A stretch of 64,000 nt of DNA from an uncultured Candidatus Saccharibacteria bacterium (GTDB lineage: Bacteria > Patescibacteriota > Minisyncoccia > Phycocordibacterales > UBA2100): NCBI GenBank assembly GCA_964462785.1, contig CAYWZA010000002.1:1061-65060 (forward strand). Reading direction: 5' to 3'. Numbering within the stretch: position 1 is the stretch's first letter; the number at the start of each line of letters is the position of its first letter. Under the pieces are notes generated by a model, which was given only the letters and a program-made list of their open reading frames with translations, made no database searches and was not told where the DNA came from. Shown here one piece after another: positions 1 through 64,000 of the stretch. Both the position numbers and the translations under genes were made by a program.

Positions 1-517
1 AACGACTTCGCAGCGGCGAAGAGAGGAGCGACGGGCGTGTGGTGGCGGCGACCAGCGTGAACGCGGGCAACTCCAGCTGCACTGAGCGCGCCGACGGTCC
101 TTTACCAATAATGATATCCAAAACTCCCGACTCCATGGCGGGGTAGAGCACCTCCTCTATGGTTTTATTGAGCCGGTGGATTTCGTCTATAAAGAACACG
201 TCTCCCGGGGAAAGGTTGGTGAGGATGGAAGCGAGGTCGCCGACACGCTCAATTGCCGGACCGGATGTAGATTTAAGCTGTGCACTAAGCTCCTTTGCCA
301 TCAGATGGGCGAGAGTAGTCTTTCCGAGCCCAGGCGGACCATACAAAAGCACATGCTCAGGCTGTTCTTTGCGTTCTTGTGCGGCGGTAAGCAGCACGCG
401 GAGGTTCTTTTTGATAGTTTCCTGTCCGACATATTCACTCCACACACTTGGTCGGAGTGCTTGATCGAGGGAAGCGAGTGTTTGCGACCCACCCGGCACA
501 TGTTTTTTCGATGACAT
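1..517 (-). CDS. ruvB: Holliday junction branch-migration helicase RuvB, partial (C-terminus runs off the window start)
   Basis: Reverse-strand translation from the ATG at 517 reads [10 protein letters not shown]...[21 protein letters not shown]...FFIDEIHRL. This gives Walker A and Walker B motifs with the typical RuvB N-terminus. It is absent from the ORF track because there is no stop codon inside the window. Confidence 0.85.
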
Positions 518-852
518 AAGGGTATTGACAAAGGGAGTCATGAGTGATATACTCCCTATGGTTATTCTATCACAAACGAAGTTGGTTCAGAGTCAAAAAT
601 CTCTCAACGATCGAGAGTTTTCCCGAGGATGGTGGCGGTACTTCGCCACGGCGGAGCCTTGCGGCCCCTCTCCTTAGGTGTTAGCTCGTCTTTCGATACC
701 TCATTGAAAGCATCGTTGAGAGATTTTTGATCCCGAACATTCAGGCACCACTACATTGAACGGTAGCACCCCGTTTAGAAAAAGAAACTCTTGACTTTTG
801 ATGTGCAACAAAAAAGAACCCTCGCGCAAACGAGGGTTTTGTTGCACTGTAC

Positions 853-2571
853 CTATGACGAGTACATCTTTACGTCGGCGTCCAAGTTTACTGTGCGCTC
901 CACCTCATCAAAAGAAGTAATACCGCGCAACACTTTCACCATGCCGTCTTGTGACATACGGCGGATCTGTTGCCGTTCTGCAGAGCGCCATATCTCACGC
1001 TCGCTCGATGTGGAACGAACAACCTTTTCCAGCTCCTCATCCATAAATATCGCTTCAACAATACCGATGCGTTTCTTGTAACCCATATTTCCGCACTCAG
1101 GGCATCCTTTTGGAAGCCACATCGTCTCCCGATTCTCCGGCATGTCGTCCGGGTGCGGCACGTTTTTCAGTAATTTATCCATAATCTCCTTTGCGCGCCC
1201 TGTGATTGGCACCGCCTCTCTGCAGTGCTCGCACAAAATACGCACGAGACGCTGTGCCATCGCCACGTTTACCGATGAGCCGAGGATTTCCGGTTGAATA
1301 CCCATGTCGATCAAACGGGGGAATGTGCCCGCAGCGTTGTTGGTGTGGAGTGTGGTAAACACCAAGTGACCAGTGAGTGCGGCGTGCACGGCGGTCGATG
1401 CAACTTCAGCATCACGAATTTCGCCCACCATGATGATATCGGGATCTTGGCGCAACGTGCTGCGCAAACCCTGCGCGAACGAGTACGTTTTTGATACCTG
1501 TGTTTGCACAACACCGGGGAGATGATATTCAATCGGGTCTTCAATAGTAACAATCTTCACCCCCGGCTTGTGCACCGCCTTCAAAAACGCATACAGCGTG
1601 GTGGTTTTACCGGATCCAGTGGGACCGGTGTTGAGAATCATGCCATTAGGGCGCTCGATTTCCTTCAAGAAAATATCCATCAGATACTTATCAAAACCCA
1701 AATTATCGAGAGAAAGACCGATCGTCGATGGATCAAGAATACGCATCACGATCGTCTCGGCGTAGTTGCCGGGGAGCACTGACACGCGAATCTCAATTTC
1801 CTTTTGGTTCACCACAATACTAAAACGACCGTCCTGCGCTATGTTTTTGAGATTCAATTTAAGACCAGAAAGGAGTTTGATGCGCGACGACACCAACGCA
1901 TAGGTGGTGTGATCAAAGGTGAGGATCTCACTCAGCACGCCGTCGAGGCGGTAGCGCATACGCACCAACCCTTCTTCGGGCTCGAGGTGCACATCGGACG
2001 CGCGCAGCGAAAGAGCGCCCGCCATGATGATTTCAAGTACGCGCGAAATGCGGTGTGCATCTTTACTACCCACATTCTCTCCGATGTGGCTGCTCACATC
2101 CTGGGTTGTTTTAAGTTCGGAGAGCATTTTCTGAATTGCCTCGTTTGAGATAGTGAGCACACCAGCCTCTGTTTCCGTTGCGAGAGAAAGATCACCATAG
2201 CGATCCCAGGCGTGTTCGAGGGAGGCGCTCGATACCATAAAGCGGCGCACCTGATAGCCAAGGCGTTCAAGATTTTGGACGCTTTGCAGGGAATTAGCGC
2301 GTTCGGGGGCGCGCATAGCGACAAACAGGCGCTTGCCGATCTTGCGAAATGCTGCCACCTCCGCTTCGCGCGCGTCTTTTTCCGGCACCAACTGCAGTGC
2401 GTCGGTGTCTATGGATTTGCTGGTGAGATCGGTGTATTCGACGTTGTATTTTCCCGCGAGTGCCTTTGCGAGCTCCTCTTCCTCGCGTTTGCGGAGCTGC
2501 TCGACGCGCTCGGTACTTTTCTGGTCATGGAACTGCGTAGTCATTGCTGATATTTTAGCACGTGCTATCAC
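853..2571 (-). CDS. pilB: Type IV pilus assembly ATPase, PilB/GspE family
   Basis: The 572-aa ORF carries the Walker A motif GPTGSGKTTTL and the GspE-family motifs IIMVGEIRD and TGHLVFTTLHTN. The true start may be an internal Met (MTTQFHDQ). Confidence 0.85.
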   Translation of the reverse strand: MIARAKISAMTTQFHDQKSTERVEQLRKREEEELAKALAGKYNVEYTDLTSKSIDTDALQLVPEKDAREAEVAAFRKIGKRLFVAMRAPERANSLQSVQNLERLGYQVRRFMVSSASLEHAWDRYGDLSLATETEAGVLTISNEAIQKMLSELKTTQDVSSHIGENVGSKDAHRISRVLEIIMAGALSLRASDVHLEPEEGLVRMRYRLDGVLSEILTFDHTTYALVSSRIKLLSGLKLNLKNIAQDGRFSIVVNQKEIEIRVSVLPGNYAETIVMRILDPSTIGLSLDNLGFDKYLMDIFLKEIERPNGMILNTGPTGSGKTTTLYAFLKAVHKPGVKIVTIEDPIEYHLPGVVQTQVSKTYSFAQGLRSTLRQDPDIIMVGEIRDAEVASTAVHAALTGHLVFTTLHTNNAAGTFPRLIDMGIQPEILGSSVNVAMAQRLVRILCEHCREAVPITGRAKEIMDKLLKNVPHPDDMPENRETMWLPKGCPECGNMGYKKRIGIVEAIFMDEELEKVVRSTSSEREIWRSAERQQIRRMSQDGMVKVLRGITSFDEVERTVNLDADVKMYSS

Positions 2572-2577
2572 TTCTGT

Positions 2578-3009
2578 ATGGAAACCCTACACGGCGTTGA
2601 AGAAATGAACCAACAAGCGGAAAAACTCGTTGCCTCACTACACCCACAAACGCACGGGGCTACAGTGATTACTCTTTCGGGGGATTTGGGAGCGGGGAAA
2701 ACCACGTTTGTGCAAGGGATAGCTCGTGCGCTGGGAATACATGAACCAATCACCAGCCCGACATTTGTCATTATGAAAAAATATCCCATCGATGTACGCG
2801 GATATCACACCCTCGTACACATTGATGCCTACCGACTCAAAAGCGCAGCAGAGTTGACCGTGCTTGGCTGGGGTGATGTGTGTGCAGATGCTGGGTGTAT
2901 TATGTGCGTCGAATGGCCGGAACGGGTGAGGGAAGTACTGCCCGCCAACCACACACCCGTAGTGCTCACTTATATAGACGAACAAACACGCACGGTAGCG
3001 ATTTCTTAA
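2578..3009 (+). CDS. tsaE: tRNA threonylcarbamoyladenosine biosynthesis ATPase TsaE (YjeE)
   Basis: 143 aa with the P-loop LSGDLGAGKTTFVQG and the TsaE-like size and layout. It is divergent from pilB with only a 6-bp gap. Confidence 0.75.
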   Translation: METLHGVEEMNQQAEKLVASLHPQTHGATVITLSGDLGAGKTTFVQGIARALGIHEPITSPTFVIMKKYPIDVRGYHTLVHIDAYRLKSAAELTVLGWGDVCADAGCIMCVEWPERVREVLPANHTPVVLTYIDEQTRTVAIS

Positions 3010-3051
3010 CACACACCCCCAAGAGGGGGGGGAAACAAAACTCATGCAATA

Positions 3052-6000
3052 ATGAGTGCATTAGTATTTTTATATTTGGCACAACATATGTTTAAAAAGT
3101 GGGCGGTGATTGGTGTGGTGCTGGCGTTTCTGGTTCCGCTCGCCACCTCAGCAAGTGTATTGAGTGAAATGCGTGCTCGTTTAGAACAGCAAAGAGCAGC
3201 GCAAGCCGCACAAGCAGTAGGTGGGGTTGGTGGAAACACCAGCACATTCTCCAATTTTCAAAATCCGCAACCCGTTCCTGTCCCTCCTGTAAACCCCAGC
3301 AAACCAAACACCCCCAACACACTTCCTGATGACTACCCCACAGCAGGAGAGGAGAAACCAGCATGTCCAACACTGACCGTACTCCTGAAACGAGGATCAC
3401 GAGACGCAACAAGTAAAAACCAAGTCACCGAGCTCCAGCTGTTCCTCGCGGAGCACTTTGGGCTAAACGAAGAGGATGTGGTGACCGGCTATTTTGGAAA
3501 GACAACCGCAAGCTATGTGGTGAGGTTCCAACAAGAACAAGGCTTGCCCGCATTCGGCATCGCCGGATCGATGACCCGCGCCGCGATTGCGCGTGTGTGT
3601 GGTGGTCAGGCGACACCAACACCATCTGGTGGAGCACACATCACGCTCGTATCTCCTAATGGGGGAGAAACGTATAACATCGGAGACTCGCTCCAGCTTG
3701 TGTGGAGCGGAAAGAATTTTCCTGCGGGCTCGCAGGTGTGCGGTACGCTGACGACAGCCGCAGGCGGCAGCTTCGCATTTCCACCAACTGGCTCTTGCCG
3801 CGATGTGGGAGGTGGATCAGGAGGCAGTACGCACAAAGGCATTCTTGCAGGCACACTTATCCAAAACCCGGGATACAATCTTGCCACCGGAAGATACACA
3901 GCGAAAATCACACTACTCGGACCATCCACCAACCCAGAAAGAGATCGTCCGACACTCGCGGTTGATACCAGCGACACGCCGATTGTTATTGGCGGCGGAC
4001 AAACAACCCCGTCCCCAAACAACACGATCTTCATACCATCCACAACCCTCGGGGTAGCGCCGCTACAAGTAAAATTCCACATACCGAGCTCTGAAGGTAG
4101 TTTTGTCGACTTTGGCGACGGCACGGACAATGTTATCTGCACCGACAAAGCAGGCGAGTCATGTTCGGTCTCTGGAATAACTCACACATACAACAACCCC
4201 GGAGTGTACACAGCGAAGTTGTATCAATCTGTATATCGATGCACGACTGGCGGCGTGGGGAAAGATGGTTTGCCCGACTCAGGCTGTGGCTACCAAAAAA
4301 CAAGTGTCATTCTGTCCACAGCACAGATCACCGTGACATCATCCACCCAAGGGCCCGGCTTGACCGTAAAAGCCACACTTGAAGATCCTACTGGTAATGG
4401 TAAGGAAGCCTTTGCGTTTGGTGATCAGCTGGTAATAAAATGGTCAGTCGATCCGATATCCGACCTCGAATTAGTTGGTTGGAATGGGTATGCTCCGGAT
4501 ACTGGTATTGAATTGCGACCCTACAACAACCCAACAGCTGCAGGGATCCGAATCGCGCGCGTTAAAGAGAGTGGTGTTTTTCCACACACATTTACATGGA
4601 ATGTGGCGAAAGAAGGGCTCTATGGGGATGTAGTTACATCTGGTAAATATTATGTGTATGTAACTGTTGCATCAAAACAACAAGGAGGGTATCGGGTTGG
4701 TGTCGCGGGGGCAGTGTGGCTTGGGGTAATCCCACCCACGCCACCGAGCACCGGCATCACCGTCACGGCACCAAATGGCGGGGAGCGGTGGGAGCAGGGG
4801 GTGATGAATACAGTTACATGGGCTCCATATAGCTACACACCCACAGTGCAAAACCCATCAAGCGATGTGACGGCGTACCTCGAGCGATGGTCGCTTCTGA
4901 GGGGCTATACCACCGTAGGAAAAGTTGAGGCAAGCGGCAAGGCATCGATTCATTGGATAACCGGAGAGCTTGATTCAGCAACTATGGGCGGCAACTTCGT
5001 GCCACCCGGCGAGTACTACATTCGTGTAGTGAACAATGTGACTGGTGCGACAGATCGTAGCGACAAATCTTTCACCATTGCTCCAAAACCAATCGACTTA
5101 AAAATAAACGGATCTGACGGACCGGTGGTCATCAATAGCGCCACTGATCCGGTCACTGTGTCATGGTCGTCCCCGAGCACGAGCGGTGTGCACACCTGCC
5201 AACTCACCAGTGTTGATCAGCTTCCTTGGTCAAATGTAGTTGCAAGTAGTGGATCAATCAGCAGCCGCCTCAGCTTTGGCACAAACACCAGCACAACAGT
5301 ATATATCCAGTGCATCGTCACCAACACATCAGGTATGGGTGCGCAAGTAACTGATTATGTACAAGTGACCGCAGGCACACCGCAAGCCCCCGTACTCCAA
5401 GTAATAAGCCCCAACGGGGGAGAGCAGCTCGTGGTGGACAAACCATTCACACTTAAATTTAAAACTGCAGGTATTAGCCAGATGTCGATTGCGCTCTACA
5501 AAAATGAGCAGTGGATAAAGTGGATTGGAGAAGCGGCTGGCTTTAACGGAACCGAAGGGGAGGTAAATGGGTATCGCCAGTGGGAATTTAATCCGTCCGT
5601 CACGCTCGGTCCCGCCGAAGCTAGCTCGCTGCCCAGTGCTGGAAATGTCTACAAAATATATGTCACCGGTCAAAAGGCAGATGGCACTGGCTACATTGAT
5701 GACAAAAGTGATGCGCCATTTTCGTTTGTTTCCGGAACGCAAAGTTCATGCACACTCGACGGGGTGACTCTTTCGAATGGAGAACAGGCGATGTTTTACT
5801 CACAAAAAACAGTCGCTGTAGGCAAGATGTGCGGTGACTTTGGGCAGGTGCGCACATGCAACAACGGAGTGTTGTCAGGATCGGCAACGTACCAATACGC
5901 AACCTGTACTGAGCAGACAGTGACTGCACGATCACCGTGGGGCAAGAAGCTTGCTGTCGCTGCCGCCGATATCCCCGATGGTCGCTTCCGCCTGCACGTC

Positions 6001-7221
6001 TTCAAGCGCGACACTACGGGCGCACCATCCACCGCACTTCGTTCCCCGATCGTGCTCGATCAGCCGTACTTGACCTACATAAATTTTGAGGGAGGGTATC
6101 AACAGCCGCTCAGCAAACAAATCGGAGGATATTTTGTCGGAAGATTTGCGTACCCAGCAAACCAATCAATTCCTGTTACATTTGATTTCTCGAATCCGCA
6201 ATGGGATATAGCCCGCCTCTATATAGACGGAGTGCTGGCACACACGTATGGCAACAACACCGGATCACCTACATTCACCAAGACATTTACCGGTGGTACA
6301 CACATTATTGAAATCGAATACGATAGCAGGTGGCACGCGGGGACATTCGCGCTTCGCATGGGGCTATTAATCAATCCGGGATACACAACAAGCGCGAATG
6401 TCACTACGGCGCTTAAGGCACTCAAAACGCAATATCCGGATCTAAAAGTTCTCGCCGCTGCGGCATATATCTCTAACGATCAGGTAAACGGAGATATTAC
6501 CGTCAATCTCCCCACGATAAATTCTCCCGCGGTGTTGGTGCTATCTTCATACGATCCGGTGCGCTGGCGATGGGTGCACAATCAGGCGGCGGTTAATCAA
6601 ATAAAAGCGATAGTGGTGCATTCACTTGCAGGAGCGGCTGTACCCGATTTTGTCGGATCAATTCCCACGTACCTAGTACGCGAATACATTTCGCGCGATG
6701 CGGGCAATCAGGGTATTACTGCAAAAATCGGTCTCCCTATTGATTCGTATTCAAGTGAATATTCGGGGTCAACAATTACTCTCCCTGCAATTTTGCCACC
6801 ACCAACGGCGTTACCTGAGATTGTCACATTCACCACTTCGTCAAACTCTATTCCGCTTGGAGGCAGTGTGACGGTAAGTTGGCAAAGTAAAAATGCCGTA
6901 CGATGCGTTTTCTACAGCCCGGCTTCAGTAGAAAGAAACGTTCCAGACGATGTCCCTCTATCAGGATCGAAGACACTTGTTTTCGGACAAACAACATCGG
7001 ATTTTAATCAGGGCAAAGTAGCCTCACTGAATCTTACATGCCTTGGTTCAACATTAAACAGCGCGGGGAATACAGTATCTGCTTCGAAAGATTTAACCAT
7101 CACACTTACAGCACCCACTGCTACAACCACAGCATCCAATACATCACCAAGCTCTCAGTTTGCAAACGTTCTGACACCGTTCTTTTCGGCGATACAGGCG
7201 ATTTTTGGATTCAACCGATAG
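3052..7221 (+). CDS. Large secreted surface protein with a PG_binding_1-like domain, a PKD domain and Ig-like repeats (1389 aa)
   Basis: There is an N-terminal signal/TM segment. The PG-binding-like segment reads TELQLFLAEHFGL...TGYFGKTTASYVVRFQQEQGLPAFGIAG. A PKD-like segment reads FVDFGDGTDNVICTD...THTYNNPGVYTAKL. The rest is long and Thr/Ser/Gly-rich and beta-rich. Confidence 0.7.
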   Translation: MSALVFLYLAQHMFKKWAVIGVVLAFLVPLATSASVLSEMRARLEQQRAAQAAQAVGGVGGNTSTFSNFQNPQPVPVPPVNPSKPNTPNTLPDDYPTAGEEKPACPTLTVLLKRGSRDATSKNQVTELQLFLAEHFGLNEEDVVTGYFGKTTASYVVRFQQEQGLPAFGIAGSMTRAAIARVCGGQATPTPSGGAHITLVSPNGGETYNIGDSLQLVWSGKNFPAGSQVCGTLTTAAGGSFAFPPTGSCRDVGGGSGGSTHKGILAGTLIQNPGYNLATGRYTAKITLLGPSTNPERDRPTLAVDTSDTPIVIGGGQTTPSPNNTIFIPSTTLGVAPLQVKFHIPSSEGSFVDFGDGTDNVICTDKAGESCSVSGITHTYNNPGVYTAKLYQSVYRCTTGGVGKDGLPDSGCGYQKTSVILSTAQITVTSSTQGPGLTVKATLEDPTGNGKEAFAFGDQLVIKWSVDPISDLELVGWNGYAPDTGIELRPYNNPTAAGIRIARVKESGVFPHTFTWNVAKEGLYGDVVTSGKYYVYVTVASKQQGGYRVGVAGAVWLGVIPPTPPSTGITVTAPNGGERWEQGVMNTVTWAPYSYTPTVQNPSSDVTAYLERWSLLRGYTTVGKVEASGKASIHWITGELDSATMGGNFVPPGEYYIRVVNNVTGATDRSDKSFTIAPKPIDLKINGSDGPVVINSATDPVTVSWSSPSTSGVHTCQLTSVDQLPWSNVVASSGSISSRLSFGTNTSTTVYIQCIVTNTSGMGAQVTDYVQVTAGTPQAPVLQVISPNGGEQLVVDKPFTLKFKTAGISQMSIALYKNEQWIKWIGEAAGFNGTEGEVNGYRQWEFNPSVTLGPAEASSLPSAGNVYKIYVTGQKADGTGYIDDKSDAPFSFVSGTQSSCTLDGVTLSNGEQAMFYSQKTVAVGKMCGDFGQVRTCNNGVLSGSATYQYATCTEQTVTARSPWGKKLAVAAADIPDGRFRLHVFKRDTTGAPSTALRSPIVLDQPYLTYINFEGGYQQPLSKQIGGYFVGRFAYPANQSIPVTFDFSNPQWDIARLYIDGVLAHTYGNNTGSPTFTKTFTGGTHIIEIEYDSRWHAGTFALRMGLLINPGYTTSANVTTALKALKTQYPDLKVLAAAAYISNDQVNGDITVNLPTINSPAVLVLSSYDPVRWRWVHNQAAVNQIKAIVVHSLAGAAVPDFVGSIPTYLVREYISRDAGNQGITAKIGLPIDSYSSEYSGSTITLPAILPPPTALPEIVTFTTSSNSIPLGGSVTVSWQSKNAVRCVFYSPASVERNVPDDVPLSGSKTLVFGQTTSDFNQGKVASLNLTCLGSTLNSAGNTVSASKDLTITLTAPTATTTASNTSPSSQFANVLTPFFSAIQAIFGFNR

Positions 7222-7245
7222 GCTTCGCTGTGATACATTAGTGGG

Positions 7246-9639
7246 GTGTCAACAGCAGTAAAAAAGAACAACAGAAAGCGCCTAGTCCTGCTTGATTCGC
7301 ACGCTATCATTCATCGCGCATACCACGCGCTGCCGGATTTCACCTCAAGCAAGGGCGAGCCTACCGGTGGGCTCTATGGGCTCTCCAGTATGCTCCTGAA
7401 GCTCATCGATGAGCTTAAACCAGATTACATCGCGGCATGTTTCGATCTTGCGGGTCCCACACACCGACACGAAGTGTTTGACGGATACAAAGCGGGGCGG
7501 GTGAAGACGGAAGATGCTCTCGTGATGCAAATTGATCGCGCGCGAGATGTGCTCAAAGCGTTTGGTATTCCGCTCTACGAAGCGCAGGGTTTCGAGGCGG
7601 ATGATTGCCTCGGCACTATCGTGGAGCAACTCAAGGATCGTGATGATGTTGAAATTATTATCGCTTCCGGCGATATGGATACACTCCAGCTCGTCGACAA
7701 CGATCGGGTGAAAGTGTTTACGCTGCGCAAAGGGCTTTCCGATACGGTGACGTATGACGAAGATGCAGTGCGTACGCGATTTGGTTTCGGTCCCGAGCTC
7801 ATTCCCGATTACAAAGGGCTGCGTGGTGATCCTTCAGACAACATTCCGGGGATTAAAGGCATCGGAGAGAAAGCGGCAACCGACCTCATCCTCGCGTTTG
7901 GTGGCATGCCCGATATATACGAAACACTCAAAAAGCATCCAGAACAATTTGAAAAGAAAGGCATCAAAGCGCGCGTGATGAAGCTGGTGCAAGAAGGGGA
8001 GGATGACGCGGCGTTTTCCATGATGCTCGCGACCATTCGGCGCGACGCCCCTATTACCTTCACCCTTCCAAAAGAACCGTGGGAAGCGCCGGTAGATGAC
8101 ATGCTCACACTCTTTGATGAGCTTGAGTTTCGCTCGCTTGGCGCGCGGGCACGCGCACTTTTCGGTGGCGAGCAGCCCGCCGAAACGCCGGAGGAAAAAG
8201 AAGATGAGACGCCAATAGACCCCAACACCGCGCGCGAAGCGGCAGTCGCGCTTTGGCTGCTTTCATCAGATATGACCAACCCAACAGTCGAAGACGTATT
8301 GCGTTATACAAAAGAAAGTAGTGTCGAGCGCGCACACGCAGCACTCATGCAGAAACTGAAAGACACCGGTCGCCTGTGGGACGTGTTTGAAAAAATTGAG
8401 CGACCACTCATTTCCATCGTCGAGCGTATGCATACAGATGGCATCGCGCTCGACACCGCGTATCTTAAAAAATTATCGCGCGAGTATCACACTGAATTAA
8501 GTGCACTTGAAAAACGCATCTTTCAACACGCGGGGAAGGAATTCAATATCAACTCTCCCGCACAGCTTTCCGTGGTGTTGTTTACCGACCTCAAACTCAG
8601 TATTCCGCGGCACAAAAAAACAGGCACCGGCAAGCCATCGACGCGCGAATCGGAAATTGAAAAGTTGCGCGACGCACACCCGATCATCAATGACATTCTT
8701 GCGTATCGCGAGCTGCAAAAACTGCTCTCCACCTATATCGACAACATGCCGGAGATGGTGGGGGAGGATGGGCGGCTGCACCCCACCTTTCTCCAAGCCG
8801 GTGCGGCGACGGGGCGCATGGCATCGCAAAACCCCGGGGTGCAAAATATTCCTATTAAAACTGAATATGGCAGGCGGATGCGCAATGCATTTGTTGCAGC
8901 GCGAGGGTATCAACTGATCGCGCTCGACTACTCACAGATCGAGCTTAGGATTGCTGCGGGTCTTTCGGGGGATAAAAAACTTATCGAGGTATTCAAAAAA
9001 GGAGGAGATATTCACACCGCGGTTGCCTCTGAAGTATTTAAAGTACCTGCTGCACAGGTGGATGCGGAGATGCGCCGTCGCGCGAAGGTCATCAATTTCG
9101 GCATCATTTATGGCATGGGGGTGAACGCGTTGCGCGCGAATCTGGGCGATCATGTGTTGCGTGATGAAGCGGCACGATTTTTGCAGGAATATTTCAACAA
9201 TTTCTCCGGTCTCGCGGCATTTCTCGAGAAAACAAAGCGCGATGCCGCGCGCAACGGCTATACGGAGACGCTCTTCGGTCGTCGCCGGTTCTTCTCAGGC
9301 TTCAAATCACCGTTACCACATATCCAAGCGCAGGCGGAGCGCATGGCGGTCAATGCCCCTATACAGGGTACGCAGGCGGATATCACTAAACTCGCCATGA
9401 TTGCCGCCGACGCTTGGATTGAGAAAGAAAAAATGCGCGATTCGGTGCGCCTGCTGCTCCAAATCCACGATGAATTGGTATTTGAAGTGAAAAAAAGTGA
9501 GATAGAACGCGTCGCACGCGAAATGGCACGCATTATGGAGACGGTCGTTGAACCAAAAGAGCTCGGAGGTGTTCCTATTGCAGTGACCGCCTCGGTCGGA
9601 GAAAACTGGGGTGAAATGGAAAAGATCAAAAAAGAATAG
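7246..9639 (+). CDS. polA: DNA polymerase I, short form (5'-3' exonuclease plus polymerase domains; the 3'-5' exonuclease region is reduced)
   Basis: Start codon is GTG. The N-terminus (LVLLDSHAIIHRAYHAL) is a 5'-nuclease domain. The C-terminus carries family A polymerase motifs (RRRAKVINFGIIYGMG and QIHDELVFEV). At 797 aa it is much shorter than the 928-aa E. coli enzyme. Confidence 0.85.
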   Translation: MSTAVKKNNRKRLVLLDSHAIIHRAYHALPDFTSSKGEPTGGLYGLSSMLLKLIDELKPDYIAACFDLAGPTHRHEVFDGYKAGRVKTEDALVMQIDRARDVLKAFGIPLYEAQGFEADDCLGTIVEQLKDRDDVEIIIASGDMDTLQLVDNDRVKVFTLRKGLSDTVTYDEDAVRTRFGFGPELIPDYKGLRGDPSDNIPGIKGIGEKAATDLILAFGGMPDIYETLKKHPEQFEKKGIKARVMKLVQEGEDDAAFSMMLATIRRDAPITFTLPKEPWEAPVDDMLTLFDELEFRSLGARARALFGGEQPAETPEEKEDETPIDPNTAREAAVALWLLSSDMTNPTVEDVLRYTKESSVERAHAALMQKLKDTGRLWDVFEKIERPLISIVERMHTDGIALDTAYLKKLSREYHTELSALEKRIFQHAGKEFNINSPAQLSVVLFTDLKLSIPRHKKTGTGKPSTRESEIEKLRDAHPIINDILAYRELQKLLSTYIDNMPEMVGEDGRLHPTFLQAGAATGRMASQNPGVQNIPIKTEYGRRMRNAFVAARGYQLIALDYSQIELRIAAGLSGDKKLIEVFKKGGDIHTAVASEVFKVPAAQVDAEMRRRAKVINFGIIYGMGVNALRANLGDHVLRDEAARFLQEYFNNFSGLAAFLEKTKRDAARNGYTETLFGRRRFFSGFKSPLPHIQAQAERMAVNAPIQGTQADITKLAMIAADAWIEKEKMRDSVRLLLQIHDELVFEVKKSEIERVAREMARIMETVVEPKELGGVPIAVTASVGENWGEMEKIKKE

Positions 9640-9644
9640 CGAAT

Positions 9645-10295
9645 ATGCTCTATGTATACGGAGGGGATTCGGTGAAATCACGCATCAAAATGCGGTCGAC
9701 GCTCGCCGCGCTCGAGAAGCGCGCGCCGCTCGCGCATCTGCTGCGGATTACTGACGAGGACGTTGCGGCGGTTTCCTATCCCGATTTACTCGCGGCGCAA
9801 GGGCTTTTTTATACGAAGCGCATTGTAGTGTTCGACAACGCGTTCAAAGAAAAAACAGCACAGGAAGTAGCAGTGGATCATCTCAAAGAGATGGCGCAAT
9901 CGGAGCACGTGTTTCTCATTCTTGAAGAAAATCCAAGCGCCACATTCAAAACCCAGCTGCTAAAACACGCGACAAAAGCTTTGATGGGGGAGAGTGATGC
10001 AAAACAAAAAGAGCAGGTGGACTGGAGCGCAACAAACGCGCTTGAGTCGCGGGATAGTGAGCGGCTCTGGAAATCGGTGTGCACGTCGCTGTTAAAAGGT
10101 GCTCCGGCTGAACAGGTGCACGGGCAGCTTTTTTGGAAAGCCAAGCAGCTGCTGCTTGAAAAACGGTTTCGCAATTGGCAGGAGCAGGAGCTTCGCGCAC
10201 TCGTGAGCACGCTCGCCGAGCTTCCCCAGCGCGCACGGCGCAAAAACATGGATATGGAATATGCGCTCGAGCTGTTTGCGTTGGGGGTGATGTAG
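9645..10295 (+). CDS. DNA polymerase III delta subunit-like protein (short HolA-like)
   Basis: The N-terminus LYVYGGDS resembles the HolA start, and the gene sits directly after polA. At 216 aa it is shorter than canonical HolA. The assignment is tentative. Confidence 0.4.
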   Translation: MLYVYGGDSVKSRIKMRSTLAALEKRAPLAHLLRITDEDVAAVSYPDLLAAQGLFYTKRIVVFDNAFKEKTAQEVAVDHLKEMAQSEHVFLILEENPSATFKTQLLKHATKALMGESDAKQKEQVDWSATNALESRDSERLWKSVCTSLLKGAPAEQVHGQLFWKAKQLLLEKRFRNWQEQELRALVSTLAELPQRARRKNMDMEYALELFALGVM

Positions 10296-10298
10296 TCC

Positions 10299-10431
10299 GC
10301 TAGCTCCCTAGCGCAGGTTTTCGCGAGCACGATAGCAGTGGTTGTTTGTATGAACATCACCACTGCGACATTGTTACACGCACGTGTACGCGCTGCGCGA
10401 TGCTCGCTTAAATCTGCGCTAGGGAGCTAGC
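10299..10431. repeat. Hairpin-enclosed intergenic element, copy A: a perfect 18-bp inverted repeat flanking a 97-nt interior with a conserved core
   Basis: The left arm gctagctccctagcgcag (10299-10316) is the exact reverse complement of the right arm 10414-10431. The interior contains atcaccactgcg, then 22 nt, then gcgctgcgcgatgctc. The same spacing is seen at 53049-53175. Confidence 0.7.
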
Positions 10432-10488
10432 CCACGACTATGCACACTATCTGTTTGCGCGGCAACATAAACCACGTAGCATGATGGT

Positions 10489-11940
10489 ATGAATGTCTCT
10501 TTTACGGGCTGGCGAACACAGCTCATTGTAGCCATCTCCTCACTTTTTATTCTATGTATTGTTGGAATGAGCACGCCGGCACATGCGCAGCAGGTGGATG
10601 CTGGGGCTAATGCGCAGTGTCAAGCTTCGTGGACCGGATATTACAGTGCGTGTATGGCGAGGCCGGGTGCAAGTGCTGCCGCATGTCAGCAAGAAGCTAA
10701 CGGGAAAAACCTAGCCACAGCATGCAGTGGAAAGTGTAGCGGTCTATGTAATTTCCCCATGGGAGGCGGAGCAATTGCAAATGTCTGTGGAGGGTTGAAG
10801 TGTGGTGACCAGCCCGAGGGGGCATCCGATGCGGGGGCACAAAAAGCCATGGAAATGGCGAAGCAGCTCATGGACGCCCTTAAAAGCAAATCTGGTGGGG
10901 GAGGGGGTGGCGCAGGAGGTGAAACACCGCCGTTTGAAAATACTCCTCCGCCTCCTCCTGATGCCGCAAACTTCAATACCAATAGCGCAACAAGCACGTT
11001 CGGGAGCATTTTTAATACGGGGACGAATAGCACCGCGAGCTTTACCCAAACCGCCGCGCAGCGTATTACCAACGCGGCTGCGGACATCTTCTCATCCATT
11101 GTGGGTGGTGCAGCCAGCGAGCAAGCGAATAATGCAAACAACACAGACGCGTCCGCCCTCAAAGGTTCACAACCCGTGGTCGGGAGCACGCAAGCAGAAC
11201 GCAACAAAAACAGCAAACGAGATCCAAAGGATGACATCATCACGCGGGGAAAAGATGACGCTGTTGCAATGAATCTCACATCGTTTTTCGATAGATTTTT
11301 CGGTCGGGATGAGCAGATGAATAATGGCGTATCATTTTTCGGGCGCCTGTGCACAGCACGACCATGGCAAGCGTCTCTAGTTGCGCGGGTACTTTCTGAA
11401 AACTTCTTTGATTCATTGTGTGCACGGCAGGGTTTTGCACTCGAGAATGGTCGCTCAGATGTTTTCAATGCACGTTTTGGCAGCGCCCTTGGCGGTGCTG
11501 AGCTTACGTGCCCGCATAAAGCGAAAATTGGAGACACGGTGAACATTGCATGGAACTGTGGCGCAACGCAGAGTGTTGGTCTTGGTTTTGATACGGGCGG
11601 GAGCCCGTCCGGCAGTGTTGCGCTGCAGCCAGAAGACACCGCAGAATACCAATTGCGTTGTGGGAATGGTGGTCGCGCCCGATGTCTCATTGAGATTGAA
11701 CGACCGCGTGCAGAAATTACCGCCTATCCAGCACTGGTGCGCCTTGGTGCGCGCACTGAAATTTTCTGGACGAGTGAGCACGTCGCCTCATGTGTCATCG
11801 AGGGCCCTGGGCTCAAAGAGCTAGGTGTTCGCGGCGCAGCGACTACTCCAGTTATTCTCACCGGCGTTACCTATACTATTGTGTGTCACGATGAGGCAGG
11901 CAGGGAAGCGCGAGACAGTGTGACCGTTGAAGCGAATTAA
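10489..11940 (+). CDS. Secreted paralog-family protein P1 (483 aa): signal peptide, Cys-rich N-terminal module, Gly-rich motif, C-terminal twin beta-domain
   Basis: Signal peptide ends ...TPAHA. The N-terminal motif is CQASWTGYYSAC and the Gly run is GGGGGGAGGETPP. The GRLCTARPW...FFDSLC motif is shared with P2. The C-terminal twin domain aligns with the C-termini of the 476-, 819- and 2785-aa proteins. Confidence 0.7.
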   Translation: MNVSFTGWRTQLIVAISSLFILCIVGMSTPAHAQQVDAGANAQCQASWTGYYSACMARPGASAAACQQEANGKNLATACSGKCSGLCNFPMGGGAIANVCGGLKCGDQPEGASDAGAQKAMEMAKQLMDALKSKSGGGGGGAGGETPPFENTPPPPPDAANFNTNSATSTFGSIFNTGTNSTASFTQTAAQRITNAAADIFSSIVGGAASEQANNANNTDASALKGSQPVVGSTQAERNKNSKRDPKDDIITRGKDDAVAMNLTSFFDRFFGRDEQMNNGVSFFGRLCTARPWQASLVARVLSENFFDSLCARQGFALENGRSDVFNARFGSALGGAELTCPHKAKIGDTVNIAWNCGATQSVGLGFDTGGSPSGSVALQPEDTAEYQLRCGNGGRARCLIEIERPRAEITAYPALVRLGARTEIFWTSEHVASCVIEGPGLKELGVRGAATTPVILTGVTYTIVCHDEAGREARDSVTVEAN

Positions 11941-11948
11941 TAGCCGGT

Positions 11949-13379
11949 ATGTACGCAATGCGAATACCACTCAGCATTCTACTCAGCGTGATTGTTGCGG
12001 GAGCTTTCGCTGTGCATCATGCAGCCGCGCAAGAGACCGCGGGACAGGTGGATAGCTCGAATAAAATTTGCGCCAGCTGGTGGAAGCAGTGTGAGGGGAA
12101 ACCTTGTGCATCAAACCCGCCCGCATGCTCTCAGCAAATAACAGGGGGTTCCGCATCCGGTCATTGCAAAGGACCATTATGCAATGCGGAATCATACACC
12201 GACGCACAAGGTGATACGAAGTCAATCCAAGATGCCATGGGCTTCTTTCAGCAGGCGATGGGCATGATTCAGGGTCTTTTGGGTAAGGGAGGGGGCGCGG
12301 GCGCAGGTGGTGGCGAGGTTCCGCCACCGACGGGCAGCTCAGGATCACTTCCCAACGTGGCTCCTTCACCGGCAGATTTCTTTTCGGGCGCGTCAGGGAG
12401 TGCATCCACTAATCAGAACACTGATACAGAAACGCAAAAAGCCGCTGAAGAACCAAGTGCGACTTTTTTAAACGCAGTCTCCAAAGGATTCAACACTATC
12501 ACTGACAAAATTACTGAAGTGACGGTTGGTATTACCGAAAAGGCGCCTACGAAAACGGATGAAAGTACAAAGACAATAGACGCGACGCGCCCAGACACCG
12601 AGAAAGGCACCGGCACCAGCGCGACGACCCCCAAAAAAGAAAGCAGCGGCGTATCTGGTTTTTATAATGCAAATACATTTGGTCCGAATGCCGATCTTTC
12701 GCTTATCGGTCGTGTGTGCGAGACGCGCCCGTGGGCAGCAGGACTCATCGCACGTTTCGTCGCACCATCATTTTTTGACAGCATGTGTAGCAAAGGGGGA
12801 TACCACGTTGGACCGTATGATCCAGCGACCCAAGTGCCGGTGAATGCCACCGAGATGGTGCAGTCGGCGAGAGAGCGCGCCGCTGCAGAGCAGGCGCTTA
12901 ATGCGCGCGGAGAGATGCAAAAAGGTATTCGCTGCGCACCGGTCATTATCCGCCAAGGGGCGGAGGCGGCGCTGGAATTTTCCTGCGGCACTGGTGAGCG
13001 TTTACTGCGCGCTGTCGGCTTCAGAGCGGGGGTCAACGATAGTAGGGTGATTGTCCGCCCGGAGAAGACCACGGTATATGGCATACAGTGCTCGAATAAT
13101 TTTGAGGCAGCATGTGAAGTGAAGGTTGTGAACCCGCGCGTGGTGGTGTGGTCAGAACCAAAAACAGTTCGCCTCGGGTCGCGCGCGGTCATTCGCTGGA
13201 ATACGCAGGATGTTGAAAAAGGATCATGCACCGTGAAAGGAAATAGCTTCTCGCAAACAGGCGAGCGTGGTGGTGCATCCACCGTCCCCATCACTGGAGC
13301 CACTCCCTTCACTGCAACTTGCACCGCACTCGACGGGCAGCCGATCACCGAAACTCTCACTGTCGATTTGGCGCTATAG
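11949..13379 (+). CDS. Secreted paralog-family protein P2 (476 aa)
   Basis: It has a signal peptide, the motif CASWWKQCEGKPC, the segment MGMIQGLLGKGGGAGAGGG, the GRVCETRPW...FFDSMC motif and a C-terminal twin domain. The architecture is the same as P1. Confidence 0.7.
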   Translation: MYAMRIPLSILLSVIVAGAFAVHHAAAQETAGQVDSSNKICASWWKQCEGKPCASNPPACSQQITGGSASGHCKGPLCNAESYTDAQGDTKSIQDAMGFFQQAMGMIQGLLGKGGGAGAGGGEVPPPTGSSGSLPNVAPSPADFFSGASGSASTNQNTDTETQKAAEEPSATFLNAVSKGFNTITDKITEVTVGITEKAPTKTDESTKTIDATRPDTEKGTGTSATTPKKESSGVSGFYNANTFGPNADLSLIGRVCETRPWAAGLIARFVAPSFFDSMCSKGGYHVGPYDPATQVPVNATEMVQSARERAAAEQALNARGEMQKGIRCAPVIIRQGAEAALEFSCGTGERLLRAVGFRAGVNDSRVIVRPEKTTVYGIQCSNNFEAACEVKVVNPRVVVWSEPKTVRLGSRAVIRWNTQDVEKGSCTVKGNSFSQTGERGGASTVPITGATPFTATCTALDGQPITETLTVDLAL

Positions 13380-13405
13380 AAAATAGTGGTATATTATGGG
13401 CGCAT

Positions 13406-13478
13406 CCGCCCTTAGCTCAGTTGGTAGAGCAGCTCCCTTTTAAGGAGTTGGTCGTTGGTTCGAATCCAACAGGGCGGA
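13406..13478 (+). tRNA. tRNA-Lys (anticodon TTT)
   Basis: A manual cloverleaf fits. The acceptor stem CCGCCCT pairs with AGGGCGG. The D-arm is GCTCAGTTGGTAGAGC, the anticodon loop is CTTTTAA and the T-arm is GTTGGTTCGAATCCAAC. Confidence 0.8.
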
Positions 13479-13486
13479 CATGACAG

Positions 13487-13513
13487 AAAAACCTGCACTG
13501 ATGCAGGTTTTTC
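13487..13513 (+). terminator. Rho-independent terminator after tRNA-Lys
   Basis: The hairpin is aaaacctgca, loop ctga, then tgcaggtttt, followed by a T-run. Confidence 0.7.
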
Positions 13514-13584
13514 GGTACATGTCCGAGCCGCAGCGCGACCAAAGTTTCTTCGAGTGAAGCGAGTTAGAAACTGGGAGTACTCCT

Positions 13585-13705
13585 GTGGTGATGTTTTTGT
13601 TTGCCGGAGCGAAGCGCAGGCAAGGCAAAAACCGCGAGGCGGGTGAGCTGCGAATACTTGCAGCAGCGCAAGACCTTTTGAGCGATTTTGGAGTGCGCCA
13701 GCACG
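13585..13705 (+). repeat. tRNA-linked structured repeat element, copy E1 (degenerate, downstream of tRNA-Lys)
   Basis: The core gatgtttttgtttgccggagcgaagcgcaggcaaggcaaaaaccgcgag is about 94% identical to the core downstream of tRNA-Arg-TCT at 42107. A second hairpin (gcgattttg...caaaatcgc) follows. Confidence 0.6.
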
Positions 13706-13776
13706 AACAAAATCGCCAAAAGGTGTACAGGTCATGTAATGACCGCGACCGAGCGCGCGAGAGTTGTGACAACAAA

Positions 13777-14163
13777 CTATAACGGCAAATCAAACGCAAA
13801 CGCACCCGGACCGGTGATCATGACTGAGAAAGACATTACCAAAAGAAGGAGTGTGGTGCTCAAAGGGAAAGGTCGAGCGGGGCGACCGAGTATGAGCCAT
13901 GCGAGAGTGAGCAGTACACCCAAAAGAGCGCCAAGCTGTGCGTAAGAGCCGAGCATAAGGGAGAGGGCGCATGCGCACTCAAGCAACGCCATGATGTACG
14001 CGAGGGGAGATCGAATACCGCGCGCGTGGATGTATGCCGCGAGTGCAAATACCACCGCCGCTGCAGCGCGGATGATAAGCGCGGAGAGTGGGGTAAGAAA
14101 CAAGAGCTCAGGAAACATGCTCAACATGCACATATCGTAGCATGATGATAAGGTGGGGTGCAT
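13777..14163 (-). CDS. Hypothetical small integral membrane protein (128 aa)
   Basis: The ORF is strongly hydrophobic with several predicted TM segments. No recognisable family was found. It overlaps the start of the next gene by 11 nt. Confidence 0.3.
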   Translation of the reverse strand: MHPTLSSCYDMCMLSMFPELLFLTPLSALIIRAAAAVVFALAAYIHARGIRSPLAYIMALLECACALSLMLGSYAQLGALLGVLLTLAWLILGRPARPFPLSTTLLLLVMSFSVMITGPGAFAFDLPL

Positions 14164-14629
14164 GAGAGATCGGCATACAGTGGTATTGCTTCACAACATT
14201 CGCAGTGCGCACAATGTGGGTTCGATATTTCGCACGAGCGACGCGGCGGGGGTGGAGCGGATAATTCTGAGCGGCTATACACCGCGCCCTGTGGATCGAT
14301 TTGGGCGGGGTCAAAAGGATATTGCGAAAACAGCGCTTGGTGCCGAAAAGAGCGTGCCGTGGGAGTATGTGAAAACACCACAAGAGATCATCAACAAACT
14401 ACATGCGAACGGTTGGAGTATTATCGGCGTTGAACAAGATGCGCGGGCAAAAAACTATCGCGAACCGCTTCCTCTAAAGCGTGTGTTTGTGCTCGGCAAC
14501 GAAGTACGTGGACTCTCGCACACAATGCGTGCGCAGTGCGATATGTTGATTGAAATCCCCATGCGTGGCAAAAAGGAGTCGCTCAATGTGTCTGTCGCTG
14601 CAGGAATCATTCTGTTTGGGTGCAGGTAA
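14153..14629 (+). CDS. SpoU-family RNA 2'-O-methyltransferase (TrmH/TrmL-like)
   Basis: 158 aa with the SPOUT motifs HNVGSIFRTSDAAG, LGNEVRGLS and IPMRG..ESLNVSVAAGIILF. Confidence 0.75.
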   Translation: MGCMRDRHTVVLLHNIRSAHNVGSIFRTSDAAGVERIILSGYTPRPVDRFGRGQKDIAKTALGAEKSVPWEYVKTPQEIINKLHANGWSIIGVEQDARAKNYREPLPLKRVFVLGNEVRGLSHTMRAQCDMLIEIPMRGKKESLNVSVAAGIILFGCR

Positions 14630-14637
14630 CACAGTTT

Positions 14638-15660
14638 CTAATATGTCCACACATCTATGGTGCGACCCTGCGCATCCAAAAGACGTATCACTTCATGATC
14701 GTTGCTCCACAATTCTCCCGCTGCTCCCAAAAAAATACGCCACGTATCTCCGTCGAATGACGGGCGCCATTTGTGGCGGGCGAGGCAGCCGTTATAGGTG
14801 AGGGCATTGCGCATGAATGAGGAACAGGTATCGCTCACAGGTGGCGGCTCGCCAAAAATAAAGCGACAGATAGGCAATGAGCGCGCATATGCAACGCACG
14901 CGGGATCAGCAGTGCGGCTGGTCGCCGGCTCAGTCAAGACCTCATTTTCAGGGCTGGGGCAGCGCTCATCCAAGCTCGGTACGAACGTTTGGAATTGCCC
15001 TAAATAGCCAGTGCACGCATTTTCCTTGAATGATGTCCCCACAGGCGAGCGCCCCGAGACGATGAGCGCCTGATCACCAGCATCGAGCGATATCGCTGCT
15101 GTCTGTGGCACTTCACCCATCACAAAATGGCGCGTGCCACTGGGGATGGTATAGCGCCCGCGCGAATACACGCTCTGCAGCGTCCACCCGGTAATCTGCA
15201 CGGGCGCGGTGTTTTCGCTATCGGCGATGAGCGTTATGTATTCGAGTGAAGGGTCATCTGATGTTGCGCCGGAATATGATTCACCGATGCGCACGAGCCC
15301 GCGATAGGGCGAAGGGCTGCCAAATTGTTTTGCATCCACGATGCGAGCAGAGAGTTCGTCGTATTGTCGCTCGATTGAGAGCAGTTCATCCCTCGGCGAT
15401 TGTTCAAATGAACCCGAATCGCCGATATCATCAAAACTCAATGCCGGGTAATCAGTAGGAATATCAGGTACGGCAGGAAAGGGAAATGGCGCATCGGTTG
15501 TTGATGTGGCATTACGGCTCTCAAAAATGAGTGTAAATGGATTGGTGAAAAATTGTTTGCGTCGTTCAATCTCCTCTCCCGAGTCGTTGAGGCGGAATAT
15601 GAGAATGCCGATTGCGGCGATGATGAGGAAGAGTAATAAAAGGCGCTGAAGCATATCCAC
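14638..15660 (-). CDS. Hypothetical membrane-anchored or secreted protein (340 aa)
   Basis: There is an N-terminal TM helix and several Cys residues. No confident family assignment was possible. Confidence 0.4.
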   Translation of the reverse strand: MDMLQRLLLLFLIIAAIGILIFRLNDSGEEIERRKQFFTNPFTLIFESRNATSTTDAPFPFPAVPDIPTDYPALSFDDIGDSGSFEQSPRDELLSIERQYDELSARIVDAKQFGSPSPYRGLVRIGESYSGATSDDPSLEYITLIADSENTAPVQITGWTLQSVYSRGRYTIPSGTRHFVMGEVPQTAAISLDAGDQALIVSGRSPVGTSFKENACTGYLGQFQTFVPSLDERCPSPENEVLTEPATSRTADPACVAYARSLPICRFIFGEPPPVSDTCSSFMRNALTYNGCLARHKWRPSFDGDTWRIFLGAAGELWSNDHEVIRLLDAQGRTIDVWTY

Positions 15661-15663
15661 TGA

Positions 15664-16923
15664 TTATACCTTCCGCGCAGACATAAGCGCCTTTAATTCC
15701 TCGCGCACCACGACCTCATCGCTCCATGCAGTGTTGCGCCCACCCGCGCCATGAATGGATGGCTCGCTGCCTTTGCCGGTGATGAGCACCGCGTCATTGC
15801 CGAGCGCGCGCGAAAGCGCTTCGCGAATCGCGAGGCGACGATCGAGGATAATAGTGGGCGGCTTTTTCATATCACGCGCGATCATATCCGCGATAGATCG
15901 GGGATCTTCGTCATAGGGGTCCTCGGTGGTGAGAATCACTTCAGCACAGCGCTCATCGGCAATCGCTCCCATCACCGGGCGCTTCCAAAGATCGCGCCCG
16001 CCGCCGGTGCCACCCAATACACAGATGAGGCGCTTACCCTTGTATGCGTCATAGAGTGCAGTGAGTGAATCGGGCGTGTGCGCGTAATCAACAATGACGG
16101 AGAATGGCTGCCCCTCGGTAATCGATTGGGCGCGCCCGCGAATTTCGGTGACGCGCGCAAGCCCGCGTGCGATAACCGGCTCTTGAATATCGAAAGTGCG
16201 CGCGGTGATGGCCGCTGCGAGCGCGTTATAGAGAGAGAATAAGCCGGGGAGTGTTATGCGCATGTCGGTATCACCGAGATGAAATGACCCGCCGGTGTGA
16301 TCTGCATGATAGGGCTCCACTTGCTTGAGTGAAAAAGGAATGCGTTCATCAGCGTCGAGCGCAAGGAAGCGCCCCCCGAGCGCGTCGTCAGCGTTCGCTA
16401 CGATAACGCGGCGCGGCTTTTTCGAGCGGGCGAGCTGCTCGCCGAGCGAGAGTTTTGCGGCGATGTAAGCCTCAAGCGAACCATGCGAATCGATATGCTC
16501 GGGAGCGAGATTGGTAAACACGAGGCAATCCATATGGAGGAAGCGGTGGCGGAATTGTGCGGCACCCTCGGAGGTCATTTCAATGATGGCGACCGTGCAA
16601 TCATGATCAATTGCGCGCGCGAGGAAACGCTGAATGCCGAAGCGCCCGGGCATGCTCATGCGCAATGTATTTGGCTTGGTCTTCTCTCCCGTCTTTATGC
16701 GCAGCGAATTCAGCACTGCCGTTGTGTAGCCCGCTTCTTCAAAAATAGCGTTCAATAATTCGGTCGTGCTCGTTTTTCCTTTTGTGCCAGTAACGCCGAT
16801 GAGCGTAATCCGACGCGACGGCATAAAAAACACAAGCGATGCAAACCACGCCCAGAGAAAGTGATACACGGAAAGCAGTGGAGAGGGGACAGCTTCGCGC
16901 ACTGAAGATTTTACTCCCGCCAT
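15664..16923 (-). CDS. Mur ligase family protein (MurE-like, lacking the usual N-terminal domain; N-terminal TM segment)
   Basis: The ATP-binding loop reads LIGVTGTKGKTSTT. EMTSEG and NLAPEHIDSHGSLEAYIAAK match Mur ligase central-domain motifs. Confidence 0.6.
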   Translation of the reverse strand: MAGVKSSVREAVPSPLLSVYHFLWAWFASLVFFMPSRRITLIGVTGTKGKTSTTELLNAIFEEAGYTTAVLNSLRIKTGEKTKPNTLRMSMPGRFGIQRFLARAIDHDCTVAIIEMTSEGAAQFRHRFLHMDCLVFTNLAPEHIDSHGSLEAYIAAKLSLGEQLARSKKPRRVIVANADDALGGRFLALDADERIPFSLKQVEPYHADHTGGSFHLGDTDMRITLPGLFSLYNALAAAITARTFDIQEPVIARGLARVTEIRGRAQSITEGQPFSVIVDYAHTPDSLTALYDAYKGKRLICVLGGTGGGRDLWKRPVMGAIADERCAEVILTTEDPYDEDPRSIADMIARDMKKPPTIILDRRLAIREALSRALGNDAVLITGKGSEPSIHGAGGRNTAWSDEVVVREELKALMSARKV

Positions 16924-16924
16924 A

Positions 16925-17500
16925 TTATTTTTTCTTGCCCCCTAATGAGCGCAGCGCCGCGGTGAGCCGCGCACCTTCGCCCACGACATCGTCGTCCACC
17001 TGCGCGAGCGCATCGCGCGCCTCTTTGAGCGAGTATCCCAGGCCGCGCAGTGCCTCGAGCGTTCCCTCGTCGCCCTCGTGCCCTGTGGCAATGATGCCCA
17101 ATGATTCGATTTTATCTTTCAACTCAAGGACGATTTTTTCTGCAGTTTTTTTACCGATGCCGGAGACATTCGTGAGGTATGTCGCTTTGCCCGCGCCAAT
17201 CGCTGACGCGAGTGTATCAATGCCCGCTAGTGAGAGAATCGAGAGCGCCGATTTCGGACCAATACCGGAAACACTCAAAAGCAGCTCAAACATCCGGCGC
17301 TCCTGATCCTCCAAAAATCCATACAAATCGAGCGCATCCTCGCGCACGGCGGTATATATATTGAGTGTCGTAGACGCCCCCTCCTTGAGAGTGGCACGTG
17401 TTGCCGGTGTGGCAAAGATGCGATAGCCCACACCCGAGACATCGAGCACCACGTCGTGCTCGCGTATCGCTGCCACAGTGCCCCGAAGCCGTGCAATCAT
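16925..17500 (-). CDS. ruvA: Holliday junction DNA helicase subunit RuvA
   Basis: The N-terminus MIARLRGTV...GVGYRI is typical of RuvA. Helix-hairpin-helix motifs (GIGPKSA and GIGKKTAEKI) and the C-terminal RuvB-interaction domain are present. Confidence 0.85.
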   Translation of the reverse strand: MIARLRGTVAAIREHDVVLDVSGVGYRIFATPATRATLKEGASTTLNIYTAVREDALDLYGFLEDQERRMFELLLSVSGIGPKSALSILSLAGIDTLASAIGAGKATYLTNVSGIGKKTAEKIVLELKDKIESLGIIATGHEGDEGTLEALRGLGYSLKEARDALAQVDDDVVGEGARLTAALRSLGGKKK

Positions 17501-17574
17501 ATACCCATCATAGCAAAGCTCCACAGATCAGACGCATTGCAAAATATCCATATATTGTGTACAGTGCACGAACT

Positions 17575-17829
17575 ATGGCAATCATAAAATCAGCCAAGAA
17601 AGCCCATCGGCAAGCGAAGCGTCGCCGGATATTTAACCTGCGCCGCACACGCGCCATGAAAGACGCCGTTGGCGAATTCAAAAAGACCATTACTGCAAAG
17701 GGGACGCCAAATGTCTCTACGCTCTATCAAACGATAGATAAGGCAGTAAAGCGCGGGGTGATCAAGGCTAATACCGCCGCGCGCATGAAATCAAGATTGA
17801 CGCGGAGGATGTCCACAGGGGCGAAGTAG
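17575..17829 (+). CDS. rpsT: 30S ribosomal protein S20
   Basis: The ORF reads MAIIKSAKKAHRQAKRRRIFNLRRTRAMK..., the canonical S20 N-terminus. It is about 84 aa. Confidence 0.85.
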   Translation: MAIIKSAKKAHRQAKRRRIFNLRRTRAMKDAVGEFKKTITAKGTPNVSTLYQTIDKAVKRGVIKANTAARMKSRLTRRMSTGAK

Positions 17830-17859
17830 GCTTTCTCCAACAACCCCTATACTTACCTT

Positions 17860-18849
17860 ATGCGTAAAGCGCGTAAGTCTGCGAACGTTGAAGTCATCGC
17901 TTTTTCTATTTTTATAGTTGCACTGGTTGGCTATAACATTTTGGGCACATTCTCAATTCTTCCGCAGAGCATGGGGGCGGCAGCAGGATCTTCAAATATA
18001 GATTGTGGCGCATCTTGGAAAGGTTTCTATCAGAAAGCACAGGCTGATTATCCGCCACCCCAAGGGAATGATGCAAAATGGAAACAAGAGGCCGACACAA
18101 AAAATCAGACCCAGCCATGTAGCGAGCCTGGCGGTTCGGGTAAATGCGGATTTGGGATGGCCCCAAACATAACTCCAAATGCGACCGTATGTAGTGCGGA
18201 CAAGGACGATGCTGGTAATAAAGCCACCGATGAGGGGGCAAAACAAGCAATGGATGCTGCTAAAAAGGCAGCAGAAGATCTTGCAAAGAAGGCAGGTGAA
18301 AAAAAGGGAGGAGAGGGGGGAGGTATGCCACAGATGCCACAACCAAAAGAGAAGCCGCCAAAACAACCAGAAGATAATAAGGGATGCCCAGAAGGACAGG
18401 AGAAAACAGCAACCGGCTGCCAAGAGAAGAACCCGGCGGCAAACTTTGGAAGCGGCACGCTCTCAAATTTCCTCGAATCTTTTAAGAAAACTTTCGGGTT
18501 GACTGGCGGAAGTGGCAGTGGTGGCGAGACTCCGGAAGAAGCACTGGCGCGCATCGCTGGGGAGATAGATAAAGATCCAACCGTCCCTGCGCAAAGCAAG
18601 CCCGCCATTCAGGGATACGTAAAAGCATTTATTGACGAACATGGCGCAGCTCCTACAAGCGCGCAGATCAAGCAGGTCGTTGGCATGCCAGTGAATGAAA
18701 TTCCGCAAACCCGCGATGCTCTGCGCGAAGCTGCGCAAGGGCTGAATACTCTCGCACCATCCTCGGGTCTCTTCGGCAGCGGCAATAGCTCACCCGAAGA
18801 AACCAACGTTCTCAATCGAGTATTCAATTGGCTCAAGAATTTGATTTAA
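17860..18849 (+). CDS. Secreted paralog-family protein P3 (329 aa, short form with no C-terminal twin domain)
   Basis: It has an N-terminal TM/signal segment, the motif CGASWKGFY (compare CQASWTGYY in P1) and the Gly run KKGGEGGG. The protein is Lys/Glu/Pro-rich and low-complexity. Confidence 0.6.
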   Translation: MRKARKSANVEVIAFSIFIVALVGYNILGTFSILPQSMGAAAGSSNIDCGASWKGFYQKAQADYPPPQGNDAKWKQEADTKNQTQPCSEPGGSGKCGFGMAPNITPNATVCSADKDDAGNKATDEGAKQAMDAAKKAAEDLAKKAGEKKGGEGGGMPQMPQPKEKPPKQPEDNKGCPEGQEKTATGCQEKNPAANFGSGTLSNFLESFKKTFGLTGGSGSGGETPEEALARIAGEIDKDPTVPAQSKPAIQGYVKAFIDEHGAAPTSAQIKQVVGMPVNEIPQTRDALREAAQGLNTLAPSSGLFGSGNSSPEETNVLNRVFNWLKNLI

Positions 18850-18861
18850 TAGCTCGCTCAA

Positions 18862-18896
18862 AGAGAAAGCCGCCCCCAAGGGGCGGCTTTCTCTTT
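18862..18896 (+). terminator. Rho-independent terminator
   Basis: The hairpin is agagaaagccgcccc, loop caag, then gggcggctttctct, followed by Ts. Confidence 0.75.
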
Positions 18897-18953
18897 GACG
18901 GAGTTTGCGAATTGTTTATGGTCACAACTCGCGCCGGCTTCCGCCGGCTCGTT

Positions 18954-19142
18954 CGTGTCCCCTCGGCCGGAATCGGTCACGAATAAATCGCCTGACGGCG
19001 ATTTTTCGCTACCCCGGCTCGCGGTTTTTGTCTCCCCCTCATTTCATTCGGGGAAACAAAAACATCGCTGCGCCTTTCGATTCCGGACGCACAGTGCTCA
19101 AGCGCTATGCTCCGAGGGGACAGTTTTCGCTTCGCTCACGTG
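18954..19142 (-). repeat. tRNA-linked structured repeat element, copy E2, with a perfect 22-bp duplicate of the tRNA-Arg 3' end at its distal border
   Basis: The 22-mer cgtgtcccctcggccggaatcg occurs at 18954-18975 and again at 19139-19160. The second copy is the 3' end of the minus-strand tRNA plus 4 trailer nt. On the minus strand the interior holds the core gcagcgatgtttttgttt, hairpin 1, aaaaaccgcgagccgggg, hairpin 2 (aaatcgccgtcaggcgattt) and tcgtgacc. Confidence 0.7.
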
Positions 19143-19214
19143 TCCCCTCGGCCGGAATCGAACCGACATTACAACCTCCGCAAGGTCGCGTCCTATCCAT
19201 TGAACGACGAGGGG
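19143..19214 (-). tRNA. tRNA-Arg (predicted anticodon GCG, an unusual isoacceptor)
   Basis: The reverse complement folds as a cloverleaf. The acceptor CCCCTCG pairs with CGAGGGG. The D-arm is GTTCAATGGATAGGAC, the anticodon stem is CGACC/GGTTG, the loop is TTGCGGA and the T-arm is GTCGGTTCGATTCCGGC. Confidence 0.55.
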
Positions 19215-19287
19215 CTATTCGACGACTCTAACACGAAATTGCTTTTACGAAAACAAAATCTTTTGCACACTCGCCGCAGGTGGGTGA

Positions 19288-21747
19288 GTGCGGGCAAGGT
19301 ATAGTAGAGGTATGTATGTCATGAGCAGGGCAGTGGCTGCGTTGTTGGTAATTGCAGGTGCATCTGCGGCAGTGTTTTTCACGATACCTTTTGGAGCGGC
19401 AGCAGCGGAAACGTCCTGCAAAGTCTCTAGCGCTGTCGCGGTGCAGCAAACAAAAGATGCTCAGGGGAATATTGTCTCCACCACCAAAGATCTTGATGTA
19501 AAAGCAACAGAAGATGCGTGCGATGACGGGAAGATATACACCATCGAACCCATCGAACAAACAACGACGTGCGCGTATGCATACAAAATAACAGTAACTG
19601 TAAACCCAGTAACGACAGCAGGCGCTCCACTGCCGCCAGGATATTATCGATACAAAAAACCAGAAGGAACCGATTACATCGCGGTTCCTTGCGTTGCAGG
19701 AAAAGCCGCCATTCCGACGGGGGCAGCGGGGGCTGCGGTAAGAAATGGATTGGGAGATAAAGTTGCGTCGCTCGCGAAAGCGTATGCAGCCAATGATAAG
19801 AACGCTATAAACGCCGCAACGCAAAGCTTGGCGACAGCGGGGCTTAACAAAAATAGCGCGGTCTTAGCGGCTTTTGGCGAGACAAGTAACCAACTCACGG
19901 CAGAAAACAAAGAAAAACTCGCGGGTGCGGATCAGCTCGCTACGCAACTCAGTTTACTTGAGAAGACCGCAGCAGGGGAAACTGCAGGAGTGCAGGCGGC
20001 ACTCGACTCCGTCAAAGATCAGCAATCGGGATTGCGAGAAGTGCTTCAGAGAAAGTTTGCTTTTGATGCTGTCCAAATGTATGAAAAACCAACAGTAACT
20101 TCCGCTGATCCAATAGTTACCGGCACGTTCGTGAACGATGAAAGACAGTGGAAAGAAAGTACGGGATTCAATACTCCAACAGAAAGTAACAAAAACGCGT
20201 ATCAAGAAGCACAAGCCGCCTATGAAAAATGTGCCGCGGGCTTATGGGTTCCTCGAGTAACCTGCAGTGCTGAGCTGGCGGAGCGTGATCGAGCTGCAGA
20301 GCGCGCAGGGTGCACGTGGGGGTTAAAGAACACATGGTCGATAAGTGGTGGGTGGCAGTGTTCAGAAACCAAAACCAGCACAGTGCCTTCCCCCGAGAGA
20401 AAACCACCGGCAGACGTGCCCGATGATCCGGCTCTCGCGCGCGAAAAACGCGCTCTTGAAGCTCAGATTGAGCTGTGCAGGCAATCTGGCTATGGAGCAG
20501 ATCCACTCACTGGGAAATGCACGCACGTTCGAGTGGATTCACAAGAAGAAGCGAACAGATGGGCGGCGGAAGAGGTACGCCGGTCGAGAGATACTCACTG
20601 TGCAATGCTGGAAGCGCAGTGTCAGAATGGCAATCAGCTTTGTCTTAGAGAATACGCAGGAACATGCCAAGGAGGCAATCCATACTCAGGCGTTGGTTCG
20701 GGTGTTGGCTCGGGTGGCGGTGGCGGCGGACTTGGAGGATTAGGAAATTTGTTTGGCGGTCAGCAGAACCCGGGGCAGGGGGGATTATCGCCGGGCGAGC
20801 AGCGAGCGCTTGAGCGCGAGTGTTTTGATTACGGCAATTCGACTGCGTGCAAAGCCCTGCAGCGGAATTGCCAAAGCTCACAGCAGCAGGGAGGTAGCGG
20901 CATCATGCAGATTATTCCCATGATCACTTCGCTCATCGGCGGGCAAAGCGGCGGGCTGGGCGGGCTCAACAAAGAGCAGTGCGCATCGCTCGACAAATCA
21001 ATCAGCAACAGCATGTGCCGCCAATATGCAGGCACGCAATTCCAAAATGGTCGTTGCGAATGCCCTAATGATAAAGAATGGAGCGGGACGGAATGCCGTA
21101 CTAAAAATACCTGCGCGCAATATCCCGGCACCGAGCTAAAGAACGGGCGCTGCGAATGCCCGGCAGATAAGCAGTGGGATGGTGCGCGGTGTGTGGGCAG
21201 CGATGGCAGTACTCAGAACCCAAATGATAATCGCGAGCCTGAGCTTGCATGCTCGCCGCCGATTGCCGACATTGATGAAACGCCGATTGCAATCTCATGG
21301 CAATGTTTTGGCGCTGATGTGTCGAGTGGCGATGGTTTTAATACCGATGGCAAGACATCTGGATCAGCAACCACCAAGCTGAAATCCGCGGATCTGAATG
21401 CGGATGCGACAAACGTCGATCTCACCCTCACCTGCAGCAAGGGAACAACTCAGAAAAAAGCGCTGTGCCCGATCGAGATCAACCGCCCGCTCATCGTGGC
21501 AGTGGTCAATCCGAGTGTTGTTGAAAAACGCGGAGACACAGCAAACATCGGCTGGATTGTGAAAGGTATGAAAGAAGGGAATGAGGTCTGCGAGCTCACG
21601 AGCAACAAACATGCTGACTTTTCGAAAAAGGGACGCAATGGGGTGTTTGCCACACCGCCGATAGAAGAAACGACAACGTTCACCATCAGATGCACGACCC
21701 GCGCTGGAGCGACAAAGAAAGTCGATCTTGAGGTCAGAATCAAATAG
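19288..21747 (+). CDS. Secreted paralog-family protein P4 (819 aa) with EGF-like Cys repeats and a C-terminal twin beta-domain
   Basis: It has a signal peptide and a Gly run (GVGSGVGSGGGGGGLGGLG). A Cys motif NGRCECP.DK.W.G..C is repeated twice. The C-terminal 170 aa align with the C-termini of P1, P2 and P5. Confidence 0.7.
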   Translation: MRARYSRGMYVMSRAVAALLVIAGASAAVFFTIPFGAAAAETSCKVSSAVAVQQTKDAQGNIVSTTKDLDVKATEDACDDGKIYTIEPIEQTTTCAYAYKITVTVNPVTTAGAPLPPGYYRYKKPEGTDYIAVPCVAGKAAIPTGAAGAAVRNGLGDKVASLAKAYAANDKNAINAATQSLATAGLNKNSAVLAAFGETSNQLTAENKEKLAGADQLATQLSLLEKTAAGETAGVQAALDSVKDQQSGLREVLQRKFAFDAVQMYEKPTVTSADPIVTGTFVNDERQWKESTGFNTPTESNKNAYQEAQAAYEKCAAGLWVPRVTCSAELAERDRAAERAGCTWGLKNTWSISGGWQCSETKTSTVPSPERKPPADVPDDPALAREKRALEAQIELCRQSGYGADPLTGKCTHVRVDSQEEANRWAAEEVRRSRDTHCAMLEAQCQNGNQLCLREYAGTCQGGNPYSGVGSGVGSGGGGGGLGGLGNLFGGQQNPGQGGLSPGEQRALERECFDYGNSTACKALQRNCQSSQQQGGSGIMQIIPMITSLIGGQSGGLGGLNKEQCASLDKSISNSMCRQYAGTQFQNGRCECPNDKEWSGTECRTKNTCAQYPGTELKNGRCECPADKQWDGARCVGSDGSTQNPNDNREPELACSPPIADIDETPIAISWQCFGADVSSGDGFNTDGKTSGSATTKLKSADLNADATNVDLTLTCSKGTTQKKALCPIEINRPLIVAVVNPSVVEKRGDTANIGWIVKGMKEGNEVCELTSNKHADFSKKGRNGVFATPPIEETTTFTIRCTTRAGATKKVDLEVRIK

Positions 21748-21768
21748 GAGCATTTCTGCGATACTGAT

Positions 21769-21793
21769 AAAAACCCTTTATACACAGGGTTTT
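21769..21793 (+). terminator. Putative weak terminator after P4
   Basis: The stem aaaccc pairs with gggttt and is followed by a T. Confidence 0.4.
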
Positions 21794-21969
21794 AGAGCTT
21801 GTTGAAAAACCCGGGTTCCCTAGCCGAGCGGTGCGGTTTCCGTCGCGAGACACTTCGGCGGAGGGCGAAATGTGCTGGTGGCACATTGAGACCGAGCCGA
21901 ATGTGTCGCAGCAGGAAACCGTACCGCGCAGGCAGGCAGGGAGGGGTTTTGAGACATGCTCTGGCCCCA

Positions 21970-21998
21970 TTGATTTTTCACGATACTTGGTGTATAAT
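21970..21998 (+). promoter_or_regulatory. Sigma70-type promoter (TTGATT, 17-bp spacer, TATAAT), copy 1 of a duplicated promoter
   Basis: The promoter region gccccattgatttttcacgatacttggtgtataatta shares about 40 bp of identity with 25583-25620 (2 mismatches). Confidence 0.65.
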
Positions 21999-22046
21999 TA
22001 AAACAGGCTGCGAGGGGACGCAGCGAATTTTGGAAAGGGAAAAAAG

Positions 22047-22367
22047 ATGAAAACCTTTGGTTTTATCGCGGCACTTCTGCTCGGGCTGGGCACCGCTCAG
22101 GCTTCCGCTGAAGAATCCACGTTTGCAAATCTGACCGCGGGCGACCGCGTCTTGATCGGCGACTGGATGCCGAAGCAGATCAACGAGGAGGAGCTCAACG
22201 CACTCTGGACTGAGCCTGCTGAGCTGCCAACAGCGAACACGGAAGATGAGGAGAAATCCTCCCTCGACCGATTCGAGTTTTGCGGCGAGGTATGCCGCAC
22301 CGCCTTTGCTGGCGAAGAAAATTCGGCAGCAAAAAAGTTCAGGTTCACACCGGCGTCTGCGCTTTAA
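22047..22367 (+). CDS. Small secreted protein (106 aa, signal peptide MKTFGFIAALLLGLGTAQASA)
   Basis: The signal peptide is clear and the mature protein is acidic with 2 Cys. It sits downstream of duplicated promoter copy 1. Confidence 0.55.
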   Translation: MKTFGFIAALLLGLGTAQASAEESTFANLTAGDRVLIGDWMPKQINEEELNALWTEPAELPTANTEDEEKSSLDRFEFCGEVCRTAFAGEENSAAKKFRFTPASAL

Positions 22368-22535
22368 AACAGCGCAGCACAAAGTCAATCCCCCGAAATC
22401 AGCCAAAATATGGCGGGTTTCGGGGGATTTTTTAATGGCACACACTATCCCCACCTTTCAATTACACAGCGCCGCAGAGAGGCGCATAGTTATTACCAGA
22501 ACAAAGGAAGACAGAAGTATACAGGGAGGACCTTC

Positions 22536-25493
22536 ATGCGCATTGTTATCGCATGCATACTCGCGTTTGTCGTTGGGTCTTCCAGCGCAAACGCAGCGAT
22601 AAGCGAGGATGTACAACAGTTCATTCTCGATCATCTCAAGCTCGCCGTTCCTATTGAGGAGGCGCCGCAACCACCAGTATCGTTACGCGAGAAAGCGAAA
22701 ACGATCGCTGATGATTTGCAAAAAATATTCGAGTGCGAACGTCGTGGGTGTCTTGGGAAAGCCATCACCTATGGCGGAGAAAAGAATTCCATCCCCGAAC
22801 AGTACAAAGAATTGTTTGCACAGAAATTACAGCTCACGCCGCGCGATAAGGGCGGTGCTTCAGAGCCTGACGGTCGTGCCGTCCCCGGCATCATCATTGC
22901 TTTTATTGGCGCCTGTACGTGGGACGCCGCGGATTGTGACGGTGTGTACATAAATTCTGCACACCGCAACAAAAGTGGTGTCGGCAGTCGCCGGCACACG
23001 AATGATTTTGCAACGCGCGCTTTTGATCTGCTTGGATTCAAAGATATTGATCATCAGATCCGCTTCCTTACACGCATGGTGCTGGTGATAGAAGAGATGG
23101 GACTCGAGCCGAATCTTGGTCTCGGTCTTTCCACCGGCGAGGATGAAGAGGGTAGGGCAATTGCATATCAAGTAACACACATCGACGTGAATGGGCATGA
23201 GGTATCGCGCAAGAGTCGCTGCAAAACAATCTGTAGCAAATGCTCGAAAGTAAAGGGTAAGAGAAAATGCACCTGCAAAAGGCAATGCACGTCACGCGAA
23301 GGATCACATACATGGGATTATGGTCCGCGCACGGCACTGCAGATCATGTTGCAGGAAAAAATAGCAGCCGGACGACTTCCTGTGCAGTTTGCAGACAGCG
23401 TGCTCGTCACTCGCACACTCACCAGTAAATCTCTCGAGCATGAAGAGTCGAAAGATGCGCTGGCAGATGCTCAAGCCACGTCGCCGGTTTCAAGCCAAGG
23501 TAAGACACCGGCACAGCTGAAATACAATCTATGGGGCATCGAGTTTAAAAACTGGAGCCCTGGTCTTGATACGGTATATGGTCGGCAACTCTGTAAAAAG
23601 GGTGGACCGGTGCCGAATAAAGAAAACGTATTTTTCTGCGCATTCGATAATCCGATTGATGCGATGACTGCCTATTTTCTGAAAATCGATGCGTATTGTC
23701 GCAGTGGCATTTGTACGCCGCTCACGATAGCACGCGATTGGGTAGGGATGGGCGACATGGATGCCTATGGCAAAAATGCAGCGATCATCATCAAAGTAGG
23801 ACCGACAGAAGATATAGACAATCTGATAAAGCGGGTGCTTTTGATGCAGGCGCAGGCATGTCTTGAGCAAGGTTTCTGCGTATATTCCGAAGGGAAGCCG
23901 AAGGTGGTGGAACATTTGATCACGGCGTTTCCGTTTTCGCGCAACGAAATTTTTGCCGCTATTATTCGCGCACATTCCGAAAAGGTAGCAAATGAGTGGT
24001 TTGCGAGTACGGTGCCGCCGGTTGGGTTATTTGCCCCCGAGGAGCCGACACTTGCACCCATGACCCCGCTTACTTACAACGCACACTATGAGCCCGACGG
24101 GCGTTTAGTGGTTCCAGGAGTGCGCGCAGATTACAGCCTCTATAAACAAGGGGAGGCAAAATCACAGAAAGACACACTGACCATCATTCATGGCGATGTG
24201 TCGTTCAATTGCAAAGAGATTCAATCGCACTATCACGCATGCATCTCTCGTAATGGTGTGTTCAAGCAATTCCGTCCGTTCAGCGCGCGAGCGCCGCACG
24301 CGGCATACATGAACAGCTATACGACAGGTATCGTACTTCCCGGCATCGATAATTTGCCGCCGGCGCACAGTGCACTGCTGCCACCGACATTAGAACAGCT
24401 TGAAACACTCGCTCGGGTTTTGTTTGCGCGCGATGTTGCCGAAGGTCGACGAATTCCTTTTGCACGTCACCCCAATACCGAGCAGGGCAAAGGGCATAAG
24501 TGCTCCTGCGAAGCCGGCACGCCGGAAAGCGACGTATGGCTCGAGCAGCGCATACAGCAGCTGCACACTGAAAACAATACAAACTTAGAACTTCGCAAAG
24601 AAACACTGCTCAACTTGAGGGGTTCTACGGGTGGCATTGTCACCCGCAGCACATCTCAATTGCTGCAAAGCGTGGACGGCGGTGTGTTGGTGACTGATCC
24701 GCGAGGGTTGGTGCCAGGCGCACAGGCATTCTATCCGGCGGAGGAAATATCTCCGCCAGTTCTTGCTACTATTGCAGTGGTAAATGTTGCGCGACCTGCT
24801 TTATACGGGATCGACGCAACACTACTGCGCGATCCGACGTTTCGCTATCTGGTGGTGCATGAGGCGCATAGCACAGCCACAGAGGCGAGTATGCTGCGCG
24901 CGCTCGACACTGGCGTCTATGAACCAAATATTGATTGCGCACGGCTCTTTAGCGGATGCGCCATGTTTGGCTATCATGCGTTTTTGCCAAAGAAAGGCAG
25001 ACGCATACTGTGGATGGCACCTCGCGGCGCACGTGTAAACGGGATGCAACCTCCGGGGAGCATACCGCGCATGAACGGTGTCGCCGAAAACGCAGCGAAC
25101 ACCAATGCGCTTCATGTAGTACGCGAGGGCGATTCGTCAGAGCCGCTTACCGCGACTCAACAAAGCACGCTTAAGGCACTGAGTGAAGCATTTGCAATCG
25201 AGCCGTCGCACATCATTGGGCATGGCGAAGCACAACCAACAGGTGCCGAGGGGAGAGTGGATGGTATTGTTGCCGCGCGCTCCGTGCGCGGCGCCATAGC
25301 ACCCGACGCCGCTCCCTTAAACGCAGAGTCTGCGTTTAAGACATATCTCGCGCATCGTGCCAACATCTTACGCAATGCTCGTACGCCGCCGCTGCAGGAA
25401 AAAGTGCATGCGCTTGCGCGCGCATATAGCGGCACTATCAACGAAGATGCGGCGCTCGATCTGCTCGTCCCCAAACGACAGCCCGAGCACTGA
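22536..25493 (+). CDS. Secreted peptidoglycan hydrolase-like protein (about 985 aa) with a GH73 glucosaminidase-like central region and an Amidase_2 (AmpD/T7-lysozyme-like) C-terminal domain
   Basis: The start follows the RBS agggagg. The signal peptide ends ...SSSANA. The GH73-like motifs are YNLWGIEF and FCAFDNPIDAMTAYFLKI. The Amidase_2-like motifs are YLVVHEAHSTA and SHIIGHGEAQPTGAEGRVDG, matching the I.GH.E..P....DPG pattern. The ORF track extends upstream to 22410. Confidence 0.55.
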   Translation: MRIVIACILAFVVGSSSANAAISEDVQQFILDHLKLAVPIEEAPQPPVSLREKAKTIADDLQKIFECERRGCLGKAITYGGEKNSIPEQYKELFAQKLQLTPRDKGGASEPDGRAVPGIIIAFIGACTWDAADCDGVYINSAHRNKSGVGSRRHTNDFATRAFDLLGFKDIDHQIRFLTRMVLVIEEMGLEPNLGLGLSTGEDEEGRAIAYQVTHIDVNGHEVSRKSRCKTICSKCSKVKGKRKCTCKRQCTSREGSHTWDYGPRTALQIMLQEKIAAGRLPVQFADSVLVTRTLTSKSLEHEESKDALADAQATSPVSSQGKTPAQLKYNLWGIEFKNWSPGLDTVYGRQLCKKGGPVPNKENVFFCAFDNPIDAMTAYFLKIDAYCRSGICTPLTIARDWVGMGDMDAYGKNAAIIIKVGPTEDIDNLIKRVLLMQAQACLEQGFCVYSEGKPKVVEHLITAFPFSRNEIFAAIIRAHSEKVANEWFASTVPPVGLFAPEEPTLAPMTPLTYNAHYEPDGRLVVPGVRADYSLYKQGEAKSQKDTLTIIHGDVSFNCKEIQSHYHACISRNGVFKQFRPFSARAPHAAYMNSYTTGIVLPGIDNLPPAHSALLPPTLEQLETLARVLFARDVAEGRRIPFARHPNTEQGKGHKCSCEAGTPESDVWLEQRIQQLHTENNTNLELRKETLLNLRGSTGGIVTRSTSQLLQSVDGGVLVTDPRGLVPGAQAFYPAEEISPPVLATIAVVNVARPALYGIDATLLRDPTFRYLVVHEAHSTATEASMLRALDTGVYEPNIDCARLFSGCAMFGYHAFLPKKGRRILWMAPRGARVNGMQPPGSIPRMNGVAENAANTNALHVVREGDSSEPLTATQQSTLKALSEAFAIEPSHIIGHGEAQPTGAEGRVDGIVAARSVRGAIAPDAAPLNAESAFKTYLAHRANILRNARTPPLQEKVHALARAYSGTINEDAALDLLVPKRQPEH

Positions 25494-25504
25494 CGACACA
25501 ATAG

Positions 25505-25545
25505 AATGCGCCCTCGCTCCGCGAGGGCGCATTTTCGGTTTTGCC
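25505..25545 (+). terminator. Rho-independent terminator after the hydrolase gene
   Basis: The hairpin is aatgcgccctcgc, loop tccg, then gcgagggcgcatt, followed by ttcggtttt. Confidence 0.75.
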
Positions 25546-25589
25546 ACTAACGCAGAGAATTCCTTTTATCAACAGGGTTTTTAGCCCCA

Positions 25590-25618
25590 TTGATTTTTCA
25601 CGATGTTTGGGGTATAAT
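25590..25618 (+). promoter_or_regulatory. Sigma70-type promoter, copy 2 of the duplicated promoter
   Basis: The promoter region gccccattgatttttcacgatgtttggggtataatta has TTGATT, a 17-bp spacer and TATAAT. Confidence 0.65.
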
Positions 25619-25667
25619 TAACATGGTGCCCTGGAAAGGAATGGGGCGGAAACAGAAGGTAAAACAG

Positions 25668-25982
25668 ATGAGAGCAATGTTGGTAGCCGTCATCACGCTA
25701 TGGAGCACAGCAAGTGCTTATGCGTGGCAGGAGGAAAACCCAGGGAGCAGGGTTGAAATTCGACAGGAAACAGGGGTCTTTTGTGTGGACGAGCAGTCTG
25801 CACAAGAGTATCTCAAACAAAACATGCTCCTGAAATCGGCAGCAATGAGGGACGACCTCCTTGCAACAAAGTGCTGGGTGGACGCTCGCACGGTCGCTGG
25901 TGATTTTTCTTCGGGAGCGCGCATAGTTCAAGTGCTCATTCTCGAAGATGGAAGACAGCTCACACGGTTTCTCGTTTGGTGA
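25668..25982 (+). CDS. Small secreted protein (about 104 aa, signal peptide MRAMLVAVITLWSTASAYA)
   Basis: The ATG at 25668 follows the RBS gaaggt. The track ORF 25590-25982 would begin inside the promoter. The mature protein has 2 Cys. Confidence 0.5.
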   Translation: MRAMLVAVITLWSTASAYAWQEENPGSRVEIRQETGVFCVDEQSAQEYLKQNMLLKSAAMRDDLLATKCWVDARTVAGDFSSGARIVQVLILEDGRQLTRFLVW

Positions 25983-26089
25983 ACTGGTGAGTGAGAAGCG
26001 CTGACCCCGGTCTATGACCGGGGTCTTATGTTTCCACATATGCGCACACAATAAAGCAGAAATGCAGTAAAACATGCCATAATTTCTCC

Positions 26090-29000
26090 ATGGTACGCGT
26101 TTTATGCGGGTTAATCTTTGTATGCACACTCGCATCTTTTGTCCACACAACCTCAGCACAAGCTCAAAGTAAAAATTGTACGCCCGGGGGTACCTGCAGC
26201 ACCGAATTGGAAGGGGATACTACCACCACCGTTAGTGCCGGAGAAGACAAGGGTACCGCCACACAAGATACGCAACAGACAGGAAGCTGCACAAAAGAGC
26301 TGCAAGCGGCAGGAAAATGTAAGCCGGAGTGTCCAAAAGTAAACTATTCGAGTGTAACCGGTGGGATTGTCACCTGCTACAGCGAGGTGAGCGACAGCTG
26401 CTATATGAATGATAACGCCGGCACTGCTGAGTGTTCGAGTGACGAGATGCAAAAAATTATTGACGGGAAAACTCCTCCGCAAACTACCGATTACGTAGGT
26501 ACGCCGGGGTCACAGAGTGGCTCCTCTAGTGGGGTTCAAAGTCCTGAGATCGAAGCACAGAAGGCATTGCGCGACGCGGAATATAAGTTGGCACAGGCAC
26601 AAAAAAATTATGATCAGTGCTGGTGGGGTTGTGCTGATGAAAAAGCGGCGCTTGAGCAAGCTCAACAAACACGCGATGCAGTGCAAGATTCTGCAGATTA
26701 TCTTAACGAAATTGCCAATAAACCACCCGGTACCTACATACCCGAAACCCCATTGAATACAGCGTTGCAAAATAGTTGGGCTAACAATGTATTGCAACAG
26801 CCCGCACCGGCAGTAACAGAGAGTCGCTTGGGCGATTTCGGTAGCGGATTACGCGAAGCGCTCAGTCCTGATTCTTTTTCGAACTCAGCCTTTCGAGATC
26901 AGTGGAACGGGTGGAATCCAAACGTAACACCGAGCGACGGGGCGTTCAATCGTTTTGATTTTGGAAATAATAGCGGATTCAACTCATTTGGGCAGTCGGT
27001 CGGCAGTGATATTTCTGGAGGGCTGAGTGCTGGTCCGAGCTCATTCACTCCTTTTTCTTTTGACAGTGGCTTAACTGGGAGCCCGTACGATGGGTCCGCC
27101 CCGTTCGAGCCATTCGACTATGAAACTTCCCCCATCGGACCGGGTTGGGGGAATGACGACCTCGGAAAACTATCAAATTTCGATTTCTCGAATGCGCCGC
27201 TGCAGCCAAGCACTCTGCAAGATCTATCGAATTTAAATAACGGGTTATTACCCACACTCCCCAGTGTTTCAGATCCACTTGGTGCCCTGAAAAGTTTGGA
27301 TTCGGAGCAACTTCCTACGGTGTCAGATGCTCAATCACCGAATGATTTTCTTGGACTCAAGGCTATCGCAGAGCAACAACCGCCTGAAGGCAGCGGATTG
27401 AGTGCCGAGGATTTCAGCGAGCGCCTCGAAGTGTTTAAAAAAGGATTCGGCAATGTGGTGGACAGCCTCACTGAGGGGGTGCAGGGTATTTTTGCGGGAG
27501 ACATCAGCGCACCTGATTTTTGGGATAAAACACTTAAAAATATCGGCGTTGGTGTCAACGCTGGTTTGGGTGAAGGGGGAGTACGCCTCGGCGGCATCCT
27601 CGACTACTCTCCGCTAAGCGATGGCGGGCTATTGCCTGGTCTGCGGCAGACGGTCAAAGACGTGTTTGGGTGGGGAAGTGATGTCGCGACACCACCCGAG
27701 ATACCATCGGGGATACAAGGCGGCGGAGCGCTGACCGCAGGTGAGTCATATCGGCGAGAGCTCGATGCTGCGAAACAAGCATCCGCAGCTGCGGGCGAGC
27801 GCGCACGGCGAGCAGACGAAAACGCTCGCAGCACGGGATCCTATGATCCAGACAATGCCTTTGAAGTGGAAAGATACAATGCGGCGCAGGCAGAAATAAA
27901 AGCCGCACGTGAGGAGCAAGCAGCTGCGCAAGCGCGGCTTGCGGCAGCACAGGCGGATGTTGATCGTATCCGCGCGCGCGACAACCAAGTCCCCGGGCAG
28001 GGGAGCATTGCGAATACGGGCGTGAATGAAGCTAAGGTGGTGGCAGATTCGGGCGTACGCGATACACAGGGAACAGAAAGTCTTGCGTACCAGCGTGCAG
28101 CAAAAGACTACCAGGCATTATTACCCCTCGCGGCTCCGGTTACCAACGCTCTGCAAGACGCGAATAGCGCCTGGATAAAACGAGCTGAAGAAATAGGGCT
28201 CATTGAAAATATCGGAACAGCTGATAAGCCGCAATATCGAATACGCCCTGAACTCACGGAAACGCAACGGATCAATAAAATGGGAATGCTGCGCGACGAG
28301 ACCGATCGTCTCAATTTGGCAAAAGATCAATACAAGACATATGCAGAGACGCTCAAAGATGCTCGCGACAAAACTCTGTATGCGGCAGGTGCAGATCCGT
28401 TGTTTTCGGACGCCGCGCGGGCAAATGCACTTTTGGGCGATATGCGTCTAAGACCTGAACAAGAAATACCCATTGATGAATATTGGCAAGACAAAAATGG
28501 ACTGGCAATGGGAGTGGGCGCAGCGGGAGCTATGGGAAGATATGTTCTTAGAATGGATCCTTATCAACCAGTCATCAACTCAAATGCGCAAGAAATTGCA
28601 TTTAATGAACTGCAGGCAAAACAAGAAGCACTCATTCAATCATTAGCGGGATGTACCGACTGTCAAAATGTTATTGAAGCGATTGAACGCAACAATGAAC
28701 TTGCAAAACAATTTGAAAGCGGACAGTTTGAGGGAGCGCAAAAAGACTATCTCATAAAACTTTCAGACCAAAACCCTATTCAAAGGGATCTTCCAGTAGG
28801 GGATTTAACCACACAAGAATTAGCTTCGCGGGCAAGCAATGAATGGGGAAGGCTGCTCCGCGGTACGCAAGAATATCTTGGCGCGGAAATGGGTAAGGCG
28901 TGGGAGGAGGGAGAATATGGCAAAGCAACAGCTCTTTTCTTGCTACAAACCCCAGGGCAGATCACACAAGGCTTGCTCGGGGCTGAGTCGCTCCAAGGAC

Positions 29001-32000
29001 TTGGGCAAACACTATATGGTGCTGACACCAGTATTCTCGGGCTGACAATTCCCGGAGGGGAAGCGGGCTATAATATTGTAAGAAATGTCACCGATGCAGG
29101 GACTTTATCTGTAGTTACGGGTGCCTACTTATTTCCAGGACCGGCAGGGTTAGCACTAAGGGGAGCTGATAGCCTTGCCGCCAGCGCGGGGCGCTTTGCG
29201 GGTAACATTGCGGACGTCAGATCCGCCTTGAATGTTGCCGATAGTGGAGCGGGCTTTGGGTATGATTTTTCAGGGCGACCATCGGCGGATGCAATCATTC
29301 GTGATGGGGGCTTAGCAGTGGTACCCGAGAACAACATATCTACTGCGCCCGCGCGTGATGGTGGCTCAAGTCCTCCGCCTCAATTAACCTCGAACGCACC
29401 ATCTCCCACATCACGCTCCGTCACTCAACCCCCTCCATTGCGTAATGAATTCTCACCCACAGGTGGTGCGCGCACCAGTGGCAATGCGGTGCAAGGAGCG
29501 CCCCCCTCCGCCTCATTTATTCCAGGGACTTCGCCGCTCGGCGATCTTGCAGACGCAATGCGTCGAGGATCACCGACACTGATCACCCCGTCTAATTTCG
29601 GTCGGACCGGCGACGACGTTCTCTTCGGTGGTGCGGCGAATGACAATCTAATGGGCTCTACTCCTGCCGGAGGTCCGCCTTTGGAAAATAGGTGGTTTGC
29701 ATTTGCGCGCGCTCCCGAGGATGGAGGGGGAGCGGGGCGTGGAGGCACGATCATACCGTTTACTCCACGAGCGTCCGAGCTCCCAAGTGTCGGCGGTGGG
29801 GACACTATTGTATTTAGAGAAGGTTTTGGCAGTGATGCACCACCAGCTCGCGTGGACGCAGGTGCTATTGATGACGCGACACTGCGTGAGCTCGAAAACA
29901 TTCTCGCGAACGAGCCGGATCAATTTGTGTTTCGTACTGTTGATGATGCCGTCACACCCGATGGCGTGACAGATCTGTTGCAGCGCCGATACGGAGGAGC
30001 ATCTCTAGAGGAAATCGCAAAAGCACGGGAGGCAATACGGCTGAATGAAGCTGCCCGTCGTCTTGATTCTCAAAACACTTCGCAGGCAACCGCGGATGCA
30101 AGCACTTTGCGTGCCCGCGCTGCACAAATCGCAACCGACATCAATGATCCTGCTTTGGGTAGATTGGCTGAATCGTGGGGAGGGGAAAGAGCGCCGAGCG
30201 CAGCAGGTGCTGGCGTTCCAGATAGTGTCGTTGCAGCAGAGGCGGCACAGCCAAAACCCGCTTCTGGAATTTTATCCCCCATTACCAACACTCCATTCGC
30301 AAGAGCGTTGTGCGTTATAGGTGGCTTGTTCTGTGGGTCGCAAGCTGTTCCTGGGCAGTTGGTAAACGATCTCAATCCGTTGGGTATAAGTTCGGCAAAT
30401 GCAAAGCCGGCAGCGCTTCCGGTCCAATTAGTGCATGACGGTGTCTTGGGGGTTGAGACAGGTGCGGCGTCGACATACAACCCGAATGTGGTCGGGTGGA
30501 GAACGGGTGGGGAAAAACTTGCAACAGGCGGAAGATACAATCCCGATGAATTTGAAGCTGCGCTACAGACAGGATTGGCGGAACAGTATCGAATGGGGCA
30601 CAGCAGATACCCCAATGTCGGGTACGCGCTTGTGGAAGCGGAAGGCAGAAAACTTATTGTACGCATTAATGACAACGGTCCATTAGTTCGCAATCGCATC
30701 ATCGATCTCAACGAAGCCTCGATGCGCTATTTAAGTGGTGGTAGATATGGCAACAATTCGGGAGTATTGCAAAATACACGAGTAACTGTTTTGGCAGGAC
30801 AAAACTATACGCCGGGACCGCTTGCGAATGATGCCACTCTTCTCGCTCGGGCTGAAATACCGCCCGCAAGTCCAACAGCACCTCGCATAGAAACAGGATC
30901 ACTGAGCGCCCCTAAGTCAGCGGTGGATTCCGCAGTTGATGAAATTACAAAAAGGGCGGAGCAGGTGGGTGACGCTGTTAGAAAAGCAGGCGATGATCTT
31001 GCGAAAGCACTCGATATACGCCCCGGCACTCCGGAAACTGACTTCATGAAAAACGTGCAAGGGAAATTAGTGGAAACACCACCACCAGCGGCATTGATCA
31101 AAAATTTTGACGTTAACAATCACACTTCCGCAGAAGCAAGAGCGGTCCAGGAGGCGCTTAGAGCCCAGGGGTATGACACAGCTGTTGATGGAGTTATCGG
31201 TCCGCAGACAATACGCGCGCTCGAAAGCGCGAGAGTGGATATTGATGGTGCGTTGCGCAATATTTTCACAGACCAAGCTGACTATCAGCAAGCGCGCAGG
31301 ATATTCCTCGAAAGATTTAAAGGTATGCCCAAAAATTTTGAGCAACCACTGCTCACCATGTTGCGAAAGATGCAAGAGGCTGGTCAGGCGCTGCCCGGCG
31401 ATAATCAGCCGATCGTGCTGGTTAACGTAAGCGGAAGCAGAGAGGGGGTTGCCATTATGTCGCTCACACACAACGACGGGCTCCTTCTTTGGGAGGGAAG
31501 TCCGACACTCAGAGTCGGCGTAGCAGCTAATGGCCCGATTGATTGGGCAAAAGATTTTATTGGCTCGAACAAAACGATAGTGGGCTCAGTAGCAAAAATT
31601 ATTGGTGGGGAACATCGTGGAGACAAGGCTTGGGCAGTGGGCGCGCTTTATCGGGAGTCAATAGATGGGGGATTACAGAACGAGAGAGTCACATGGTATC
31701 ACGGAGTTTCTAATCGCGCCGTTACACCAGGCCAGCGCCCCAACGCAACATCGGGGTGTGTTTCAATGTGTTCTCTAGTGATGCAAAATTTGTATGATCA
31801 AGTGCTGGGAACCCCTGGTGTGGGGGAACCGGGGTGGCAACTCGCAGGTAGAGATGGGGCAGTGCGGGGAGCAAATAAGATTAACGGGGGATATACGTAT
31901 GAATTTTCTGAGCAAGTGACAAACAGCGTTGGTGTTGCAGAAAATAAGGCAATTGCCCAGAAAGAGCCGGTGATGGTTGCTGATGCTGCGCCAGGTGGTG

Positions 32001-34447
32001 GTGCGACTCAGGGTCTTACTCCTGAAACCGCCGAAATCGCTCGGGTGTATGAGATATCCGGAGAGACTGGAACGATACCAAAGGGAGCGATCCTTGAGGT
32101 GAGCCCGGATGGAAAAACATTAACCTATGGCGAGACCGTGTACCAAGCAAAACAGATTTCTGGAGAACCGATTCCGCTAGAACCCGCATCAGCACTTTCA
32201 ATTATAGATTTGAAACCTTTACAAGTGGACTGGCTAGACAGAATACAGATTGAAGGCGTTCCGAAGCTGGGACTAGAACTTCAGGTGTGGCGACCAGATT
32301 TCAACGCCGCGGTTGAAAATGTGATGCGGGGGGTCAATGATGGCATCTCTGAATTCAAACAAATCGTCAGTGGCGTACCCGGCGACATATCAAAATGGGT
32401 TTCTAGAAACAGCTTTAATGTCAGTGTTAGTCTTGAACCGAATCCGGCATGGCTTAAAGCGGTTGGAGATAGTGCTAATACTGCTGCAGAGCGAATAACA
32501 ATAATGTATCGGGACGCATATGCTGCTTTGGACGACTTCCCGTCAGCACCTCCCACGCCAGGTGACCCATTATTCGGTCTATTCGCCTTGGGTAGCACGC
32601 GACGCACATCAAATGCACCATCCCAAACACCAATACCCGAGGGGGTAGACACTCCGCCCGCAGGACTTGGGTTGCAGGCACCACCTTCAAAAATAGCAGG
32701 CACGGGTGATACACAGAAATTTGTACCTACCTCGCGCAACATTAATCCAGCACCGGTACGCGCGATTGATGATATTCCCGCACCGACAGATGGCGTAACT
32801 CCGCCATTGTCACGGACTCAACCTGATGTTACTGAGGGTATGAGTAAATCTGGTCGCACGGGAGGAGCTTCGATCACTGATGACACTGCCACAAACGGGA
32901 CAGTGCCCGCGAAACAAGACACTCCGCCCGCAGGACTTGGGTTGCAGGCACCACCTTCAAAAATAGCAGGCACGGGTGATACACAGAAATTTGTACCTAC
33001 CTCGCGCAACATTAATCCAGCACCGGTACGCGCGATTGATGATATTCCCGCACCGACAGATGGCGTAACTCCGCCATTGTCACGGACTCAACCAGTTGGT
33101 GATTCCGCTGCGAACATGACAGAACTCATGAGCCGAAGCGCACAGCAAAGTGCGCCAGCCACAGCCGCTTCAGTGGGTGCCATGAAGAAAGTTTCAAATA
33201 CAATCCGCGCTTGTGTAAATGGGGGATGGACGACGGCGAAGTGTGCGGGTGTTGCAATAGTCGCAACGTGGGCTGGGACATGCGCACTAACGGGGTACGA
33301 CGGTGTTCCATGCAATTGGCAAGGGACAAGGACAGGCACATGCATATCGGACGGAGGGAGGAAATGTGTTACAGGAGCATCCCCAGGAGCGGATGCAACA
33401 AAAGATGGTACAGAAAAAACACCACCTGCGGATACAGATAAAGACAGAACTGGCGCAGGCGCACCTCCACCAGATGATACAGGCGCAGGGAGGAGACCGC
33501 CTCCAAGTGCCCAGACGCCACCCAATAGTGGCACTGCAGCACCTACACGCACCACACAAGGAGGATCGGGTGGAAGTGGTCTTGGTGGATTGATGGGAAT
33601 GCTCGGGCAATTTATGCAGATGCTTACCGGGCAGGGAGCGCAAGAGCCAGATGCATCACCAACAGGATCGCCTAAGGCACCGACAACAGTGACTCTCTCC
33701 TGCGATCCGTCAATTATTCTCAATCGTGGCACGACAACGATTCGCTGGGCGTGCTCAGGTAATGAGCGCAGTACGGGAGTGAATTTCGATACACGCGGCG
33801 CGCCGTCGGGATCGGTGGAGCGGGGTATTGATACCATCGAGCAGAGCATGCAATTTGGCGTTTCGTGTGGCGGCAGCGCGCCGCGCAGCTGCTCAGTGCG
33901 CGTACTGCACCCGCGCATCACACTCACCGCATCTCCGGGCGAAGTGGAAAGCGGCACGCACGCACGACTCAATTGGGCTGGAGTGGGCGTGCGATCATGC
34001 GGAGTGCTCGCGCCTACCTCAAATGAAATTGCGCGCGGGACGGCGACAGGATTTGTCGACACGCCCGATCTCACACGCTCACAGCGCTTTGCGGTGGTCT
34101 GCTCTACTGATGCAGGCAAGCCTGTGCATGAATTCATTACCGTGCGCGTCGCAGGCGATGACACGGATCCGGAAGTAGTGGAGATTCCTGAAGCGTATAT
34201 GCGCACCACGCCTTCCTCCGCGGCGTCAGCGCTGCCCACCGCAGTGAGCGATCTGCCCTCAGAAGAGGGGAGTAGTTTCTTCGATGGTTCTGCAAATACT
34301 CCATCGCCCAGCGCACCACAAGAGCCGATCACACCGCCCCCCGGCACGTTCACCGCAACTGATGCTCAAGGCAACGCCGTCTTCCTCTGTGATCCTGAAG
34401 CAGGTATTGATACCTATATTTCGTGCATATCCGGAGGAAGGTGGTAG
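26090..34447 (+). CDS. Giant secreted multidomain protein P5 (2785 aa) with coiled-coil regions, a PG_binding_1 domain, a YkuD-like L,D-transpeptidase fold, an RlpA-like double-psi beta-barrel, an internal exact repeat and the family C-terminal twin beta-domain
   Basis: Signal peptide is MVRVLCGLIFVCTLASFVHTTSAQA. The RlpA/DPBB-like segment is TGGRYNPDEFEAA...LIVRINDNGPLVRNRIIDLNEASMRYL. The PG_binding_1 segment is TSAEARAVQEALRAQGYDTAVDGVIGPQTIRALE. The YkuD-like segment is WYHGVSNRAVTPGQRPNATSGCVSMCSLVMQNLYD. The Gly/Met motif is GGSGGSGLGGLMGMLGQFMQMLTGQG. The C-terminal 200 aa align with P1, P2 and P4. Confidence 0.8.
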   Translation: MVRVLCGLIFVCTLASFVHTTSAQAQSKNCTPGGTCSTELEGDTTTTVSAGEDKGTATQDTQQTGSCTKELQAAGKCKPECPKVNYSSVTGGIVTCYSEVSDSCYMNDNAGTAECSSDEMQKIIDGKTPPQTTDYVGTPGSQSGSSSGVQSPEIEAQKALRDAEYKLAQAQKNYDQCWWGCADEKAALEQAQQTRDAVQDSADYLNEIANKPPGTYIPETPLNTALQNSWANNVLQQPAPAVTESRLGDFGSGLREALSPDSFSNSAFRDQWNGWNPNVTPSDGAFNRFDFGNNSGFNSFGQSVGSDISGGLSAGPSSFTPFSFDSGLTGSPYDGSAPFEPFDYETSPIGPGWGNDDLGKLSNFDFSNAPLQPSTLQDLSNLNNGLLPTLPSVSDPLGALKSLDSEQLPTVSDAQSPNDFLGLKAIAEQQPPEGSGLSAEDFSERLEVFKKGFGNVVDSLTEGVQGIFAGDISAPDFWDKTLKNIGVGVNAGLGEGGVRLGGILDYSPLSDGGLLPGLRQTVKDVFGWGSDVATPPEIPSGIQGGGALTAGESYRRELDAAKQASAAAGERARRADENARSTGSYDPDNAFEVERYNAAQAEIKAAREEQAAAQARLAAAQADVDRIRARDNQVPGQGSIANTGVNEAKVVADSGVRDTQGTESLAYQRAAKDYQALLPLAAPVTNALQDANSAWIKRAEEIGLIENIGTADKPQYRIRPELTETQRINKMGMLRDETDRLNLAKDQYKTYAETLKDARDKTLYAAGADPLFSDAARANALLGDMRLRPEQEIPIDEYWQDKNGLAMGVGAAGAMGRYVLRMDPYQPVINSNAQEIAFNELQAKQEALIQSLAGCTDCQNVIEAIERNNELAKQFESGQFEGAQKDYLIKLSDQNPIQRDLPVGDLTTQELASRASNEWGRLLRGTQEYLGAEMGKAWEEGEYGKATALFLLQTPGQITQGLLGAESLQGLGQTLYGADTSILGLTIPGGEAGYNIVRNVTDAGTLSVVTGAYLFPGPAGLALRGADSLAASAGRFAGNIADVRSALNVADSGAGFGYDFSGRPSADAIIRDGGLAVVPENNISTAPARDGGSSPPPQLTSNAPSPTSRSVTQPPPLRNEFSPTGGARTSGNAVQGAPPSASFIPGTSPLGDLADAMRRGSPTLITPSNFGRTGDDVLFGGAANDNLMGSTPAGGPPLENRWFAFARAPEDGGGAGRGGTIIPFTPRASELPSVGGGDTIVFREGFGSDAPPARVDAGAIDDATLRELENILANEPDQFVFRTVDDAVTPDGVTDLLQRRYGGASLEEIAKAREAIRLNEAARRLDSQNTSQATADASTLRARAAQIATDINDPALGRLAESWGGERAPSAAGAGVPDSVVAAEAAQPKPASGILSPITNTPFARALCVIGGLFCGSQAVPGQLVNDLNPLGISSANAKPAALPVQLVHDGVLGVETGAASTYNPNVVGWRTGGEKLATGGRYNPDEFEAALQTGLAEQYRMGHSRYPNVGYALVEAEGRKLIVRINDNGPLVRNRIIDLNEASMRYLSGGRYGNNSGVLQNTRVTVLAGQNYTPGPLANDATLLARAEIPPASPTAPRIETGSLSAPKSAVDSAVDEITKRAEQVGDAVRKAGDDLAKALDIRPGTPETDFMKNVQGKLVETPPPAALIKNFDVNNHTSAEARAVQEALRAQGYDTAVDGVIGPQTIRALESARVDIDGALRNIFTDQADYQQARRIFLERFKGMPKNFEQPLLTMLRKMQEAGQALPGDNQPIVLVNVSGSREGVAIMSLTHNDGLLLWEGSPTLRVGVAANGPIDWAKDFIGSNKTIVGSVAKIIGGEHRGDKAWAVGALYRESIDGGLQNERVTWYHGVSNRAVTPGQRPNATSGCVSMCSLVMQNLYDQVLGTPGVGEPGWQLAGRDGAVRGANKINGGYTYEFSEQVTNSVGVAENKAIAQKEPVMVADAAPGGGATQGLTPETAEIARVYEISGETGTIPKGAILEVSPDGKTLTYGETVYQAKQISGEPIPLEPASALSIIDLKPLQVDWLDRIQIEGVPKLGLELQVWRPDFNAAVENVMRGVNDGISEFKQIVSGVPGDISKWVSRNSFNVSVSLEPNPAWLKAVGDSANTAAERITIMYRDAYAALDDFPSAPPTPGDPLFGLFALGSTRRTSNAPSQTPIPEGVDTPPAGLGLQAPPSKIAGTGDTQKFVPTSRNINPAPVRAIDDIPAPTDGVTPPLSRTQPDVTEGMSKSGRTGGASITDDTATNGTVPAKQDTPPAGLGLQAPPSKIAGTGDTQKFVPTSRNINPAPVRAIDDIPAPTDGVTPPLSRTQPVGDSAANMTELMSRSAQQSAPATAASVGAMKKVSNTIRACVNGGWTTAKCAGVAIVATWAGTCALTGYDGVPCNWQGTRTGTCISDGGRKCVTGASPGADATKDGTEKTPPADTDKDRTGAGAPPPDDTGAGRRPPPSAQTPPNSGTAAPTRTTQGGSGGSGLGGLMGMLGQFMQMLTGQGAQEPDASPTGSPKAPTTVTLSCDPSIILNRGTTTIRWACSGNERSTGVNFDTRGAPSGSVERGIDTIEQSMQFGVSCGGSAPRSCSVRVLHPRITLTASPGEVESGTHARLNWAGVGVRSCGVLAPTSNEIARGTATGFVDTPDLTRSQRFAVVCSTDAGKPVHEFITVRVAGDDTDPEVVEIPEAYMRTTPSSAASALPTAVSDLPSEEGSSFFDGSANTPSPSAPQEPITPPPGTFTATDAQGNAVFLCDPEAGIDTYISCISGGRW
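32648..33093 (+). repeat. Exact 176-bp direct repeat (period 270 bp) inside the giant gene
   Basis: The segment 32648-32823 matches 32918-33093 with no visible mismatch. Each encodes DTPPAGLGLQAPPSKIAGTGDTQKFVPTSRNINPAPVRAIDDIPAPTDGVTPPLSRTQP. The ORF track shows identical antisense ORFs over both copies. Confidence 0.85.
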
Positions 34448-34506
34448 TGGAGTTTGATGAAAATCGCGCACTGCGAGTTGCGAATTGCCCCAAAAAGGCA
34501 ATGAGT

Positions 34507-34547
34507 GCAGAAATCTCGAAGCGACGCAGTCGCTTCGAGATTTCTGC
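34507..34547. terminator. Bidirectional terminator hairpin between convergent genes
   Basis: A 19-bp perfect stem (gcagaaatctcgaagcgac pairing with gtcgcttcgagatttctgc) encloses a 3-nt loop. Confidence 0.7.
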
Positions 34548-34563
34548 CGGGCTCCGCTCAGCT

Positions 34564-35040
34564 TCAAAATCCAAAAAACTCTGCGAGGGTGTATATAAAT
34601 GACTGATGCAATTCTATTTCCGGCACGCGCTCTGCGAGAAATGCGCGCACCATATTCGGATCAACATCAGTAAGGGGAATGATCAGATCGGGATTCATAA
34701 TACGGGGCGTGTCAATTAATAGTGTCGGCTCGTCATCCTCGCTCACCCAGAATGCGCGCATTTCTTCATAGGGGTAGAACGTATCTCCCACAGCAAGCCC
34801 GCGCTCACCGAGCGCGAATTCAACAACGGCGGGCGGGCGCTTTGCCAGCATGCCGAGCGTGACCCCTCCGAGCACGATAAGCAGTGCGAAGAGCACATTA
34901 TTCAGCAGCACCGCAGTCAGTGCGGAGGACATGATGATAATACCGAGCGCCCAGTACCAATCACTGCCGCGCTCTATGTGTTGGTGTTCTTGACCAGACC
35001 ATGTGATCGTTTCGTTCATGGAGTGATGGTATTCCCGCAC
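34564..35040 (-). CDS. Hypothetical membrane protein (158 aa)
   Basis: There are two hydrophobic helices near the N-terminus and no recognisable family. The ORF overlaps the pilin gene's stop by 25 nt, so the true start may be the internal MNETITW. Confidence 0.4.
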   Translation of the reverse strand: MREYHHSMNETITWSGQEHQHIERGSDWYWALGIIIMSSALTAVLLNNVLFALLIVLGGVTLGMLAKRPPAVVEFALGERGLAVGDTFYPYEEMRAFWVSEDDEPTLLIDTPRIMNPDLIIPLTDVDPNMVRAFLAERVPEIELHQSFIYTLAEFFGF

Positions 35041-35432
35041 CCTTCCGAATATCCTTTGATGGTATCCGTCTCAAGACAAAATGAAATAGTAAATGAAGAT
35101 CCGTTTGCGGGTGTTACATACGTATAATCCTGCACGGGGGAAGCCGGATCATGCGGGACGGCATTAATGACTCCGGCATTTTCGAGCACCGTTGAAAGAC
35201 CGTCTTCGCCAGTGATATCAATCGGGGTGGTCGTGATGGGGAAAACACCGCCGCTTGTCACGGCATACGATGCAAGTGATTTTGCAATCGTGTTTACATC
35301 AGATATGCGTCGCGCGTCGCGTCCGCGTTTTTGTACCGCGCCAAAAGATGCCATGGCTACGGCGCTCAAAAGCCCGATGATGGCGATCACCACTAAAAGC
35401 TCAATCATCGTAAATCCACGTCGGGGTTCCAT
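35016..35432 (-). CDS. Type IV pilin / pseudopilin (prepilin with N-terminal methylation motif)
   Basis: The N-terminus MEPRRGFTMIELLVVIAIIGLLSAVA is the class III signal, with Gly-Phe-Thr-Met-Ile-Glu and a hydrophobic helix. A C-terminal Cys pair is present. Confidence 0.8.
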   Translation of the reverse strand: MEPRRGFTMIELLVVIAIIGLLSAVAMASFGAVQKRGRDARRISDVNTIAKSLASYAVTSGGVFPITTTPIDITGEDGLSTVLENAGVINAVPHDPASPVQDYTYVTPANGSSFTISFCLETDTIKGYSEGCGNTITP

Positions 35433-35484
35433 AGTAAATAAATAGGGTAAAAAACGAGCATTCGAATAGTATTTTTATTGTAGT

Positions 35485-36573
35485 ATGATTTACACTACGG
35501 GCAATGGGATCTGGTCGAACAGGTCGCAAAATAGTATGCAAACAACACCAGAACAACCTGAAATAGGGCGCCGCCCACTGGTGGTCACCATCGGCGGGGG
35601 TACTGGTCAATACACCATTCTCACGGGGCTCAAGGAATATCCCATTGATATCGCTGCGATTGTCTCTATGGCAGATGACAGCGGCTCGACGGGTGCTCTG
35701 CGCGATGAATTGGGCGTATTGCCGCCGGGGGATGTGCGGCAGTGCCTTGCGGCGCTCTCAAAGGAAACGCCCACTATGCGGGCGTTATTTTCGTATCGTT
35801 TTTCGGCGGGTTCGGTGAAAGGGCACGCCTTTGGCAATCTGTTTCTTTCAGCGCTTGAGAAGATTACCGGCAGCTTCGCTGCGGCGGTTGCCGAGGCATG
35901 TCGCATTCTCGCCGTGTCTGGTGAAGTGATTCCTGTCACTGAGGGCAATATGCGTCTGCTCATCGAGCTTAAAGATGGCACACAAGTGAGTGGCGAACAT
36001 TTTCTTGATGGTGATGAGCGCGTGCGAACAGTAGGGGTGAAGCGTGTGGCGCTGCAGACTCCTGTCGTGGGGCATTCGCGCGCAGTGGAATGCATTAAAC
36101 ACGCCGATCTCATCGTGATTGGACCAGGAGATTTGTACGGAAGTGTGCTGCCGCCGCTTTTGGTGCCGGAAATTGCGCAGGCGGTGCGCGATACGGCTGC
36201 TCCGCTTATGTATGTGGCGAATCTTACGAACAAGAAAGGGCAGACTGACGGTTTTACGGCGCACGATTATGCACATGTCATTCATGAATATCTTGGCACA
36301 CATTGCATTGATGTATTGCTCTGCAACACGACGCCGCCCGCACCACATTTGCTCGAGCGCTACATCGAGCAAGAAGGAAAAGGCATGATTGTGGAATGTG
36401 TGGAGGGAACAGATGAGCCGTACCGTGTTATTGCCCGTGATTTTATTTCAACCGACAGCCAGATGATCCATCCACACGATGAGCTCGGACACACACGCTC
36501 ATACATCCGTCACGATCCCATCAAGCTCGCCGCCGCTGTCATTGAAGTCCTCTCCCAAACAGCGCGGGTGTAA
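35485..36573 (+). CDS. YvcK/UPF0052 family protein (gluconeogenesis factor, CofD-like)
   Basis: The motifs VTIGGGTGQYTILTGL and LPPGDVRQCLAAL are family hallmarks. The real start may be the internal MQTTPEQ. Confidence 0.7.
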   Translation: MIYTTGNGIWSNRSQNSMQTTPEQPEIGRRPLVVTIGGGTGQYTILTGLKEYPIDIAAIVSMADDSGSTGALRDELGVLPPGDVRQCLAALSKETPTMRALFSYRFSAGSVKGHAFGNLFLSALEKITGSFAAAVAEACRILAVSGEVIPVTEGNMRLLIELKDGTQVSGEHFLDGDERVRTVGVKRVALQTPVVGHSRAVECIKHADLIVIGPGDLYGSVLPPLLVPEIAQAVRDTAAPLMYVANLTNKKGQTDGFTAHDYAHVIHEYLGTHCIDVLLCNTTPPAPHLLERYIEQEGKGMIVECVEGTDEPYRVIARDFISTDSQMIHPHDELGHTRSYIRHDPIKLAAAVIEVLSQTARV

Positions 36574-36642
36574 CGCATGCCTCCAAAAGCTGTCAAAAAG
36601 CAAAAAAGATTGTATAGTGATGAGCGGCAGGGTGTGCAAGAG

Positions 36643-36727
36643 GGAGGGGTGGCAGAGTGGTCTAACGCACCGCACTTGAAATGCGGCGTGGGGCAACCCA
36701 CCGTGAGTTCGAATCTCACCCCCTCCG
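36643..36727 (+). tRNA. tRNA-Ser (anticodon TGA), type II with a long variable arm
   Basis: The acceptor GGAGGGG pairs with CCCCTCC. The anticodon stem-loop is CCGCA CTTGAAA TGCGG. The variable arm is about 16 nt and the T-arm is GTGAGTTCGAATCTCAC. Confidence 0.8.
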
Positions 36728-36790
36728 CAGCTGATCTTTACCCCAAAAAGTGGAGACGGAATACGGGTTTCGGGGGAATTATTAAAAGAA

Positions 36791-37231
36791 ATGTATAAAG
36801 GAATTATGGCATCAATCAATCCGCACATTAATTTCAACGGAAATGCCGAAGAGGCATTCAATTTTTACAAATCAGTATTTGGTGGAGAGTTTACGAAAAT
36901 TATTCGGCTCAAAGATTTGGAAAGTCCCGAATTTCCCGTAGCAGGAAAAGATGAAAATAAGATACTACACATTGCCTTGCCAATAGGGAAAAACTTTTTG
37001 ATAGCGAACGACGTCCCAGAAAGCATGGGGCGAGTAAACGAAGATGAAAACAGATCTAAAATTGCAATCAGTGCGGAAAGCAGGGAAGAAGCAGACTTGT
37101 TATTCAACGGACTTTCAGCAGGCGGGGCTATTGAAATGCCTATTGGAGATAGCCCCTGGGGTTCCTATTTTGGAATGTTTAGGGACAAATATGGAATTGA
37201 GTGGACGGTAGAATTTGTGTCCCAAGGGTAA
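36791..37231 (+). CDS. VOC-family protein (PhnB-like, glyoxalase/bleomycin-resistance fold)
   Basis: INPHINFNGNAEEAFNFYKSVFGGEF and the C-terminal YFGMFRDKYGIEW are typical of PhnB-like proteins. Confidence 0.6.
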   Translation: MYKGIMASINPHINFNGNAEEAFNFYKSVFGGEFTKIIRLKDLESPEFPVAGKDENKILHIALPIGKNFLIANDVPESMGRVNEDENRSKIAISAESREEADLLFNGLSAGGAIEMPIGDSPWGSYFGMFRDKYGIEWTVEFVSQG

Positions 37232-37246
37232 ATCTCGAGAAGAACA

Positions 37247-37720
37247 ATGCTCATGTATATGAAAAATAAACACGAACGGGGATTTGTAAAAATTTTATTG
37301 GCGGTGGTGATGCTGTTTCTGGCGGTGGGGACGATATATTCAATGCGGACGGCAGTGCCGCCTATGGATGAGGCTGCGATTGATGATGCGATGCTGGCGG
37401 AGCGCGCGGGCGTGCGCTTCGCGTGGGTGATTACCGCACTCGAGCCGGATGAGTTTGGCATGCCGAAAGCGCGGATCTCACTTGTTGCAGGCGGCAAGGA
37501 GCACGCACTTGGCGAGTTTGATGGTACGTGTGCGCAGCAAAAAACAGATCTGCTCGAAGGCGAACAGGAAAAAGTTATTTGCTGGTGGGCGGGTGGTGGA
37601 AAAGAAATCGGCGTGTTTGAAGAGGGGGGCGATCTGGTCGTTAAAGTGGGTGATGTGGATGAGGGCGGTGCAGAGACCGGCGGATTCCGCGGCAATTTTA
37701 AGAAGGTTTTGGAGATATAA
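37247..37720 (+). CDS. Hypothetical membrane-anchored protein (157 aa)
   Basis: One N-terminal TM helix is followed by a Gly/Glu-rich C-terminus. Confidence 0.4.
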   Translation: MLMYMKNKHERGFVKILLAVVMLFLAVGTIYSMRTAVPPMDEAAIDDAMLAERAGVRFAWVITALEPDEFGMPKARISLVAGGKEHALGEFDGTCAQQKTDLLEGEQEKVICWWAGGGKEIGVFEEGGDLVVKVGDVDEGGAETGGFRGNFKKVLEI

Positions 37721-37765
37721 TTTTTGCAAGAAACGCCCCGTCGATGATGACGGGGTGTTGTGGTG

Positions 37766-38506
37766 TTACCTTTCTGCGCGCCAGAGCAGAATGGTCGTGT
37801 TGTCGTGGAGAATGCCACGGCGTTGGCGCCACTCAAGGATTGTTTTCGCATGTGTGGCTCCCTGCATGATTTCTGCGATTCCCGTGTGCGTTTCCGTGTC
37901 ATACGGGTCGACATCAATGCCATCCGTTGCCACCACCACCGCGCGCGGAGATTTCAGCGTAAAAATTTCAGGCACATCAGAGATGACCGAACGAAGTTCG
38001 GCATCACCCAGCGCACGCGAAAGTTGAAGCATCGGATTTGAATTCGGCGCACCGATATATCCGCACGAATAAGCAGCACCGCGCTCGATGCATGCATAGC
38101 GTTCTACGATATTGGTGTGCACGTTGTGCTGCGGAGCGATCAACACTGAACCGTTTTCTTTACACACAAGGACCGGTGAATCACCGAGGACCGCCACGGT
38201 CACGGTGTCATTGCTTTCGCACACAAAAGCGGCAGAGAGTGTTGAGCCACATTGATAGTGAGCCGTCTCCTGCGCAATACGCGCAGTAGCTTCAGCAAGT
38301 GCCGTGGCGATGCTTTTTGTAAGGAGTGCGATAAAAAATGTTTGGAAATGCTTCCGGCAATACTCAGATACCGCATCTCCGCCGTGTCCGTCGAAAACGG
38401 CAAGAAGGTACCCTTCGATGTGTGCTGTGCGCACCGGAGTGATACAGTAACGGTCTTCCTGATGGTCGCGCTCACCAAGAGCGCGAATGCTGGTCAAGTG
38501 ACTCAT
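37766..38506 (-). CDS. PP2C-family Ser/Thr protein phosphatase
   Basis: The motif DRYCI..........LLAVFDGHGGD, GSTLSAAFV and the C-terminal VVATDGIDV are PP2C metal-binding motifs. Confidence 0.75.
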   Translation of the reverse strand: MSHLTSIRALGERDHQEDRYCITPVRTAHIEGYLLAVFDGHGGDAVSEYCRKHFQTFFIALLTKSIATALAEATARIAQETAHYQCGSTLSAAFVCESNDTVTVAVLGDSPVLVCKENGSVLIAPQHNVHTNIVERYACIERGAAYSCGYIGAPNSNPMLQLSRALGDAELRSVISDVPEIFTLKSPRAVVVATDGIDVDPYDTETHTGIAEIMQGATHAKTILEWRQRRGILHDNTTILLWRAER

Positions 38507-38587
38507 GCACGGGTCTCCTCATCCTGTGTACTGTTGGTATTTTCGCACGAAAAGCGGAGTGGCGCGCGCGTGTGCTACCATCAGGGG

Positions 38588-39016
38588 GTGAAATACATCG
38601 GCATTGATTATGGAGCAAAAAAGATCGGCATTGCGCTGTCGGATGCCGGTGGCACGATAGCGTTTCCGAGTGATGTGATCCCGAATGACGAACACGCCAT
38701 AGGTGCCATTGTGAGCATCATGCTGCGCGAGGGAGCAGAAGGGATTGTGGTGGGCGATACACGCACCGAGAGCGGAGCGGCAAATGATATAACCGTGGCG
38801 CTTGAAACTTTTATCAGCACTCTTGAGCGCGTTGCGGGAGTTTCTGCCGTGCGGATAGCCGAGGCGGGCACGAGTGGTGCCGCGCGCGCCCCACGCGGGG
38901 AGGGGGAGGCGCGGGGGGTGGTGAGCTCAGCGCGCGCTGCGAGTGATGAGGGGGTGGATGCGCGCGCGGCAGCACTCATTCTGCAGCGCTTTCTCGATGT
39001 GCAGCCGCAAGCATGA
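38588..39016 (+). CDS. ruvX: Holliday junction resolvase-like protein YqgF/RuvX
   Basis: A GTG start follows the RBS aggggg. The N-terminus VKYIGIDYGAKKIGIALSD is the RuvX/RNase H-like motif. The longer track ORF from 38252 is a likely artefact. Confidence 0.7.
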   Translation: MKYIGIDYGAKKIGIALSDAGGTIAFPSDVIPNDEHAIGAIVSIMLREGAEGIVVGDTRTESGAANDITVALETFISTLERVAGVSAVRIAEAGTSGAARAPRGEGEARGVVSSARAASDEGVDARAAALILQRFLDVQPQA

Positions 39017-39028
39017 TAGTGTCTTTGT

Positions 39029-39361
39029 ATGGACCAAATTTCATACGATGATTTCGCCAAACTCGACATTCGCATCGGGCGGGTTGTTGCCGCTGAGCGC
39101 GTACCGGAAACCGACAAGCTCATCAAATGCACTGTTGATTTCGGTGAGTTGGGCACACGAACGATTGTTTCGGGCATCGCTCTCTATCGCGCGCCGGAGG
39201 ATATTGTCGGCAAAACATTACCATACATCGTGAATCTCGCGCCGCGCATGCTCAAGGGTATTGAAAGCCAGGGTATGTTATTGGCACTTTCGTTTGGGGA
39301 GGATGGATTTTCATTACTGGTGCCGGACGCCGATGTGCCAGCGGGATCCAGGATTAAGTAA
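39029..39361 (+). CDS. tRNA-binding protein (CsaA/Trbp111-like OB-fold domain)
   Basis: FAKLDIRIGRVVAAERVPETDKL...VDFGELGTRTIVSGI is an EMAP/MetRS C-terminal-like tRNA-binding domain. Confidence 0.65.
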   Translation: MDQISYDDFAKLDIRIGRVVAAERVPETDKLIKCTVDFGELGTRTIVSGIALYRAPEDIVGKTLPYIVNLAPRMLKGIESQGMLLALSFGEDGFSLLVPDADVPAGSRIK

Positions 39362-39366
39362 ATTGA

Positions 39367-40542
39367 ATGACAGTGGATTATGCCGCATATCCGGCATATT
39401 TTGCCTATATAATTGTATGTATGAACGACTTCTCGTGTCGCTGTGAACTGCCGCCACTCAAATCGCGCGGTTTCCTCGACCGGTGGTTTCCACTTCCCAA
39501 CGTGCTGTTTCCCCGCGCAGCGGGGGTGGATATATCTGACAGCTCAGTCAAATGGCTTTCGCTGGAACAAACCCCGCGAGGCTTTCATGTGCGCGCATTC
39601 ACTCAGGTAGCTCTTGAACCGGGGATTGTGGTAGAGGGCATTGTGCGCGATGAGGAAAAACTGGCGCAAGCCATACGCACACTACACGCGCAAGCGCGGA
39701 CGGGGTCATATGTACATGCGGCACTTCCCGAAGAAACCGGCTTTGTATTTACGATGCACGTTGTTGGTCTCGGCAGCAGAGAACAAGTATTGCGCATGAT
39801 CGAATTTGAGATTGAAGATCACGTGCCATTGCCGATTGATAGCATTGTCTACGATTACGATGTCATCAGCCTGCATTCGGGCGATGAGGGGGCTGAAATT
39901 AGCGTGACCGCGTTTCCGAAGTCGATCGTCGAAAGTTATGTTCAGGCGTTCGATCGCGCGGGAATGAAGCTCCTTTCGCTTGAATCTGAGGCAAGCTCAA
40001 TCGTGCGCTCGGTGTTGCCCGCGCACAGCAAGGATGTTGTCCTCATCGCAGACTTTGGACGCGCCCGCACGGGCATCATTATCGTGAACCGCGGTGTCCC
40101 CATTTTCACCTCAACCGTGAGTGTGGGGGGAGATGCCATGACGAAAGTCATCATGGAAACCATGTCGGTTGATGCCGATAAAGCGGAAGAGTTTAAGAAT
40201 GAACATGGTATTGCGCGCGATGGAGACAAGCGCGTTGTCGAGGCGATTGCTGGCACTGCCGGTGCGCTTGCTGATGAAATTGCGAGACACTTTTCATATT
40301 GGGACACGCGGCGCGATGAGCATGGTCGGCGGGTGACGCCAGTTGCGCGCGTGATTTTAACCGGCGGGAGTTCGAATCTAAAAGGACTCGATGAGTATGT
40401 TGCGGGCAGAGTGCGCGCGCCGGCAGGGCATGCACACGTATGGCAGAACGTGTGCTCATTTGATGAATACATTCCGCCGATTGATTCGCATCATGCTCTC
40501 GGGCTTTCAACGGGCATCGGGCTTGCTCTGCGCGGTATCTGA
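39367..40542 (+). CDS. pilM: Type IV pilus assembly protein PilM (actin-like ATPase fold)
   Basis: GVDISDSSVKWLSLE near the N-terminus, GGDAMTKVIM and VILTGGSSNLKGL match PilM/FtsA-like motifs. The gene is followed directly by pilN- and pilO-like genes. Confidence 0.75.
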   Translation: MTVDYAAYPAYFAYIIVCMNDFSCRCELPPLKSRGFLDRWFPLPNVLFPRAAGVDISDSSVKWLSLEQTPRGFHVRAFTQVALEPGIVVEGIVRDEEKLAQAIRTLHAQARTGSYVHAALPEETGFVFTMHVVGLGSREQVLRMIEFEIEDHVPLPIDSIVYDYDVISLHSGDEGAEISVTAFPKSIVESYVQAFDRAGMKLLSLESEASSIVRSVLPAHSKDVVLIADFGRARTGIIIVNRGVPIFTSTVSVGGDAMTKVIMETMSVDADKAEEFKNEHGIARDGDKRVVEAIAGTAGALADEIARHFSYWDTRRDEHGRRVTPVARVILTGGSSNLKGLDEYVAGRVRAPAGHAHVWQNVCSFDEYIPPIDSHHALGLSTGIGLALRGI

Positions 40543-40547
40543 AATAT

Positions 40548-41075
40548 ATGGCAAATCTTCTCACGCATAGCAGCACTCATGGTTACGGCAGTATCGGTCG
40601 GGTGCTTTTGGTCGGCAGTATTGCCGTGATATGTATGGCAGGGAGTATTACACTCGCGCTGCTCCCCACATATTTTGAAATGCGCGCTGAGCGCACAGCG
40701 CGCGAGTCGGTGCTCGGCGCACTGAATGTTAGTGATGCTGACAGCGCGCGCAGCGAACGCGAGAAATTGAGCAGCACGAAAAAACGCTCGACCGCATTAC
40801 TTGAGGTAGGCACAAAGCAACAGGTGAGCGACGCCATACTGCTTGCTGTTTCGGAGAAGCCAAAGGGGGTTACGATTCGGTCGTTTGTGTATGACCGGAA
40901 AGGGACAAAGCCGACATTGGTAGTCTCAGGCAAAGCCTCTGATGGAGCACTGTTTAAAACGTACACCGATATTTTGAAATCAAAAGCGCTGTACGAAAAA
41001 GTGTCTGTCCCGCTTGCGGCACTGGCAAATCTTGAGGGAGGAGACTTCGCTATCACCATGACCGGCGCTTTTTAA
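40548..41075 (+). CDS. PilN-like type IV pilus inner-membrane component
   Basis: 175 aa with one N-terminal TM helix and a coiled-coil. It immediately follows pilM. Confidence 0.5.
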   Translation: MANLLTHSSTHGYGSIGRVLLVGSIAVICMAGSITLALLPTYFEMRAERTARESVLGALNVSDADSARSEREKLSSTKKRSTALLEVGTKQQVSDAILLAVSEKPKGVTIRSFVYDRKGTKPTLVVSGKASDGALFKTYTDILKSKALYEKVSVPLAALANLEGGDFAITMTGAF

Positions 41076-41082
41076 ATCAACT

Positions 41083-41607
41083 ATGCACTATTCGAAATTT
41101 CTTACGTTTATATGCTGCATCGCGGCGTGTGCGGCACTCGGGGGATTAGGGTGGATAGTGCTCACTGTGCGCGCCGATATGGCTGCGCTCGCCGATCTCG
41201 AATTTGCCTACAGTGAGGCGCAGCAAAAATATAGCTATTCGGCTTCCATAAAATCGCTACTCCGCGATATTGCGGGAGAGCGCGAGCAACTATACATGCT
41301 TACCCAGCATCTCGATCCGGTTAAGGTGATTCATGATATTGAAAGTGCAGCACAGGCGGCGAAAATAAAAATGACGGTGCAAGCGGTAAAAGTGGGCAGT
41401 GCGCCGGCGAGTGATCCCACCCTCGAGCCGTTTATTGTTTCTCTGGAGGCGACGGGCACCTTTGAGCAATTACAGCATTTCATCACTTTGATTGAGTTAT
41501 TGCCGTTTCCATCGCGCGTTGAGCAGATTCGTCTTGAGAGGCGTGAAAAAAATTGGCATCTCGAAGCGGTGATTCATGTATACGCAGAGCAGGCGAATGA
41601 TCTATGA
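41083..41607 (+). CDS. PilO-like type IV pilus inner-membrane component
   Basis: 174 aa with an N-terminal TM helix and a coiled-coil. It follows the pilN-like gene. Confidence 0.5.
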   Translation: MHYSKFLTFICCIAACAALGGLGWIVLTVRADMAALADLEFAYSEAQQKYSYSASIKSLLRDIAGEREQLYMLTQHLDPVKVIHDIESAAQAAKIKMTVQAVKVGSAPASDPTLEPFIVSLEATGTFEQLQHFITLIELLPFPSRVEQIRLERREKNWHLEAVIHVYAEQANDL

Positions 41608-41933
41608 AAATTGCTACACACATAAAGACAGCACGCTTCGAGTGGCATACACGGCATGATCCCGGGTGTTTCAGGGCGCTCGCGGTGCGTTTTTGGAAAA
41701 TAGTACTCGTGGCGTGTATGTCAGTTGCAGCACTTTCGCTTGGTTTTGTTGCATGGAGCATGCTCGGGTCGGTCGCGGGCATAGAGGCGCCGACGCCGCG
41801 CGTCGGTAAGGATTCCACAGAGGCGCTCTCGCGCGAGCAAATTAGATCCACGCTCGAGCTCTATGAGAAACGCGCGGTAGATTTTGAGGCAAAGAAAAGT
41901 GCAGCGCAAAAAATCCCTGACCCATCGCTGTAA
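41604..41933 (+). CDS. Hypothetical small membrane protein (109 aa), possibly PilP-like
   Basis: It has one TM helix and a 4-nt overlap with the preceding gene, which suggests operon membership. Confidence 0.35.
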   Translation: MKIATHIKTARFEWHTRHDPGCFRALAVRFWKIVLVACMSVAALSLGFVAWSMLGSVAGIEAPTPRVGKDSTEALSREQIRSTLELYEKRAVDFEAKKSAAQKIPDPSL

Positions 41934-41969
41934 TGTGTGCGTAGAAATGTGTCGAGTCGCGTGATATTC

Positions 41970-42041
41970 TGCGTACATTGCCCTCGTAGTTTAATGGATA
42001 AAACTCCGGACTTCTAAGCCGGCTATCGAGGTTCGATTCCT
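41970..42041 (+). tRNA. tRNA-Arg (anticodon TCT)
   Basis: The acceptor GCCCTCG pairs with CGAGGGC. The D-arm is GTTTAATGGATAAAAC, the anticodon loop is CTTCTAA and the T-arm is CGAGGTTCGATTCCTCG. Confidence 0.75.
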
Positions 42042-42095
42042 CGCGAGGGCACACAAGCACAAAACCTGCCCTGCGGCAGGTTTTGTGCTTGTGTG
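42042..42095 (+). terminator. Strong hairpin terminator after tRNA-Arg-TCT
   Basis: The stem is cacaagcacaaaacctgcc, the loop is ctgc and the return strand is ggcaggttttgtgcttgtg. Confidence 0.7.
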
Positions 42096-42285
42096 CCGGG
42101 CGCAGCGATGTTTTTGTTTGCCGACGCGAAGCGAGGCAAGGCAAAAACCGCGAGCCGGGGTCGCGAGATTTTTCCGTCAGGAAAAATACTCGTGACCACA
42201 AAAAGCGCTTAGTGACCGTCAGGTTGATTCCTACCGAGGGCACACACAAACATCCCGCCTGCGCGTGATGTTTGTGTGTGCCAGC
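42096..42285 (+). repeat. tRNA-linked structured repeat element, copy E3, with a degenerate duplicate of the tRNA-Arg-TCT 3' end and a terminal hairpin
   Basis: The core gcagcgatgtttttgtttgccgacgcgaagcgaggcaaggcaaaaaccgcgagccggggtcgcga is followed by hairpin 2 (gatttttcc, gtca, ggaaaaatac), then tcgtgacc, then ggttgattcctaccgagggcaca at 42222-42244. The matching tRNA 3' end is ggttcgattcctcgcgagggcaca. The perfect inverted repeat cacacacaaacatc...gatgtttgtgtgtg closes the element. Confidence 0.7.
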
Positions 42286-42313
42286 AGGAATGAGCTACTC
42301 GCCTATAGGCGGA

Positions 42314-43819
42314 TCATCCTTTCGAGGTCGATGTCAAGAAACCGCTTCCAACCAAATTGAAAGACGCGTCGTATATGAGAATGTGGTAGTACCCTTCAGA
42401 AAGTCCACCGAATAAAGTTGACCAATTTCCTCCCGAAATAGAAGCGGAATTCGATACTGCAAGATAGCCGCTTCCACCCTTCACAATGTTTCCAACAGAG
42501 CTCCAATCCTTACCGCCTGCGTATTTTATCTCAACGAGAGCCACTGTAAGTGGTCCGCTTACAGATGCCGTGCCAGAGAGCGTGAAGGAGTTGCCAGGCG
42601 CAACGTTTACTGCCGCCATGTACGCTGCGGCGTTTGAGCCAGAATTGATCTGTACTCCTGTCCCATTAAATACATGGGTCGGGTTTGTAACGTAGACTGT
42701 CACTGTTTTTTCTGCCGAAGGTCCATCCTTACCGGTTCCCGGATCATTGGTGCAACCCAATTTATAGGATGTCGTTTGGGAAGGCGAGACAGTCTTTGAA
42801 CCGTTCATTGAAACAATTTCTGTCCACGGCTCGTACAATGAACCGCTCTGTACGAAGCACCGATTTGCATTACTGGAGCTCCACGAGAGTGTTGCAACCT
42901 GTCCTACTAAGATCGTGCTCGGGGATGCTTGGAAAGTTGTGGTGGGTGTTGGCGGTGGGACATATGCATTCGCGACAGTAACAGTTACTTGTCGAATGGC
43001 ATATGCTCCCCCTATGCCCGTATGCGGCGCACAGCGTAATTCGTAGGTCGCGTTTTGAGTGAGGGGGCCGATGACCACCGATGTGACACCGGTTGAGTAA
43101 TTTATCGTTGCTTTACTTAGGTCCACATCCGGAGCCCCCGTAGAGATGGAGCTGATCCCGCATGCTCCAGTATTTGAGGCAGACCATGAGAGCGTGACTG
43201 AGTCCCCGGAAGAAACGCTCGCAGGAGAAGCGTAAAATGTTGTGATTGTAGGACTAGATGAATTTGCTGCGGGCTGAGGTTGTACGCTAGGAGTTGGAGG
43301 GACTACTGTCTGTGCACTGCCACCACACGCCATCGCTGCGCGGGTTTTTGGTCCGGCGTATCCATATCCGGTCGTATCAGCATCTCCAGAGGAAACAACA
43401 CCGCGTGCTGCTTGCCAACGCTGCAGGGCGCGCTCGGTCGCCGGCCCAAAGTATCCCGTAATGCGACCTTCGGGATAAATTGATGAGTTTTGGGCAAGAA
43501 ATTTTTGGAGTTTGGTCACTTCTCCATTCGTCTGCGCATCTGCACGATCGAGATACAAATCAAAGGAAAGAGATATGCAAGATGACGCTGAAGTAGAAGT
43601 TCCTCCGGCACTGGATGAACTTGAGCCGGTAGGGGCGTGTCCACGCAATGATGCTCCCACATTTTGTACTGTAGCGGCATCAGCACCAAATGAAGCCACG
43701 AGGGAAATGATGGCTTGTATCTGACTTTCGGAAAGTGCAGCCTGCGCTGATGCGGGCACAGTTACAAATCCTGATATAAAAAGAGATAGAGCGACGAACG
43801 AGGAAAGCACGAAACGCAT
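42314..43819 (-). CDS. Secreted protein with a PG_binding_1-like domain and Ig-like beta repeats (501 aa), paralogous to the N-terminal part of the 1389-aa protein
   Basis: It has a signal peptide. The segment TKLQKFLAQNSSIYPEGRITGYFGPATERALQRWQAARGVVSSGD aligns with the matching segment of the 3052-7221 protein. The remainder is Ser/Thr/Gly-rich. Confidence 0.65.
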   Translation of the reverse strand: MRFVLSSFVALSLFISGFVTVPASAQAALSESQIQAIISLVASFGADAATVQNVGASLRGHAPTGSSSSSAGGTSTSASSCISLSFDLYLDRADAQTNGEVTKLQKFLAQNSSIYPEGRITGYFGPATERALQRWQAARGVVSSGDADTTGYGYAGPKTRAAMACGGSAQTVVPPTPSVQPQPAANSSSPTITTFYASPASVSSGDSVTLSWSASNTGACGISSISTGAPDVDLSKATINYSTGVTSVVIGPLTQNATYELRCAPHTGIGGAYAIRQVTVTVANAYVPPPTPTTTFQASPSTILVGQVATLSWSSSNANRCFVQSGSLYEPWTEIVSMNGSKTVSPSQTTSYKLGCTNDPGTGKDGPSAEKTVTVYVTNPTHVFNGTGVQINSGSNAAAYMAAVNVAPGNSFTLSGTASVSGPLTVALVEIKYAGGKDWSSVGNIVKGGSGYLAVSNSASISGGNWSTLFGGLSEGYYHILIYDASFNLVGSGFLTSTSKG

Positions 43820-43948
43820 AATAATTAAAGTTATACATTAGCCCAAAATAATAAAACGTACGCTCATAGTAGCATGTGCGGTGAGTTATCGGGGGGGGTG
43901 GGGATTGCCGGCATTTCTGCACAAAACAACGGTCGGGCAATCCTATTT

Positions 43949-44125
43949 GGCGCGCGCTAAGGGACTCGGTCACGGATAATTTTTGTTGCACAAAATTTCC
44001 GCGACCCAGCCTCGGCGTTCCCACTTCGCTCCGCTGCGGGGGACCCTGCGCCTCCGGCTTTCTCGTCCCGTATCACCGCACAAAATAAAATCGCCGAATG
44101 CTGGCGCATCCGGCTTCTTATTTTG
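43949..44125 (-). repeat. tRNA-linked structured repeat element, copy E4 (diverged), with a partial duplicate of the tRNA-Val 3' end
   Basis: Read on the minus strand, hairpin 2 is aattttgt, gcaa, caaaaatt, followed by atccgtgacc, then cgagtcccttagcgc (plus 43953-43968). This matches the tRNA-Val T-arm and acceptor 3' strand for 15 nt. Confidence 0.6.
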
Positions 44126-44198
44126 TGGGCGCTAAGGGACTCGAACCCCTGACCTTCTCAGTGTAAATGAGTTGCTCTACCAACTGAGCTAAGCGCCC
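44126..44198 (-). tRNA. tRNA-Val (anticodon TAC)
   Basis: The reverse complement reads GGGCGCTTAGCTCAGTTGGTAGAGCAACTCATTTACACTGAGAAGGTCAGGGGTTCGAGTCCCTTAGCGCCCA and fits a cloverleaf. There is one A-A mismatch in the anticodon stem. Confidence 0.7.
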
Positions 44199-44220
44199 GT
44201 CTCGCGAGTATACTATATCG

Positions 44221-44493
44221 ATGCAAGAAATTCACTGCATCGTAAAGGGTAGGGTACAGATGGTTATGTACCGCGATTTTGTGAAGCGCGGGGCGCGGGC
44301 GCTGGAGATTGTGGGTTGGGTGAAGAATCTTTCTGATGGAACGGTGGAGGTAGTGGCGCAGGGAGAGAAAACGCAGCTTGAGATGCTCATCGAACGATTG
44401 AAAAGAGGATCGATTCTATCGCACGTGGACGACGTGCATGCAGAATGGCGCCCGTCGAGCGAACACTTTGACTCATTTGAGATAGTACTCTAG
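44221..44493 (+). CDS. acyP: Acylphosphatase
   Basis: 90 aa. VKGRVQMVMYRDFV and GWVKNLSDGTVEV are the acylphosphatase signatures. Confidence 0.75.
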   Translation: MQEIHCIVKGRVQMVMYRDFVKRGARALEIVGWVKNLSDGTVEVVAQGEKTQLEMLIERLKRGSILSHVDDVHAEWRPSSEHFDSFEIVL

Positions 44494-44502
44494 TGTCCCT
44501 CT

Positions 44503-45174
44503 ATGATTACAAAACCGCCGCAATGCATAGGCATCATTCTTGATGGCAATCGCCGATGGGCGAAAGGAAAAGGGCTGCCGAGTTTGGAAGGGCATCGGCA
44601 GGGCGCGGAGCGACTGCGTGACACCGCGCGTTTAGTGCGCGATCGCGGCATCAGGCATCTCGCGGTGTATGCATTTTCGACGGAAAATTGGAATCGCGAT
44701 GAAAAGGAGGTGTCCTATTTGATGGGACTGTTCCGTGACATTGTAGAAACGCATTTTGCGGAACTTGCGAAAGAGGGAATACGTATTCGCTTTGTCGGGC
44801 AGCGTGACCGGTTCGCATCCGATATGCAGGAGCTCATGGCGCGTGTTGAAAAAGATAGCGAGAGCAACGAATCACTCACGCTATGGGTGTGTTTCTCGTA
44901 CGGCGGGCGGGCGGAAATTGCTGCCGCGGCGCAGACGATCTCCGGAGATATTACAGAGGAGTCGATCGCTACCCATCTGTGGACCGCGGGCATGCCCGAT
45001 CCCGATATTGTCATCCGCACCGGCGGTGAAAAACGGCTCTCGGGGTTTCTCACCTGGCAATCTATATATAGTGAGCTGTTCTTTGTGGATGAATATTGGC
45101 CCGATTTTAGCGAGGCGATACTCGATTCCATACTTTCTGAATATGCGCAACGTGAAAGACGTCATGGTAAATAA
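44503..45174 (+). CDS. uppS: Undecaprenyl diphosphate synthase (isoprenyl transferase)
   Basis: IGIILDGNRRWAKGKGLP and ENWNR and the RTGGEKRLSGFLTWQ motifs are UppS hallmarks. Confidence 0.85.
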   Translation: MITKPPQCIGIILDGNRRWAKGKGLPSLEGHRQGAERLRDTARLVRDRGIRHLAVYAFSTENWNRDEKEVSYLMGLFRDIVETHFAELAKEGIRIRFVGQRDRFASDMQELMARVEKDSESNESLTLWVCFSYGGRAEIAAAAQTISGDITEESIATHLWTAGMPDPDIVIRTGGEKRLSGFLTWQSIYSELFFVDEYWPDFSEAILDSILSEYAQRERRHGK

Positions 45175-45916
45175 CACACCAGCAATTCTTTACGAAGACG
45201 ACAGCGTCCTCGTCATCAATAAGCCTGCGGGGCTCATCGTGCATTCCGATGGGCGCACCGAGGAACCATCGGTTGCCGAGTGGATACTCGCACACTATCC
45301 GGCGCTCAAAGACGTCGGCGAGCCGTGGACTTCGCCACAGGGAGAGATCATTCCGCGCCCAGGTATTGTGCACCGCCTCGATCGCACCACTTCGGGTGTG
45401 ATGATTATCGCGAAAACGCAGGAAGCGCATGCGTTTTTAAAAAAACAATTTCACGAACGGACGACAGAAAAAATATATGATGCGATCGTCTACGGGCATC
45501 CGAAAGCGGATGGGGGAGTGATTGAGATGGAGATCGGTCGCACCAAGACAGATCCGCCGCGCTGGTCGGCGATGCGCGGGAAAAAAGGAAAGCTGCGCGC
45601 GGCAATTACCGAGTGGCGCGTCATCACGCGCGGCACGGATCCTGAAACAGGAGAAAGCATCACTCACCTTGAAGCCAGTCCTAAAACAGGTCGCACCCAT
45701 CAAATCCGCGTGCACCTCAAAGCGATTCATCACCCCATCGTGTGCGATCATATCTATGCTGAGGGGAGACCCTGCTTCCTCGGGTTCACACGTCCTGCGC
45801 TCCATGCGCGTTCGCTTTCAATCACGCTTCCTTCAGGCGAACGGCATACCTTTGTCACTGAAATACCCGAGGAGTTTGAACGCATACAAAAAACCGTCCC
45901 CGGAGGGACGGTCTAG
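45164..45916 (+). CDS. RluA-family pseudouridine synthase
   Basis: HRLDRTTSGVMIIAK carries the catalytic Asp motif. ILYEDDSVLVINKPAGL is also present. The start is placed at MVNNTPAIL or at the ATG at 45143. The longer upstream frame overlaps uppS and is unlikely to be real. Confidence 0.7.
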   Translation: MVNNTPAILYEDDSVLVINKPAGLIVHSDGRTEEPSVAEWILAHYPALKDVGEPWTSPQGEIIPRPGIVHRLDRTTSGVMIIAKTQEAHAFLKKQFHERTTEKIYDAIVYGHPKADGGVIEMEIGRTKTDPPRWSAMRGKKGKLRAAITEWRVITRGTDPETGESITHLEASPKTGRTHQIRVHLKAIHHPIVCDHIYAEGRPCFLGFTRPALHARSLSITLPSGERHTFVTEIPEEFERIQKTVPGGTV

Positions 45917-45917
45917 G

Positions 45918-47021
45918 TCATGCCATGCGGGCGAGTTGTGAATTGGTGTATGTGGGATCGTCGGTGACTTCCCGAACAATGGGGATGAAGTCAGGTAAGA
46001 TGAGTGTGTCTTGCAGGTCAGTCAACTCCGCTTCAAGCAAGACGAGCCCTCCGCGCGGCTCCACAAAGACATCGAGCTCAAAGTACTGATTTTCCCACAC
46101 AAAAGCATAGCGCTTTTTTTCGATTGCGTACTTATGCAGATTTCGCTCACGAATGTACGACAAGTACTCGTGCTTGGAGATGGTGCGCTCCTCTTCGGTA
46201 CGAATACCCATACGAACGAAACGTTTTGTCGTGTGCGTGTATGTTATATGTCCTTCATGTGTGGTTGCGCGGACTCGAGATTCGGCGCCATCTGGCTTCA
46301 CGGCGAGATACGTTTGCGTAATGTGTAAGCACACCGAAGGGACAGGAAGTGATTCGAAGCGTGATGAGTCCACCAAAAATTTTCGTTCTATCTCCAGTGG
46401 CTCAGGTATACCGAGCGCGTGGGCGACACATTTTTTGACGCGCGAAAGCTTCTCCTCAAAATTCGCACAGCGTTCATTGCCGATGACCTGTAGATGAGGG
46501 TGGCCGAGCCATGCATGAAGCGTGCGCTCGTCTGCCGCGATAGCTTCCTCAGGTGTTTCCAGACGCGCTGCATTATTTGCGAGTGTGTAATGCTCAGGGG
46601 CGCCGATCGCGGACGTGCGCAAATGAATTACCGACTTATAGGATTGCATCATGGAGGATTCACTCCAGCCAAACTCTTTCAGAAGCTCAACGAATTCGTT
46701 CGGCTTAGTGTATGCCTTCGCGTCAAGCCGACCTCGATCGCATATCACGACCACCCTGCGTTCTCTTGGAAAGGAAAGAGCGATCTCATGGACATGTTTC
46801 TCGAGCTGTGCTTGCAGTGACAACACCGCGCGCTGGAAGTCTTTTGAGCGTACACCTTTATCTCTTGGGCTGAATCCGTTTTGCATGAGGAGTGTCGCTG
46901 TCTCAGGGATGGTGAGTGGGGTGTATCCACGCTCAACGAGCCACTGCGTTACGTGTGAAAGTGCAGTCGTTTTACCTGCGCACGGACCGCCGGTCAATAC
47001 AATAGTGGGGATGGCATGCAT
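45918..47021 (-). CDS. P-loop ATPase (AAA_28/NadR-like kinase fold) fused to a C-terminal CYTH domain
   Basis: The N-terminus reads IVLTGGPCAGKTTAL. The C-terminus EIERKFLV...Y.....E.R....Y.E..FE.D.F fits the EXEXK CYTH signature (CyaB/ThTPase family). Confidence 0.6.
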   Translation of the reverse strand: MHAIPTIVLTGGPCAGKTTALSHVTQWLVERGYTPLTIPETATLLMQNGFSPRDKGVRSKDFQRAVLSLQAQLEKHVHEIALSFPRERRVVVICDRGRLDAKAYTKPNEFVELLKEFGWSESSMMQSYKSVIHLRTSAIGAPEHYTLANNAARLETPEEAIAADERTLHAWLGHPHLQVIGNERCANFEEKLSRVKKCVAHALGIPEPLEIERKFLVDSSRFESLPVPSVCLHITQTYLAVKPDGAESRVRATTHEGHITYTHTTKRFVRMGIRTEEERTISKHEYLSYIRERNLHKYAIEKKRYAFVWENQYFELDVFVEPRGGLVLLEAELTDLQDTLILPDFIPIVREVTDDPTYTNSQLARMA

Positions 47022-47131
47022 AGCTTTCTCCTATGATCTGCACAAAGTATCTCTGTGTAGCGCCATGGGCACAAGTCAAGACGAGTTGCGTCTTTTTACA
47101 CACTCTGGTACAGTGCGACAACAACAAATAT

Positions 47132-47581
47132 ATGAAAGGAGTCGTTATTTCGCCAGTAAACATGAAAAACCGAGCCGAGCTCGGTATTCGTGCCGGAGAC
47201 ATGGTGCGCGTATCTCAGAAAATTCAAGAAAAGGGTAAGACCCGCCTGCAGGCATTTGAGGGATTGGTGCTCTCGGTGAAGCATGGCACGGAAGCAGGCG
47301 CCACATTCACAGTGCGCAAGGTGGCAAGCGGGGTGGGCGTCGAGCGCACGTTCCCGCTATATTCGCCGATGATCGATGCGATTGAAATCACGCGCCGCTC
47401 AAAAGTCCGCCGCGCAAAGCTCTATCACGTCCGCGAGCAGGTCGCCCGCGAAGCAAAGCGCACGCTCCGCCGTATGAGCATGGCCAGCATCTCAACTTCA
47501 AATGACGCGGGCGAGGTAGCAGCAGAAGCAGCGCCAGCCGGCGAAGATGTGGCAATTGGTACAGAAGAAAAAAAGGAGTAA
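47132..47581 (+). CDS. rplS: 50S ribosomal protein L19
   Basis: GDMVRVSQKIQEKGKTRLQAFEGLVL matches the L19 core. There is a Lys/Glu-rich C-terminal tail. Confidence 0.8.
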   Translation: MKGVVISPVNMKNRAELGIRAGDMVRVSQKIQEKGKTRLQAFEGLVLSVKHGTEAGATFTVRKVASGVGVERTFPLYSPMIDAIEITRRSKVRRAKLYHVREQVAREAKRTLRRMSMASISTSNDAGEVAAEAAPAGEDVAIGTEEKKE

Positions 47582-47617
47582 TAAAAGCTTCGGACATTTC
47601 AATTTTTTTACCCACAA

Positions 47618-48319
47618 TTGGTAGACGCTATTACCTTGAGGATATGCTACCATGTAGCGATGGGGAAGAGGGGACCAAAGCCGAAAGGCAAAGTAAAAAT
47701 TCGATGGTCGGCTGATTTTGCATACGCAATAGGGCTACTGGTGGCAGATGGGTGTTTATCTCCGAGTGGGAGGCATATCATTCTAGTTTCGAAAGACGAG
47801 GAGCAGCTACATAATTTTAAAAAAGCTTTGGCAATAGATGCACATATAACAAACTCATACCCACTCGCGACCAAAATACGTCGGATCCAGTTTGGGGATG
47901 TTCTGTTCTACCAGTTTTTACTAAGTATTGGGCTCATACCAAACAAATCGAAGGTTATCGGAAAGATACAGATTCCCAAAAAATACTTTTTCGATTTTCT
48001 TCGAGGATCCTTTGATGGTGATGGTTCTAGTTATTCATATTTTGACCCACGGTGGCAATCAAGTTTTATGTTTTACACCTGTTTTGTTTCTGCAAGCAAG
48101 ACGCATTTAGATTGGTTGCAGGAGGAAATCTTCAGCAGACTTGGAGTTAGTGGTCACATCACTCACACAAAAAGTAATACCTTCCACCAGTTAAAATATG
48201 CAAAAAAAGACTCACTTAAAGTATTGAGGAAAATGTACCACTCAAATAAAGTCACATGCCTTTCTCGCAAACGATTGAAAATTGATAAGATGTTAGATAT
48301 AGTTGGTGAACGTCTGTAG
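47618..48319 (+). CDS. LAGLIDADG-family homing endonuclease (double-motif, free-standing)
   Basis: Two LAGLIDADG-like motifs are present: AIGLLVADGCLS and FLRGSFDGDGSS. Local GC is lower than the surroundings. Confidence 0.7.
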   Translation: MVDAITLRICYHVAMGKRGPKPKGKVKIRWSADFAYAIGLLVADGCLSPSGRHIILVSKDEEQLHNFKKALAIDAHITNSYPLATKIRRIQFGDVLFYQFLLSIGLIPNKSKVIGKIQIPKKYFFDFLRGSFDGDGSSYSYFDPRWQSSFMFYTCFVSASKTHLDWLQEEIFSRLGVSGHITHTKSNTFHQLKYAKKDSLKVLRKMYHSNKVTCLSRKRLKIDKMLDIVGERL

Positions 48320-48343
48320 CATTGGAAGCTATCGACAAAGAAA

Positions 48344-48429
48344 GCCCGGGTGGCGAAACTGGCTAGACGTACCACCTTGAGGTGGTGGCGCCCGTTAAGG
48401 GCATGGAGGTTCGAGTCCTCTCCCGGGCA
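48344..48429 (+). tRNA. tRNA-Leu (anticodon GAG), type II
   Basis: The acceptor GCCCGGG pairs with CCCGGGC. The anticodon stem-loop is CCACC TTGAGGT GGTGG. There is a long variable arm, and the T-arm is GGAGGTTCGAGTCCTCT. Confidence 0.75.
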
Positions 48430-48483
48430 CAAAAAACAAAGACGTGGAATGCGAAGCATTCCACGTCTTTGTTTTTTGTGCCC
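48430..48483 (+). terminator. Hairpin terminator after tRNA-Leu
   Basis: The stem caaaaaacaaagacgtggaatgc has loop gaag and return strand gcattccacgtctttgttttttg. Confidence 0.7.
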
Positions 48484-48528
48484 TGTATATATATGTGATA
48501 AAATAATCGCATTAATATTTATTTACAT

Positions 48529-48813
48529 ATGTTAGAAAAACCAAGTCAAGGAGTTGTCGCCAACGAGCCAGTTCCAGGACAAGAGAAATTTAACAGCATC
48601 GAAGGGAGCATGCTGGAGCAGGATATTTATACGAAAACATTGCAGTCAATCAAGGATTTGACCAGTGTAAGCCGGCAACTCGAAATGGAAATTGATAAGA
48701 GTAATAATCGTAATCAAACGATCACTTCTGATGAAGTGAATAGGCTCAAGGAATATAAAAGACGAGTACTCGGTTTTTATCTGGATCTACTAAAGGCAGA
48801 GGGTCATTACTGA
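48529..48813 (+). CDS. Hypothetical coiled-coil protein (94 aa), AT-rich
   Basis: The ORF lies in a low-GC islet next to the homing endonuclease and tRNA-Leu. No family was recognised. Confidence 0.35.
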   Translation: MLEKPSQGVVANEPVPGQEKFNSIEGSMLEQDIYTKTLQSIKDLTSVSRQLEMEIDKSNNRNQTITSDEVNRLKEYKRRVLGFYLDLLKAEGHY

Positions 48814-48839
48814 TATAAAAACCCCGCACGTATGCGGGG

Positions 48840-49487
48840 TTAATGGTGGTGCTCATGCGGCGTCTTTCCAAACACCTTTTTGAGCAGCGAAAGAACATAG
48901 AGGAACAGCAAGCCGACGATGATGCACGAAACAACTGTGTCCCATAGCGAGTTTCCGGTGCTTGCGACCAAGATGCCGCCGCTCACAACTGCAATGCTCG
49001 ACGCAAGATCGGCAACAGCATGTCCGCGCGCACCTTGTGCAGTGAGGTCGGTAAGTTCACCGAGCAGCCATAACTGCAGCACATTACCAAAGCAGCCGAT
49101 ACTTGCAGTGACCATAAGCGGCAGCGATGCCACTTGCGGCGGGTTGAGTGCGCGCTCGTATGCTTCGATAGCAATCCAAACGGTCGCTAGCGTAATGAGT
49201 ATCATCTGGATCACAAAACCGCCCTTTTCCACGCGATGATGTTCCTGCGCGGGTCGATAATGTGCATGGATGCTAATACTGAGTGCAAACGCAAATCCTA
49301 CAGCATCACCAATCACATGACCGGTGTCACCCAAGAGCGCAAGGCTGTTTGAATGATGCCAGCCAAATGTCTGCACGACGGCAATGATAATCGCGATGAG
49401 CAGTGCGAGGGTATATGTGTTTGGTTTGCACCAGCACGGCCCTGCGCGCGAGCAGTATGAGAAGTGGTAGTTTCCATGTTCATGCAC
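48840..49487 (-). CDS. Cation diffusion facilitator (CDF) family transporter, membrane domain only
   Basis: The motif HSNSLALLGDTGHVIGD is on TM2, with six predicted TM helices and His-rich termini. At 215 aa it lacks the usual cytoplasmic C-terminal domain. Confidence 0.6.
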   Translation of the reverse strand: MHEHGNYHFSYCSRAGPCWCKPNTYTLALLIAIIIAVVQTFGWHHSNSLALLGDTGHVIGDAVGFAFALSISIHAHYRPAQEHHRVEKGGFVIQMILITLATVWIAIEAYERALNPPQVASLPLMVTASIGCFGNVLQLWLLGELTDLTAQGARGHAVADLASSIAVVSGGILVASTGNSLWDTVVSCIIVGLLFLYVLSLLKKVFGKTPHEHHH

Positions 49488-49556
49488 GGTTCATACTCCT
49501 GTTATCCACCTTCACTCAAGCACGGAAGGCGTATCGCAACAAGATATAATAATCAC

Positions 49557-50111
49557 ATGGCGCTGTTTACGCGGAAGGGTGATGGCGGTACGACCGGATT
49601 ATTTGGCTGCAATCAGAAGATGTCGAAAAGCTCGGCGATTGCCGAGGCGCTTGGCTCGCTCGATGAATGTAATTCATTTCTGGGATTGTGTAAGGCTCGT
49701 GCAAAGCAAGAATCATTCACGAGAGGGGAACGGGCAGTCGCTGATATCGTGCATGATGTGCAAAATCATCTCTTCACGTTGCAGGCTGAAGTCGCCGGTG
49801 CTGATAAACACATTCCAACGGAAAGTGTCATTGCAGTGGAAGAGATGATCAATGCGATAGAAAAAGAATTGCCGCCGATCAAGAGTTTTTTAATTTCAGG
49901 AGCGACAGAGCTTTCAGCGTGGTTTGATGTCGCGCGCACGCTCGCACGCCGCGCCGAGCGCCGCGTTGTCGCAGTACACGAAGAAGGGAAGCGGCCAATT
50001 AATGAGCACACGCGCAGCTACCTCAATCGTCTTTCATCGCTCCTCTACGCGCTCGCGCGCTTGGCGAATCAGCGTGCAGGCATCTCGGAAACGTCGCCAG
50101 AGTATAAGTAG
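49557..50111 (+). CDS. ATP:cob(I)alamin adenosyltransferase, PduO type
   Basis: MALFTRKGDGGTTGLFGCNQKMSKSSAIAEALGSLDECNSFLGL matches the PduO-type N-terminus. Confidence 0.75.
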   Translation: MALFTRKGDGGTTGLFGCNQKMSKSSAIAEALGSLDECNSFLGLCKARAKQESFTRGERAVADIVHDVQNHLFTLQAEVAGADKHIPTESVIAVEEMINAIEKELPPIKSFLISGATELSAWFDVARTLARRAERRVVAVHEEGKRPINEHTRSYLNRLSSLLYALARLANQRAGISETSPEYK

Positions 50112-50164
50112 CCTCGCCAAAGCGCCATAATCTGGTATAACATCAAGGTTGTAAGAGACCGTAT

Positions 50165-50237
50165 GGTGCCTATGGTGTAGCGGTTAACACTGGAGCTTGT
50201 GGAGCTCTCAACTCGGGTTCGAGTCCCGATAGGCACC
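50165..50237 (+). tRNA. tRNA-His (anticodon GTG) with the extra 5' G(-1)
   Basis: G(-1) precedes GTGCCTA, which pairs with TAGGCAC. The anticodon stem-loop is GGAGC TTGTGGA GCTCT. The T-arm is CGGGTTCGAGTCCCG. Confidence 0.75.
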
Positions 50238-50303
50238 CAAAATCAAGAAGCCCGAAGCGATAGCTTTGTTATCCACGTCGCATCAGAAAACGATCTTGCA
50301 AGG

Positions 50304-50714
50304 ATGTATACTAGTATGTATATGGACACATCCGTATACATTGCGCAACTAGTTGGTCCGGTGTTGCTCACGGTGGGTATTGCCATGTTTATTCGCCCAC
50401 AGGCAGTTCCGAATATGATTCAGACACTTGTCGCGGGACAAGGGGAGTTGCTCACATTTTTCCTTGGCATGTGCGCGATGCTCGCGGGTATTGCGATTGT
50501 GCTTTCGCACAATATATGGGAGGCGAGCTGGCGGGGAATTATAACCATCTTGGGATGGGGGATGATCATTAAAGGCATTGTTCGCATTCTGGTTCCCGAG
50601 TGGGCGCTGCGCACAAGTGGCATGGTCTCGAGCAACACGTTCATCATGAAGTGCACTGCGTTCGTGCTCTTTTTGATCGGGCTCTATCTCTCATATCGCG
50701 GTTTTGTGGTGTAA
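50304..50714 (+). CDS. Hypothetical small integral membrane protein (about 136 aa)
   Basis: Four predicted TM helices. The start is the MYTSMYMD Met downstream of tRNA-His. The track ORF from 50199 overlaps the tRNA. Confidence 0.4.
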   Translation: MYTSMYMDTSVYIAQLVGPVLLTVGIAMFIRPQAVPNMIQTLVAGQGELLTFFLGMCAMLAGIAIVLSHNIWEASWRGIITILGWGMIIKGIVRILVPEWALRTSGMVSSNTFIMKCTAFVLFLIGLYLSYRGFVV

Positions 50715-50770
50715 GAAAGTGAGGATGCCCACGTCTTTATTCATACGCATTTAATAATTAGTTTTTCAGT

Positions 50771-51598
50771 ATGGACATACAAAAACACGAACTGCATCTC
50801 GTTCCGCCGGACATGATCATGAAAGCTGCTACTATTGCGCTCGCAGCGCTTGCTATTTGGGGGGCGGCGAGTGCATTCAAGACGTTTAAGGAATTTAAAT
50901 TTGTCGGCTCGGGAACCACCGCCACTAACACCATCACCGTCTCGGGCGAGGGAGAGGTGTTTGCGGTGCCGGATCTCGCGACATTTTCAGTGACAGTCAC
51001 TGAAGAGGCGAAAGAGGTGAAAGACGCACAGAAGGTGGCGACGAAGAAAATCAACGACATCATTGCGTATCTCAAAGCACAAGGTATCGAAGAGAAAGAC
51101 ATAAAGACCACCTCATACAATGTGTATCCAAAATACGAATGGGTTGAGACGCAGGTAGAATGCATCCGCTATCCATGTCCGCCACATGGCGAACAGCAAA
51201 TGACTGGGTTTGAAGTCTCGCAATCAGTGGAGGTGAAAGTGCGCGATACAGAAAAAGCGGGCGATATCCTCTCGGGGGTGGGCAATCTTGGAGTAAACAC
51301 CGTGAGTGGTCTATCGTTCACCATCGATGAAGAAGATAAACTTAACGCTGAGGCGCGTGCGGAAGCAATTGATGATGCGCGCGGCAAGGCAGAAGAGCTT
51401 GCGGCGCAACTCGGTGTTTCGCTCGTGCGAATCGTTGGCTTCAACGAAAACGGGGGTGGATATCCTATGTACGCCAAGCGCGAAATGGCAGTAATGGCTA
51501 TGGATGCGGGTGGGTTTGGGGGCGCCCCTGCTCCAGAGCTGCCGGTAGGAGAAAACAAAATTGTCTCAAACGTGAGCGTTACCTACGAAATTCGGTAA
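50771..51598 (+). CDS. SIMPL-domain protein (DUF541, 26-kDa periplasmic immunogenic protein family)
   Basis: There is an N-terminal TM helix. ITVSGEGEVFAVPDLATFSVTV and the C-terminal VSNVSVTYEI fit the SIMPL domain pattern. Confidence 0.65.
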   Translation: MDIQKHELHLVPPDMIMKAATIALAALAIWGAASAFKTFKEFKFVGSGTTATNTITVSGEGEVFAVPDLATFSVTVTEEAKEVKDAQKVATKKINDIIAYLKAQGIEEKDIKTTSYNVYPKYEWVETQVECIRYPCPPHGEQQMTGFEVSQSVEVKVRDTEKAGDILSGVGNLGVNTVSGLSFTIDEEDKLNAEARAEAIDDARGKAEELAAQLGVSLVRIVGFNENGGGYPMYAKREMAVMAMDAGGFGGAPAPELPVGENKIVSNVSVTYEIR

Positions 51599-51624
51599 AA
51601 CCCTTAAAAGGTGGCATGAAACAA

Positions 51625-51652
51625 GCACGCCGCCCCTTCGGGGCGGCGTGCT
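51625..51652 (+). terminator. Rho-independent terminator overlapping the -35 box of the secE promoter
   Basis: The stem gcacgccgcccc, loop ttcg and return strand ggggcggcgtgc are followed by ttgact. Confidence 0.7.
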
Positions 51653-51679
51653 TGACTTTGAGTGCTGTGGGAGTATAAT
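51652..51679 (+). promoter_or_regulatory. Sigma70 promoter for secE-nusG-rplK (TTGACT, 16-bp spacer, TATAAT)
   Basis: The promoter reads cttgactttgagtgctgtgggagtataatt. Confidence 0.65.
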
Positions 51680-51740
51680 TACCTTTACGTGAGCGCCCGA
51701 AAGGGCGTTTTAAAATGGGGAAATATAGAAATAATTTTTT

Positions 51741-52061
51741 ATGTCATTCAATCAATACCTTAAAGACACGCGTGTTGAGCTCAAACACGTCGCATGGCCG
51801 ACGCAGCTGCAAACGCTTGTATACACGACGCTCGTGATTGGTATTTCAATTGCCATCGGGCTCTACATCGGCTTTTTCGACTTCTTCTTCACACGCGGGC
51901 TGGAAGAGTTCCTTCACCGCATGGGTGCCACCACTGCACCGATTGAGATCAATCAGCAGCCGGTTGATACAAACACCCCCGTGAATTTTGATGTGCTCCC
52001 TGGTGGTGCAAAAGACAGCGTGGCACCGATTACCAACGAAGCGGCTCCAAAGGCAAACTAA
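51741..52061 (+). CDS. secE: Preprotein translocase subunit SecE
   Basis: A single C-terminal TM helix (LVYTTLVIGISIAIGLYIGFFDFFF) sits upstream of nusG with a 2-nt gap, in the conserved secE-nusG-rplK order. Confidence 0.75.
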   Translation: MSFNQYLKDTRVELKHVAWPTQLQTLVYTTLVIGISIAIGLYIGFFDFFFTRGLEEFLHRMGATTAPIEINQQPVDTNTPVNFDVLPGGAKDSVAPITNEAAPKAN

Positions 52062-52063
52062 GT

Positions 52064-52609
52064 ATGGCAAAACAAGTACACAGTGCGCAGCGCGGATGGT
52101 ATGCGGTGCATACGTATTCAGGCTACGAAGACGCCGTGGCGCGCAATTTGCGCCAGCGTGTTGATTCGTTCGGCATGAAAGAGAAAATTTTTGACGTGGT
52201 TGTTCCCGCAGAGAAGAAAATTAAAGTAAAGGGCGGACGCAAGACGGAGGTGCGTGAAAAAATCCTCTCCGGGTATGTGCTTGTTGATATGATTCCAACT
52301 GACGATGCGTGGAGCGTGGTGCGCAACACACCGCAGGTAACGGGTTTTGTGGGCACGGCAAATCAGGCTGTGCCGCTTACAAAAGCTGAGGTGGATGGCA
52401 TCTTCTCGCAAATGAATGAAGGTGAGCCGAAACATACTATCGACCTCTCGACTGACGATGCCGTGCTCATCATCGACGGTCCGTTCAAGGATCTCGAGGG
52501 CAAGGTGGGGGAAATTGACGAAGCGCGTGGAAAGGTTAAAGTCATGGTGCCGATGTTTGGTCGCGAAACGCCGGTGGAGCTTGAGGCGGATCAGGTGCAG
52601 AGAATATAA
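52064..52609 (+). CDS. nusG: Transcription termination/antitermination factor NusG
   Basis: [14 protein letters not shown] marks the NGN domain. The C-terminal KOW region reads [24 protein letters not shown]. Confidence 0.85.
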
Positions 52610-52620
52610 TCAAAAAATCT

Positions 52621-53043
52621 ATGGCAAAGAAAATAACAAAAATGGTGAAGATACAGCTGCCGGCAGGGAAGGCAACTCCTGCGCCGCCCGTGGGTACGGC
52701 GCTTGGTCCGACCGGTATCAATATCGGTGAATTTGTGAACCAATTTAACACCAAGACCCGCGATCAGATGGGTTCTATTATTCCTGCAATCATCACGATT
52801 TTCGAAGATCGAAGCTTCACGTTTATCATGAAGAAGCCGCCAGCTTCCCAGCTGTTGCTCAAAGCAGCCGGCAAGGAAAAGGGCTCGGGCAAGGTACCGA
52901 CGGAGAAGGCGGGGAAAATCACCAAAGCTCAGCTCGCAGAAATTGCGGCGCACAAAATGGAAGATTTGAATGCAAACTCACAAGCCGCAGCCGAGCGCAT
53001 CATTGCAGGGACAGCGCGGAGTATGGGGATCGATGTGGCATAA
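52621..53043 (+). CDS. rplK: 50S ribosomal protein L11
   Basis: [35 protein letters not shown] is the canonical L11 N-terminus. Confidence 0.9.
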
Positions 53044-53048
53044 GCGGC

Positions 53049-53175
53049 GCGGGCAAGTTTGAGGTCTTCGCTCGCACCACACTCGGGGTAGCTTAAACGT
53101 ATATCACCACTGCGCTGTTTCAGCACGCATGATAGCGCGCTGCGCGATGCTCTCGAAGACCTCAAACTTGCCCGC
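53049..53175. repeat. Hairpin-enclosed intergenic element, copy B: a perfect 22-bp inverted repeat flanking an 83-nt interior with the conserved core
   Basis: gcgggcaagtttgaggtcttcg (53049-53070) is the exact reverse complement of 53154-53175. The interior contains atcaccactgcg, then 22 nt, then gcgctgcgcgatgctc, as in 10299-10431. Confidence 0.7.
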
Positions 53176-53261
53176 ACTCCCGTCAAAACGATTCGACCTC
53201 GCTGCGTAGCGAATTTTTTGTTTTCATGAGAATATGCTCCAAGAAAAAAGGAGCGAAGGCA

Positions 53262-54158
53262 ATGAAGCAGTATCTCGATTTGCTACGACATGTGCGCACG
53301 AATGGCGTGCGCAAGGAAGATCGCACTGGCACCGGGACGCTTTCGGTGTTTGGGTACCAGATGCGTTTTGATCTCAATGAAGGATTTCCGCTGGTCACCA
53401 CCAAACGCGTGAACATGAAAGCAGTTATTCACGAGCTTTTGTGGTTCTTGAAGGGCGATACCAACATCAAATATCTCAACGACAAGGGTGTTCGTATTTG
53501 GGATGAATGGGCGGACGAACAGGGTCGGCTAGGACCGGTGTATGGCAAGCAGTGGCGGTCATGGTCATCATTTGAGTATGAAGGCGGATATTCTGTCGGA
53601 TATGAATGGATCGATAAGGAATATCACGAGAAAACGATCGATCAGATTACGAACGTGATCAATAGCATCAATAAAAAGCCACACTCACGTCGCCATATTG
53701 TGACTGCCTGGAATCCGGCAGACTTGCCCGACGAATCAATTGATCCGCAAGCGAATGTTAGACGCGGCAAAATGGCACTCGCGCCATGTCACTGCCTCTT
53801 CCAATTCTACGTGGTGGACGGTAAGTTGAGTTGCCAGCTCTATCAGCGTTCGGCGGACGTGTTCCTCGGCGTACCGTTCAATATTGCGAGCTACGCACTG
53901 CTCACCATGATGATCGCCGATCTGTGCAAGTTGCAATTGGGCGAATTCATTCACACGTTTGGTGATGTACATCTGTATCTCAATCATCTCGATCAGGCGG
54001 ATACACAGCTTGCGCGAGCTCCGCGCTCGCTACCGCGGATGTTGATCAATAGTGATACCAACGAAGATGTCTACGATATCGATGTTTTTGTGTTCGAAGA
54101 CTTTAAGTTGGTCGACTATAATCCTCTCCCCGCAATTCAAGCACTCATTTCGAAATAG
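53262..54158 (+). CDS. thyA: Thymidylate synthase ThyA (with an internal insertion relative to the 264-aa form)
   Basis: [38 protein letters not shown] is the N-terminus. The catalytic region is [12 protein letters not shown] and the C-terminus is [15 protein letters not shown]. Confidence 0.85.
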
Positions 54159-54229
54159 GTATATCAAGGTCCAAACCTTGCTATGTAAAAAGACCGGAGC
54201 ATTGCTCCGGTCTTTCATTGTTTCTAACA

Positions 54230-54730
54230 TCAAAAATGTCGTACCCACATTTCGCATGCGGTGTCGTGTTCATCGCCGGCGAAGCGCTTGCGTTCTGGCG
54301 TACTCTCGAGGCACCAATCGTGGTCGAGCTCGGGGAAGAACGTGTCTCCTTCGGGCTCTGCATAGACGCGCGTAATGACTGCGCGGTAGGCATAGGGCAT
54401 GGCTTCTTTGTAGAGCCAACCACCTCCCGCTACAATGAGATCCATTGATAAGCGCGGCATCACCATCGCTTCTTTCAGTGAATGTGCGACGCGTGCGTTG
54501 GGAATGGTGAGTTCGGTGTTGCGTGAAATGACGATGACATCACGCCCGGGCAGCTTTTTAGGCGGTAAACTTTCATACGTGTAGCGTCCCATCGCAACCG
54601 TACGCTGCATCGTGAGATTGCGAAAGCGCCGCAGGTCATGGGGTAAATGCCAGGGTAACGCTCTGTCGCATCCAATCACGCCGTTTTGCGCCACTGCTGC
54701 AAGCAGCAAGCATCGCTTTCCACTCCACAT
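54230..54730 (-). CDS. folA: Dihydrofolate reductase
   Basis: LLAAVAQNGVIGCDRALPWHLPHDLRRFRNLT followed by VAMGRYTYESL is the DHFR fold. The gene is convergent with thyA. Confidence 0.8.
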   Translation of the reverse strand: MWSGKRCLLLAAVAQNGVIGCDRALPWHLPHDLRRFRNLTMQRTVAMGRYTYESLPPKKLPGRDVIVISRNTELTIPNARVAHSLKEAMVMPRLSMDLIVAGGGWLYKEAMPYAYRAVITRVYAEPEGDTFFPELDHDWCLESTPERKRFAGDEHDTACEMWVRHF

Positions 54731-54816
54731 GTGTATTCACACCCTCTTTGTATACTGATTCAAGTCTTGCAAGACTATAGACTGCAAGATTGCGAGACAC
54801 AAGGTGAGACAGTTTC

Positions 54817-55503
54817 TTAACGCTTTTGTTTATTACGCTCGTGGTCGAGGTAGAGCCGCGGCAGCATGTCCGTGGGCTTCCAGTGTTTTTTTAGATCAGT
54901 AATATGTTTCGCGCTCTGATATTTTCCGTTTGCAGCGTAATCTTTTTTGAGGATCTCACCGGTTTCAAAGAATACTATTTGTGCAATGCGTGACCCCACG
55001 ACAAGCGGCACATGGTAATGCGTCGAATGATTGGTGATCTCCATGGTCCAGCGATTGACGTATCCCACGTCGCCCCAGCCGGCGCATTTACACACAGCGA
55101 TAAAGCTGCGCCCTAAAGATGAGCGCGCCTTCATCATTGTCGTGATATGGTTGCGCCCGCCGATGAATTCGTTGGTGTGAGCAAGAATGGTTTCACCCGG
55201 GCCAATCATGATAACGCGATCGTTTGGGCGGATGTTTGCAATGTTTTTGTGATACGGCTTAAAAATCTCTTGTGCGGTTTTTGCTCGCTCAGCTTTCGTG
55301 CCCCAGACACGCTCCATGTGTTCGCGATCATAAATATTGTACACATTCTCTAACAACGCAGGCGCTTTCTCTCGAAAGTAATACTCACCGAGGGTTACAT
55401 CATGGCTTGAGGTGGATAAATTCTTACGGACAAACGGCTCGATGACAACATCTCCCGTTTTCATCGCTGTCAGAATTCGTTTGTCGCTTAGTGCCATATT
55501 CAT
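54817..55503 (-). CDS. dCTP deaminase family protein (dUTPase superfamily)
   Basis: IMIGPGETILAHTNEFIG and CAGWGDVGYVNRWTMEITN resemble the Dcd trimeric dUTPase-fold motifs. Confidence 0.55.
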   Translation of the reverse strand: MNMALSDKRILTAMKTGDVVIEPFVRKNLSTSSHDVTLGEYYFREKAPALLENVYNIYDREHMERVWGTKAERAKTAQEIFKPYHKNIANIRPNDRVIMIGPGETILAHTNEFIGGRNHITTMMKARSSLGRSFIAVCKCAGWGDVGYVNRWTMEITNHSTHYHVPLVVGSRIAQIVFFETGEILKKDYAANGKYQSAKHITDLKKHWKPTDMLPRLYLDHERNKQKR

Positions 55504-56204
55504 GCTTGCTCAAATGCGTACTCTTCGAATACTAGGGATTGTGATGGATTTTTTGCAATGCGCAATGTTTCAAGTACGCCAGGCATGATCGGCTGGCGCA
55601 TGAGCTCTTTTTCAGAAAGCCAGCGCATGGAACCAATAGAGGATTCCGGCAGCAAATCTCCGCGCAGCTTGGTGCCGACAAACACGTGGAATAGCGTGTG
55701 AGCAATGACCTCATGCGCAGCATCGGTAACCAAAAGATACATGATACCTTTCTGTTTGAGCTGTGCAGTGAGTCCTGTTTTTTCCTGCAACTCCCGCTCG
55801 ACAGCATCGGTGATTTTTTCTCCCAGATGCACTTTTCCGAATGGAAAGCCATCCATATTGAGGAATGGCTGCTTTTTGCGCGTGTAGACGAGGTATTCGT
55901 TCTTTGTGTTTTTGCACACGATGAGTGTGGCGATGCGCGGCTGCATGCGGATAGAGAAATGCTCGAATGTCACCTGCGTTGCATGGTGGAGACCTTTGGT
56001 GGTGAGTGCGTAGCCGGCTCCTTTGCGGCATACGTATCCACGGCGTATGAGTGTTTTAAGATGGTAGCTAAACTGATTGCCTTCAATGTGTGGTGGCTTT
56101 ATCTGCGCGTAGCGTGCCACTTTATTCTCCGAGAGCTTCTTCAAAATATGCTTCTGAATAATGTGCATCTCCATCCCGTTAGAAATAGGACGCGTACGCC
56201 GCAT
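55500..56204 (-). CDS. NUDIX hydrolase with an N-terminal winged-helix domain
   Basis: The Nudix box is GKVHLGEKITDAVERELQEKTGL (GX5EX7REUXEEXGU). An N-terminal HTH-like segment is present. Confidence 0.65.
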   Translation of the reverse strand: MRRTRPISNGMEMHIIQKHILKKLSENKVARYAQIKPPHIEGNQFSYHLKTLIRRGYVCRKGAGYALTTKGLHHATQVTFEHFSIRMQPRIATLIVCKNTKNEYLVYTRKKQPFLNMDGFPFGKVHLGEKITDAVERELQEKTGLTAQLKQKGIMYLLVTDAAHEVIAHTLFHVFVGTKLRGDLLPESSIGSMRWLSEKELMRQPIMPGVLETLRIAKNPSQSLVFEEYAFEQA

Positions 56205-56411
56205 GGCTTGCGCCTACTCGGTTAATTCTTTTAACAATGACCGATGCATCCGTATAGTAGCTGAGTCGGCGTCCGCGATTTCTAACGGGATCCATACGTA
56301 CGGTGAGCATATACCACACCCGATCAAGACTTGAGTCAAGTTGTTTTGAGTCAATTGAGACTGAGGCAATACAACTTGTCTTACGCGCGTTGCGCGTGCG
56401 GGGGACACTAC

Positions 56412-56819
56412 ATGCAGGCATCAAAGGAGGATGTTATGCGCGATGTTGCAGGTTTGCTGGTGCAGAAGCGGGAAGACGTACTACGGACGTTGTTGGTCTT
56501 TAAGAAAGGATACTGGTTTTTCCCCAGTGGAAAGCGCGAGGAAGGAGAGAGTTTACATGAAACGCTTGCGCGGGAAGTGTATGAAGAGCTCGGACTCACG
56601 ATCGGGTGCATGCCGCCACGCGTGCATGTTGGGGAATTTCCGGCTATTGGTGGCACTGTGTATCGATTTCATACGTTCGTATGCAGGGCTGAACATCTCG
56701 TGGGCACGCCGCAGCTGCGTATCGGAGATAGTGTGAAAGATTGGGTGTGGGTGGATATGCCACTTGAGCTCAACCTAACGACTCACGCGCGGTTCATTAT
56801 TGATAGATTCGGGGTTTAA
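56412..56819 (+). CDS. NUDIX hydrolase (MutT-like)
   Basis: The Nudix box is SGKREEGESLHETLAREVYEELGL. Confidence 0.65.
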   Translation: MQASKEDVMRDVAGLLVQKREDVLRTLLVFKKGYWFFPSGKREEGESLHETLAREVYEELGLTIGCMPPRVHVGEFPAIGGTVYRFHTFVCRAEHLVGTPQLRIGDSVKDWVWVDMPLELNLTTHARFIIDRFGV

Positions 56820-56871
56820 TAGTGCGGGCGCTTCGCGCCCGCTTTTCATGCAGTAATATTTTTAGTAAGGT

Positions 56872-57531
56872 ATGACACAGTCTAAAAAGAGTAAGGAGCA
56901 GAAGATGCAAAGAGGAAAATTTATCGTCATTGATGGCGGTGAGGGGACGGGGACTACGACGATTTCCATGTACCTTGCCTCAGTGTTTGGCGACAACGCC
57001 ATTCGCACGCGTGAGCCGGGCGGCTCGCCGTATGCGGAAAAGATTCGAGAATTAATTTTAAGTGATTCGGCAAAAGAAACTGATGCTGAAACTCAATTCG
57101 CTTTGTTCTGGGCGGCTCGCCGCGATCATATGCGCTCGGTCATCATTCCTTCACTGGACGCCGGAAAACACGTCTTCTGCGATCGATTTGATTCATCCAC
57201 GTGGGCGTATCAGATTTGCGGTAAAGAAAATCCTCAACTGGTGAATCTCTTTTGGACGATGCGCGAACACTACATAGGTGGCTACGCGCCGGATTTGTAC
57301 ATGCTTCTCGATATTGAGCCGGAGCTTGGTATTGCGCGTGCAAAGGGGCGTGGCGGCCTACCAAATCATTTTGATCTGGCGCACATCGATTTCCACAAAC
57401 GAGTGCGTAAGGGATTCCGCGATTTCTGTGGCTATTACAAGTATGCGATCATCGACGCGAGTGCTCCGCTTGCAGAAGTAAAGTTGGAGGCGCTTCGCAT
57501 TGTGCAAGACATGATTGGTGGAGGTAGTTGA
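56872..57531 (+). CDS. tmk: Thymidylate kinase
   Basis: The P-loop is FIVIDGGEGTGTTT. The DRF motif is CDRFDSSTWAYQ. Confidence 0.8.
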   Translation: MTQSKKSKEQKMQRGKFIVIDGGEGTGTTTISMYLASVFGDNAIRTREPGGSPYAEKIRELILSDSAKETDAETQFALFWAARRDHMRSVIIPSLDAGKHVFCDRFDSSTWAYQICGKENPQLVNLFWTMREHYIGGYAPDLYMLLDIEPELGIARAKGRGGLPNHFDLAHIDFHKRVRKGFRDFCGYYKYAIIDASAPLAEVKLEALRIVQDMIGGGS

Positions 57532-57706
57532 ATGTGCCGCCGCAGCTTTAGCTGCGGCGGTTTTTAAGAGTCTGTCTGAAGTCTCGTGGTACCCATTCCT
57601 GAACATGCGGGTTTTTGAGCGAAAAACGAGTCGGAGCACGAAGTGCAGCTTAAGCTGCATTGAGTGCGAGACGAAGTTTTGCAGCCAAAAACATAGCGTG
57701 TTCAGA

Positions 57707-59410
57707 ATGGGGGAAGACTTTAGACAGGCTCTAGCGTACTATGGGGAAATGGACGTCGCAGCAAACATACTCGATGCGCTAAAAAAATCGCTGGTCAGTG
57801 CGGGGGTGGAGCATCCCGATCCCAAGATTGAGTTTCCGGCAGAGTTTGTGCATGGCGATTTTGCGACGAACGCGGGGCTGGTGTATGGCAAACAGCTCGG
57901 GAAAAACCCGAAAATGTTTGCGGATGAAATTGTTGCGGCACTTGGCGAGATAGAGGGGGTTTCAAAAATAGAGGTAGCGGGTCCGGGTTTCATTAATTTC
58001 CACCTTGTGCCAGAGTATTTCTCCACTTTGCCGGTCTATATATCGCCACGTGAATGGGGGAAAGGTAGTGCACGGAGCGAGCAGGTGGTTGTCGAATACA
58101 CTGACCCCAACCCATTCAAAGCATTCCACATCGGGCATTTGATGAGCAATACGATTGGCGAATCGCTTGCGCGGCTTATAGAAAATACCGGAGCGAAAGT
58201 TGTGCGCGCAAACTATCAGGGCGACCTCGGTGTGCACGTGGCATCTGCGATATGGGGCATGCGCATGCTTGGCTTGGACCCCAAAAGCGCGGATGATTTC
58301 GGGCGCGCGTATGCCGCAGGCGCGACCGCATATAAGGAGGATGAGGCCGCAAAGAAAGAAATAGACGAGATCAACAAAAAACTCTACGACCGCTCCGATC
58401 TCGAACTCGGCGCTATATATGATACAGGGCGTACAGCATCACTCGATGCATTTGAGCGTATCTACGCGATGCTCGGCACGAAATTTGACCGTTACTTTTT
58501 TGAAAGCGAAACAGGATCGGTTGGAAAGGAAATAGTAACTGCTCATCCGGATATTTTTCCCGAATCAGACGGCGCGCGTGTGTTTAAAGGAGAGGAATAC
58601 GGATTGCACACGCGGGTGTTCATCAATGCACAGGGACTCCCGACGTACGAGGCAAAAGAATTGGGTCTTGAGACGATGAAAGCAAAAGAATATCCTGATG
58701 CCACGCAATTCATCGTGGTGACCGGCAACGAAATCATCGACTATTTTAAAGTCATTAGAAAAGTGTTGGAGCTTATCGAGCCCAAGACCGCCGCGCGTCT
58801 CATACATGTGCCGCATGGCATGATGCGTCTTCCTTCGGGGAAAATGAGCTCGCGTACGGGGAATGTCATCACCGGCGAATCATTGCTACATGATTTGGAG
58901 GAAGCGGCTCGCGAACGCGCGCGTGAAAGTCGCGCTGATGATATTGATACACTCGCGCGAGTGATTGCTGTTGGCGCGATCAAATATCAAATTCTACGGC
59001 AGGCAGTGAGCAGAGATATTGTGTTTGATGAGGCACAGGCACTGTCCCTCGAGGGTAACTCGGGACCATATATTCAATACGCACACGCGCGCGCATGTGC
59101 ATTGCTTGCAAGGGGAAGAGAGGCGGGGGTGTCACCAGCGGCACGAGTGGGGGAGCAGGTGAGCATCGTTGAACGGCTCATCGCGCGCTTTCCACATATT
59201 GCCGCACGCGCAGCATCAGAGCTCGCACCGCAACATATCGCCACATTTCTCATTGAGCTATCGAGCGCATTCAATGCATGGTATGCGCAAGAACAGATTC
59301 TCGACGGCACTGATAATGCCCCGCGCAAGCTCGCTATCGTTGCTGCCGTCGCCACAACACTCAAAAATGGACTGCATCTCCTCGGTATTGAAGCGCCAGA
59401 GAAAATGTAA
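57707..59410 (+). CDS. argS: Arginine--tRNA ligase
   Basis: The HIGH motif is FHIGHLMSN. The KMSK-like motif is KMSSRTG. The C-terminal DALR anticodon-binding domain is present. The start is uncertain because the track ORF begins at 57515 and overlaps tmk. Confidence 0.8.
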   Translation: MGEDFRQALAYYGEMDVAANILDALKKSLVSAGVEHPDPKIEFPAEFVHGDFATNAGLVYGKQLGKNPKMFADEIVAALGEIEGVSKIEVAGPGFINFHLVPEYFSTLPVYISPREWGKGSARSEQVVVEYTDPNPFKAFHIGHLMSNTIGESLARLIENTGAKVVRANYQGDLGVHVASAIWGMRMLGLDPKSADDFGRAYAAGATAYKEDEAAKKEIDEINKKLYDRSDLELGAIYDTGRTASLDAFERIYAMLGTKFDRYFFESETGSVGKEIVTAHPDIFPESDGARVFKGEEYGLHTRVFINAQGLPTYEAKELGLETMKAKEYPDATQFIVVTGNEIIDYFKVIRKVLELIEPKTAARLIHVPHGMMRLPSGKMSSRTGNVITGESLLHDLEEAARERARESRADDIDTLARVIAVGAIKYQILRQAVSRDIVFDEAQALSLEGNSGPYIQYAHARACALLARGREAGVSPAARVGEQVSIVERLIARFPHIAARAASELAPQHIATFLIELSSAFNAWYAQEQILDGTDNAPRKLAIVAAVATTLKNGLHLLGIEAPEKM

Positions 59411-59590
59411 AATTGGCTCAGTAGAGCCGTGTTATCCACAGCACTTGCGCTTTTCTGCAGGGATGATACAATATACACAGAGGTGAAGCAGGAGAAATGA
59501 CTCGAACTGCATGACTCACGCGGAAACGCGGTGGGTAATGGACTTCGGAGATACTCGGCTTTCATCAATGGGAAAAAGAAGGAGAGAACC

Positions 59591-59824
59591 ATGGAGCTCG
59601 TAGCATGCGCCCCGCGGGGTGATTTGGAGAAGACTCAGCAGGCGCGCAACGTGTTGCGCCAGCGTGTTGAGGGAGGACACTTTCCTTTTGTGTTGTACGT
59701 CGAAAGAGAGTGTTTCGTTATAAAAGACGCTTCCACATGGGAGCAATTCCGCAACCAGATTGCTCCCAAAATTGCAGGCGTCGAGTCTGCGTGGGCAGTC
59801 AAAAATTTGCAAGTTGCTGCATAA
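59591..59824 (+). CDS. Hypothetical small protein (about 77 aa)
   Basis: The ORF follows the RBS aaggagag and has no recognisable family. Confidence 0.3.
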   Translation: MELVACAPRGDLEKTQQARNVLRQRVEGGHFPFVLYVERECFVIKDASTWEQFRNQIAPKIAGVESAWAVKNLQVAA

Positions 59825-59906
59825 GCACTCGCAGCCCGCATCACACATTCGTGATGCGGGCGCTTTTTTTTGGCAGAAAAACTGCTGAGATGGTACGATA
59901 GAACGC

Positions 59907-62900
59907 ATGCAGGACTCCAACGTTAAAAAGAGCCAGACCGCTCAGCGGGAAGAGGCGACACTGGCGTTTTGGAAGGAACAAGACATTTTCAAAAAAACCC
60001 TCGCCCGTAAGGCGCCCAAAGGGGATTTTGTATTTTACGAGGGTCCTCCCACGGCAAACGGTCACCCTGCCATTCACCACCTCGAAGCGCGCGCGTTCAA
60101 GGATTTGATACCGCGCTATAAGGCAATGCAGGGGTATCGCGTGCGGCGCAAAGCGGGCTGGGACACCCATGGATTGCCCGTCGAGCTTGAGGTGGAGAAA
60201 GAATTGGGGCTCAAAAACAAGAAAGAGGTTGAGGGCTACGGCATCGAAAAGTTTAACCAGAAATGTAAAGAGAGTGTCCTGCGCTACATTGACGAATGGA
60301 AAGAATTTACCGATCGCATCGGTTTTTGGGTGGATCATGACGAGACGTACTTCACGTTTGCGAACGACTATATCGAATCGGTATGGAACATTCTGAAAAC
60401 CGTTGATGAGAAAGAACTCCTCTACAAAGACTATCGCGTCGTGCCCTGGTGTACGCGCTGCGGTACGCCTCTCTCATCGCACGAAGTTGCCGATGGATAC
60501 AAAGACGTCACCGACACATCTATCTATGTGCTGTTTAAATTGGCAGATCGAGATGAATATATCGCTGCGTGGACGACAACGCCATGGACGCTGCCAGGGA
60601 ATGTCGCGCTCGCGATCAATGAAGATCTCACCTATGGATTGGTTGCCATAAACGGAAAACGCGTATGGATGGCGAAAGATCGTGCACAGGCGCTGTTCCC
60701 TGATGCTTCAGTGGAGCAAACCAAGCAGGGGAAAGAGTTGTTGCAGCTCTCATACGAACCACTGTTCCCATACCTGCGCGATAGTGCGCCTGAAAGCCAG
60801 CGGGAATCATTTGAGCATGCATACAAAATTTTCTCCGCCGCGTTTGTGGGAGCGGAAGATGGCACCGGTGTTGTGCACATAGCGCCCATGTATGGTGCAG
60901 ACGACTTTGAGCTCGGCACAAAACACAAGCTTCCAAAACATCACGTGGTGAATGAAGAAGGGAAGTTTATCGATGCCGCAGGTCCGCTTGCGGGCATGTA
61001 TGTGAAAAAGGCAGACAAAGAAATCATCACGCTGCTCGGGGAAAAAGTGTTGCGCATCGAAGAGGTCGTGCACTCGTATCCGCATTGCTGGCGCTGTAAG
61101 AGCCCGCTCATCTACTATGCGCGCGATTCGTGGTACATCCGCATGTCGGAAGTGCGCAGCAAGCTTGTCTCGGAGAACAAAAAAATCCACTGGGAGCCGT
61201 CGCACATTCGCGATGGCAGATTTGGCGAATGGCTCAAGGAGGTGAAGGACTGGGCGATCAGCCGCAATCGTTTCTGGGGGACGCCGCTTCCTATATGGCG
61301 ATCAGAAAGCGGCAAGACGCTCGTCGTCGGGTCGCTCGACGAATTGAAAAAGCTTTCCAAAAAGTCGGGCAACTCATATTTCATGATGCGGCACGGTGAA
61401 TCCGAAGGTAACGTAACGCGCACTATCAACTCAGACCCGCATAAGCAGGTACCGCTTACCCAAAAGGGCAGAGAGCAAGTAGAAGAAGCTGCGAAGCAGA
61501 TGCAGCGCCCCGACTACATCTATGTGTCACCGCTTACGCGGGCACAACAAACTGCGCAGATTGTCGCGCAGGCATTCGGCATACCGGATGACCGCGTGAT
61601 TACCGATGCTCGTCTGCAAGAAATCGGCGTCGGTGTGTATGAGGGGCGATCACTCGATGAATACAATGCCGAGTTTCCAAATACGATGGAAGAATTTACG
61701 CGCAAGCCCGAAGGTGGAGAGAATTGGATGGATGTAAAGCGCCGCGCAGGTAATTTTCTGTATGATATTGAAACAAAACATCAGAACAGCACCATCCTGC
61801 TGATTTCACACGGCGATACGACGTGGCTCATGCAGGCTGCAGCATGCGGCGCCGACAAAACAGAAACACTTGCCACGGTGGGTGAAATGAAAAACGCGGA
61901 AGTGCGCGCGCTCGATTTCACACCACTCCCCGTGAATGGCGACTACGAGCTTGATGTGCACCGACCATACATAGATACGATTACGTTGGAGCACGATGGG
62001 GAAACATACGTACGCGTGCCGGAAGTGTTGGATGTGTGGTTTGACTCCGGGGCGATGCCGTTTGCGCAGGATCACTATCCGTTTGAGAACAAAAAGTGGA
62101 TTGACGGCGCGGGGTATCCGGCGGATTTCATATCCGAAGCGATTGATCAAACACGCGGGTGGTTTTACACACTGCACGCGATTGGCGTTTTGATGGGGCG
62201 CGGCGCAGCATACAAGAATGTGATTTGTTTGGGGCATTTGCTCGATGACAAAGGAAAGAAGATGTCCAAATCGCAGGGAAATGTCATCAATCCATGGAAC
62301 GTGCTGCCGAAATATGGCGCGGATGCGCTGCGGTATTGGATGTATGCGGTGAATGAGGCGGGAGCGTCAAAAAATTTCGACGAACGCACCGTCGAGGAGA
62401 TCGTAAAAAAGCACATGGGGCGGCTGCTCAACGTCCTTTCATTCTATGAATTGTACAAACAGGATGTTGTGCACACAGCGTCGCGCAAGAGCGCGCATGT
62501 GCTGGACCGCTGGATCATTGCGCGTATCGATACGCTTACGCACGACATGACTGAGCATCTCGATGCATATGAAATTGACCGCGCGGTGCGTCCTATTGCA
62601 GATTTTATCGATGATCTTTCCACATGGTACTTGCGCCGCTCACGCGATCGCATCAAAGGGGACAACGAGAAGGATAAGAAGCACGCGCTGGCGACACTGC
62701 GCTATGTACTGCTCGAGCTTTCTATATTGATCGCTCCGGCAATGCCGTTTCTTGCTGAGCATATGTATCAAGCGGTAGGCGGCAAGAAAGAGAGCGTACA
62801 CCTCGATAGCTGGCCGAAAGCAGTGGCGCTTAAAAAAGCGGAGCGTGATGTGCTCGACATGATGCAGAAAGCGCGCGATGTGGTCTCTCTCGGGCTTGAA

Positions 62901-63320
62901 GCGCGCGCCGCAGCGCAGATTAAGGTGCGCCAGCCGCTCCAGAGCGCAACGCTCAAAGATGATTTTGATGCGGAGGTACGCGCGACTATTCGGGATGAAC
63001 TTAATGTGAAAGAGATACGCGCAGACAAAGAACAGGATGCGCCAATTGTATTTGATCTGGTGATTACCGATGCGCTGAAGCGGGAGGGGGAGCTGCGTGA
63101 TATTTTGCGCGCCGTGCAGGAGTTGCGAAAAAAGAAAGGGCTGCAGCCGGGAGAGCCCACCATACTTATTGTCGGCACAGGAGTTGAGGGGCGCACGCGC
63201 ATTGAGGAGTGGAAAGAAGTCATTATGAAAGCTGCGGCGATCGAACACATCGAATATGATGCCAATAGCGGTGACCCGCTCGAGTTTGATGACTACGAAG
63301 TGAGGATGGCGCTAAAATAG
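59907..63320 (+). CDS. ileS: Isoleucine--tRNA ligase (type 2) with an inserted histidine-phosphatase (PGAM-like) domain
   Basis: The N-terminus GPPTANGHPAIHH...WDTHGLPVELEVEK matches the Thermus-type IleS, and KMSKS is present. The segment NSYFMMRHGESEGN....LLISHGDTT (about nt 61370-61950) has the RHG and H motifs of histidine phosphatases. It lies where the related IleS has only a short zinc-finger segment. Confidence 0.8.
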   Translation: MQDSNVKKSQTAQREEATLAFWKEQDIFKKTLARKAPKGDFVFYEGPPTANGHPAIHHLEARAFKDLIPRYKAMQGYRVRRKAGWDTHGLPVELEVEKELGLKNKKEVEGYGIEKFNQKCKESVLRYIDEWKEFTDRIGFWVDHDETYFTFANDYIESVWNILKTVDEKELLYKDYRVVPWCTRCGTPLSSHEVADGYKDVTDTSIYVLFKLADRDEYIAAWTTTPWTLPGNVALAINEDLTYGLVAINGKRVWMAKDRAQALFPDASVEQTKQGKELLQLSYEPLFPYLRDSAPESQRESFEHAYKIFSAAFVGAEDGTGVVHIAPMYGADDFELGTKHKLPKHHVVNEEGKFIDAAGPLAGMYVKKADKEIITLLGEKVLRIEEVVHSYPHCWRCKSPLIYYARDSWYIRMSEVRSKLVSENKKIHWEPSHIRDGRFGEWLKEVKDWAISRNRFWGTPLPIWRSESGKTLVVGSLDELKKLSKKSGNSYFMMRHGESEGNVTRTINSDPHKQVPLTQKGREQVEEAAKQMQRPDYIYVSPLTRAQQTAQIVAQAFGIPDDRVITDARLQEIGVGVYEGRSLDEYNAEFPNTMEEFTRKPEGGENWMDVKRRAGNFLYDIETKHQNSTILLISHGDTTWLMQAAACGADKTETLATVGEMKNAEVRALDFTPLPVNGDYELDVHRPYIDTITLEHDGETYVRVPEVLDVWFDSGAMPFAQDHYPFENKKWIDGAGYPADFISEAIDQTRGWFYTLHAIGVLMGRGAAYKNVICLGHLLDDKGKKMSKSQGNVINPWNVLPKYGADALRYWMYAVNEAGASKNFDERTVEEIVKKHMGRLLNVLSFYELYKQDVVHTASRKSAHVLDRWIIARIDTLTHDMTEHLDAYEIDRAVRPIADFIDDLSTWYLRRSRDRIKGDNEKDKKHALATLRYVLLELSILIAPAMPFLAEHMYQAVGGKKESVHLDSWPKAVALKKAERDVLDMMQKARDVVSLGLEARAAAQIKVRQPLQSATLKDDFDAEVRATIRDELNVKEIRADKEQDAPIVFDLVITDALKREGELRDILRAVQELRKKKGLQPGEPTILIVGTGVEGRTRIEEWKEVIMKAAAIEHIEYDANSGDPLEFDDYEVRMALK

Positions 63321-63344
63321 CTCACCCGGTAGTAGAAATTCAGC

Positions 63345-63614
63345 TTGATTATGTTCTACACTTACGTACTCGAGGGCAACAAACAAAAGGACCTTTACAT
63401 CGGGTTCACGCACGATTTGCGCAAACGTATTTCAGAACATAATCAGGGTCTTACCAAAACCACCAAAGGTGACACATGGCGATGTATTTACTACGAAGCA
63501 TGTCGTGAGGAAAAAGATGCTCGTCGCAGAGAACGTTATTTTAAAACCAGCCAAGGTCGGCGGCTTTTGAAACGTAGATTACAAGACTATTTCAGAGTGC
63601 GACGAGCAAGCTGA
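63345..63614 (+). CDS. GIY-YIG nuclease family small protein
   Basis: YTYVLEGNKQKDLYIGFTHDLRKRISEHNQG is the GIY-YIG motif. The protein is 89 aa. Confidence 0.65.
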   Translation: MIMFYTYVLEGNKQKDLYIGFTHDLRKRISEHNQGLTKTTKGDTWRCIYYEACREEKDARRRERYFKTSQGRRLLKRRLQDYFRVRRAS

Positions 63615-63621
63615 ATTCTCA

Positions 63622-64000
63622 CTACCGGGGCATGTACGAAAAGTACACCACAGACGCAGTGATACTTACTGAGCGTGAGCAAGGCGAGCGCGACAAGGTG
63701 TTTGCGCTCTACACGCATGATTTTGGATTGGTGTATGCGCGAGCGAGCGCAGTGCGCACCATGAGCTCGCGCATGCGCTCGGCGCTTACGTTGTTTGCCC
63801 CCGTCTCGGTTTCATTAGTGCGCGGCACCCGCGGCTGGCGTGTCACGGGTGCGCGACCAGCTTTATATACGAAACTGGTTCCGGAAGGGGCGCATACGTT
63901 TGCGCGCATTGCGCGGCTCTGCCTGCGCCTCGTGCGGGGCGAGGAACGAAATGAATATTTATTCAATACACTGCGGGGTGCTCGTGAGGCGTGTGCGGAG
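63622..64000 (+). CDS. recO: DNA repair protein RecO, partial (N-terminal, runs off the window end)
   Basis: MYEKYTTDAVILTEREQGERDKVFALYTHDFGLVYARASAVR resembles the RecO N-terminal OB-fold start. There is no stop codon in the window. Confidence 0.5.

What the first reader, a model, noticed from the sequence alone, without database searches (positions are those of the whole stretch)
41970..42285. Copy E3 of the tRNA-linked element, with compensatory changes in both hairpins and a degenerate tRNA 3' duplicate
tRNA-Arg-TCT is followed by a hairpin terminator and then the same core as E2 (gcagcgatgtttttgttt...aaaaaccgcgagccggggt.gcga). Hairpin 1 has different inner sequences: gccgacgcgaagcgaggcaaggc here versus ccccgaatgaaatgaggggg in E2. 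Hairpin 2 is atttttcc/ggaaaaat here versus aaatcgcc/ggcgattt in E2, with the same GTCA loop. These compensatory changes preserve pairing and support a selected RNA or DNA secondary structure. The element ends in gtgacc, gtca, and then ggttgattcctaccgagggcaca. This is about 87% identical to the tRNA's own T-arm, acceptor 3' strand and 4-nt trailer. A perfect 14-bp inverted repeat closes the unit.
Basis: seen in the sequence. Interest (0 to 1): 0.8.

Follow-up and report, generated by a model that had tools for sequence, protein, structure and literature searches.

The report
Structured repeat element behind tRNA genes
The finding is a real copy of an apparently undescribed small folded non-coding element that sits just behind tRNA and tmRNA genes in Patescibacteria (CPR) and Elusimicrobiota, and whose closing stem is built from a copy and an inverted copy of the neighbouring tRNA's own 3' end.

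Summary
tRNA-Arg(TCT) at 41980-42051 is followed by a long hairpin. Next comes a core shared with copy E2 that shows compensatory hairpin changes. After that come a GTGACC/GTCA remnant, a 21/24-identical copy of the tRNA 3' end, and a 14-16 bp inverted repeat.

The window holds four copies, behind tRNA-Lys, Arg-GCG, Arg-TCT and Val. A pattern scan plus a covariance model recovered 102 hits, about 100 of them genuine sense-strand copies, from other Patescibacteria and some Elusimicrobiota. None came from viral contigs, Rfam or the literature.

The conserved core K has a P2/P3 arm and a long P4 hairpin ending in CGTGACC, with an invariant G.U. It covaries strongly: 90.5% of cells are paired, against 32-44% when partners are slid.

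K lies on the tRNA strand, 13-125 nt behind tRNA or tmRNA genes of at least 17 isotypes. Its closing helix is target-derived: the 5' strand complements tRNA nt 54-65 (up to 73), and the 3' strand repeats nt 57-73 exactly in about 22 loci.

A syntenic relative lacks the element at both tRNAs. Tandem, nested and decayed copies exist.

My best reading, at moderate confidence, is a non-coding, structure-dependent mobile element that targets the tRNA T-loop/3' end. A host tRNA-operon RNA module is the main rival. E3 is a composite, partly decayed locus.

The parts
41980..42051 (+). tRNA-Arg(TCT), intact. Its nt 57-73 (42035-42051) are the segment that recurs downstream.
   Evidence: ARAGORN; Rfam tRNA 65.4 bits.
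42048..42097 (+). T module. A 23-bp perfect hairpin (loop CTGC, 42071-42074) starting in the last 4 nt of the tRNA. The inner GC stem plus T-run looks like an intrinsic terminator.
   Evidence: Sequence. The core ACCTGCCCTGCGGCAGGTTTT is identical in L097, behind a tRNA-Val of another genome. It recurs with compensatory changes in E1.
42099..42197 (+). Conserved core K of copy E3. P2 is 42099-42101 with 42154-42156. The P3 domain (hairpin 1) is 42105-42151. P4 (hairpin 2) is 42159-42197, with loop GTCA at 42176-42179, a G.U at 42163/42193, a bulged A at 42188, and the end ...CGTGACC.
   Evidence: CM R1 hit of 41.6 bits, E 2.4e-11. The model's own alignment (42104-42211) places P1/P2 on GTTTTT/GCC; the P2 assignment used here is mine, by homology with E2's GGCGCAGCG. 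Fold; covariation.
42197..42203 (+). Short flank CACAAAA, complementary to TTTTGTG (42081-42087) in the 3' arm of the T module. This is a vestigial closing helix P1 of the class-2 type.
   Evidence: Sequence. Analogous 0-7 nt flanks occur in L004, L055, L059 and L050.
42212..42221 (+). Relic GTGACC + GTCA, probably the 3' end or P4 tip of an older, mostly deleted copy.
   Evidence: Sequence. A comparable relic ACTCGTGACC|GAATCC... lies downstream of an intact copy in L100.
42222..42244 (+). Degenerate duplicate of tRNA-Arg(TCT) nt 52-73 plus 2 nt of trailer, 21/24 identical. This is the displaced former 3' end (X2).
   Evidence: Sequence comparison. In about 22 other loci the same position holds an exact 17-24 nt repeat of the tRNA 3' end.
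42239..42283 (+). Second hairpin (16-bp stem) that starts in the last nt of the duplicate, as the T module does at the live tRNA. Probably the former terminator, now shared with the convergent gene that ends at 42314.
   Evidence: Sequence; ORF list.
43954..44069 (-). Copy E4 behind tRNA-Val (44198-44125). The 5' P1 strand is GGGAC (44069-44065) plus GA. K is 44058-43968. X2 is GAGTCCCTTAGCGC (43967-43954), an exact copy of tRNA nt 57-70.
   Evidence: CM 50.8-61.8 bits; sequence. A terminator-like hairpin lies between the tRNA and K.
18954..19121 (-). Copy E2 behind tRNA-Arg(GCG) (19214-19142). The split 5' P1 strand is GTCCCCTCGG (19121-19112) and CCGGAATC (19086-19079), with a degenerate Hx hairpin between them. 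K is 19074-18975. X2 is GATTCCGGCCGAGGGGACACG (18974-18954), a 21-nt exact repeat.
   Evidence: CM 36-46 bits; sequence; repeat length.
13476..13675 (+). Copy E1 behind tRNA-Lys (13406-13479), class 2 and degenerate. The T module is 13476-13524. K is 13527-13675, with an enlarged P3 domain and an eroded P4.
   Evidence: CM only 16.1 bits; sequence. The extra P3 insert is shared with L024/L078.

Best explanation
E3 belongs to a family of small (about 65-150 nt) non-coding, structure-dependent elements. I think they are, or recently were, mobile, and that they are specialised on the 3' end of tRNA and tmRNA genes.

SHOWN
- A conserved core K has three parts. The first is a 3-bp P2 enclosing a variable P3 hairpin across a GSAG/CGAG internal loop. 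The second is a GG linker. The third is a long P4 hairpin with base GGUCGCG/CGUGACC, one invariant G.U and one bulged A.
- K always lies on the tRNA strand, a few to about 125 nt behind the gene.
- In the canonical class 1, K is closed by a helix P1 whose sequence is taken from the neighbouring tRNA.
  - The 5' strand is the reverse complement of tRNA nt 54-65. In long forms it also covers nt 66-73, split by a conserved hairpin Hx.
  - The 3' strand, starting right after ...GACC, is a direct copy of tRNA nt 57-73 plus 0-14 nt of trailer.
- In class 2, which includes E3 and E1, K directly follows a hairpin module T that starts in the tRNA's last bases. Only 0-7 nt of flank pair.

INFERRED
- The element enters at or next to the T-loop (GGTTC|R, nt 56/57).
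- The tRNA 3' segment becomes present twice, so the tRNA stays intact and the old 3' end is left behind to decay.
- The target-complementary 5' strand acts like an exon-binding or guide segment. It pairs with the flank (and could pair with an unoccupied tRNA), and the folded single strand (RNA, possibly ssDNA) is the active form.
- The enzyme acts in trans and is unknown.

For this locus I infer at least two events. An older T-loop-type insertion displaced the original 3' end and terminator (42222-42283) and has mostly been deleted, leaving the relic at 42212-42221. The present T+K unit (42048-42197) sits behind the restored tRNA.
For: - Family and structure. There are 4 copies in the window. 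102 CM hits (E<0.001), about 100 of them genuine sense-strand copies, came from 83 sources (82 loci plus the window), most of them brought in by a pattern scan of GTDB genomes. Pairing is 90.5% against 32-44% when partners are slid. The P2 middle pair is CG:53 / GC:35. The G.U is kept in 96 of 101 copies.
- tRNA linkage. 68 of 99 copies have a same-strand tRNA of 17 isotypes within 400 nt upstream, mostly 13-125 nt away. Others follow tmRNA genes.
- Target-derived flanks. About 22 loci have an exact 17-24 nt repeat starting at nt 57. The 5' strand is complementary to the same tRNA in every isotype context. It is the complement of the 3' strand, not a copy of the tRNA's 5' strand (L100 position 6, E2 position 50).
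- Presence and absence. The syntenic relative L121 (UppS 77% identical, same pilMNO..tRNA-Arg-TCT..tRNA-Val..acyP-uppS order) has neither E3 nor E4.
- Repeated insertion. There are relics behind intact copies (E3; L100). There are also tandem units, and in L076 the second unit's flank copies the decayed flank of the first (18/18) rather than the tRNA.
- K behaves as a unit independent of its flanks. It is 90-95% identical between different tRNAs in different genomes and does not cluster by isotype (9/62 against 5.2 expected) or by genome (7/49).
- It is transcribed in at least some loci. In L092/L129/L130 the order is tRNA-Val, 3 nt, K, X2, 6 nt, tRNA-Arg, which leaves no room for a promoter.
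Against: - No transposase, integrase, HUH or reverse-transcriptase gene is inside or consistently beside the element, so mobility is inferred from anatomy only.
- No strain-level filled/empty pair was found. A precise deletion between the two direct repeats would also give an 'empty' site like L121.
- No known mechanism simultaneously makes a direct and an inverted copy of the target, least of all with conserved modules (Hx, Hy) at fixed positions inside those copies.
- Near-identity of K across distant genomes, and the alternative WC or tandem G.A closure of P1, look like purifying selection on a working RNA. That fits a host function as well as it fits a selfish one.
- Apart from the one conserved G.U, wobble pairs are no commoner than A.C mismatches. 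This does not favour RNA over DNA.
- In several loci a terminator-like hairpin lies between the tRNA and K.
Confidence: 0.45

Rival explanations
1. K is a host cis-acting or structural RNA module of tRNA operons. It is co-transcribed with the tRNA and released by tRNA processing. Its closing helix mimics the acceptor/T-stem stack of the cognate tRNA. It could act as a processing or insulation signal, as a decoy or competitor for the tRNA's 3' half, or as a stable by-product RNA. Copies would be old and kept matched to their tRNA by selection and gene conversion, with occasional loss.
For: - Orientation is strict and K lies close behind the tRNA.
- K sits inside operons with no separate promoter.
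- K conservation across Patescibacteria classes and Elusimicrobiota is comparable to that of tRNAs.
- Junction geometry is maintained by either WC or tandem G.A pairs in many tRNA contexts.
- Long forms fold into acceptor-like 9 bp + Hx + T-stem-like 8 bp, enclosing K. The energy is -93.5 kcal/mol, z = -10.6.
- In L031 the 5' strand matches the flank's own variant rather than the tRNA.
- Canonical terminators often follow the flank (L010, L030, L068, L087).
Against: - Many copies are visibly decaying (E1, E3, and the X2 flanks of L106, L011, L037).
- Relics and nested or tandem copies exist.
- Only about half of the tRNAs in K-bearing loci carry one, and a close relative lacks both E3 and E4.
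- Terminator-like hairpins lie between the tRNA and K in several loci.
- K does not cluster by tRNA isotype, as orthologous inheritance would predict.
- The acceptor mimic leaves no free 3' NCCA-type end in the long form.
Confidence: 0.3
2. K is a miniature integrative DNA element, or the conserved end of larger tRNA-integrating islands. K plus the tRNA-derived palindrome would be an attP-like site read as folded single-stranded DNA, as integron attC or CTX-phage attP are. A recombinase encoded elsewhere would recombine it with the T-loop. The element would bring a replacement tRNA 3' end, as classical tRNA-targeting islands do.
For: - The direct repeats start in the T-loop and usually end at the tRNA 3' end. 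This is the classical attL/attR signature.
- The repeat is sometimes longer (29-31 nt in L100 and L072), as expected for homology carried by a circle.
- G.U and A.C mismatches are about equally rare.
- In L030, 2.4 kb lies between the tRNA and K, with a 24-nt repeat. In L028, a 3-kb ThsB-TIR/SLATT island lies between two K copies. An adjacent 161-aa ORF looked recombinase-like to me by eye but had no Pfam hit.
Against: - No integrase is in the window or in the loci next to K.
- There are no copies in 2.9 million viral contigs.
- An element-borne tRNA 3' end does not explain copies at 17 or more isotypes with the same K.
- It also does not explain L076, where the new flank copies a decayed local flank.
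- Whole-length structural covariation is unusual for a double-stranded att site.
Confidence: 0.2
3. The element is ordinary: a generic terminator or REP-like palindrome family, or a chance similarity.
For: Hairpins behind tRNA genes are common in this genome, for example tRNA-Leu at 48344-48482. The T module resembles a bidirectional terminator.
Against: - K has invariant junction bases and is a multi-helix junction.
- No T-run follows P4.
- CM E-values reach 1e-31.
- The flanks are tRNA-derived.
- No Rfam family matches.
Confidence: 0.02

Closest known systems
tRNA-gene-targeting integrative elements (prophages, ICEs, genomic islands using tyrosine integrases, and their integrase-less derivatives)
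   Same: - The element lies directly 3' of an intact tRNA or tmRNA gene.
- It is bounded by a direct repeat of the tRNA 3' part that starts in the T-loop.
- The displaced copy decays.
- Repeated use of the same site leaves relics.
   Different: - It is only about 65-150 nt, with no gene and no integrase nearby.
- The same core sits behind 17 or more different tRNAs.
- It carries an inverted copy of the target as well as the direct one.
- The whole length is a conserved, covarying fold.
Group II introns, especially bacterial class C
   Same: - Class-2 copies sit right after terminator-like hairpins, as IIC introns do (my own knowledge).
- The element pairs with its own flank through a variable, target-matched segment, the same logic as EBS/IBS pairing.
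- P4 has a bulged A 9 nt from the 3' boundary.
   Different: - It is five to ten times too small.
- Rfam's domain V/VI model (RF00029) does not match.
- The pairing is with the 3' flank.
- No reverse transcriptase is present.
- The host gene is not interrupted.
IS200/IS605-type miniature elements and TnpB/IscB omega-RNAs
   Same: - Both are strand-specific folded hairpins.
- The 3' boundary is precise, right after a hairpin.
- A conserved scaffold is followed by 17-20 nt of flank, as a 3' guide would be, next to a T-rich motif (GGTTC) in the unoccupied target.
   Different: - Those elements make no target duplication.
- They have fixed ends and usually an adjacent tnpA/tnpB gene.
- No Rfam omega-RNA family matches.
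- Here the flank is base-paired to the element's own 5' segment.
Integron attC sites and CTX-phage attP(+)
   Same: Both have conserved structure with variable sequence, asymmetric features (one wobble, one bulge) that mark a strand, and a recombination point at the foot of a hairpin.
   Different: - There are no R''/R' core sites (GTTRRRY).
- K does not occur in cassette arrays.
- It is tRNA-linked.
- It is a three- to five-way junction rather than a single hairpin.
tRNA-like RNAs (tmRNA tRNA-like domain, bacterial Y RNA YrlA, viral tRNA-like structures)
   Same: Long forms stack an acceptor-like and a T-stem-like helix identical in sequence to the cognate tRNA, with a single hairpin where the D and anticodon arms would be.
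   Different: - There is no T-loop; K replaces it.
- There is no free 3' end in the predicted fold.
- Each copy mimics a different tRNA.
- Rfam tRNA, tmRNA and Y-RNA models do not match K.
Intergenic structured repeats (REP/BIME, ERIC, Correia/NEMIS, RUP)
   Same: All are short, multi-copy, non-coding, palindromic, often co-transcribed with neighbouring genes, and prone to break assemblies.
   Different: Those families have fixed termini or TIRs and no dependence on a particular gene class. None builds its closing stem from the neighbouring gene.

Membership tests
Any Rfam 15 RNA family (including hammerhead, twister, pistol, hatchet, HDV-like, group II domain V/VI, HEARO, Y RNA, tmRNA) | Covariance-model match at or near the gathering score | tested here: not met
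   Only tRNAs pass gathering in the whole window. With E up to 10 nothing credible overlaps K in E3 or in the canonical copy L092.
Intrinsic terminator | Single GC-rich hairpin followed directly by a T-run | tested here: not met
   K is a junction of P2/P3 and P4 with invariant linker bases. P4 ends in CGTGACC followed by tRNA-derived sequence, not a T-run. The separate T module does look terminator-like.
tRNA-targeting integrative element (attL/attR) | Direct repeats of the tRNA 3' part flanking the insert, starting in the T- or anticodon loop | tested here: met
   An exact 17-24 nt repeat from nt 57 occurs in about 22 loci, and decayed versions in most others.
tRNA-targeting integrative element (attL/attR) | Integrase gene within or next to the element | tested here: not met
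   The insert is 65-250 nt and non-coding. No integrase appears in ORFs around E3/E4 or in the two cargo-bearing loci examined. Whole genomes were not searched.
IS200/IS605 miniature element / omega-RNA | No target duplication; fixed short target 5' of the left end; TnpA/TnpB in the genome | tested here: not met
   The tRNA 3' segment is duplicated, and the sequence left of K varies with the tRNA. Presence of tnpA/tnpB elsewhere in these genomes was not tested.
Group II intron (class C) | Domains I-VI (at least 400 nt), GUGYG 5' end, domain V catalytic hairpin | tested here: not met
   K is 66-110 nt and RF00029 does not match. GTGCG occurs at the T/K junction of some class-2 copies only.
Integron attC | Inverse core and core sites (RYYYAAC ... 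GTTRRRY) bounding an imperfect hairpin, in cassette arrays | tested here: not met
   The boundaries are G-SC-GSAG ... CGTGACC. Copies are solitary behind tRNAs.
Casposon / Cas1-type integration | Fixed 14-15 bp target duplication at a tRNA 3' end, terminal inverted repeats, cas1 gene | tested here: not met
   The repeat length varies from 14 to 31 nt, with a fixed start and a variable end. K has no fixed TIRs. cas1 was not searched genome-wide.
Mobile element in general | Filled and empty alleles of the same site differing exactly by the element | tested here: inconclusive
   A syntenic relative lacks both E3 and E4, but at 77% protein identity the flanks cannot be aligned base by base. Same-species contigs all carry the element. 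One empty-site scan found nothing.
Functional structured RNA | Covariation beyond phylogenetic expectation on the transcribed strand | tested here: met
   Searches show 0 of 500 shuffles reaching the observed values, and the slid controls are 2-3 times lower. Caveats: the large alignment was fitted to the model, and G.U is not enriched over A.C apart from one invariant pair. A single-stranded DNA fold is therefore not excluded.
Functional structured RNA | Evidence of transcription | not testable with these tools
   Only indirect evidence exists: K lies between two tRNAs with 3 and 6 nt spacers and no promoter.

The most novel reading that the evidence does not exclude
K is the catalytic or protein-binding scaffold of a new class of target-programmed RNA element.

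Its 5' segment, often split in two by a hairpin, pairs with nt 54-73 of a specific tRNA. Its 3' end is joined to a copy of exactly that tRNA segment. This is what one would expect if the element cleaves or invades the tRNA (RNA or gene) at the T-loop, nt 56/57, and becomes linked to the 3' fragment.

It would then be either a self-propagating ribozyme-like parasite of tRNA genes or a per-tRNA cis-regulator that competes with the tRNA's own 3' half.
Probability: 0.3. Interest if true: 0.92.

Novelty: new variant of a known kind. Interest (0 to 1): 0.75.

Why it matters
Patescibacteria have tiny genomes, yet about half of the tRNA and tmRNA genes in the sampled loci carry this element. A 66-nt core is kept 90-95% identical across classes, so something maintains it.

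If it is mobile, it is a gene-free element that recognises any tRNA through the universal T-loop, preserves the tRNA it hits, and tailors its own closing helix to each target. No described bacterial repeat or insertion sequence behaves this way. It would point to an unknown enzyme or a ribozyme activity.

If it is a host RNA, it is a widespread tRNA-operon component that mimics the acceptor/T-stem stack of its neighbour. That would bear on how these organisms mature or control tRNAs.

Two practical consequences follow:
- The element breaks assemblies at tRNA loci (the L122 and L126 contigs end in or at it).
- It leaves pseudo-tRNA 3' ends that can mislead annotation of att sites and genomic islands.

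Tried and rejected
- Rfam at gathering and at E up to 10, on E3 and on a canonical copy: nothing but tRNAs.
- Literature searches by topic and by the core sequence itself: no description found. The paper on group I introns in Patescibacteria tRNAs does not mention it.
- Viral contigs: two pattern hits, neither genuine by the model.
- Empty-site hunt: the E2 flank pattern gave no metagenome hit. The L092 flank pattern gave two contigs, both filled and identical. The same-species contigs for the window add nothing.
- Hammerhead reading of GAUGAGAAAG, rejected. The string arises from tandem G.A closure of P1 next to the tRNA-derived GAA, and no CUGAUGA core exists.
- K-turn reading of GSAG/CGAG, rejected as a strict K-turn. 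Position 21 is G or C, so the first G.A pair is not conserved.
- Group II domain V/VI reading of P3/P4: not supported by RF00029.
- Orthology by tRNA type: K does not cluster by isotype.
- Recent intragenomic bursts: K does not generally cluster by genome.
- Simple snap-back copying as the origin of the inverted segment, judged insufficient. Conserved hairpins (Hx, Hy) interrupt the target-derived strands at fixed positions in independent copies. In addition, trailer repeats are direct, not inverted (L072, L100).
- The match at 53206-53223 is not a copy.
Full report
**1. The observation**

tRNA-Arg(TCT) is at 41980-42051. A 23-bp perfect hairpin at 42048-42097 begins in the last four bases of the tRNA.

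Two strings then match copy E2 on the minus strand near 19050 with no mismatches. They are GCAGCGATGTTTTTGTTT at 42102-42119 and AAAAACCGCGAGCCGGGG at 42143-42160. Shuffled sequence gives about 0.1 such matches.

Both hairpins differ from E2 by compensating changes:
- The inner stem of hairpin 1 is GCC/GGC in E3 and CCCC/GGGG in E2.
- Hairpin 2 is ATTTTTCC/GGAAAAAT in E3 and AAATCGCC/GGCGATTT in E2, around the same GTCA loop.
- The base of hairpin 2 pairs too. It is GGTCGCGAG/CTCGTGACC in E3, GGTAGCGAA/TTCGTGACC in E2 and GGTCGCGGA/TCCGTGACC in E4.

Downstream lie GTGACC (42212-42217) and GTCA (42218-42221). Then comes GGTTGATTCCTACCGAGGGCACA (42222-42244), which is 21/24 identical to tRNA positions 42030-42053. 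A 14-bp perfect inverted repeat follows (16 bp with the flanking GG/CC, 42239-42283). Folding of 42098-42245 gives z = -5.45.

**2. Copies in the window**

ARAGORN finds seven tRNAs. A covariance model (R1) was built only from copies in other genomes and run over the window without filters. It finds exactly four elements:

| Copy | Upstream tRNA | Model hit | Strand | Score |
|---|---|---|---|---|
| E4 | tRNA-Val | 43962-44068 | - | 50.8 bits |
| E3 | tRNA-Arg(TCT) | 42104-42211 | + | 41.6 bits |
| E2 | tRNA-Arg(GCG) | 18973-19080 | - | 36.3 bits |
| E1 | tRNA-Lys | 13587-13683 | + | 16.1 bits (eroded) |

tRNA-Ser, tRNA-Leu and tRNA-His have none.

In E2 the 21 nt after CGTGACC (GATTCCGGCCGAGGGGACACG) repeat the tRNA exactly, from T-loop nt 57 to 3-4 nt past its end. 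In E4, 14 nt do so.

**3. The family**

I scanned one genome per GTDB species with CGAGSCNGGGTNGCG-N(20-36)-CGTGACC.
- About two thirds are Patescibacteria: Paceibacteria, Kaiser-, Nomura-, Zambryski-, Taylor-, Adler- and Tagabacteria, and Saccharimonadales.
- A few are Elusimicrobiota.
- The rest are chance hits in high-GC genomes that the model rejects.

R1 then found 102 hits (E<0.001) in 83 sources, which are 82 loci plus the window. Scores reach 104 bits. A few low-scoring hits are antisense matches to the P4 palindrome or partial copies, so about 100 are genuine sense-strand copies.

Nothing genuine occurs in 2.9 million viral contigs. Rfam has no matching family. Text searches, including a search for the core sequence itself, found no description.

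**4. Anatomy of the core K**

From 5' to 3' the core consists of:
- G, then P2 (GSC).
- G-S-A-G, then P3, a variable hairpin often with a GACG or GCGAAGC-type tip.
- C-G-A-G, then P2' (GSC), then GG.
- P4: GGUCGCG..., a variable AU-rich upper stem, a loop (AGCA, GUCA or a longer GAGCGACGGCGAG tip), a bulged A, and ...CGUGACC.

On 19 equal-length copies, 30 columns are invariant.

On 101 distinct copies:
- The four helices are 90.5% paired, against 32-44% for slid partners.
- 28 of 32 pairs change on both sides.
- The P2 middle pair is CG in 53 copies and GC in 35.
- One G.U in P4 is kept in 96 copies.

This alignment was fitted to the model, so it leans towards the structure. The ungapped seed alignment gives the same picture.

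Apart from the invariant G.U, wobble pairs (about 20) are no commoner than A.C mismatches (about 17) in P3/P4. The fold is strand-specific, but RNA is not proven over single-stranded DNA.

**5. Link to tRNAs**

- 68 of 99 copies have a tRNA on the same strand within 400 nt upstream, mostly 13-125 nt away, covering 17 isotypes.
- Several of the remainder follow tmRNA genes (L106, L011, L015) or lie at contig ends.
- In the K-bearing loci, 80 of 161 tRNA/tmRNA genes have K behind them. This sample is biased, because each locus was chosen for having a copy.

**6. The closing helix comes from the neighbour**

In class 1, the sequence just after ...GACC repeats the upstream tRNA from nt 57.
- It is exact for 17-24 nt in about 22 loci and usually stops at the tRNA's last base.
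- It sometimes runs 3-14 nt into the trailer (E2, L020, L023, L030, L072, L100).

The sequence just before K is the reverse complement of the same tRNA:
- It always covers nt 57-62/65.
- It is followed by GAA, which is the complement of T-loop TTC. Class-2 copies lack this GAA.
- It often also covers nt 66-73, placed further upstream.

Examples are L100 (17-nt perfect inverted copy, 20 bp with the trailer), L096, L028, L106, L011, L047 and E2.

Two cases show that this strand is a complement of the 3' strand, not a copy of the tRNA's own 5' strand:
- In L100 it has T opposite A67, where the tRNA has C6.
- In E2 it has C opposite G64, where the tRNA has U50.

The innermost two pairs are either Watson-Crick (TC:GA) or tandem G.A (GGACGAGAAAG, GGATGAGAAAG). 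Both forms recur in many tRNA contexts, which indicates selection on the junction.

**7. Extra modules**

Four conserved modules sit at fixed places:
- Hx, a conserved hairpin (AAGCAAGCnAACTGCTTnGCTTGCG), splits the 5' strand exactly at the nt 65/66 boundary. It occurs in L037, L045, L020, L047 and L053, and is degenerate in E2.
- Hy (AA-nnGTAATCnn-GG) is inserted between nt 58 and 59 of the 3' flank. It occurs in L022, L028, L053, L075 and L118.
- A spacer module (AATGAyC...CATCATT) recurs behind tRNA-Ser and tRNA-Trp in several genomes.
- A T hairpin (ACCTGCC-CTGC-GGCAGGT) is shared by E3, E1 and L097.

A complete long unit (L022) folds into a 9-bp acceptor-like stem, Hx, and an 8-bp T-stem-like helix that encloses P2/P3, P4 and Hy. 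The energy is -93.5 kcal/mol, z = -10.6, and this structure makes up 57% of the ensemble. The outer helices are thus a mimic of the cognate tRNA's acceptor/T-stem stack, with K in place of the T-loop.

**8. Class 2**

In E3, E1, L004, L032, L035, L055, L059, L087, L097, L099 and L110, K directly follows the 3' arm of a hairpin that starts in the tRNA's last bases. Only 0-7 nt after K repeat the hairpin's 5' arm.

E3's candidate is CACAAAA (42197-42203) against TTTTGTG (42081-42087).

**9. Dynamics**

Presence and absence:
- The syntenic relative L121 (UppS 77% identical, same gene order) has plain tRNA-Arg(TCT) and tRNA-Val with no element.
- Contigs of relatives end in or at the element (L122, L126).

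Signs of repeated insertion:
- Relics of older copies follow intact ones (L100: ACTCGTGACC|GAATCCTAACTGGACG; E3: 42212-42244).
- Nested or tandem units occur in L100, L022, L032 and L076.
- In L076 the two K cores are 80% identical, yet the second flank equals the first, already diverged, flank at 18/18 positions rather than the tRNA. The repeat is therefore made from the local target.

How K sequences relate to each other:
- K is 90-95% identical between different tRNAs in different genomes, for example L092 Val against L070 Ser at 0.95.
- It clusters neither by isotype (9/62 against 5.2 expected, p about 0.1) nor by genome (7/49).

Population data:
- Two metagenome contigs of the L092 species carry the same filled allele.
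- No empty allele was found.

**10. Transcription**

In L092/L129/L130 the order is promoter-like TATAGT, tRNA-Val, 3 nt, K, flank, 6 nt, tRNA-Arg. K must be transcribed there.

Elsewhere a terminator-like hairpin separates the tRNA from K (E4: 44114-44093; L106, L011, L047). Canonical terminators often follow the flank (L010, L030, L068, L087).

**11. Interpretation**

The anatomy combines four things:
- the attL/attR signature of T-loop-targeting integrative elements;
- a flank-pairing segment, as in self-splicing introns or guide RNAs;
- whole-length structural conservation, as in a ribozyme or RNP RNA;
- the turnover of a selfish repeat.

I therefore favour, at about 0.45, a gene-free, structure-dependent mobile element of tRNA 3' ends that acts as a folded single strand. 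How the direct and inverted target copies are produced is unexplained.

The main rival, at about 0.3, is a host tRNA-operon RNA module kept matched to its tRNA. A miniature integrative DNA element, or the conserved end of larger islands, comes third at about 0.2. Two loci with cargo hint at it: 2.4 kb in L030, and a 3-kb ThsB-TIR/SLATT/PGDYG island between two K copies in L028. A generic terminator or a chance match is excluded.

**12. The E3 locus itself**

E3 is best read as composite.
- The degenerate tRNA 3' end with its own hairpin (42222-42283) is the former end of the gene. An older T-loop-type insertion displaced it, and only GTGACC/GTCA remains of that insertion.
- The live tRNA now ends in a newer 3' segment followed by the T module and a class-2 K (42048-42197).

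Noticed in passing
window 48344-48482: tRNA-Leu(GAG) has no element, but it is followed by a 28-bp perfect hairpin that begins in the tRNA's last 5 nt (GGGCACAAAAAACAAAGACGTGGAATGC/...). Long hairpins overlapping tRNA 3' ends seem to be a native feature of this genome. They may be what class-2 copies attach to.
   Followed up: partly
window about 47660-48319 (mapped from L125 7158-7817): A 219-aa ORF with a faint LAGLIDADG_3 hit lies immediately upstream of tRNA-Leu. It may be a free-standing homing-endonuclease-like gene next to a tRNA.
   Followed up: no
L106 119-683; L011 7042-7607; L015 6879-7470: The same element sits behind tmRNA (ssrA) genes. Its 5' strand is complementary to the tmRNA's tRNA-like 3' end, and a decayed copy of that end follows K.
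   Followed up: yes
L028 1391-4510: Two copies 3 kb apart share an identical P4 plus 45 nt of flank. They bracket a small island encoding a ThsB-type TIR protein, a SLATT/DUF4231 membrane protein and a PGDYG protein. A 161-aa ORF there looked recombinase-like to me but had no Pfam hit. Defence-type cargo may ride between copies.
   Followed up: partly
L030 5137-7676: tRNA-Ala and its K copy are separated by 2.4 kb (a membrane protein and a DnaJ-type zinc-finger protein), yet the flank after K repeats the tRNA for 24 nt.
   Followed up: partly
L100 6091-7830: Three neighbouring tRNAs (Arg, Gly, Pro) all carry copies. One has the compensated variant GGCTGCG/CGTAGCC at the P4 base. One is interrupted by another partial copy. 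One flank repeat is 29 nt long and includes 12 nt of trailer.
   Followed up: partly
L122 1-89; L126 start: Contigs from relatives, and from the same species, begin inside or right next to the element. It is therefore repetitive enough to break short-read assemblies at tRNA loci.
   Followed up: no
L029, L049, L082, L084: GC-rich versions of the element occur in Elusimicrobiota MAGs, with GCAAG instead of GAAAG before P2. The family thus crosses phylum boundaries.
   Followed up: partly
many loci, e.g. window 42128-42134, 19133-19127, 13608-13614: Hairpin tips are repeatedly GCGAAGC-type (GAA triloop) or CTGC tetraloops. P3/P4 loops often read AGCA/CAGCAG, which is complementary to the CTGCT in the Hx loop, so a loop-loop contact is possible. 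I did not test this.
   Followed up: no
window 53206-53223: A 3-mismatch match to the hairpin-1 string lies upstream of thyA. It is not a copy of the element; the covariance model finds nothing there.
   Followed up: yes

What the first reader, a model, noticed from the sequence alone, without database searches (positions are those of the whole stretch)
43949..44198. Copy E4 of the tRNA-linked element downstream of tRNA-Val, with the same junction position in the T-loop
On the minus strand, tRNA-Val-TAC is followed by a diverged copy. Hairpin 2 is aattttgt, GCAA, caaaaatt, then ATCCGTGACC. Directly abutting this is cgagtcccttagcgc, which is identical for 15 nt to the tRNA-Val T-arm 3' half plus acceptor 3' strand. 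The junction again lies right after GGTTC of the T-loop. Four different tRNAs carry the element. Each partial duplicate matches its own host tRNA. This means the duplication is generated at insertion (a target-site duplication of about 20 bp) or by recombination within the tRNA T-arm. It is not carried as a fixed attachment sequence.
Basis: seen in the sequence. Interest (0 to 1): 0.75.

Follow-up and report, generated by a model that had tools for sequence, protein, structure and literature searches.

The report
Folded element behind Patescibacteria tRNA genes
Copy E4 is a real, slightly decayed member of an apparently uncatalogued family of ~100-base folded elements that sit just behind many tRNA genes in ultra-small (Patescibacteria) bacteria, usually followed by a copy of the end of their own tRNA; how they arise and what they do is still unknown.

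Summary
CGAGTCCCTTAGCGC occurs exactly twice in the window: inside tRNA-Val(TAC) and 54 nt plus one element further downstream. A covariance model built from other genomes scores E4 at 60.7 bits (E=1e-14).

E4 belongs to a family found in more than 100 Patescibacteria MAGs. It is a three-helix junction, P1-GAAA-P2-GG-P3. The conserved parts are GCC GGAG..CGA GGC GG GGUCGCG..CGUGACC. Covariation is strong and one G.U pair is conserved.

P1 is host-derived. Its 5' strand (X') is the complement of tRNA nt 57-65. Its 3' strand (X2) is a direct copy of the tRNA starting right after GTTC56 (52/52 mapped junctions). Copy lengths are bimodal: 6-14 nt or 17-24 nt.

In the sampled loci 105 of 182 tRNAs carry an element. 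More than 35 anticodon species are occupied, and occupancy depends on the anticodon.

There is no Rfam match, no viral-contig match, and no recombinase, RT or transposase that travels with it.

A fixed ~20-bp target-site duplication does not explain the inverted copy, the bimodal lengths or the variant architectures.

Best reading (about 0.42): a small non-autonomous insertion at T-loop position 56/57 that supplies a replacement tRNA 3' end. Main rival (about 0.30): a resident cis-acting RNA domain of tRNA transcripts. The function is unresolved.

The parts
44126..44198 (-). Host gene tRNA-Val(TAC), intact; no encoded CCA
   Evidence: ARAGORN; Rfam tRNA 70.2 bits; sequence checked
44129..44143 (-). 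X1: tRNA nt 56-70 (3' part of the T loop, T-stem 3' strand, start of acceptor 3' strand). This is the first copy of the 15-mer.
   Evidence: Exact 15-nt match, 2 occurrences in the window against 0.04 expected
44078..44128 (-). Spacer with an intrinsic-terminator-like hairpin: stem-loop GCCGGATGC GCCA GCATTCGGC at 44093-44114, T run GATTTTATTTT at 44082-44092. The outer stem CACAAAATAA/TTATTTTGTG begins in the last bases of the tRNA.
   Evidence: Sequence; predicted in the RNA fold of the region. 35 of 75 family members have such a hairpin plus T run between tRNA and core.
44065..44069 (-). X': GGGAC, the 5' strand of closing helix P1. It is complementary to GTCCC, both in X2 and in the tRNA's own nt 59-63.
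   Evidence: Covariance-model alignment; family-wide P1 covariation; X' is the Watson-Crick complement of the T-stem 3' strand
44059..44064 (-). Junction J1/2, GAGAAA (the 'GA-GAAA' subfamily; the other subfamily has TC-GAAA)
44009..44058 (-). P2: GCC GGAG [37-nt variable hairpin] CGA GGC. The conserved internal loop is GGAG/CGA.
   Evidence: Model alignment. GCC/GGC swaps to GGC/GCC in other members and the inner stem is 99% paired with double changes.
44007..44008 (-). Junction J2/3, TG (family consensus GG); one of E4's departures from consensus
43968..44006 (-). Lower stem GGTCGCGGA/TCCGTGACC with the conserved G.T, bulged A, upper stem, 8-nt loop.
   Evidence: P3 is 98% paired across 48 sequences with 9 pairs changing on both sides. 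The G.U is kept in 136 of 142 members.
43954..43968 (-). X2: second copy of the 15-mer. It directly abuts P3 (the C at 43968 is shared with P3), and its GTCCC forms the P1 3' strand. From 43953 onward it has diverged from the tRNA (GCGCC against CCACA).
43902..43943 (-). Hairpin after X2 (GGATTGCC..GGCAATCC), in the position a tRNA trailer hairpin would occupy. Not followed by a T run.
   Evidence: Sequence; predicted in the fold of the region

Best explanation
SHOWN. E4 is a member of a conserved family of ~90-130-nt elements confined, as far as sampled, to Patescibacteria and mainly Paceibacteria-type lineages.

Each element folds on the tRNA-sense strand into a three-helix junction. P2 and P3 carry near-invariant junction nucleotides. 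P1 is made of host sequence: an inverted copy (X') and a direct copy (X2) of the tRNA's T-loop/T-stem 3' half. X2 begins exactly after GTTC56 and in two thirds of cases runs to the tRNA 3' end.

The overall anatomy is: tRNA(..X1) - spacer, often a terminator - X' - core - X2.

INFERRED, most likely mechanism. The unit [X1 - spacer - X' - core] is a small non-autonomous insertion in the T loop between nt 56 and 57. Like the attP of tRNA-integrating islands, it brings a replacement 3' end for the tRNA (X1), often with a terminator. The original 3' end (X2) is displaced downstream, where it decays or is trimmed.

X' pairs with X to form a duplex that mimics the target, with the ~90-nt core at its tip. 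This is the geometry of folded single-stranded attachment sites, such as the CTXphi attP(+) hairpin and integron attC. One strand exchange at 56/57 between such a hairpin and the tRNA gene would give exactly the observed order X1-spacer-X'-core-X2.

Mobilisation would need a trans-acting enzyme that has not been identified. Spread between genomes can also occur by homologous exchange anchored in the conserved 5' part of the tRNA.

E4 itself looks old: short P1, TG instead of GG in J2/3, and a decayed X2 tail.
For: Family and structure:
- Pattern scan of genome contigs: at least 119 loci, nearly all Patescibacteria.
- Model R1 scores E4 at 60.7 bits and finds 149 hits in 100 loci.
- 92% of cells are paired against 75% in shuffles, with 240 double-change cells against 72.
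- The G.U is conserved in 136/142 members. G.U to A.C counts elsewhere in P2/P3 are roughly 50:18 (approximate hand tally).

tRNA link:
- 105 of 182 tRNAs are followed by an element within 300 nt on the same strand.
- 52 of 52 mapped junctions come after GTTC.

Insertion-like traits:
- Host-specific direct plus inverted copies.
- X' is the Watson-Crick complement of the T-stem 3' strand, not a copy of the tRNA's own G.U-containing 5' strand. So it was templated or selected as a complement.
- Members occur next to partial pseudo-tRNAs, upstream of genes with a copy of the gene's 5' part, and beside an antisense 5S fragment.
- Tandem and partial copies exist.
- kb-scale cargo lies between the tRNA and X'-core-X2 in L013, L014 and L050.
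- Distribution across lineages is patchy: 58% of tRNAs occupied in pattern-selected loci against 4 hits per 99 tRNAs in an independent Patescibacteria-like sample.
- Identical cores sit at different tRNAs in different genomes, while copies within a genome are no more alike than copies between genomes.
- L093/L116: the block from T arm to X2 was exchanged as a unit, with unrelated DNA beyond X2.
- 35 of 75 copies lie behind a terminator-like hairpin. That fits an element supplying a terminator better than an RNA that must be co-transcribed.
Against: - No recombinase, transposase, HUH protein or reverse transcriptase is recurrent near the element.
- The one candidate, a large serine recombinase, is not associated with it.
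- No empty site or excised circle was observed. The attempt to find orthologous empty sites failed.
- No model explains how one core subfamily comes to carry matching X1/X'/X2 for many different tRNAs.
- Occupancy is specific to tRNA type and similar across genomes, including this window.
- Orthologous cores are better conserved than flanking DNA: L080/L097 core 99%, spacer 91%, downstream 65%.
- A discrete class keeps only nt 57-65 of X2, which is exactly the P1 strand.
- L076 shows a compensatory X'/X2 change away from the tRNA sequence.
- 10 of 75 copies lie between two tRNAs of one operon and so must be transcribed.

The last five points argue for selection in place, that is, a resident function. 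The strand-specific G.U fits RNA as well as single-stranded DNA.
Confidence: 0.42

Rival explanations
1. Resident cis-acting RNA domain of tRNA transcripts. The three-way junction is a functional RNA (processing signal, protein-binding platform, folding insulator or ligand-sensing switch) in tRNA trailers and operon spacers.

X' can pair either with the tRNA's own nt 57-65 (X1) or with X2. The transcript therefore has two alternative folds, and the core plus X2 control or neutralise the pairing that would unfold the tRNA. The tRNA-derived arms arose by local duplication and are kept by selection.
For: - Always on the tRNA-sense strand, and 97 of 153 hits are directly downstream of a tRNA.
- 10 of 75 lie between two tRNAs of one operon.
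- Strong covariation, conserved junction nucleotides and a conserved G.U.
- Occupancy by tRNA type is conserved across genomes.
- Orthologous cores are conserved above the flanks, and a compensatory change is seen in P2b between L093 and L116.
- The short X2 class equals the P1 strand.
- The predicted fold of the E4 region pairs X' with the tRNA's own 3' part; z=-4.5 for the region.
- No mobility gene is linked and no viral copies were found.
Against: - About half of the copies lie behind a terminator-like hairpin plus T run.
- Some members lie beside an antisense 5S fragment or upstream of genes.
- Partial and tandem copies, cargo-carrying versions and patchy lineage distribution are untypical of a housekeeping RNA.
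- X' would not threaten tRNA folding if the element were absent, so the 'insulator' logic is circular.
- No ligand, protein or RNase can be named.
- E4 alone folds only marginally better than shuffles (z=-1.96), and its minimum-energy fold lacks P1 and the P2 base.
Confidence: 0.3
2. Self-cleaving (and possibly self-ligating) ribozyme. The junction would be a new small nucleolytic ribozyme cutting at the P3/P1 boundary (GACC|GA).

The same C|GANN-T-stem sequence occurs at nt 56/57 of the tRNA and at X2. Cleavage at both sites followed by ligation would excise [X1-spacer-X'-core], perhaps as a circle, and leave an intact tRNA.
For: - Two architectures behave like circular permutations of one fold: an open P1, or a closed 5' hairpin with ends GAG...GACC. 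This is a habit of self-cleaving ribozymes.
- A sharp, invariant 3' boundary at GACC.
- Conserved junction purines and a conserved G.U.
- Two identical candidate sites flank the unit.
Against: - No match to any ribozyme family in Rfam 15, even at E<=5-10.
- J1/2 is not conserved across architectures (GAAA, CAAG, CCG).
- Cutting at nt 56/57 would destroy the tRNA.
- The terminators in half of the spacers work against this.
Confidence: 0.1
3. Ordinary scars of integrase-borne islands or prophages. X2 would simply be the attR repeat left by conventional tyrosine- or serine-integrase elements that have since been deleted, and the 'core' would be their conserved arm sequence.
For: - A partial tRNA 3' copy at the far end of an insert is the standard signature of integration into tRNA genes (PMC9897764).
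- Three loci have kb-scale inserts: one with a large serine recombinase (L050) and one with ThsB-TIR/SLATT cargo (L013).
Against: - More than 140 copies lack any integrase.
- The recombinase family tested is not linked: 4 cores in 626 kb carrying 80 recombinase genes.
- No copies were found in 2.9 million viral contigs.
- The core is a covarying multi-helix structure conserved across orders, not an arm-site array.
- Roughly half the tRNAs of a ~1-Mb genome being occupied is not expected from independent island decay.
Confidence: 0.08
4. Chance similarity or low-complexity coincidence at E4.
For: - P1 of E4 is only 5 bp.
- The thermodynamic z-score of E4 alone is modest, -1.96.
Against: - The 15-mer is unique to the two sites.
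- The model score is 60.7 bits, E=1e-14.
- The same anatomy is seen at about 100 other tRNA loci.
Confidence: 0.01

Closest known systems
Genomic islands, prophages and ICEs integrated in tRNA genes, including crossover in the T loop (Williams 2002, from my own knowledge; tRNA gene fragments as attR sites, PMC9897764)
   Same: There is an intact tRNA on one side and a direct repeat of its 3' end on the other. Identity starts inside the T loop and runs to the tRNA end. The inserted DNA supplies the expressed 3' end. A few loci carry cargo.
   Different: The insert is 100-250 nt rather than kilobases, and no integrase is present. A conserved folded core abuts the distal repeat. An inverted copy of the target lies inside the insert. 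About half of all tRNAs in a genome are occupied.
Folded single-stranded attachment sites: CTXphi attP(+) used by XerCD at dif, and integron attC (from my own knowledge)
   Same: Two inverted target-like sequences about 90 nt apart pair into a hairpin that mimics the target duplex. The fold is strand-specific, with bulges and non-Watson-Crick pairs. Exchange of a single strand would give the observed order direct copy - inverted copy - intervening sequence - direct copy. The enzyme acts in trans.
   Different: The target is a tRNA T loop, not dif or attI. The stem sequence differs for every tRNA. The intervening sequence is itself a conserved two-helix junction. No Xer or IntI dependence has been shown.
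Small structured repeats of bacterial genomes: REP/BIME, Rickettsia palindromic elements, MITEs (from my own knowledge)
   Same: They are short, non-coding, multi-copy and able to fold. They occur in reduced genomes and sometimes in tandem.
   Different: The terminal arms here are not constant but copied from the host gene. There is no fixed-length target duplication. Association with tRNA 3' ends is strict and orientation is fixed. The fold is an asymmetric three-way junction, not a simple palindrome.
R2 retrotransposon 5' HDV-like ribozyme (from my own knowledge)
   Same: It is a site-specific element living in a host RNA gene. It is co-transcribed with that gene, and host-gene sequence forms part of a helix of the element's folded RNA.
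   Different: There is no reverse transcriptase, no HDV-like fold, and the setting is bacterial. In R2 the host gene is interrupted, whereas here it is kept intact.
Retron msr-msd RNA (from my own knowledge)
   Same: The closing stem is made from inverted repeats at the two ends, and it encloses one short and one long hairpin.
   Different: No reverse transcriptase gene lies downstream in more than 100 loci. Estimated tens of copies per genome (extrapolated, not counted). The closing repeats are tRNA-derived.
E. coli tyrT locus: 178-bp repeats downstream of tRNA-Tyr, each holding the last 19 nt of the tRNA (from my own knowledge)
   Same: A copy of the tRNA 3' end is repeated downstream of the gene, after the trailer.
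   Different: That is a single locus arising from local tandem duplication. It has no conserved folded core shared among tRNAs or species.

Membership tests
tRNA-integrating island/prophage/ICE (integrase-mediated) | Direct repeat of the tRNA 3' end bounding the insert, with an intact tRNA at the other end | tested here: met
   E4 has a 15-nt repeat. In the family, 52 junctions carry repeats of 6-24 nt.
tRNA-integrating island/prophage/ICE (integrase-mediated) | Integrase (tyrosine or serine recombinase) gene inside the insert, usually next to the tRNA | tested here: not met
   There is no room for one in the ~170-nt insert at E4. No recurrent protein family was found in 119 loci. The serine recombinase family of L050 is not linked to the core.
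tRNA-integrating island/prophage/ICE (integrase-mediated) | Presence in phage or plasmid-like sequence (free form carrying attP) | tested here: not met
   The core pattern gave 0 matches in viral contigs. Plasmid collections were not searched.
MITE / DDE-transposon derivative | Constant terminal inverted repeats shared by all copies | tested here: not met
   The arms (X'/X2) differ with each host tRNA.
MITE / DDE-transposon derivative | Target-site duplication of fixed length | tested here: not met
   Copy lengths range from 6 to 24 nt and are bimodal. Some members have none (E1).
Folded-ssDNA att site elements (CTXphi-type IMEX, integron cassettes) | Two inverted target-like sites that fold into a target-mimicking hairpin | tested here: met
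   X' and X2 flank the ~90-nt core and pair: 71% of P1 cells are paired, and all 7 pairs covary.
Folded-ssDNA att site elements (CTXphi-type IMEX, integron cassettes) | Target is dif/attI and recombination is carried out by XerCD/IntI | not testable with these tools
   The target here is the tRNA T loop. No recombinase could be assigned.
Known RNA families (Rfam 15, including hammerhead, twister, twister-sister, pistol, hatchet, HDV, group I/II introns, tmRNA, RNase P) | Score at or near the family's gathering threshold | tested here: not met
   Only tRNAs were found at gathering thresholds. Nothing credible overlaps the core at E<=10 in the E4 region or at E<=5 in eight loci of the other architecture.
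Retron | Reverse transcriptase gene immediately downstream of the msd | tested here: not met
   No recurrent ORF family was found next to the element. E4 is followed by a peptidoglycan-binding protein gene.
IS91-family rolling-circle transposons (target GTTC; from my own knowledge) | Insertion 3' of GTTC, plus an HUH Y2 transposase and ori/ter ends | tested here: inconclusive
   The junction follows GTTC in 52 of 52 cases, but GTTC is the universal T-loop sequence. No transposase is nearby. The element's ends were not compared with IS91 ends.
The element family itself (model R1) | P2 GCC-GGAG..CGA-GGC, J2/3 GG, P3 GGUCGCG..CGUGACC with G.U and a bulged A, and a closing helix made with the sequence that follows GACC | tested here: met
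   E4 aligns end to end at 60.7 bits. Its deviations are UG in J2/3 and a 5-bp P1.

The most novel reading that the evidence does not exclude
The core is a new functional RNA, either a ribozyme or a ligand/protein-controlled switch, that works on its own pre-tRNA.

X' can pair with the tRNA's nt 57-65 or with the identical downstream copy. The transcript therefore has two equivalent folds. In one of them the tRNA body is completed by X2, and [X1-spacer-X'-core] is looped out of the T loop like an intron.

Cleavage and ligation at the two identical C56|R57 junctions would excise a ~150-250-nt, possibly circular, RNA. This would also be a route to spread. It would amount to a previously unknown class of T-loop intron or RNA-based mobile element in bacteria.
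Probability: 0.12. Interest if true: 0.95.

Novelty: categorically new. Interest (0 to 1): 0.72.

Why it matters
If the family is what it appears to be, a large fraction of tRNA genes in a major branch of the ultra-small Patescibacteria carry a conserved folded module built partly from the tRNA's own 3' end. The module is absent from Rfam 15, and the limited literature searches run here found no description of it.

Two outcomes are possible, and either would be new biology:
- A new kind of gene-healing, recombinase-less insertion element aimed at one phosphodiester of the T loop. That bears on how tRNA genes act as integration and rearrangement hot spots in reduced genomes.
- A new cis-acting RNA that takes part in tRNA production in organisms with minimal RNA-processing machinery.

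On the practical side, the copies of tRNA ends and the pseudo-tRNA pieces can confuse tRNA annotation and island-finding tools. The covariance model built here gives a way to annotate them.

Tried and rejected
1. Link to a large serine recombinase. L050 has one between the tRNA and the core, and L013 has a truncated one. I fetched 80 metagenome loci with relatives of it. They hold 99 tRNAs but only 4 cores, so the link is rejected.

2. Any linked protein. All-against-all clustering of ORFs from 119 loci gave only synteny genes; the top cluster is PilM in 15 loci.

3. Known RNA families. Rfam at gathering thresholds and at permissive E-values, on E4 and on the second architecture, gave nothing.

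4. Phage origin. The core pattern has 0 matches in viral contigs.

5. Empty-site test. I fetched homologues of the neighbouring 501-aa peptidoglycan-binding protein and their contigs. There was no conserved synteny and no tRNA, so the test was uninformative.

6. X' as a direct copy of the T-stem 5' strand (a pseudo-tRNA with an insertion in its T loop). Rejected for the common architecture: where the tRNA has a G.U in the T stem, X' carries the Watson-Crick base. It does hold for the rarer 'closed-hairpin' architecture (L081).

7. Inferring selection from X' pairing better with X1 than with X2 (9 cases against 2). Withdrawn: conditioning on X1 differing from X2 produces this asymmetry under neutrality.

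8. Recent within-genome bursts. Copies within a locus are not more alike than copies between loci (0.67 against 0.71).

9. Literature searches for a description of such an element. Only general papers turned up: group I introns in Patescibacteria tRNAs (PMC13011429) and tRNA gene fragments left by integration (PMC9897764).
Full report
**Observation.**
On the minus strand, tRNA-Val(TAC) occupies 44126-44198. The 15-mer CGAGTCCCTTAGCGC (tRNA nt 56-70) recurs at 43954-43968. These are the only two matches in the window even with two mismatches allowed, against 0.04 expected.

Between the two copies lie four parts:
- a terminator-like hairpin with a T run (44082-44114);
- GGGAC-GAGAAA (44059-44069);
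- a 50-nt helix, GCC GGAG..CGA GGC (44009-44058);

The second copy of the 15-mer directly abuts the last helix. The description is therefore correct. Only the exact arms of hairpin 2 were slightly mis-drawn.

**A widespread family.**
I derived the pattern CGAGSCKGGGTMGCG-N(23-27)-CGTGACC from E2-E4. About nine hits are chance matches in GC-rich genomes. The rest are Patescibacteria MAGs from many studies, labelled Paceibacterota, Kaiser-, Nomura-, Zambryski-, Taylor-, Yonathbacteria, 'Saccharibacteria' and others.

From 48 gapless members I drew a structure and built covariance model R1. On that alignment 92% of cells are paired, against 75% after shuffling and at most 45% when partners are slid. 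There are 240 cells with changes on both sides, against 72 expected. The inner P2 stem and P3 are 98-99% paired.

R1 contains no window sequence. It scores E4 at 60.7 bits (E=1e-14), E2 at 55.8, E3 at 44.2 and E1 at 18.4. With filters off it finds nothing else in the window. In 100 loci it finds 149 copies, 47 of which were not selected by the pattern.

Those 47 show that the P3 base covaries: GGCTGCG/CGTAGCC, GGCCACG/CGTGGCC. The G.U at its fifth pair is kept in 136 of 142 members. Elsewhere G.U outnumbers A.C by roughly 50 to 18 (approximate hand tally). The fold is therefore specific to the tRNA-sense strand, as RNA or as single-stranded DNA.

Rfam 15 has no match, at gathering thresholds or at E<=5-10.

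**Relation to tRNAs.**
In the fetched loci plus the window, 105 of 182 tRNAs with enough downstream sequence are followed within 300 nt, on the same strand, by an R1 hit. The median gap is 54 nt, and 97 of 153 hits sit in that position. These loci were chosen for containing an element, so the fraction is inflated.

The pattern by anticodon is still informative:
- High occupancy: Ser-GCT 10/12, Val-TAC 8/10, Arg-TCG 5/5, Tyr 4/4.
- Low occupancy: Leu-GAG 0/7, Ser-TGA 1/8, His 1/5.

The window follows the same rule. Lys, Arg-GCG, Arg-TCT and Val-TAC are occupied. Ser-TGA, Leu-GAG and His are not.

An independent sample of 86 Patescibacteria-like loci holds 99 tRNAs and only 4 cores. The family is therefore lineage-restricted rather than universal.

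Of 78 pattern hits with a tRNA within 400 nt upstream, 52 are followed immediately by an exact copy (at least 6 nt) of the tRNA. In all 52 the copy starts right after GTTC, that is, at nt 57 with C56 shared.

Copy lengths fall in two groups: 6-14 nt (19 cases, clustered at 7-9, which is nt 57-65) and 17-24 nt (33 cases, running to the tRNA end).

**The closing helix is host-derived on both strands.**
Just 5' of the conserved GAAA lies X', a sequence complementary to the start of the copy.

Where the tRNA's T stem contains a G.U, X' carries the Watson-Crick base (L009, L038, L047, L060, L078, L099, L106, L112). X' is therefore a complement of nt 57-65, not a duplicate of the T-stem 5' strand.

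In some members the complement extends over the whole 3' end: E2 in this window, L013 and L022.

The general anatomy is X1 (in the tRNA) - spacer - X' - core - X2. P3 and P1 share a continuous 3' strand, so they can stack into a helix of about 25 bp, with P2 branching off.

**Variant architectures.**
- (a) The element directly follows the tRNA's trailer hairpin. The descending strand of that hairpin serves as X', and the flank (ACAAA..) copies its ascending strand. E3 is of this kind.
- (b) An extra mini-hairpin lies between GACC and the tRNA piece.
- (c) A 'closed' form: GAG-hairpin-GCAAG-P2-GG-P3. Here the first helix is an ordinary hairpin and the element lies inside the T loop of a partial tRNA copy (L081). 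It also occurs in a pseudo-tRNA-Glu upstream of the real tRNA-Glu (L037, L075, L089, L101), or after a copy of the 5' part of the downstream gene (L121 tRNA-Gly, L111 tRNA-Ile, L095, L044). In L005 and L114 it lies beside an antisense 5S rRNA fragment.

Form (c) is topologically a circular permutation of the common form. If X' pairs with X1 instead of X2, the common form becomes form (c) inserted between nt 56 and 57.

**Tests of explanations.**
- No protein family recurs near the element.
- Three loci have kilobases between the tRNA and X'-core-X2:
  - L050 has a large serine recombinase.
  - L013 has ThsB-TIR and SLATT genes and a 178-nt repeat starting exactly at CGAGCC.
  - L014 has three to four repeats of tRNA end, terminator and promoter.
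- The recombinase family is nevertheless not linked to the core.
- The core is absent from 2.9 million viral contigs.
- 35 of 75 members have a terminator-like hairpin plus T run between tRNA and core, as E4 does. 10 of 75 lie between two tRNAs of one operon.
- Copies within a locus are not more alike than copies from different genomes (0.67 against 0.71). Identical cores occur at different tRNAs in different genomes, for example L031 Val and L081 Ile.
- Orthologous pairs:
  - L080/L097 show core 99%, X2 95%, spacer 91% and downstream 65% identity.
  - L093/L116 are identical through tRNA nt 1-48. They then differ at 15 positions, all between the T-stem 5' strand and X2: both T-stem strands, X' and X2 change together, and P2 shows a compensatory pair. 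Beyond X2 they are unrelated.
  - The block from T arm to X2 therefore moves as a unit, with a breakpoint inside the tRNA.
- The RNA fold of the whole E4 region pairs X' with the tRNA's own 3' part (z=-4.5). E4 on its own folds only marginally better than shuffles (z=-1.96) and, apart from P3, not in the family structure.

**Interpretation.**
What is shown is a new, conserved, strand-specific three-helix element tied to tRNA 3' ends. Its closing helix is built from the host tRNA, and its junction is fixed at nt 56/57.

How it arises and what it does are inferred. A plain ~20-bp target duplication fails on three counts: the inverted copy, the bimodal lengths and the variant contexts.

I favour, at about 0.42, a small non-autonomous insertion at 56/57 whose 5' part (X1, often with a terminator) replaces the tRNA's 3' end, while the displaced original (X2) decays. 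The order X1-spacer-X'-core-X2 is what exchange of one strand between a folded hairpin (X':X, with the core at its tip) and the tRNA gene would produce. CTXphi at dif and integron attC work this way (my own knowledge). The scars, pseudo-tRNA pieces, arrays, cargo-bearing versions, patchy distribution and the L093/L116 exchange all fit this reading.

Against it:
- no enzyme, empty site or circle was found;
- retargeting to more than 35 tRNA species is unexplained;
- several features point to selection in place, namely type-specific occupancy, cores conserved above their flanks, the class that keeps only the P1 strand, compensatory changes, and location inside operons.

Hence a resident cis-acting RNA is a serious rival at about 0.30. 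A self-cleaving/ligating ribozyme is a smaller one at about 0.10. These readings are not mutually exclusive: a domesticated insertion would show both sets of traits.

**E4 itself.**
E4 has every family part. It is off-consensus in three ways: 5-bp P1, UG in J2/3, a long P2 hairpin. Its X2 tail has diverged after 15 nt. This is consistent with an old copy.

**Comparison and novelty.**
The closest known things are tRNA-integrating islands, folded single-stranded att sites, REP/RPE/MITE-type repeats, the R2 ribozyme that uses host rRNA sequence, retron RNAs and the E. coli tyrT repeats. For each, a defining feature that could be tested was not met; the exceptions are the tyrT repeats, which were not put to a membership test, and the folded-att-site class, whose enzyme-and-target feature could not be tested. 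The untestable or failed features include an integrase, constant inverted repeats, fixed target duplication, a dif/attI target, an RT gene and an Rfam score.

I found no description of the element in Rfam 15 or in the searchable literature. I therefore rate the family as lying outside known kinds, with the caveat that its mechanism is not established.

Noticed in passing
L128-L207 (e.g. L129 1892-3558, L133 8001-9666, L164 8001-9595); also L050 931-2544: A family of large serine recombinases (Resolvase + Recombinase + Zn-ribbon domains) sits in about 50 metagenome loci with its 3' end overlapping or abutting the 3' end of a tRNA gene on the opposite strand. The tRNAs include Ser, Arg, Glu, Ala, Leu, Ile, Tyr and Met. 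This looks like a serine-integrase island family whose attP/tRNA-restoring segment is embedded in the recombinase coding end. It is not linked to the structured core.
   Followed up: partly
L013 1428-4629: A 3-kb insert is flanked by 178-nt direct repeats (97% identical) that begin exactly at CGAGCC inside two cores with different 5' halves. The cargo is a truncated recombinase C-terminus, a ThsB-like TIR protein and a DUF4231/SLATT protein, a defence-like pair.
   Followed up: partly
L014 5135-7759: The module 'tRNA-Ala 3' end + terminator + TTGACT..TATAAT promoter' is repeated three to four times over 2.5 kb. Small genes lie in between: a 183-aa membrane protein and a 110-aa DnaJ-type zinc-finger protein. 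Only the last module is preceded by a core. It looks like cassettes accreting at a tRNA end.
   Followed up: partly
window 48419-48482 (tRNA-Leu-GAG trailer); 42046-42095 (tRNA-Arg-TCT trailer); 13472-13526 (tRNA-Lys trailer): tRNA trailer hairpins in this genome start inside the tRNA. Their ascending strand includes the last 4-6 nt of the acceptor 3' strand plus the discriminator, for example GGGCACAAAAAAC..GTTTTTTGTGCCC. The terminator therefore competes with acceptor-stem pairing. This holds for tRNAs with and without the element.
   Followed up: no
window 13590-13800 (E1) and 18905-18955 (after E2): E1 is composite. It has a P2 module followed by GGGTGAG-hairpin-GCAAG, the 5' module of the 'closed' architecture, then further hairpins, and it ends in ..GCGACCGAGCGCGCGAGAGTTGTGAC. 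A very similar piece, CGAGCCGGCGGAAGCCGGCGCGAGTTGTGACC, follows X2 of E2. Both resemble the 49-nt P3 variant seen in L017, L041 and L106, which suggests partial tandem cores.
   Followed up: partly
window 42198-42244: After E3 the copy of the tRNA-Arg-TCT end (GATTCCTACCGAGGGCACA) differs from the resident tRNA (..CCTCGCGAGGGCACA). It matches the T stem of tRNA-Arg-TCT in another genome instead (L072, GATTCCTACCGAGGGGATA). A second GTGACC lies 8 nt before it. This is possibly the remnant of an older element or of a foreign tRNA allele.
   Followed up: partly
L005 ~960-1130 (-) and L114 2000-2250 (+): In two different genomes the element is preceded by a partial copy of an antisense 5S rRNA segment (..CCGTGTTCGGAATGAG|) and followed by what reads by eye as the antisense complement of a 5S rRNA gene (clearest in L005; not confirmed by an Rfam search).
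   Followed up: no
L037 2400-2600, L075 2560-2790, L089 1170-1380, L101 270-460: A pseudo-tRNA-Glu lies about 25-45 nt upstream of the real tRNA-Glu in four genomes. It keeps the 5' three quarters of the tRNA, carries the closed-form element in its T loop and lacks an acceptor 3' strand. In L037 it also has a 28-nt hairpin inserted in the anticodon loop.
   Followed up: partly
L050 962-1095/2506-2639 and 2631-2794/5012-5175: Two pairs of long, near-perfect inverted repeats (134 nt at 99%, 164 nt at 100%) bracket the recombinase gene and the cargo. This is either an invertible segment or an assembly artefact.
   Followed up: no
L093 vs L116 (tRNA-Thr-GGT loci): Two nearly identical genomes differ in both strands of the tRNA-Thr T stem (AGCAG/CTGCT against TCCGG/CCGGA). 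They differ in the same way in the downstream copy X2. Completely different DNA follows X2, which marks a recombination breakpoint inside a tRNA gene.
   Followed up: yes
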